DNA from: a virus | Taxonomy: Duplodnaviria; Heunggongvirae; Uroviricota; Caudoviricetes | DNA: 11,443 nt | Reading direction: 5' to 3' (one strand) | IMG/VR virus record: IMGVR_UViG_2551306674_000011 | Shown: piece after piece, positions 1 to 11,443 of the stretch | Layout: the number at the start of each line of letters is the position of its first letter | Numbering within the stretch: position 1 is the first letter of the stretch | Made by a program: the position numbers and the translations under genes | Notes under the pieces: model-generated | Seen by the model: the letters and a program-made list of their open reading frames with translations, nothing else | The model's database searches: none | What the model was told of the DNA's origin: nothing

Positions 1-1269
1 ATGAAGCTCAACGCCAGACAGGTCGAGACCGCAAAGCCAAAAGACAAAACCTACAAAATGGCCGATGGTGGTGGTTTGTATCTTGAGGTTTCGGCCAAAG
101 GTTCCAAATACTGGCGCATGAAATACAGACGTCCCTCTGACAAAAAAGAGGATCGTCTTGCGTTTGGTGTTTGGCCTACTGTGACGCTTGCTCAGGCAAG
201 AGCAAAACGCGATGAAGCTAAAAAGCTTTTAGTACAGGGCATAGACCCAAAAGTCGTACAAAAAGAAGCTCGGGCCGAGAATTCGGGGGCATATACTTTT
301 GAAGCTATCGCCCGAGAATGGCATGCCAGTAACAAGCGCTGGAGTGAAGACCATCGATCGCGCGTTCTTCGCTATCTTGAGCTTTATATATTCCCTCATA
401 TCGGTTCGTCCGACATTCGGCAGCTTAAAACCAGCCACCTGTTAGCCCCGATTAAAAAAGTTGATGCCAGTGGCAAACACGATGTCGCTCAGCGCCTGCA
501 ACAGCGCGTCACAGCCATTATGCGTTATGCCGTACAGAACGATTACATCGACTCAAATCCAGCCAGCGATATGGCTGGTGCGCTATCGACAACCAAAGCG
601 CGACATTACCCTGCTTTACCTTCTAGCCGATTCCCTGAGTTTCTTGCACGTCTTGCTGCATATCGTGGCCGTGTAATGACACGGATTGCGGTCGAGCTTT
701 CCTTGCTAACTTTTGTGCGTTCCAGTGAATTACGTTTCGCACGTTGGGATGAATTCGACTTCGATAAATCTCTTTGGCGTATACCTGCAAAGCGAGAAGA
801 AATTAAAGGTGTGCGTTATTCGTACCGAGGCATGAAGATGAAAGAGGAACATATCGTTCCGCTTAGTCGACAGGCGATGATTTTATTAAACCAGTTAAAG
901 CAGATTAGTGGTGATAAAGAGCTGCTTTTTCCGGGGGATCATGACGCAACTAAGGTTATGAGTGAAAACACGGTAAACAGCGCATTGCGTGCGATGGGCT
1001 ATGATACTAAAACCGAGGTGTGTGGGCATGGGTTTAGGACTATGGCGCGTGGTGCGTTGGGGGAGTCGGGGTTATGGAGTGATGACGCGATAGAGAGGCA
1101 ACTGAGCCACTCAGAGCGTAATAATGTACGTGCGGCATATATCCATACCTCCGAGCATTTGGATGAGCGGCGTTTAATGATGCAGTGGTGGGCTGATTAT
1201 TTGGATATGAACCGTAATAAATATATTACGCCTTATGATTATTCAAAATACAAAGAAATACTTAAATAA
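1..1269 (+). CDS. int: P4-family tyrosine integrase (422 aa)
   Basis: ORF 1..1269. N-terminal arm-binding-like region (AKPKDKTYKMADGGGLYLEV) and C-terminal catalytic segment with HGFRTMARGALGE and RAAYIHT (H-x-x-R and catalytic Tyr) typical of P4-like integrases. The start codon coincides with window position 1, so a longer upstream start cannot be excluded. Confidence 0.9.
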   Translation: MKLNARQVETAKPKDKTYKMADGGGLYLEVSAKGSKYWRMKYRRPSDKKEDRLAFGVWPTVTLAQARAKRDEAKKLLVQGIDPKVVQKEARAENSGAYTFEAIAREWHASNKRWSEDHRSRVLRYLELYIFPHIGSSDIRQLKTSHLLAPIKKVDASGKHDVAQRLQQRVTAIMRYAVQNDYIDSNPASDMAGALSTTKARHYPALPSSRFPEFLARLAAYRGRVMTRIAVELSLLTFVRSSELRFARWDEFDFDKSLWRIPAKREEIKGVRYSYRGMKMKEEHIVPLSRQAMILLNQLKQISGDKELLFPGDHDATKVMSENTVNSALRAMGYDTKTEVCGHGFRTMARGALGESGLWSDDAIERQLSHSERNNVRAAYIHTSEHLDERRLMMQWWADYLDMNRNKYITPYDYSKYKEILK

Positions 1270-1336
1270 AAATAGTTATTGGTTGATTTTTAAAATGAGT
1301 GTTAAGTAACATAATCTGGAGTTTTTAATTGTTAGT

Positions 1337-1345
1337 TGCTATAAT
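1337..1345 (+). promoter_or_regulatory. Candidate extended -10 promoter element (TGcTATAAT) for the cII-like gene
   Basis: Sequence tgctataat at 1337-1345 in a very AT-rich spacer, about 15-30 nt upstream of the candidate start codons at 1361 (GTG) and 1376 (ATG). No convincing -35 hexamer. Confidence 0.3.
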
Positions 1346-1360
1346 AAAAATCAACGTGAA

Positions 1361-2170
1361 GTGAGTGTGATTAACATGGCTGAGTTATTGCGAGAGCAGG
1401 AAGTTAAAATAGCCCTAATTGAATGGTTATATAAAAAAGGCATGCTTAGTGATGCAACGATCATTAATGAAATGGTTGTTGCTAACTGGAGCAGAAGAGC
1501 TGATTTGGCTATTGCCAATGGAAGCCTACAAGCTTTTGAAATAAAAAGCGATTTTGACTCTCTTAAGCGCTTGGATGGTCAGTTAAAAATTTTTAAATCT
1601 AGCTTCGAAAAAGTTACAATTGTGTGCGCGCCAAAATTTACCAGTGAAGTATCTAAACGGGTTTCATCAGATGTTGGCGTTGTAGAATTTCAATCTAATA
1701 ATAGTAGCGTACGCTTTAAAATAATTCAAAAAGGAAGGGTTTGCTCTCGCTTAAATAAATTTGTTTATTTGGGTTTTTTGCTTAAGTCTGAGCTTAAAGA
1801 TCTGCTTAATCAGTATGGAATTACATTTTCAAATGAACTACATAGGGATTGTCTTGAGGTTTTGGCATCTAAGTTATCTTTAAACAAGATTAGAGAATTT
1901 GTCATTACATCTATTAAAAATAGGTATCATGCGACATCTAATGATTTTTTATCTAGACTCCATGGTAATCAAGAAATATCTATAAACGATCTTGCCTTAT
2001 TGAGCAAAGCTAAAAGAAGGAATAATTCTTTGGTTAAGTTTGAGTTTAAGGCTTGTTCGGAGAAATCTTTAAATGAATACCATAAGGTTGATGTTGACTC
2101 TATAGTTAGGAAATATGGCGATGATGTTTCCTATATTCCGGAAAAAGTACTTAAAAGGGTTGTGGGCTAG
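1361..2170 (+). CDS. cII: cII-like accessory protein (269 aa) with PD-(D/E)xK-like nuclease motif; resembles sce7726-family partners of Beta_protein genes
   Basis: ORF 1361..2170 (GTG start in the track; alternative ATG at 1376). Motif RADLAIANGSLQAFEIKSD gives an acidic residue on a hydrophobic strand followed about 12 residues later by E-x-K, the restriction-endonuclease-fold signature. AT-rich codon usage unlike the backbone. Convergent with beta and ends at a perfect hairpin terminator. The symbol is assigned by position in the P4 nonessential region, not by recognised sequence identity. Confidence 0.6.
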   Translation: MSVINMAELLREQEVKIALIEWLYKKGMLSDATIINEMVVANWSRRADLAIANGSLQAFEIKSDFDSLKRLDGQLKIFKSSFEKVTIVCAPKFTSEVSKRVSSDVGVVEFQSNNSSVRFKIIQKGRVCSRLNKFVYLGFLLKSELKDLLNQYGITFSNELHRDCLEVLASKLSLNKIREFVITSIKNRYHATSNDFLSRLHGNQEISINDLALLSKAKRRNNSLVKFEFKACSEKSLNEYHKVDVDSIVRKYGDDVSYIPEKVLKRVVG

Positions 2171-2196
2171 GGAAGGCTAACCTTCCCTAGTTTTTT
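2167..2196. terminator. Intrinsic terminator between the convergent cII-like and beta genes
   Basis: Perfect 10-bp inverted repeat ctagggaagg / ccttccctag (2167-2176 and 2181-2190) with 4-nt loop ctaa, followed by a run of six T (2191-2196) on the + strand. Stem overlaps the cII-like stop codon; the beta stop lies 2 nt beyond the T-run. Confidence 0.65.
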
Positions 2197-2197
2197 A

Positions 2198-3265
2198 TTA
2201 GATAAGATCTTCCTCATCATGATCAAAGCCATACTGTAGAGCTTCAGATAGCTCAATTTGCTTATTTAAGTGTAGATTCACTCGAACAGCAATCCATTTA
2301 GCTGGACTTCCCATACCTGCTATATCCCCTATAGCAGCATTTCTTATCATTGCAGCTCCCCAAGAGTCCTCCCTTTGATAATGTGGATACTCTGCCAAAA
2401 TTGATTTCGCAGCTTCAATGAACCCTTCTTTATTCATCCCAGGGCGGCGCTCGAAATACCATGAATCATTTAACGCTATATCAATTCTAGGAACATATCG
2501 CCCAATTATGTTGTCATACACTACTGAATGAATTGAACCATGATCGCCATAAATAGCGACATCACTTCCACCAATATTTTGATGCAATTCTCTCTCAATA
2601 ACATCAATATATCCGGACTGTCCATTTTCACGGCAAAAATTTGTAACTGAACTAGGGAAGCTTGTTGCTAGCACACTAATTATGGCTTCAGGAATCTCAG
2701 TTCTAATCTGATTAATCGAATTTATTGCTGCAGCTGTTATAGCAGATACATTCCCTCTAATGTAGCCCAAATCTATGAAAACTATGGCATTTTCTGGAGA
2801 GTTCATCGATACTAGTGACGTCAGGGTTTTATTAATGTCTGTATTTAGATTTCTAATTCTAAATGCAATTGAACCTTTAAGTTCCTCTAAAACCCTGGCT
2901 TGGATAGATATATCTCTAAGTTTTGCTGAATCCGGCATCTGGACTACTGGAATAATATTATCATTTCTGGAACAAAACTCTATCCAGTTTTTAAAACCAT
3001 TCTCAGGAGAGAGTAGTTCGAAGCTTGACGCGCAATGATGAGAATTATCCTTTGTGACATCCAAAATAAATGGGAGATTACTCATCACTTCTAAACTTTT
3101 ATCTAACGATACCTGTATTTCTTCCGAGCGAGGCCATTTCCCCAAAGAAATTAAAGGTAATATTTTTTTCTTATTCTCATATGATAAATTATTCAGTCCG
3201 GTCATTTCTGCTGATCGTGTTCTTAGGGCTGGATAGTATGAGTAATTTTCAAAATATACTTTCAT
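2198..3265 (-). CDS. beta: Beta_protein family (sce7725-like) protein, 355 aa; P4 beta-type
   Basis: ORF 2198..3265 (-). N-terminus YYPALRTRSAEMTGL...ILPLISLGKW resembles the Beta_protein family N-terminal pattern as I recall it. Strong RBS GGAGG (complement of 3276-3280) 10 nt before the ATG, which starts 2 nt after the gop stop, so the two are translationally coupled. Confidence 0.75.
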   Translation of the reverse strand: MKVYFENYSYYPALRTRSAEMTGLNNLSYENKKKILPLISLGKWPRSEEIQVSLDKSLEVMSNLPFILDVTKDNSHHCASSFELLSPENGFKNWIEFCSRNDNIIPVVQMPDSAKLRDISIQARVLEELKGSIAFRIRNLNTDINKTLTSLVSMNSPENAIVFIDLGYIRGNVSAITAAAINSINQIRTEIPEAIISVLATSFPSSVTNFCRENGQSGYIDVIERELHQNIGGSDVAIYGDHGSIHSVVYDNIIGRYVPRIDIALNDSWYFERRPGMNKEGFIEAAKSILAEYPHYQREDSWGAAMIRNAAIGDIAGMGSPAKWIAVRVNLHLNKQIELSEALQYGFDHDEEDLI

Positions 3266-3267
3266 AT

Positions 3268-3669
3268 TTAATTAGCCTCCGAATCGATATTTTCTGGTCG
3301 GCTTGCTGTTCTTGGCATAGCGTTAATTTGGGGGTTCTGAGTAGCAAGATAAGCAGCTATACTTTCCATCTTCTCTTTCTGTTCTGAAGTTCTTGCAAGT
3401 TCTTTAATCAATTCTTTGTTTTCAGCCATCAAGTTTTGATTGGATTCATTATGACTCTTGATTACCTCCATATTACTTTTTATAACATTCGTGTGGTTGT
3501 TGCTAATTGCTTTAATCGTTCTGTGTGTAAACCATCCAATAAGTAAAGCAGCTAACCATCCAGAACAAACGAGCAACCATTGTGAAATATCTTGGTTGCG
3601 GATGAAGCTAGTAGCAATAGTGATTATGGTCCCAACAACGCCAATTAATCCATATACATGATTCAGCAT
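3268..3669 (-). CDS. gop: Small membrane protein (133 aa), two N-terminal TM helices plus charged C-terminal helical domain; P4 gop-type
   Basis: ORF 3268..3669 (-). Hydrophobic segments VYGLIGVVGTIITIATSFI and WLLVCSGWLAALLIGWF, then a K/E-rich tail (NKELIKELARTSEQKEKMESIAAYL). First gene read inward from the cos side and coupled to beta. Symbol assigned by position and arrangement. Confidence 0.65.
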   Translation of the reverse strand: MLNHVYGLIGVVGTIITIATSFIRNQDISQWLLVCSGWLAALLIGWFTHRTIKAISNNHTNVIKSNMEVIKSHNESNQNLMAENKELIKELARTSEQKEKMESIAAYLATQNPQINAMPRTASRPENIDSEAN

Positions 3670-3896
3670 CCTTTAACTCTCTCATGCCACGAATTCTTAA
3701 GGATCTTGCGACACTGACAAGAACCACCTTACATCAATCTATTTTTTGCATATTTTTCAGGATAGTGCCATCAAAAAAGACAGTTTTGGACCATAGGCCA
3801 TAGATTTTCTTCATTATGCTCCAATGTATTAACGAGGTATGTACTGAAGGCACTTTGACTACACAAATAATTAACTAACTTGTCGGTTTGCGCGCG

Positions 3897-3915
3897 GTGC
3901 TTTCCCCGCCTCGCC
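3897..3915. other. cos site (P2/P4 19-nt cohesive-end sequence)
   Basis: gtgctttccccgcctcgcc at 3897-3915 is the reverse complement of GGCGAGGCGGGGAAAGCAC, the P2/P4 cohesive end as I recall it. It lies between the accessory cassette and psu, as expected for an integrated (circularly permuted) P4. Confidence 0.7.
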
Positions 3916-4017
3916 CGCCCGCTTTGCGGGGCGGTTTTAATGCAGTTGCACTGACACGCTCAGACCGCGCCGGGAATGGCGCGGTTTGCAGAAAATGAGG
4001 CAGGAAAACGCATGCAA

Positions 4018-4049
4018 AGCCATGCACCTTATCGATGCATGGCTTTTTT
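4018..4049. terminator. Hairpin with T-run between cos and the psu 3' end (candidate terminator or packaging-region structure)
   Basis: 9-bp perfect stem agccatgca / tgcatggct (4018-4026 and 4036-4044), 9-nt loop, then five T on the + strand. On the - strand (psu transcript) the downstream sequence is only moderately T-rich, so its role as the late-operon terminator is uncertain. Confidence 0.3.
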
Positions 4050-4079
4050 CAGTAAAAACGGGCGGATTTTCGGGGAATT

Positions 4080-4652
4080 TTACACTGACTGACGTGATGC
4101 CAGTTGCGCACTTTTACGCGAAAAAATCATGTTCTGCGCAGGGGTGAATTTTTCACGGCTGTCATCCACCGAAGCCACGTCAGGCCTGAATCCGATGGTC
4201 GTTAAAATGTCGCTATCCTGTGCGGAATAATTAATTTTTTCACCCTTCGCAAGCCAGGACAGAAGGGCTTCACGCAGGGCATCTGTGGCACGCTGTATGG
4301 CACAGTTTCGGGCAATGGCCGTCAGCTCACTGTAGCCCATCAGCTCCGGTGCCAGTGCGGCCGCCAGTGCTGTGCCGTGCTGCTGCATAAAATCATTCAG
4401 CCGGTCGCGGATGCTGATGTGCTGAACGGCTTCATGCGAACGAATATAACGACCGGCGGCCTGATTCACCTGCCATTTTCTGACTTCGATAATATTGCGT
4501 AATTCGTCCAGGCGGCTGACATTTCTGCCTTCTCCTGACAGAAGCCGCAGATATTCCTGTTCGGCCGCTGCCAGCTCATTTTTGCGTTGCAGCCATGCTG
4601 CTTTGTTATTCTGACAGGTGTCAAAGGCCTGCTGTAAGGCTGTGCTTTCCAT
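4080..4652 (-). CDS. psu: Polarity suppression protein Psu (190 aa)
   Basis: ORF 4080..4652 (-), 190 aa beginning MESTALQQAFDTCQNNKAAW, which I recognise as P4 Psu. Last gene of the sid-delta-psu operon. Confidence 0.9.
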   Translation of the reverse strand: MESTALQQAFDTCQNNKAAWLQRKNELAAAEQEYLRLLSGEGRNVSRLDELRNIIEVRKWQVNQAAGRYIRSHEAVQHISIRDRLNDFMQQHGTALAAALAPELMGYSELTAIARNCAIQRATDALREALLSWLAKGEKINYSAQDSDILTTIGFRPDVASVDDSREKFTPAQNMIFSRKSAQLASRQSV

Positions 4653-4725
4653 CGTTATCTCTTTCTCATCATGCTGAAGAATAAAAATACGGTGTGCGGC
4701 GACGGCCGGGGTTAACCGGCAGCCC

Positions 4726-5226
4726 TCATTCCAGACGCAGCGAATATGATTGTGTTTTTAACCGTACTGGCGGCAGTTCCTGTTTTTCATGCAGGCGTTC
4801 TGCCAGTTCGTCCGGTGTGACCGGGCGGACAATGAAGCGGTTGATGGTCTGAAGCGTTTTAAACACCAGACCACAGCCCGGATCCGTGCACACATAAAAA
4901 CGCTCGGTGACTTCCTGAGACAGACGCCGCGATGTTCTTGACAGTGCAAGGCCTTTACATCTCCGACAACAATATCCGGTAACAAGCATTCTTTTCGGGC
5001 GTTTCATGCTACCGGAGGCTGACGTCAGTGAATCGCGGTATCTCTGTTTGCCTGAAATGTATTCCATTCCTGAATCTTTACAGTCAGAGAAAAAGCTTTC
5101 ACTCGCTTCAAATGTCGCAGAGCAATAAATATTCCGGCACTGTGCAATCATTATCTTGGTGCCATCGTCCATGAAATGTGCGCGACGGGTGTGAGCAACA
5201 TGTCCACACGACGGGCAGTAAATCAT
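4726..5226 (-). CDS. delta: Late transcriptional activator Delta (166 aa), two Ogr-like zinc-finger halves
   Basis: ORF 4726..5226 (-). Two Cys clusters (CPSCGH...C...C near the N-terminus, then CCRRC...CTDPGC) consistent with a tandem Ogr-like duplication. RBS GAGGA; the ATG overlaps the sid stop (ATGA). Confidence 0.9.
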   Translation of the reverse strand: MIYCPSCGHVAHTRRAHFMDDGTKIMIAQCRNIYCSATFEASESFFSDCKDSGMEYISGKQRYRDSLTSASGSMKRPKRMLVTGYCCRRCKGLALSRTSRRLSQEVTERFYVCTDPGCGLVFKTLQTINRFIVRPVTPDELAERLHEKQELPPVRLKTQSYSLRLE

Positions 5227-5957
5227 GACAGCAGTCCTCTGGCCTTAAGCACTGCTCCCTGCTGGTCTATTTTGTCCTGCCACACCTTGCGCTGTGCCGG
5301 TGTGCCTGCCACCTCATAATCCATGTGTGGGAGTGTTGCCGCTGACAGTCCGGTCAGCCGGAGAACCGGCTCGCCGGTGAGGCTGATTTGCATCTGTTTT
5401 ATTTTCTGTTCCAGCGATGATTTCACCTGCTGCATGACAGCTTTATCGGGTGCGACGTAGCCCTGATGCCCGGTGGTGTTGGCGAGCGGATTTTCCTGTA
5501 CCAGAATGCTCAGATGCATTGCCCGGACAAGCGCCTCACAGGTTTCATTCAGGGCGTGTTCCAGCTCATGCTCTGCATACAGACTCAGCAGGTGATGATG
5601 TGCCTTCCGGTAGGCGGTGGCCGTGCTGTCACACGCCCCTTTCAGGCGTTCACGTTCGAAATTCAGCACCACGGCCAGATTGTCATATTCCTGTACCAGC
5701 TCCCGGCGTGCCACGCGCTCAATGTGGCGCTGTTTCAGCTCGTCGCTCAGGACACCACCGGCTGCACGAAAGGCCGTGCGCCAGTCGTCAGCGTCGTTTC
5801 CGTCGGCCTGCGCCAGCGCATTTTTTTCCTGCTCTGCCCGTTCAATGGCCGTGACGGTCTCATCCATCAGGCGGGCGTTCTCAAGGTGGGCGGCTCTGGC
5901 CTTTTCCAGTTGTGCCAGCGCGGGTTGCAGATATTCAGGGATGGTGTTGTCAGACAT
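5223..5957 (-). CDS. sid: Capsid size determination / external scaffold protein Sid (244 aa)
   Basis: Start chosen at the ATG at 5957 (MSDNTIPEYLQPALAQLEKARAAHL) preceded by RBS GAGGAG at about 7 nt, not the track's longer 5223..6023 ORF whose extra 22 residues lack an RBS. 244 aa matches P4 Sid. Confidence 0.85.
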   Translation of the reverse strand: MSDNTIPEYLQPALAQLEKARAAHLENARLMDETVTAIERAEQEKNALAQADGNDADDWRTAFRAAGGVLSDELKQRHIERVARRELVQEYDNLAVVLNFERERLKGACDSTATAYRKAHHHLLSLYAEHELEHALNETCEALVRAMHLSILVQENPLANTTGHQGYVAPDKAVMQQVKSSLEQKIKQMQISLTGEPVLRLTGLSAATLPHMDYEVAGTPAQRKVWQDKIDQQGAVLKARGLLS

Positions 5958-5974
5958 TTTCCGGCTCCTCGTCA

Positions 5975-6047
5975 CTTCAGGTTGAGAAAATTGTGACGTA
6001 CACCGGACAACAACACGACGCATTGCAGATGTGCCAGCCCTGACACA
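5975..6047 (-). promoter_or_regulatory. Psid late promoter region with TGT-N12-ACA activator dyad
   Basis: Dyad TGT gccagccctgac ACA at 6030-6047, centred about 80 bp upstream of the sid ATG, matching the P2/P4 late-promoter activator (Ogr/Delta) half-site spacing. A dyad of this form is expected by chance a few times in 11 kb, so position is the main support. Confidence 0.5.
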
Positions 6048-6126
6048 GGAGACTCATCCTCAGACCGGCAAGCCAGGAAAAGGTCGCAGGAAAAACCGGC
6101 TTACTGTTTGTTTTTTTATATTTTAC

Positions 6127-6230
6127 TGTTCACCTCTGTTCACCATAAGAAAAAAGATAAGTAATACAATAAGTTAAAGGGTGAACAATCGCAGTAATGA
6201 CTGTTCACCGTCTGTTCACCACTGTTCACC
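6127..6230. repeat. Replication origin (ori) iteron cluster: six TGTTCACC octamers
   Basis: TGTTCACC at 6127-6134, 6137-6144, 6202-6209, 6213-6220, 6223-6230 and one inverted copy GGTGAACA at 6180-6187, in an AT-rich intergenic region between the divergent late promoters. The same octamer recurs in crr about 4.8 kb away. Confidence 0.7.
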
Positions 6231-6388
6231 CGTTGATGGGCTTTTTGTGCTGTTTATTACTTTTTATTTTTATTAATTCACTGAAATAAATAAGAAAAAA
6301 CAATTTGTATTTCACTATAATTTTTTCCAGCTCCTTCCAGAGCGTTTTAAAGCTATCTGGCGCTGGTGTACAAAAAATGCACAGCCAT

Positions 6389-6460
6389 TGTAAGGCTGCC
6401 GGAACAAATCCCCCCTGTTGCGTCTGCCAAAAATATTCACAAAATAAAGCGCTACCCGAA
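6389..6460 (+). promoter_or_regulatory. Candidate PLL (late leftward-operon) promoter with TGT-N12-ACA dyad
   Basis: TGT aaggctgccgga ACA at 6389-6406, about 110 bp upstream of the vis ATG. No strong -35/-10 pair, as expected for an activator-dependent promoter. Could be a chance dyad. Confidence 0.35.
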
Positions 6461-6508
6461 GCCGGACGGACTTATCCGGTGCTGTATGGACATTAACGAG
6501 GTAGCCCG

Positions 6509-6775
6509 ATGCAAGCTGTTTTTTCTTCCCCGTCTCCCGCCCCTGTGACGCCACTGATGCCGCTGCCGGACATCACGCAGGAGCGTTTTTTACGTCTGCC
6601 GGAAGTGATGCACCTGTGCGGCCTGTCACGCTCGACCATCTATGAACTCATCCGTAAGGGGGAATTTCCGCCGCAGGTGAGTCTTGGCGGTAAAAATGTG
6701 GCCTGGCTGCACTCTGAAGTCACCGCATGGATGGCCGGACGCATTGCCGGACGCAAACGGGGGTACGACGCATGA
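6509..6775 (+). CDS. vis: Vis, AlpA-like helix-turn-helix regulator/excisionase (88 aa)
   Basis: ORF 6509..6775 with RBS GAGG 7 nt upstream. Core [46 protein letters not shown] is the AlpA/Vis family HTH signature. Confidence 0.75.
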
Positions 6776-7371
6776 TGATGCCCGCTCTGCAAAAAGTCCC
6801 TTTTTCTGGCTTGCCTTTTTCCGGCATTTGCGGATATAGTTTTTCCGCTGTCGCAAAATCGGCAGCCGGGCGTGGAAACCCGAGCAATCTAACGGCGACA
6901 TATGACGCGCCATGCGTCTTTTTTTGTGTCGCAATCAACGCCACAGAGCGCCAGATTATGGTGTGGTGTGTGGTCAGTCGAGCAGATGGCACTCCGTGCA
7001 TCCTGCCCGCGTCCGCTCATTATGCCGCAGAGTCAATGGTAGCTCAGGCGGGGCAGCCTCCGGGCTGGCCGGTATCCGTTAGAGCCGGTATTTCCACCCC
7101 CGTCTGGGCTATCGCCATCGAGCGTGGAAACTCCGGCGATAGCGTAACCTGCTATCTAACGGAGGCTGCCATCATGGCTACAACCCTTACCCCTTCACAC
7201 CCTGAATTTGTCTTTGTGTTTGCGGCTGTCCGTCGCGCAGACCGTCATCCCCGTATCTGCATGCTTCGCACCGTCGCCGGTGATGAACGCAGCGCCTGCC
7301 GTTCCCTTGTCCGTGACTATGTGCTCTCCCTTGCTGCCCGTCTGCCGGTGGTGGAGGTGTCCCGTGCGTAA
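6772..7371 (+). CDS. eta: eta: long reading frame beginning at the vis stop and ending at the kil stop (kil nested in frame)
   Basis: Three consecutive in-frame ATGs at 6772-6780 overlap the vis TGA (ATGA coupling). Same frame and stop (7369-7371) as kil. Spans PLE, seqA, the CI RNA and seqC, matching the described nested eta/kil arrangement as I recall it. The track's 6727 start lies inside vis and is less likely. Confidence 0.45.
6811..6840 (+). promoter_or_regulatory. Candidate PLE constitutive promoter (-35 TTGCCT, 18-nt spacer, -10 TATAGT)
   Basis: TTGCCT at 6811-6816 and TATAGT at 6835-6840, placing the transcription start about 20 nt upstream of seqA. Confidence 0.45.
6868..6894 (+). 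promoter_or_regulatory. seqA-like immunity target site
   Basis: gggcgtggaaacccgagcaatctaacgg. Its ends (GTGGAAA ... CTAACGG) are complementary to the two ends of the seqB-like element at 7076-7098 and are repeated in the seqC-like element. Confidence 0.45.
7040..7110 (+). ncRNA. cI: CI immunity RNA region containing seqB (boundaries approximate)
   Basis: seqB-like segment ccgttagagccggtatttccacc at 7076-7098, whose reverse complement ggtggaaataccggctctaacgg matches the ends of seqA and seqC. Flanked by a GC-rich hairpin (cagcc tccg ggctg, about 7052-7064). Exact 5' and 3' processing sites cannot be set from sequence alone. Confidence 0.4.
7121..7161 (+). promoter_or_regulatory. seqC-like immunity target site overlapping the kil ribosome-binding site
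   Basis: gagcgtggaaactccggcgatagcgtaacctgctatctaacgg. The 3' CTAACGG runs directly into the kil Shine-Dalgarno GGAGG (7161-7165). Confidence 0.4.
7174..7371 (+). CDS. kil: Kil (65 aa), first translated gene downstream of PLE
   Basis: ATG at 7174 with RBS GGAGG and 8-nt spacer; 65 codons to the TAA at 7369-7371, nested in frame within eta. Length matches P4 Kil as I recall it. Confidence 0.6.
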
Positions 7372-7651
7372 TAAAAAAGCCCCTCAGACCGTCTCAGCGC
7401 GTCATGACGCCCGTGAACACCTCAGCATTGAGGCTTACCATAAGCTCAACCGCGCCAGCGCCGTATCCCAGTTTGTTGGGGGTGATTTGATTCACCGTGA
7501 ACTCTCCGGCCTGCATCAGCTCTACATTCCGCATATTTTCAGTTACCTGAATGAAGATATTGATTTTGTGCTGAATGAGCTGAAAGCCAAAGGCCTGTGC
7601 CGCGATTTTCTCGCCCAGCAGAAAGACCGGGGAGACAGGACGCATGTTTGA
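7364..7651 (+). CDS. epsilon: Epsilon (P2 derepression protein), about 95 aa, GTG start
   Basis: Frame open from 7208, but the only RBS-supported start is the GTG at 7364 (GGAGG at 7353-7357, 6-nt spacer), overlapping the kil stop. The 95 residues downstream contain no internal Met, so the start must be non-ATG or far upstream. Stop overlaps the orf151 start (ATGTTTGA). Confidence 0.55.
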
Positions 7652-8099
7652 TTTTCCCCAGCCCGGTGAGATTTACCGTTCTGCCGGTTTTCCCGATGTG
7701 GCCGTGGTCGGCATTCTGGAAGACGGTATTCCGTGGGAAATGCCGTACCGCTGCCCGGACATTGTCTGGAATCCGTACCGCCGTAAATTCAGTATCCTTG
7801 TGCGTATCCTCGCCGACGGGCGCACCACAGACATCCCGCTGGGGCGTTTTCTGCGGGAATTTACCTGTGACCGTCCTGACCTGTTTAAACGCAGCCCCGT
7901 AAACCGGCATGCGGTACTGAAAGAAATGGCCGGAGACCCGGAATTACAGAAATGGCGGGAGAAATATCTGGATATTTACCCGCAGGACCCTGTTCCGGTC
8001 AGCCGGGCGGCACCGGTGGCGCGGGAATGGCGGGAAATTCCCCGCACGGAGCCTGACCCGGAAATCACCCCGGATAACAGTTACCGCAATTATCTGTAA
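7644..8099 (+). CDS. orf151, conserved P4 left-operon protein of unknown function (151 aa)
   Basis: ORF 7644..8099, translationally coupled to epsilon. Length and position match P4 orf151. Confidence 0.8.
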   Translation: MFDFPQPGEIYRSAGFPDVAVVGILEDGIPWEMPYRCPDIVWNPYRRKFSILVRILADGRTTDIPLGRFLREFTCDRPDLFKRSPVNRHAVLKEMAGDPELQKWREKYLDIYPQDPVPVSRAAPVAREWREIPRTEPDPEITPDNSYRNYL

Positions 8100-8234
8100 T
8101 TAAAAAACGACACCCGAAAAATTAAATGTGCGTATTCGCGCAGGGATACGCACGTCTTCAGGAGACGCAGATATGCCTTATCAGTTAATGCAACCGGCAC
8201 GGAATGCAGTCATCTGTCACAGGGAGGAAAGCAA

Positions 8235-8555
8235 ATGAAAACACCCTTACCGCCCGTCTTACGCGCTGCCCTTTACCGTCGCGCTGTCGCCTGTGCCTGG
8301 CTGACCGTGTGCGAACGTCAGCACCGCTACCCGCATCTCACCCTTGAGTCACTGGAGGCGGCCATCGCCGCTGAGCTGGAAGGCTTTTATCTGCGCCAGC
8401 ACGGTGAGGAAAAAGGGCGTCAGATAGCCTGTGCCCTGCTGGAAGATTTAATGGAATCCGGCCCCCTGAAGGCCGCGCCGTCGCTGTCCTTTCTCGGGCT
8501 GGTTGTGATGGATGAACTCTGTGCCCGTCACATAAAAGCGCCGGTACTGCACTGA
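8235..8555 (+). CDS. cnr: Cnr, copy-number regulator (106 aa)
   Basis: ORF 8235..8555, RBS GGAGG 8 nt upstream, immediately before alpha. Length and position match P4 Cnr. Confidence 0.8.
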
Positions 8556-8569
8556 AGGAGAACAACACC

Positions 8570-10903
8570 ATGAAAATGAACGTAACCGCCACCGTCAGCC
8601 ATGCGCTCGGCCACTGGCCGCGTATTCTCCCGGCGCTGGGGATTCAGGTGCTGAAGAACCGTCATCAGCCCTGTCCGGTCTGTGGCGGGAGTGACCGTTT
8701 CCGTTTTGATGACAGGGAGGGGCGCGGCACCTGGTACTGCAATCAGTGTGGTGCCGGTGACGGCCTGAAACTGGTTGAAAAGGTGTTTGGTGTTTCCCCG
8801 TCCGACGCGGCCGCAAAGGTGGCTGCCGTGACCGGCAGCCTGCCCCCGGCTGACCCGGCAGTGACGGCCGCCGCCGGTGCTGAAACAGACGCTGCCCGGA
8901 AGAACGCCGCCGCACTGGCACAAACCCTGATGGCGAAAACCCGTACCGGAACCGGTAACGCCTACCTGACCCGCAAGGGCTTTCCCGGCCGGGAATGCCG
9001 GATACTGACCGGCACACACAGAGCCGGTGGCGTGAGCTGGCGCGCCGGTGACCTTGTGGTGCCACTGTATGACGACAGCGGCGAACTGGTTAACCTTCAG
9101 TTAATCAGTGCTGACGGCCGTAAGCGCACCCTGAAAGGCGGACAGGTCAGGGGCACCTGTCACACCCTTGAAGGACAGAATCAGGCCGGAAAACGTCTGT
9201 GGATAGCGGAGGGATACGCGACCGCACTTACCGTACATCACCTGACCGGTGAAACGGTGATGGTGGCGCTTTCTTCCGTGAACCTCCTTTCTCTGGCCAG
9301 CCTTGCCCGGCAGAAGCATCCGGCCTGTCAGATTGTCCTTGCCGCAGACCGTGACCTCAGCGGTGACGGCCAGAAAAAAGCCGCCGCAGCCGCAGATGCG
9401 TGTGAGGGCGTTGTTGCCCTGCCGCCGGTCTTCGGTGACTGGAATGATGCCTTCACGCAGTACGGCGGGGAGGCCACCCGTAAGGCCATTTACGATGCCA
9501 TCCGGCCACCGGCTGAAAGCCCGTTCGACACCATGAGCGAAGCAGAGTTTTCCGCCATGAGTACCAGCGAAAAGGCCATGCGTATCTATGAGCATTACGG
9601 CGAGGCGCTCGCGGTTGATGCCAACGGCCAGCTTCTGTCCCGTTATGAAAATGGTGTCTGGAAGGTGCTGCCACCACAGGACTTTGCCCGGGATGTGGCC
9701 GGGCTGTTTCAGCGGCTGCGCGCGCCGTTCTCCTCCGGGAAGGTGGCCTCCGTGGTGGACACCCTGAAGCTGATTATTCCGCAGCAGGAAGCCCCCTCCC
9801 GCCGCCTGATTGGCTTTCGTAACGGCGTGCTCGACACGCAGAACGGCACGTTCCACCCGCACAGTCCGTCACACTGGATGCGCACCCTGTGCGATGTGGA
9901 TTTCACCCCACCGGTGGAAGGGGAAACGCTGGAAACCCACGCCCCCGCGTTCTGGCGCTGGCTTGACCGTGCCGCCGGTGGCCGTGCGGAAAAACGCGAC
10001 GTGATTCTGGCCGCACTGTTTATGGTGCTGGCAAACCGCTATGACTGGCAGCTCTTTCTGGAGGTGACCGGTCCCGGCGGCAGCGGCAAAAGTATCATGG
10101 CCGAAATAGCCACCCTGCTGGCCGGGGAGGATAACGCCACGTCGGCCACCATTGAGACGCTGGAATCCCCGCGTGAACGTGCCGCGTTAACTGGCTTCTC
10201 ACTGATACGCCTGCCGGACCAGGAAAAATGGAGCGGCGACGGTGCCGGACTCAAGGCCATCACCGGCGGCGATGCGGTGTCCGTGGACCCGAAATACCGG
10301 GATGCGTACTCCACGCATATCCCGGCGGTGATTCTGGCCGTGAACAATAACCCGATGCGCTTCACCGACCGCAGCGGCGGCGTGTCACGCCGGCGGGTGA
10401 TTATTCACTTCCCGGAACAGATAGCCCCGCAGGAGCGCGACCCGCAACTTAAGGACAAAATCACCCGCGAGCTGGCGGTCATCGTGCGTCACCTGATGCA
10501 GAAGTTCAGCGACCCGATGCTCGCCCGGTCACTGCTTCAGTCCCAGCAGAACTCAGACGAGGCACTGAACATCAAACGGGATGCCGACCCGACGTTTGAT
10601 TTTATCGGCTATCTGGAAACCCTGCCGCAGACCAGCGGCATGTATATGGGGAACGCCAGTATCATCCCGCGTAATTACCGTAAATACCTCTATCACGCCT
10701 ATCTGGCCTACATGGAGGCAAACGGCTACCGGAATGTACTCAGTCTGAAAATGTTCGGGCTGGGGCTGCCGGTGATGCTGAAGGAATACGGGCTGAATTA
10801 CGAGAAGCGCCATACCAAACAGGGGATACAGACCAACCTGACGCTGAAAGAGGAAAGCTACGGCGACTGGCTGCCAAAATGTGACGACCCTACAACAGCC
10901 TGA
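8570..10903 (+). CDS. alpha: Alpha, bifunctional primase-helicase with ori-binding C-terminal domain (777 aa)
   Basis: ORF 8570..10903, RBS AAGGAG. N-terminal zinc-ribbon CPVCGGSDRFRFDD...WYCNQCG, TOPRIM-like EGYATA, Walker A GPGGSGKS (nt about 10070-10093). Confidence 0.95.
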   Translation: MKMNVTATVSHALGHWPRILPALGIQVLKNRHQPCPVCGGSDRFRFDDREGRGTWYCNQCGAGDGLKLVEKVFGVSPSDAAAKVAAVTGSLPPADPAVTAAAGAETDAARKNAAALAQTLMAKTRTGTGNAYLTRKGFPGRECRILTGTHRAGGVSWRAGDLVVPLYDDSGELVNLQLISADGRKRTLKGGQVRGTCHTLEGQNQAGKRLWIAEGYATALTVHHLTGETVMVALSSVNLLSLASLARQKHPACQIVLAADRDLSGDGQKKAAAAADACEGVVALPPVFGDWNDAFTQYGGEATRKAIYDAIRPPAESPFDTMSEAEFSAMSTSEKAMRIYEHYGEALAVDANGQLLSRYENGVWKVLPPQDFARDVAGLFQRLRAPFSSGKVASVVDTLKLIIPQQEAPSRRLIGFRNGVLDTQNGTFHPHSPSHWMRTLCDVDFTPPVEGETLETHAPAFWRWLDRAAGGRAEKRDVILAALFMVLANRYDWQLFLEVTGPGGSGKSIMAEIATLLAGEDNATSATIETLESPRERAALTGFSLIRLPDQEKWSGDGAGLKAITGGDAVSVDPKYRDAYSTHIPAVILAVNNNPMRFTDRSGGVSRRRVIIHFPEQIAPQERDPQLKDKITRELAVIVRHLMQKFSDPMLARSLLQSQQNSDEALNIKRDADPTFDFIGYLETLPQTSGMYMGNASIIPRNYRKYLYHAYLAYMEANGYRNVLSLKMFGLGLPVMLKEYGLNYEKRHTKQGIQTNLTLKEESYGDWLPKCDDPTTA

Positions 10904-10910
10904 CCCACCT

Positions 10911-10936
10911 GACCGGCATCTGCCGGTCTTTTTTTA
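10911..10936 (+). terminator. Rho-independent terminator after alpha
   Basis: Stem accggca / tgccggt (10912-10918 and 10921-10927) with 2-nt loop, followed by a run of seven T, 8 nt after the alpha stop. Confidence 0.6.
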
Positions 10937-10950
10937 TCCCGACATCCCCC

Positions 10951-11250
10951 GAAGGTGAACAATCAACTGTTCACCCTTCACCGTATATTCACCCGTTATC
11001 ACACTGAAATTAAAAGAGAAAAACGAAAGGTGAACAGTGTGAACAATCAAATCAAAAAAAACTTTTTTCTCCCTGCGTGATTTCAGTGCGGAGGATTAAT
11101 CACCGGTATGAGTCACATCGGCAGAATGCCGGAGGTGAAGAATCGAATGTTCACCCTTCACCCATTATTCACCACCTATCACTCTGAAATAAAAGGAGAA
11201 AACAGAAAGGTGAACAGTGTGAACAGTTCTTTCGAAAAAAAATTTTTTAT
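10951..11250. repeat. crr (cis replication region): two direct ~120-bp repeats, each with TGTTCACC/GGTGAACA octamers and an A8/T6 tract
   Basis: Repeat 1 about 10951-11070 and repeat 2 about 11131-11250 (offset about 180 bp) align along their length. Octamers at 10954-10961, 10968-10975, 11029-11036 and counterparts in repeat 2. Each repeat ends with a run of 8 A, then 2-3 nt, then 6 T. Confidence 0.7.
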
Positions 11251-11443
11251 GTGGATAAAAGATGCACTGGTTTGGATCCGAGCTACGGATCCAAACTTAC
11301 TGATTAAAAATGATTTAACTTTCCGATTTATTGATGGGCTGAAAATAGATTGGTCAGAAAAACAGTGGGGGCACAAAAGGGGGCATATTTCATTGTTGTG
11401 TTTTATTATTTGTTTTTTATCATTAACTTATTTTGATGTTTGA

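Follow-up and report, generated by a model that had tools for sequence, protein, structure and literature searches.

Positions 1270-3896 of the window, an 11,443-nucleotide stretch of viral DNA, hold three contiguous genes and match the nonessential region of satellite phage P4 (X51522/NC_001609) with 100% identity. Their products match the PADLOC profiles gop, beta and cll over the full length (4.3e-70, 8.2e-188 and 3.5e-113, respectively), and the cassette is the gop-beta-cII defence system of P4 (DefenseFinder Gop_beta_cll; PADLOC gop/beta/cll), from which it differs neither in the genes and their order nor in the terminator and the cos-adjacent position. It is flanked by int (1-1269) and the cos junction (3915/3916), and its G+C content of 31-40% is well below the 50-65% of the remainder of the element. 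The window as a whole is a P4-like element in its integrated permutation, distinct from the reference record, with 99.9% identity to P4 across 1-3915 and 98.0% across 3916-11443. A scan with Rfam revealed no RNA family within the cassette; the P4 C4 and isrK RNAs, the only ones detected, lie elsewhere in the element.

Judging from the identity to P4 and the PADLOC matches, the cassette was already known. The original prediction, made from the sequence alone, had considered it a probably described locus homologous to P4 gop-beta-cII, in the place where P4-like satellites carry anti-phage systems. The cassette does lie in the cos-adjacent defence hotspot of these satellites (PMC9122126), and 'probably described' understated the case, since the locus has a name and PADLOC models of its own, as a defence system that has been validated experimentally. 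Since this is a textbook P4 region and a catalogued system, finding it is no news. When cloned, gop-beta-cII from the P4 satellite (NC_001609) protects against lambda and P1 (Rousset 2022, PMC9122126), and the toxicity of Gop in the absence of beta, which the prediction had mentioned, is published (Ghisotti 1990, as cited by Rousset 2022, PMC9122126). Acting via gop-beta-cII, the accessory gene orf184 of a phage sets off cell death (Silas 2023, bioRxiv 10.1101/2023.04.06.535777). A literature search on gop-beta-cII, its families, PD-lambda-2 and orf184 turned up the Rousset, Silas, Vassallo and Domainator papers together with census mentions, and in agreement with the prediction no biochemical mechanism; a search on PF14350/Beta_protein returned nothing relevant.

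Organisation of the cassette

The genes gop (3268-3669, minus strand, 133 aa) and beta (2198-3265, minus strand, 355 aa) follow each other closely, the gop stop codon TAA (3270-3268) being separated from the beta ATG (3265) by the dinucleotide AT. This 2-nt gap and a GGAGG ribosome-binding site (3276-3280, minus strand), which lies within the 3' end of gop, 10 nt ahead of the beta start codon, are consistent with a single transcript and translational coupling of the two genes. A consensus match upstream of gop (TTGTCA, 16-nt spacer, AAGAAT; 3693-3720, minus strand) is promoter-like and may serve as such. An ORF of 26 aa with a GGAG site, also upstream of gop (3814-3734, minus strand), was rejected as a gene because it is not conserved in the Serratia and Aeromonas cassettes.

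On the opposite strand, cII (1361-2170, plus strand) encodes 269 aa from a GTG codon, or 264 aa from the ATG at 1376 used in the P4 annotation (NC_001609). A candidate promoter read from the sequence consists of a perfect -10 element, TATAAT (1340-1345), and a weak -35 element, TGGAGT (1317-1322); the -10 element escaped a consensus promoter scan because the -35 is poor, and this perfect hexamer renders the ATG the more plausible start. The cII gene converges on beta and ends at an intrinsic terminator (2164-2199, plus strand) whose stem holds the cII stop codon. The hairpin (2164-2193) is formed by 10 Watson-Crick and three G-T pairs around a CTAA loop and is followed by TTTTTTATT, a T-run on the cII strand only. 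The annotation of NC_001609 places a terminator at the same site. ORF calls and inspection of the sequence thus bear out the arrangement originally described, including the three genes, the 2-nt gap, the ribosome-binding site and a convergent cII that ends at an intrinsic terminator.

Predicted architecture of the three proteins

Hydropathy analysis predicts two N-terminal transmembrane helices in Gop (residues ~5-23 and ~30-48) with an SGW motif, followed by a predicted coiled coil (~60-110), for which the Pfam coiled-coil matches are sub-threshold, and a C-terminal P-R motif. In an alignment the architecture of two transmembrane helices and a coiled coil is retained in 28 positional homologues.

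Beta belongs to the Pfam family Beta_protein (PF14350), as the prediction had proposed, scoring 191.3 bits (cutoff 27) over residues 10-337 of the 342 model positions. Structure modelling yields, with confidence, a divergent TIM barrel of the (beta/alpha)8 type that is joined by a long C-terminal helix; a close solved relative is absent, and sequence and profile searches against all PDB chains returned nothing beyond chance (E>=0.02). About 20 residues are near-invariant and roughly half of these (~12) are polar or charged; conserved Arg, Asp, His and Ser residues sit at or just after the strand ends in the model. At the level of model and alignment, beta can therefore be described as a putative orphan TIM barrel whose conserved pocket resembles that of an enzyme. 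Neither Pfam nor the structure model nor a fold search revealed a DNA-binding domain, and a TIM barrel of 355 aa does not fit the profile of a type II antitoxin, which is small and labile and has a DNA-binding autoregulatory domain. We rejected an assignment to the tRNA/DNA-guanine transglycosylases (TGT/DpdA), base-exchange enzymes to which beta bears only a generic TIM-barrel similarity: there was no match in Pfam, NCBIfam or PDB sequence and profile searches, and beta has neither a conserved Cys nor a Zn-binding subdomain.

The 269-aa cII protein scores 151.3 bits against a cutoff of 70 on the NCBIfam sce7726 family (NF033832), and its homologues carry the precomputed Pfam assignment Phage_P4_cII (PF26915). 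The prediction had suggested profile searches with the sce7725 and sce7726 models. Beta as the sce7725 partner of cII is a role we discard because NCBIfam yielded no match of that name, provided that the release includes the sce7725 model: P4 beta matched no model at E<=1, and of four distant beta proteins three had no hit at E<=1 and one a chance hit. The predicted layout of cII comprises an N-terminal PD-(D/E)xK nuclease domain, a SAP-like helix-extended-helix motif (~135-165) and a helical C-terminal region. A fold search recovered the restriction-endonuclease-like alpha/beta fold, and each residue of the D43...E55-x-K57 motif, as well as E7 and E32, is at least 98% conserved among 113 sequences. 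What had been a mere guess of a nuclease-like protein is now backed by fold and motif: cII is apparently an active nuclease of the PD-(D/E)xK type that also carries a SAP-like motif for DNA binding. Against all PDB chains, neither sequence nor profile comparison of cII rose above chance (E>=0.02), and the identity of cII to the PD-(D/E)xK nucleases SPO1766 (3dnx), NucS, Can2 and type II restriction enzymes is as low as 10-18%. Unlike these, cII has the additional SAP-like motif and helical tail and is locked to a TIM-barrel partner. The cII family is large, with 5503 representatives at E<=1e-3.

Linkage of beta and cII

The association of the genes was assessed in 44 species-level genomes encoding beta, 43 loci being testable for cII and 40 for gop. 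A cII homologue lies tail-to-tail downstream of beta in all but one of the testable loci (42/43), which span Alpha-, Beta- and Gammaproteobacteria and one planctomycete, and the divergence of the two proteins is correlated (r = 0.88; Mantel test, 0/2000 permutations). The suggestion that beta and an sce7726-like protein form a conserved core well beyond P4 is thus strongly supported. A gop-like gene, by comparison, is present in 28/40 loci and absent from 11/40, about a quarter, and Gop therefore cannot be the universal effector; the beta-cII core may act through its nuclease. The slot upstream of beta is variable and contains a gop-like gene, a transmembrane protein together with a CapP-like M78 peptidase, or nothing.

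Across phyla the tail-to-tail layout persists, and the beta and cII ORFs often overlap by 4 nt; the gapped loci of P4, Serratia, Aeromonas and Photorhabdus carry an intergenic hairpin at the equivalent position but with unrelated sequence. Such a layout could operate as a switch in which increased or read-through transcription from cII, antisense to beta and possibly following phage anti-termination or lost termination, lowers beta relative to Gop and unleashes the latter. Counting in favour of such a switch, a terminator mutation of cII in Ghisotti's work of 1990 reportedly led to a temperature-sensitive phenotype that was attributed to defective beta expression. We nevertheless consider control by convergent transcription very improbable. 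Gop-less loci share the layout, which therefore cannot exist only for the control of Gop; the conserved gene order may merely reflect inheritance as a unit; and the reported trigger is one phage protein expressed alone, which points to a switch at the protein level.

A second alternative holds that gop-beta, as a toxin-antitoxin pair, serves above all to keep P4 stable in its prophage or plasmid state, with defence being incidental and cII an unrelated passenger. Gop and beta do behave as toxin and antidote, and the cassette travels with mobile elements, namely P4-like satellites, a Pasteurella prophage and, in Aeromonas, a copy with a pair of flanking transposase genes. Against an addiction module stand the defence directly measured with the cloned system (PMC9122126), the many beta-cII loci that are chromosomal, sit amid housekeeping genes and have no gop, and the description of the region as nonessential for P4 in the title of Ghisotti 1990. 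Furthermore, cII is the partner most faithfully linked to beta and hence no passenger. Taken together this renders addiction as the main role very improbable.

The variants of the upstream slot extend the comparison to other systems. In a four-gene variant, a transmembrane protein and an M78 peptidase precede beta and cII; the best match of the peptidase is PADLOC capP (8e-31), and its match to PD-Lambda-2_B (3e-10) links gop-beta-cII with PD-lambda-2. The latter confers protection against lambda and has been described as toxin-antitoxin-like and abortive; its toxic part is a peptidase fusion, and the beta-like PD-lambda-2C is required for defence without being the antidote (Vassallo 2022, PMC9519451). 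The third PD-lambda-2 protein belongs to the beta family, and P4 beta matches PD-Lambda-2_C at 8e-14, compared with 8e-188 for its own 'beta' model. In PD-lambda-2, however, a HigB-like protein and an HTH-M78 fusion take the place of Gop, and a cII-type nuclease has not been described for it. The P4 cassette itself was rejected as a PD-lambda-2 system, the window containing the beta-like component but no peptidase or HigB-like gene. Similarly, a likeness to CapH/CapP regulation, known from M78 peptidase modules in CBASS and further defence operons, is confined to the four-gene variants, the P4 cassette being without a peptidase; no HTH partner was seen beside the variant M78 peptidases. As a separate observation, a match to RexB below the threshold (E 0.005) was obtained for the transmembrane protein encoded in the planctomycete variant.

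Proposed regulatory logic of gop-beta-cII defence

On balance we lean slightly towards toxin-restraint abortive infection as the way in which gop-beta-cII works. Gop would be a small inner-membrane protein with a cytoplasmic coiled coil that harms the cell once it is unrestrained, and beta, a predicted cytoplasmic TIM-barrel protein whose translation would be coupled to that of Gop on a shared transcript, would hold it inactive. Beta probably also perceives the infection, and cII may partner with beta and act on DNA, be it as another effector or as a sensor of DNA. During infection by phages of the lambda or P1 type, a phage product, for example that of orf184, would disturb beta or the beta-cII pair and release Gop, resulting in cell death or growth arrest ahead of phage progeny. 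The experimental support within this scheme consists of the toxin-antidote relation and the trigger; the folds, the catalytic motif and the linkage are predicted here, and we infer the identity of the phage-sensing protein, the effect of Gop on the membrane, the target of cII and catalysis by beta. The abortive phenotype of the P4 system is likewise based on one preprint and on inference from the toxicity of Gop.

Killing by a small membrane protein under the control of an adjacently encoded cytoplasmic partner, on a temperate element, is also found in lambda RexAB, which in this respect would resemble gop-beta. In Rex, however, the channel is switched on by its cytoplasmic partner, while beta would restrain Gop, and Rex is devoid of a nuclease; there is no significant sequence relation between RexAB and gop-beta-cII.

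Toxin restraint has to contend with beta itself, which with 355 aa and a predicted enzyme-like pocket does not resemble a simple antitoxin. The need for PD-lambda-2C in defence, as opposed to toxin neutralisation, fits a role of beta as a sensor or adaptor. The textbook view, in which gop and beta form a toxin-antitoxin pair and cII is a bystander, may even be backwards, a proposal that we advance tentatively. In that case the widespread, ancestral unit would be an immune core of two genes, made of the orphan TIM-barrel enzyme or sensor beta and the PD-(D/E)xK/SAP nuclease cII, to which interchangeable upstream modules (Gop-like, CapP-like M78 peptidase or none) have been added; beta would be catalytic on a nucleotide or nucleic-acid-derived ligand and control the nuclease, a defence logic not yet described. 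In such an autonomous module, beta, as an enzyme or ligand sensor, would act on a nucleotide, nucleic-acid base or phage product and license cII to cut phage or host DNA, with Gop as an optional membrane add-on, be it back-up toxin or anchor, that becomes toxic without beta as a by-product of losing its partner. The linkage to beta, much tighter for cII than for gop, speaks for this possibility, as do the invariant catalytic motif and the size of the cII family, the deeply conserved polar and charged residues of beta, the variable slot upstream of it and the requirement for PD-lambda-2C in defence but not in the antitoxin function. Conversely, the sole genetic phenotypes reported in P4 are the toxicity of Gop and its relief by beta, while toxicity of cII is unreported, and we regard an autonomous nuclease core as possible but rather doubtful.

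What is new here is the fold of beta, the motif of cII, the architecture of Gop, the linkage statistics and the four-gene variant. Beta and cII are nearly always linked, Gop is optional and the M78 variant forms a bridge to PD-lambda-2; domain assignments and linkage statistics turn the question of mechanism into specific experiments. If beta-cII is indeed an autonomous immune core, this would provide a function for several thousand uncharacterised bacterial genes of the 'sce7726 family' and 'beta family'.

The P4 cassette and its element

Over 1270-3896 the cassette is 100% identical to the phage P4 records X51522, NC_001609 and M27748, which name its three genes gop, beta and cII, and the homology proposed in the original prediction is thus borne out. 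An ORF scan of the window places int at 1-1269 (+), a 269-aa cII ORF at 1361-2170 (+), a 355-aa beta ORF at 3265-2198 (-) and a 133-aa gop ORF at 3669-3268 (-); the ORFs beyond the cassette are P4 late and replication genes. All predicted features are present at the level of ORFs, junctions and terminator. The gop and beta genes form the coupled pair described, with the gop stop codon (TAA, 3270-3268) separated by two bases from the beta start at 3265 and a GGAGG ribosome-binding site 10 nt upstream of that start, while the end of the convergent cII ORF falls within a hairpin at 2164-2193 (10 Watson-Crick and three G-T pairs, CTAA loop), which is followed by a T-run on the cII strand only and is annotated as the cII terminator in the P4 records. 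One adjustment concerns the start of cII: because a perfect TATAAT lies at 1340-1345, the ATG at 1376 used in the P4 annotation, giving 264 aa, is a likelier start than the GTG at 1361. The G+C content of the cassette is 31-40%, compared with 50-65% elsewhere in the element. The stretch from cos to the putative gop promoter also contains a 26-aa ORF (3734-3814, -) that has a GGAG site; it is unconserved in the Serratia and Aeromonas cassettes and is probably no gene.

Taken as a whole, the window represents a P4-like element in its integrated (prophage) permutation, running from the int start across the closed cos junction (3915/3916) to the attP core adjoining alpha; 1-3915 align to P4 3914-1 at 99.9%, and 3916-11443 to P4 11624-4096 at 98.0%. 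Compared with NC_001609 there is a 1-nt indel, which does not fall within 1270-3896 and is thus located either in int or in 3897-3915; it may account for the 422-aa int ORF where 440 aa are annotated. Among 5426 complete E. coli genomes, 39 carry the cassette at an identity of at least 99%, in each case as a single chromosomal copy. Exactly at the cos junction (3915-3934) sits a GC-rich hairpin, CCGCCCGC-TTTG-CGGGGCGG, with a short T-run on the + strand, which, judging from its sequence, could restrict transcription that arrives from the direction of gop. An Rfam scan of the window recovered the isrK Hfq-binding RNA (6847-6924, +, 72.5 bits) and the C4 antisense RNA of P4 CI immunity (7032-7119, +, 76.2 bits), and no other RNA-family matches.

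Linkage of beta and cII across bacteria

Profile HMM searches place the cassette proteins in the families anticipated: Beta matches Pfam Beta_protein (191 bits, cutoff 27), the cII protein matches NCBIfam sce7726_fam (151 bits, cutoff 70), and the PADLOC models gop, beta and cll are matched with E-values of 4e-70, 8e-188 and 3.5e-113, respectively. In PADLOC Beta also matches PD-Lambda-2_C weakly (8e-14). An NCBIfam profile search with Beta matched no model, and Beta is therefore not an 'sce7725' protein.

In homologue searches, cII-like proteins shared contigs with beta-like ones in Enterobacterales, Pseudomonas, Burkholderia, Cupriavidus, Pasteurella and metagenomes. A beta-profile scan of one genome per species yielded 44 loci (beta identity 27-48%) from Alpha-, Beta- and Gammaproteobacteria and one Thermoguttaceae MAG, and purpose-run HMM searches of their ORFs provided the linkage counts. 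Of 43 testable loci, 42 have a convergent cII homologue downstream of beta, which upholds the proposed conserved pairing well beyond P4; in 39 of these 42 the two genes abut (gap -71 to +34 nt, often a 4-nt overlap). The exception, L054, has host genes and no cII within 4 kb of beta. Two Photorhabdus loci are degenerate. In another locus (L014) a DUF4062 gene (5190-6068, Pfam 1.3e-18) is located between beta and cII, co-directional with cII, and its product may add a further component to the system in that lineage. Over 43 loci, the pairwise identities of beta are correlated with those of cII (r = 0.88), and none of 2000 Mantel permutations reached this value; the correlation fits co-inheritance of the two genes, with a contribution from shared host phylogeny. 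The cII family is large, with 5503 representatives (50% identity) at E<=1e-3, while 581 remain at E<=1e-30.

In Serratia, Aeromonas and Photorhabdus cassettes with a gap between the convergent genes, the place of the P4 terminator is taken by a hairpin unrelated to it in sequence. The conserved layout would suit a switch operated by convergent transcription, as would an abstract by Ghisotti and co-workers that reportedly describes a terminator mutation affecting beta expression; such a switch nevertheless leaves unexplained both the loci without gop and a trigger that is a single protein, and we consider it very unlikely.

Gop-like proteins, carriers and the M78 variant

Gop has hydrophobic segments at about 5-23 and 30-48, followed by a coiled-coil region and a short basic tail. 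It is detectable by sequence search only in Enterobacterales and Aeromonas, and is therefore fast-evolving. Of 40 testable loci, 28 have a gop-like ORF immediately upstream of beta and 11 have none. These ORFs are 120-165 aa long and combine two transmembrane helices, which bear an (S/A)GW motif, with a coiled coil and a P-R-R/K motif at the C-terminus; the Burkholderia pseudomallei protein matches the PADLOC gop model at 1e-9. That cII is tied to beta far more faithfully than Gop speaks for the main rival to the model favoured below, namely an autonomous beta-cII core with the nuclease as the real effector and Gop as an optional add-on, which we regard as possible but rather unlikely.

The carriers are diverse. 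In Aeromonas caviae (CP085468, 2537-7524 of the locus) DDE_3 (IS630-type) transposase genes flank gop-beta-cII on both sides, an arrangement suggesting that the cassette moves there as a composite transposon and not inside a P4-like satellite. In a Pasteurella multocida prophage (L005-L007), and likewise in phage Pmp11 (OR544128, H20), a homologous three-gene system adjoins the CI-like S24 repressor of a lambdoid-type temperate phage, so that full phages, and not satellites alone, carry the system. In Burkholderia pseudomallei (L002-L004) a gop-like/beta/cII system has a type VI secretion cluster (TssF) as its neighbour; since the cII protein is present in >100 blocks of the collection, the system is common in this pathogen.

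A four-gene order (TM protein, Peptidase_M78 protein, beta, cII) is found in the Thermoguttaceae locus (L055, 2697-5687) and in the metagenome-derived loci L008 (3688-6344), L009 and L011 (5001-7638). Its first protein has two transmembrane helices, its cII is shorter (224-230 aa), and its peptidase is CapP-like (Pfam Peptidase_M78 1e-22 to 4e-24; top PADLOC match capP, 8e-31). By this M78 peptidase, which also matches PD-Lambda-2_B (3e-10), the variant links P4 gop-beta-cII to the defence system PD-lambda-2, whose third protein, a P4 beta relative, is required for defence and dispensable for toxin neutralisation (Vassallo et al. 2022, PMC9519451).

A model for defence

The locus occupies the cos-adjacent defence hotspot of P4-like satellites, as the original prediction had supposed, and protects against lambda and P1 (Rousset et al. 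2022, PMC9122126); Domainator likewise lists gop-beta-cII among the P4 hotspot cargos. The toxicity of Gop when beta is absent, named in the original prediction, agrees with Ghisotti et al. 1990 as cited by Rousset et al. 2022 (PMC9122126). [quoted passage not shown] A full-text literature search found no mechanistic study of gop-beta-cII, in keeping with the original prediction, which knew of no biochemical mechanism. An addiction module, contradicted by the measured defence as well as by the linkage of cII, is the least probable reading.

We lean towards abortive infection by release of a restrained toxin. Gop would be a membrane-acting killer held in check by Beta, made by coupled translation; Beta would also be the likely point of infection sensing, the cII protein a DNA-directed partner, and a phage product such as that of orf184 would release the system. 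Experimental backing, all of it from the literature, is confined to the defence phenotype, the trigger and the relation between toxin and antidote; the roles given to the individual folds are inferred.

The original observation is thus confirmed and its interpretation supported. The cassette has been described before, as a classical P4 locus and under its own name as a defence system, and the remaining interest lies in the biochemistry of the system and in the comparative picture that emerges from this analysis.

Follow-up and report, generated by a model that had tools for sequence, protein, structure and literature searches.

The cII protein of satellite phage P4: a predicted PD-(D/E)xK nuclease that is paired with Beta

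The cII gene of satellite phage P4 was analysed on an 11,443-nucleotide stretch of viral DNA (hereafter the window), on which it lies at positions 1361-2170. Based on a structural model and on conserved residues, it is very likely that the cII protein adopts the PD-(D/E)xK fold with an intact predicted active site, and the protein probably possesses real nuclease activity as well. With somewhat less assurance we favour a broader reading, in which cII would be a SAP-bearing, metal-dependent DNA nuclease acting as the DNA-targeting part of a core formed with the Beta protein. Gop-Beta-cII is a validated anti-phage system for which no molecular mechanism has been published, and the predicted active site of cII represents a component of it that is testable by mutation. 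The presence of a nuclease within a defence system will be no surprise to the specialist; the prediction made for cII is directly testable.

The cII gene of P4 and its present annotation

Comparison of the whole window to phage P4 (X51522 / NC_001609) showed 98.7% identity over its full length in two pieces, and the window is a P4 genome, att-permuted and in prophage gene order. Positions 1276-3915 were found to be 100% identical to GenBank record M27748, an entry for gop, beta and cII of P4, which means that the ORF of 1361-2170 is P4 cII itself. The first-pass annotation of this DNA had called the product cII-like, a label that is too weak, given that the protein is P4 cII proper.

The window opens inside int (1-1269), the ORF of which is 422 aa long here compared to 440 aa as annotated. 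The ORF of cII (1361..2170, + strand, stop codon included) can be read from a GTG at 1361 to give 269 aa, while the annotated ATG at 1376 gives 264 aa; residue numbers used below refer to the 269-aa reading. Scanning of the spacer between int and cII for a consensus sigma-70 promoter identified none. A Rho-independent terminator, formed by a stem of 13 pairs with a run of T behind it (2164..2193, + strand), is situated between cII and the convergent gene beta, with the spacer separating these two genes, which carries the terminator hairpin, being 27 nt in length. This element is labelled as the cII terminator in both M27748 and NC_001609. The convergent partner beta (2198..3265, - strand; PADLOC beta, 8.2e-188) encodes a predicted TIM barrel, and beyond it lies gop (3268..3669, - strand; PADLOC gop, 4.3e-70), whose product is small, with a hydrophobic N-terminal segment and a coiled coil. 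The genes psu, delta, sid and alpha were found after gop, in this order. The window ends in the crr region; an ORF there overlaps P4p05, a gene annotated as hypothetical. As cII itself matched PADLOC cll (3.5e-113), matches to gop, beta and cll were all obtained at one locus of the window, showing that the Gop-Beta-cII locus is complete.

The cII protein was also identified as a member of NCBIfam NF033832 (sce7726_fam) over residues 11-189 (151.3 bits, cut-off 70; 2.7e-44), and homologues of cII bear a precomputed match to Pfam PF26915, named Phage_P4_cII. A search of cII against a copy of Pfam-A without the PF26915 model returned no match at E <= 1. Among 5426 complete E. coli genomes, 39 carry cII at an identity of at least 99%, and in every one of these it is annotated just as a "sce7726 family protein". 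The same designation is used by RefSeq, with PHROG 984 given as "unknown function" and the PADLOC entry cll having no description. No nuclease assignment for cII was found in RefSeq, PHROGs, PADLOC or searchable papers, including those that mention sce7726, in agreement with the first-pass annotation, to which no such role of P4 cII was known. The searchable papers likewise yielded no enzyme assay and no mutational data on cII. The accompanying statement that the name cII is purely positional is probably wrong, as cII was reportedly defined through a clear-plaque or lysogenisation phenotype in the work of Ghisotti and colleagues from 1990.

Conserved residues and predicted fold of cII

A nuclease-type catalytic pattern had been described in the first-pass annotation at residues 46-62 of cII, and the protein does read there as described, with R46-A-D48 followed by E60-I-K62-S-D. 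The catalytic motif RADLAIANGSLQAFEIKSD covers residues 46-64 (nt 1496-1552, + strand) and comprises D48 (nt 1502-1504), E60 (nt 1538-1540) and K62 (nt 1544-1546), all on the + strand. Two further acidic residues on this strand, E12 (nt 1394-1396) and E37 (nt 1469-1471), are assigned to the putative active site. The bare D/E-x-K pattern in cII is not significant by itself: a loose form of it, D-x(8,25)-[DE]-x-K, was present in 87% of shuffles of the protein, and a stricter form with hydrophobic flanks in 2%. What places the motif beyond chance is the conservation of D48, E60 and K62.

This conservation was established on two sets of homologues. A word-indexed search provided 117 homologues down to 23% identity (118 sequences with the query), and in their alignment, built with 45 sequences first and then with all, E37, R46, D48, E60, K62 and S63 were invariant, as were D66, L68, R70, L71, Q74 and F82, with E12 present in 117 of the 118. 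When the profile was searched exhaustively against 1.84 billion representatives of 50%-identity clusters, the family expanded to 5708 clusters at E <= 1e-3, with 4308 at E <= 1e-10. The best 150 matches of this search yielded 135 new representatives with 24-41% identity to P4 cII, and in the alignment of these with the query (136 sequences) R46, D48, E60, K62, D66, R70 and Q74 were again invariant, while E37 was found in 135 (the exception being a gap) and E12 in 134. The D and E-x-K residues are thus conserved among homologues, D48, E60 and K62 being invariant in 118/118 and 136/136 sequences. Genome loci were fetched separately with a peptide pattern containing E-I-K-S and were used for gene context only; conservation of the motif among them is circular, since the retrieval pattern contains E-I-K-S.

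An additional conserved element, Q74-x-x-x-F78 (nt 1580..1594, + strand), is located on helix 2 of the model described below. With Q74 invariant and position 78 being F or Y in 118/118 and 132/136 sequences, the family has Q-x3-[F/Y] following the strand of the E-x-K. A QxxxY motif (motif IV) is typical of RecB-type PD-(D/E)xK nucleases, and Q74-x3-F/Y78 of cII bears a tentative resemblance to it. Comparison of the cII alignment with the YqaJ exonuclease from a related locus (L004) using hhalign gave no signal (probability 0.1%). A Cas4-like Fe-S nuclease was also considered for cII and rejected, there being no conserved cysteine column in the alignment of distant representatives.

The AlphaFold2 model of cII, based on the 45-sequence alignment, had a mean pLDDT of 89 and a pTM of 0.77. 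Its core has the order alpha-beta-beta-beta-alpha-beta, as in the restriction-endonuclease fold, and the predicted PD-(D/E)xK (restriction-endonuclease-like) domain spans residues ~10-125 (1388..1735, + strand). The elements of this domain are a helix at 12-25, strands at 33-40, 45-52 and 56-62, a helix at 71-81 and a strand at 84-89, followed by a helix at 91-100 and strands at 106-112 and 117-123. Helix 1 opens with E12, strand 1 carries E37, strand 2 carries D48, and strand 3 holds both E60 and K62. The model and the alignments present two structural features of the PD-(D/E)xK superfamily, namely the core fold and, family-wide, a D on strand 2 with an E-x-K on strand 3. The restriction-endonuclease fold suggested by the first-pass annotation is in this way supported by the prediction, both in the core and in the placement of the D and E-x-K residues.

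When the model was compared to known structures with Foldseek, the sole match at E <= 0.001 was PDB 3dnx (SPO1766; 1.2e-4, probability 1.0), which we take to belong to the MmcB-like / DUF1052 family. Bax1, YaeQ, AF2093, Cdn1 and Cap4 came next. The likeness of cII to 3dnx is one of structure only, with an identity of 13%, and cII was rejected as a sequence member of the MmcB-like (DUF1052) family, for which neither cII nor the 45 aligned members gave a Pfam match and no match to 3dnx was obtained. Features that set cII apart from 3dnx are its SAP-like motif, its helical tail and its constant pairing with Beta. Searches of PDB chain sequences at E <= 10, with cII alone (phmmer) and with the 45-sequence profile (hmmsearch), identified chance matches only; HisF and peptidyl-arginine deiminase appeared there at chance level and were discarded as relatives. 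Because there is no sequence link to solved structures, the nuclease assignment of cII rests on the fold and the conserved residues and not on sequence membership.

These results bear on whether the motif could be a chance match in a protein unrelated to nucleases. The frequency of the loose pattern among shuffles, the lack of a Pfam match (in the copy without PF26915) and the lack of a sequence-level PDB match would fit such an explanation, but it is refuted by the conservation and by the predicted fold, and its probability is regarded as practically negligible. A second alternative is that cII is an inactive pseudo-nuclease serving only as a DNA-binding or scaffold subunit. Inactive PD-(D/E)xK folds do exist and several non-enzymes were present among the structural matches of cII. 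Such inactive members usually lose acidic residues or the lysine, whereas E12, E37, D48, E60, K62 and Q74 of cII are invariant or nearly so down to 24% identity, making loss of activity very improbable.

Downstream of the nuclease domain, residues 140-169 (1778..1867, + strand; LLKSELKDLLNQYGITFSNELHRDCLEVLA) were identified as a SAP-like motif, SAP being a DNA-binding helix-extended-helix motif. Pfam SAP was detected directly in three Pasteurellaceae homologues of cII. In one of these (P0108) it scored 29.9 bits (cut-off 23.9) at residues 129-156, a segment that aligns with residues 140-169 of cII. Within the SAP-like segment of cII, nearly all homologues have R or K at the position of R162. 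The C-terminal ~70 residues form a helical tail that is poorly conserved and missing in many relatives, which are 192-230 aa in length. A further alternative, that cII cleaves RNA and not DNA, is opposed by the classical binding of DNA by SAP and by the nearest structural neighbours of the model, which include the DNA enzymes NucS, type II and type IIS restriction enzymes, FAN1 and Vsr. We consider RNA as the substrate to be improbable.

A Pfam scan of the 45 aligned members of the family returned just two families, SAP (3 members) and DUF5787 (3 members). The latter is an uncharacterised family, matched by the three cII homologues with a best E of 4.3e-5; for one of these (P0081) the match (26.1 bits; cut-off 25) extends across the nuclease core. 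Going by these sequence matches, DUF5787 may share the nuclease fold of cII.

The cII-Beta pair and its possible mode of action

In Burkholderia, in prophages of Pasteurella and in metagenomic contigs, cII was found to be followed by a convergent Beta_protein gene. A wider survey was made by scanning one genome per species and keeping the best 80 of 277 confirmed cII loci, these 80 being distributed over Proteobacteria, Firmicutes, Bacteroidota, Actinobacteria, Planctomycetota, Acidobacteriota, Chloroflexota and others. The beta HMM recognized a partner at 64 of the 80 and, after one iteration, at all 80; of the sixteen loci gained, all except two had a new gene with an E value between 1e-38 and 1e-78. 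At 79 of these best 80 loci beta directly followed cII in convergent orientation, typically with an overlap of the 3' ends (median about 32 nt). The reciprocal test was conducted on 40 viral contigs fetched via Beta, where a convergent cII was present in 38 of the 38 contigs having at least 700 nt past Beta. Together, cII and beta are an obligate convergent pair and the only constant genes of the locus; the conserved pair is cII-Beta, not Gop-Beta. The distant beta-like partners were compared to NCBIfam and gave no match, and hence no tie to the sce7725 family, which has been named beside sce7726 in a Leptospira paper.

Loci differ in the gene that lies upstream of beta. In Burkholderia and Pasteurella it encodes a Gop-like small hydrophobic/coiled-coil protein, whereas in 33 of the best 80 of 277 loci it encodes an M78 peptidase, either by itself or joined to an Xre HTH. 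The Xre-M78 fusion corresponds to PADLOC PD-Lambda-2_B (about 1e-92) and adjoins a Beta of the PD-Lambda-2_C type. Within this variety, gop is a lineage-specific third component. The third gene is absent from one lambdoid prophage locus in E. coli (CP061267.1 36334-37969; locus L093, 5007-6642). There, a cII-like gene of 192 aa and a beta gene of 365 aa share 41 nt. Where only two genes are present, the predicted nuclease is the most obvious effector, and the simplicity of these versions makes them the best experimental entry.

Some individual loci showed other arrangements. A Virgibacillus locus (L048) carries a DEDDh exonuclease of the RNase_T family upstream of beta (7767-8516, - strand). 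Two metagenomic loci have a stand-alone M78 peptidase before beta (L007, 5428-6344; L010, 7716-8638), the best PADLOC match of that in L007 being CapP of CBASS (8e-31). At both, beta is also preceded by a protein of ~141 aa with two predicted membrane helices, which may be an analogue of Gop. The two-gene pair of CP061267.1 sits between replication genes and hok / DUF968 / rusA / antiterminator genes.

From its AlphaFold2 model (pLDDT 91, pTM 0.90), Beta is predicted with high confidence to form a (beta/alpha)8 barrel, which is extended by helices at the C-terminus. Among 37 sequences 42 positions of Beta were invariant, many of them polar, including R15, R17, E20, K32, D69, E127, R170 and D241 as well as H246, D262, E272, R273, R328, N330 and H332. 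The matches to its fold include the DNA-guanine transglycosylase DpdA and a tRNA-guanine transglycosylase subunit, these being among many equally scored TIM barrels. To judge from its invariant polar residues, Beta would appear to be an enzyme or a ligand-binding protein more than a plain antitoxin.

We propose that cII is made up of two modules, with residues ~10-125 forming the PD-(D/E)xK domain and the SAP-like motif at 140-169 holding the DNA. The putative catalytic set would consist of E12, E37, D48, E60-x-K62 and Q74-x3-F/Y78, with which cII would cut phosphodiester bonds of DNA in a manner dependent on divalent metal. It would act together with Beta, a predicted TIM barrel with invariant polar residues of its own. 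The two proteins would constitute the conserved core of widespread defence modules, in which cII would be the DNA-cutting part, while Gop in P4 and the M78 peptidases or Xre-peptidase fusions of the PD-lambda-2 type would be exchangeable add-ons. We infer in this sense that cII may be the nucleic-acid-targeting component of the cassette, as the first-pass annotation had put forward.

The published genetics of the locus are partly at odds with this proposal. The gop-beta-cII system protects against lambda and P1 (Rousset et al. 2022, PMC9122126), and in that paper Gop and Beta are treated as a likely toxin-antitoxin pair with reference to Ghisotti et al. [quoted passage not shown] The phage gene orf184 has been described to trigger the toxicity of gop-beta-cII (Silas et al., bioRxiv 10.1101/2023.04.06.535777). 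Neither a fold nor an activity is assigned to cII by Rousset et al., Silas et al. or Vassallo et al.

The main alternative is that cII is not the killing component but a sensor or regulator with a nuclease fold, which would bind and perhaps nick or process a DNA end or a structure in phage DNA and pass the signal on to Beta, whereupon Beta would free Gop or another effector; it might otherwise tune P4 lysogeny. The organisation of the locus is compatible with this, as cII is a transcription unit of its own, convergent to gop-beta and with its own terminator, and the third genes vary as exchangeable effectors would. The reported origin of the name cII in lysogenisation or a clear-plaque phenotype would also suit such a role. 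Toxicity is placed in Gop and control in Beta by the genetics as recounted in PMC9122126, which again would agree with a sensor. However, a separate effector is missing from the two-gene cII-beta loci, and the full catalytic set is invariant in every homologue examined, which indicates selection on chemistry and not on binding alone. We view a sensor or regulator role as possible, if rather doubtful, and retain a DNA-cutting cII as the preferred explanation.

A bolder extension of the cutting role is that cII and Beta together represent an unrecognised two-enzyme, DNA-targeting immune module, older and far wider spread than Gop-Beta-cII or PD-lambda-2. Beta would then act on nucleic acid by excising, exchanging or sensing a base, and the cut by cII would be made at the site so produced or in unprotected DNA, a restriction-like logic without a methyltransferase. 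This scheme is speculative and, taken as a whole, unlikely. If it were true, the view of Gop-Beta as a toxin-antitoxin pair would become secondary. Apart from this scheme, the constancy of the cII-Beta pair suggests that the three-gene definitions and the picture of a Gop toxin with a Beta antitoxin miss the conserved core.

Comparison with known systems

As a protein, cII shares the PD-(D/E)xK core, with a D on strand 2 and a (D/E)xK on strand 3, with NucS/EndoMS, PaqCI, SdaI, NgoMIV, FokI and BamHI. In contrast to NucS, cII is without the N-terminal DNA-binding domain of the NucS type. It also differs from the type II and IIS restriction endonucleases, as its partner is a predicted TIM-barrel protein and no methyltransferase partner was seen. 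A type II restriction-modification system was rejected for the same reason, no gene beside cII-beta matching a methyltransferase family, either in the window, where the flanks are int, beta and, beyond it, gop, or in the related loci with listed genes.

Can2/Card1, Cap4 and Cdn1 are found among the structural matches of cII and are examples of a PD-(D/E)xK effector within an immune system. Proteins of this type possess a CARF or SAVED sensor domain, which cII does not. Control of cII, if there is any, would have to act in trans, for instance from Beta.

PD-lambda-2 consists of three genes encoding a HigB-like protein, an Xre-peptidase and a Beta-like protein, and was defined and validated without a cII-like gene (Vassallo et al. 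2022), which counts against the proposed place of cII in the core. Its third gene was described as "related to a P4 phage antitoxin" and is needed for defence, not for toxin neutralisation (Vassallo et al. 2022). Two loci of the PD-lambda-2 type were identified here (L053, 307-3994; L085, 5932-9379), with matches to PD-Lambda-2_B of about 1e-92 and to PD-Lambda-2_C of about 1e-57. At both of these loci a convergent cII-like gene adjoins (cll, about 1e-29; sce7726, 2.4e-47), and the first gene is PDC-M63A-like. Where PD-lambda-2 has its peptidase module, P4 has Gop.

The type example of the system is Gop-Beta-cII of satellite P4, and the window contains all three of its genes in the P4 order. 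To this system the present analysis adds a predicted fold and active site for cII, a predicted TIM barrel for Beta, and the recognition of cII-Beta as the conserved pair.

Follow-up and report, generated by a model that had tools for sequence, protein, structure and literature searches.

The gop-beta pair of a bacteriophage P4 prophage, a probable toxin and antidote within the gop-beta-cII defence unit

Introduction

Two adjoining genes on the minus strand of a viral DNA stretch of 11,443 nucleotides (the whole stretch is called the window below) raise the question of whether the small hydrophobic protein encoded by the first is a lethal membrane effector, held in check by the second, a member of the Beta_protein family. 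The original prediction answered that it is, and took the pair for an abortive-infection module of the toxin/antidote kind. As a discovery the locus is minor and the pair holds no novelty: it is already known, its genes having reportedly been named in 1990 and its role in defence validated in 2022. The original prediction re-derived the textbook reading from sequence alone. What remains of interest is the mechanism, the observations on the neighbouring gene cII and the modular family that beta and cII form.

The locus is that of bacteriophage P4

The genes and signals of the region are as follows.

3268..3669, minus strand: gop coding sequence, 133 aa (open reading frame; PADLOC gop; 'protein gop' in the P4 annotation)
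2198..3265, minus strand: beta coding sequence, 355 aa, TIM-barrel-like, reported antidote of gop (open reading frame; PF14350; PADLOC beta)
1376..2170, plus strand: cII coding sequence, 264 aa according to the P4 annotation, convergent to beta (the longest open reading frame starts at a GTG at 1361)
2164..2197, plus strand: rho-independent terminator of cII, directly adjoining the stop codon of beta (13-bp stem and T-run)
3693..3720, minus strand: candidate sigma-70 promoter for gop-beta, TTGTCA-16-AAGAAT (consensus scan, 9/12 matches)

The window is a prophage of the satellite phage P4. Over its whole length it is 98.7% identical to P4, and positions 1270-3915 show 100% DNA identity to the left end of the phage (X51522, NC_001609, M27748). 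The identity is thus complete across gop-beta-cII; in its remaining parts the window departs by about 1.3% from the P4 reference. The annotation of NC_001609 lists the same genes in the same order and on the same strands, with products of 133 aa (gop), 355 aa (beta) and 264 aa (cII), and the name 'protein gop' is used both there and in the RefSeq E. coli genomes. Pfam recognizes further P4 genes in the window, namely int, psu, delta and the alpha primase. The placement is that of the P4 hotspot, with int at 1-1269, psu at 4080-4652 and the cos end of the P4 record at about 3915. A 2.8-kb segment with gop-beta-cII is found in 39 complete E. coli genomes at an identity of at least 99.8%. Compared with the P4 system that PADLOC lists as 'gop_beta_cll', the DNA, the gene order, the strands and the terminator are the same, the HMM matches are full-length, and there is no difference in the region. 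Because every character of gop-beta-cII that could be tested was found here, the three genes are, to near certainty, the type example of the P4 defence system. The open reading frame that the original prediction had called gop-like is gop itself, and its partner is beta itself (PADLOC; 100% identity to P4).

The terminator of cII has a folding energy of -19.8 kcal/mol (z -3.6) and figures as a 'putative' terminator in NC_001609. The sigma-70 scan returned fewer sites than were found in shuffled sequences, and the promoter candidate upstream of gop counts as weak evidence. Ghisotti et al. are said to have described, in 1990, one promoter for gop and beta, with cII transcribed towards them as far as a terminator.

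The published function of the locus is in line with the idea of a lethal effector checked by its partner in an abortive-infection module. Cloned from NC_001609 under its native promoter, gop-beta-cII protects E. coli against lambda and P1 (Rousset et al. 2022, PMC9122126). In a passage that cites Ghisotti 1990, the same paper states that gop is toxic without beta, and its authors proposed a toxin-antitoxin system acting by abortive infection (PMC9122126). The P4 hotspot is, moreover, home to other defence systems (PMC9122126). More recently, Silas et al. (2023; 10.1101/2023.04.06.535777) described gop-beta-cII as a toxin-antitoxin-like Abi locus and identified a phage accessory gene, orf184, as the trigger of its cell-death phenotype.

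The gop protein and its junction with beta

The PADLOC gop profile is matched at E 4.3e-70, residues 1-133 of the protein covering profile positions 1-126 of 126. The parts of gop and of its junction with beta are the following.

3601..3657, minus strand: gop hydrophobic segment 1, residues 5-23, VYGLIGVVGTIITIATSFI (Kyte-Doolittle 2.01)
3529..3585, minus strand: gop hydrophobic segment 2, about residues 29-47, SQWLLVCSGWLAALLIGWF (Kyte-Doolittle peak 1.56 for residues 28-46; G37-W38...A41)
3271..3519, minus strand: gop hydrophilic tail, residues 51-133 (all hydropathy windows negative; 10 K+R, 11 D+E)
3276..3280, minus strand: Shine-Dalgarno-like GGAGG for beta (inside the Ser-Glu-Ala codons of gop, 10 nt before the ATG)

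The hydropathy profile (Kyte-Doolittle, 19-residue window, classical cut-off 1.6) bears out the two hydrophobic helices and the charged tail that had been read from the translation. The second segment is moderately hydrophobic, its peak falling just under the cut-off, and the two are separated by a short six-residue loop, RNQDIS. The position of segment 1 is kept across gop homologues, and G37, W38 and A41 in the second transmembrane segment are invariant in the gop alignment, where identities range from 16 to 28%. The tail gives weak matches to coiled-coil families (Taxilin) and is predicted to be helical, with a coiled-coil-like stretch followed by a C-terminus containing Pro and Arg. By the positive-inside rule, applied to the HRTIK that follows the second segment, it probably lies in the cytoplasm.

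The junction with beta reads, on the minus strand, ...GAT TCG GAG GCT AAT TAA AT ATG AAA GTA... Both details on which the original prediction built can be read directly from it: the gop stop codon (TAA, 3270-3268) is separated by 2 nt from the beta ATG (3265-3263), and the ribosome-binding site of beta, GGAGG at 3280-3276, lies within gop codons. This geometry suggests that the two genes are translationally coupled. Since beta starts 2 nt past the gop stop and takes its ribosome-binding site from within gop, cells that make gop would therefore also make beta. The beta start could be placed reliably at 17 loci. At all 17, the stop codon of the gop-like gene lies between -17 and +11 nt from the beta ATG, and at 14 a Shine-Dalgarno-like motif is present 6-10 nt upstream of that ATG. 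The close gop-beta arrangement is a selected feature and not a chance juxtaposition.

Predicted folds of beta and cII

The beta protein matches the Pfam family Beta_protein (PF14350) over residues 10-337 at E 4e-56, scoring 191 bits against a cut-off of 27, and the PADLOC beta profile at E 8e-188. The PADLOC profile PD-Lambda-2_C also matches P4 beta, at E 8e-14. The AF2 model of beta (pLDDT 91.2) shows alternating strands and helices and is best described as a predicted TIM barrel with a C-terminal helix. An alignment of 42 sequences, with a mean column identity of 54%, has forty invariant columns, and the DSSP string places many of the invariant residues where strands end on their C-terminal side or shortly beyond (R15/R17, G42/W44, D69, P106, R170, S202/P204 and D241/S244/H246). 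If the model is right, these residues would sit where the active sites of TIM barrels lie. Beta_protein is the sole Pfam match, and no DNA-binding domain is detectable in beta. Searched against PDB sequences, the beta profile gave chance-level matches (best E 0.006). Beta was also checked for being the 'sce7725' partner of sce7726, with no match, and no NCBIfam model matches beta.

The gene cII, on the opposite strand and convergent after beta, encodes a member of the sce7726 family (PF26915). It matches PADLOC cll at E 3.5e-113 and the NCBIfam model sce7726_fam with 151 bits against a cut-off of 70. In its model (pLDDT 90.4), the invariant residues E37, D48 and E60-x-K62 fall on strands 1-3 of a predicted restriction-endonuclease-like fold. 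The PD-(D/E)XK fold is defined by an alpha-beta-beta-beta-alpha-beta core carrying D...(D/E)xK on strands 2-3; cII may be a nuclease-like protein of this kind. The C-terminal part is predicted to be helical and SAP-like. Matches of the cII profile to PDB sequences were at chance level (best E 0.09), and our literature search found no paper calling cII a nuclease.

Conservation at distant loci

A pattern scan built on the beta alignment, limited to one genome per species, yielded 48 loci from Alpha-, Beta- and Gammaproteobacteria and from two metagenome-assembled genomes (MAGs), one of Desulfobacterales and one of Thermoguttaceae. At 45 of the 48, beta is directly followed by a cII homologue in convergent orientation. 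The defence unit is thus made of three genes, gop, beta and cII. The toxin/antidote relation that had been proposed for the pair stands, but the interval to which it was confined leaves out cII.

Conservation of the upstream gene is less regular. A gop-like open reading frame, taken as one of 120-166 aa that has one or two strongly hydrophobic segments near its N-terminus and stops no more than about 20 nt from where beta begins, precedes beta at about 28 of the 48 loci, and 18 of these were recognized as gop homologues by iterative HMM search. An alphaproteobacterial group of gop-like proteins aligns with the gop profile at an hhalign probability of 96.6%. The resemblance extends to the G-W motif of the second helix, to a coiled-coil stretch and to a C-terminus with Pro and Arg. 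Searches that start from gop reach less far. In an index of 5.8 billion proteins, relatives were found only in Enterobacterales and Aeromonas; a scan of viral contigs with the single gop sequence returned only three near-identical P4-like contigs; and the distant gop-like genes came to light only through their position next to beta. The homologues from Aeromonas and Klebsiella that were looked up from gop show the P4 arrangement, with 1 nt between gop and beta and then a convergent cII.

Two copies deserve mention in their own right. In Aeromonas caviae (CP085468.1; L053, 2537-7524), gop-beta-cII lies outside a P4-like element and is flanked by two DDE_3/HTH transposase genes, which suggests a transposon-like mobility of the cassette. 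On an E. coli plasmid (JAMOLS010000006.1; L056, 4001-5420), the one exception among the copies looked up from gop, what is left is a truncated gop of 116 aa and small fragments of beta, of which a single 79-aa piece matches PF14350; both partners have apparently been inactivated together. This double decay is in keeping with a toxin that cannot be kept intact after loss of its antidote.

At other loci, beta and cII occur without a gop-like gene directly upstream. This is the case in Burkholderiales (L011, L015, L016, L017, L022 and L037) and in Photorhabdus (L034, L036 and L040), the pairs spanning about 4900-6900 of each locus, and it means that beta is not tied to gop. At about 4990-6600 of three loci from Photorhabdus and Spirabiliibacterium (L040, L044 and L046), beta, cII or both are split into two open reading frames, apparently by frameshifts or as pseudogenes. 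Elsewhere, the place of gop is filled by other genes. A membrane open reading frame and an M78 (IrrE/CapP-like) peptidase gene stand directly upstream of beta in L041 (3843-6671), L047 (3890-6170) and L049 (3697-6687), and an HTH-S24 peptidase takes the position of gop in L044 (4320-6751). Three of these loci (L041, L044 and L049) have a convergent cII after beta; in L047 a cII was looked for and not found. The arrangement of these M78 and S24 variants is reminiscent of PD-lambda-2.

Comparison with known systems

PD-lambda-2 is composed of a HigB-like toxin, an Xre-peptidase fusion and a third, beta-like protein (PMC9519451). Like gop-beta-cII, it includes a member of the Beta_protein family, resembles toxin-antitoxin systems and provides abortive defence against lambda (Vassallo et al. 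2022, PMC9519451). It differs in that its toxic part is the Xre-peptidase protein, which is neutralized by the HigB-like protein, so that the beta homologue is not the antidote, and in that it has no gop. Taken together, the role of this homologue, the occurrence of beta without gop and the size and fold of beta, a 355-aa TIM barrel in the model, make it probable that beta is more than a passive antidote and that the word 'antidote' describes it incompletely.

A type II toxin-antitoxin system likewise pairs a toxic gene with a protective one, closely spaced and transcribed together. In gop-beta, however, the toxin gene comes first, the protective protein is predicted to be a TIM barrel of 355 aa, and a third, convergent gene is co-conserved. 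Type II antitoxins are small and usually carry a DNA-binding domain of the HTH, RHH or AbrB type, by which the operon is autoregulated, a description that does not apply to beta. Because beta is a large TIM barrel, as modelled, and lacks a DNA-binding domain, the pair is not a canonical type II system.

The RexA/RexB system of lambda comes close in concept. There, too, a prophage encodes a small membrane protein that a cytoplasmic partner controls and that kills the infected cell or halts its growth, and it is this idea of a membrane effector under a cytoplasmic partner that the two systems share. The direction of control differs: the membrane protein of Rex is switched on by its cytoplasmic partner, whereas gop is reportedly held back by beta. 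In sequence, gop and RexB are unrelated, and the sole RexB match (E 2e-4) was to the membrane open reading frame of the M78 variant L049.

Mechanism and alternative readings

The outline that we favour, in which gop is a toxin, beta its restraint and phage infection the trigger of an abortive response, is in our estimate correct for the pair with a probability of about 0.85. The module would be the gop-beta part of gop-beta-cII, lodged in the variable 'defence hotspot' of P4 between int and cos/psu. Its first protein would reside in the inner membrane, where, by the topology predicted above, an N-terminal hairpin of two helices would anchor a coiled-coil-like tail exposed to the cytoplasm, and gop alone would be lethal to the cell, as the literature has it. 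From the same transcript, and presumably by coupled translation, the cytoplasmic beta would be made and would keep gop harmless; the restraint is taken from the literature, the manner of it is our supposition. Infection by certain phages (lambda and P1, with orf184 as a trigger) would lift this restraint, and the released gop would cause the cell to die or to stop growing before the phage cycle is completed, which amounts to abortive infection. We infer that gop kills by damaging the membrane. A search of the literature found no experiment showing membrane disruption by gop or binding of beta to gop, and no paper that explains the lethality of gop, its restraint by beta or the action of cII.

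The distribution of the genes leaves room for a different emphasis, in which beta and cII are the functional core and gop, an accessory membrane output or regulator, belongs to a set of additions that can replace one another. In such a core, beta would be an enzyme or a ligand-sensing TIM barrel and cII a DNA-acting PD-(D/E)XK nuclease, and beta, in acting as an 'antidote' to gop, would be showing a secondary side of that regulation and not its main job. The constancy of cII, convergent and immediately 3' of beta in all but three of the 48 loci, from Proteobacteria to the Thermoguttaceae MAG, speaks for it, as do the pairs without gop of the Burkholderiales and of L034 and L036, and the replacement of gop elsewhere by an M78 (CapP-like) peptidase with a membrane protein or by an HTH-S24 peptidase. 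The invariant residues of cII on its first three predicted strands, and the 40 of beta, point the same way, and PD-lambda-2C, the homologue of beta, is needed for defence and not for the neutralization of the toxin (PMC9519451). Against this, relief of gop toxicity by beta is reported as experimental in the passage cited above (PMC9122126), the nuclease activity of cII and the enzymatic activity of beta are predictions, and several copies without gop in Photorhabdus and Spirabiliibacterium look decayed, with a split beta or cII, so that some of the loci lacking gop may be relics. We regard this reading as possible, at clearly less than even odds. A still more tentative version, which we find somewhat unlikely, generalizes it: beta would be the catalytic or ligand-sensing hub of a widespread set of modules, with cII as its constant partner and with gop-type proteins or M78/S24 peptidases as swappable parts. 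If it were true, a TIM-barrel enzyme or sensor would control a nuclease, a membrane effector or both, and no defence system has so far been described as working in this way. Whichever emphasis is right, the predicted barrel of beta with its invariant set, the putative nuclease cII and the conserved beta-cII pair with its variable upstream partners offer handles on the mechanism.

Two other explanations bear on gop itself. The toxin/antidote behaviour reported in the cited passage (PMC9122126), and the presence of the cassette on mobile elements (P4-like satellites, the Aeromonas copy between DDE_3 transposase genes, the plasmid copy), could be read as signs of an addiction module, which would stabilize P4 as a plasmid or prophage by post-segregational killing and protect against phages only incidentally. 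Protection from lambda and P1 was, however, measured with a plasmid clone carrying the native promoter (PMC9122126), toxicity is triggered by a specific phage gene (10.1101/2023.04.06.535777), and the genes sit in a P4 hotspot with other defence systems (PMC9122126). In addition, Rousset et al. built P4-Kan, a phage in which gop is swapped for a kanamycin cassette (PMC9122126). Addiction would also require beta to be more labile than gop, and nothing suggests that it is. We therefore hold this explanation to be improbable. The two hydrophobic helices and charged C-terminal tail of gop resemble class II holins in outline, and gop might accordingly be pictured as a holin-like or superinfection-exclusion protein, timing lysis or blocking DNA entry, and not as a regulated suicide effector. 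This is very improbable indeed. Class II-like holins belong to a lysis cassette with an endolysin, and gop does not: the window contains no endolysin or spanin open reading frame, the constant partner of gop is beta and not a lysis gene, and for lysis P4 depends on its helper, P2. Comparison of gop with the holin families of Pfam and PHROGs gave no match. A regulated effector, toxic by itself and restrained by beta, thus remains the reading that we prefer for gop.

Other features of the window

The open reading frame at 5223-6023 is without a Pfam match; its position is that of the annotated sid gene of P4. At 3915-3945 on the plus strand, where the cos end of P4 is expected (coordinate 1 of the P4 record), a GC-rich hairpin, CCGCCC…GGGCGG, stands directly before a T-run and was scored as terminator-like in the terminator scan. 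Finally, the plus strand at 10955-11443 contains two stretches resembling open reading frames, with near-identical peptides (…FTLH.IFT.YH.EIK.E.RKVNSVN…). They fall among the direct repeats of the replication-origin and cis replication region of P4, and are thus DNA repeats, not genes.
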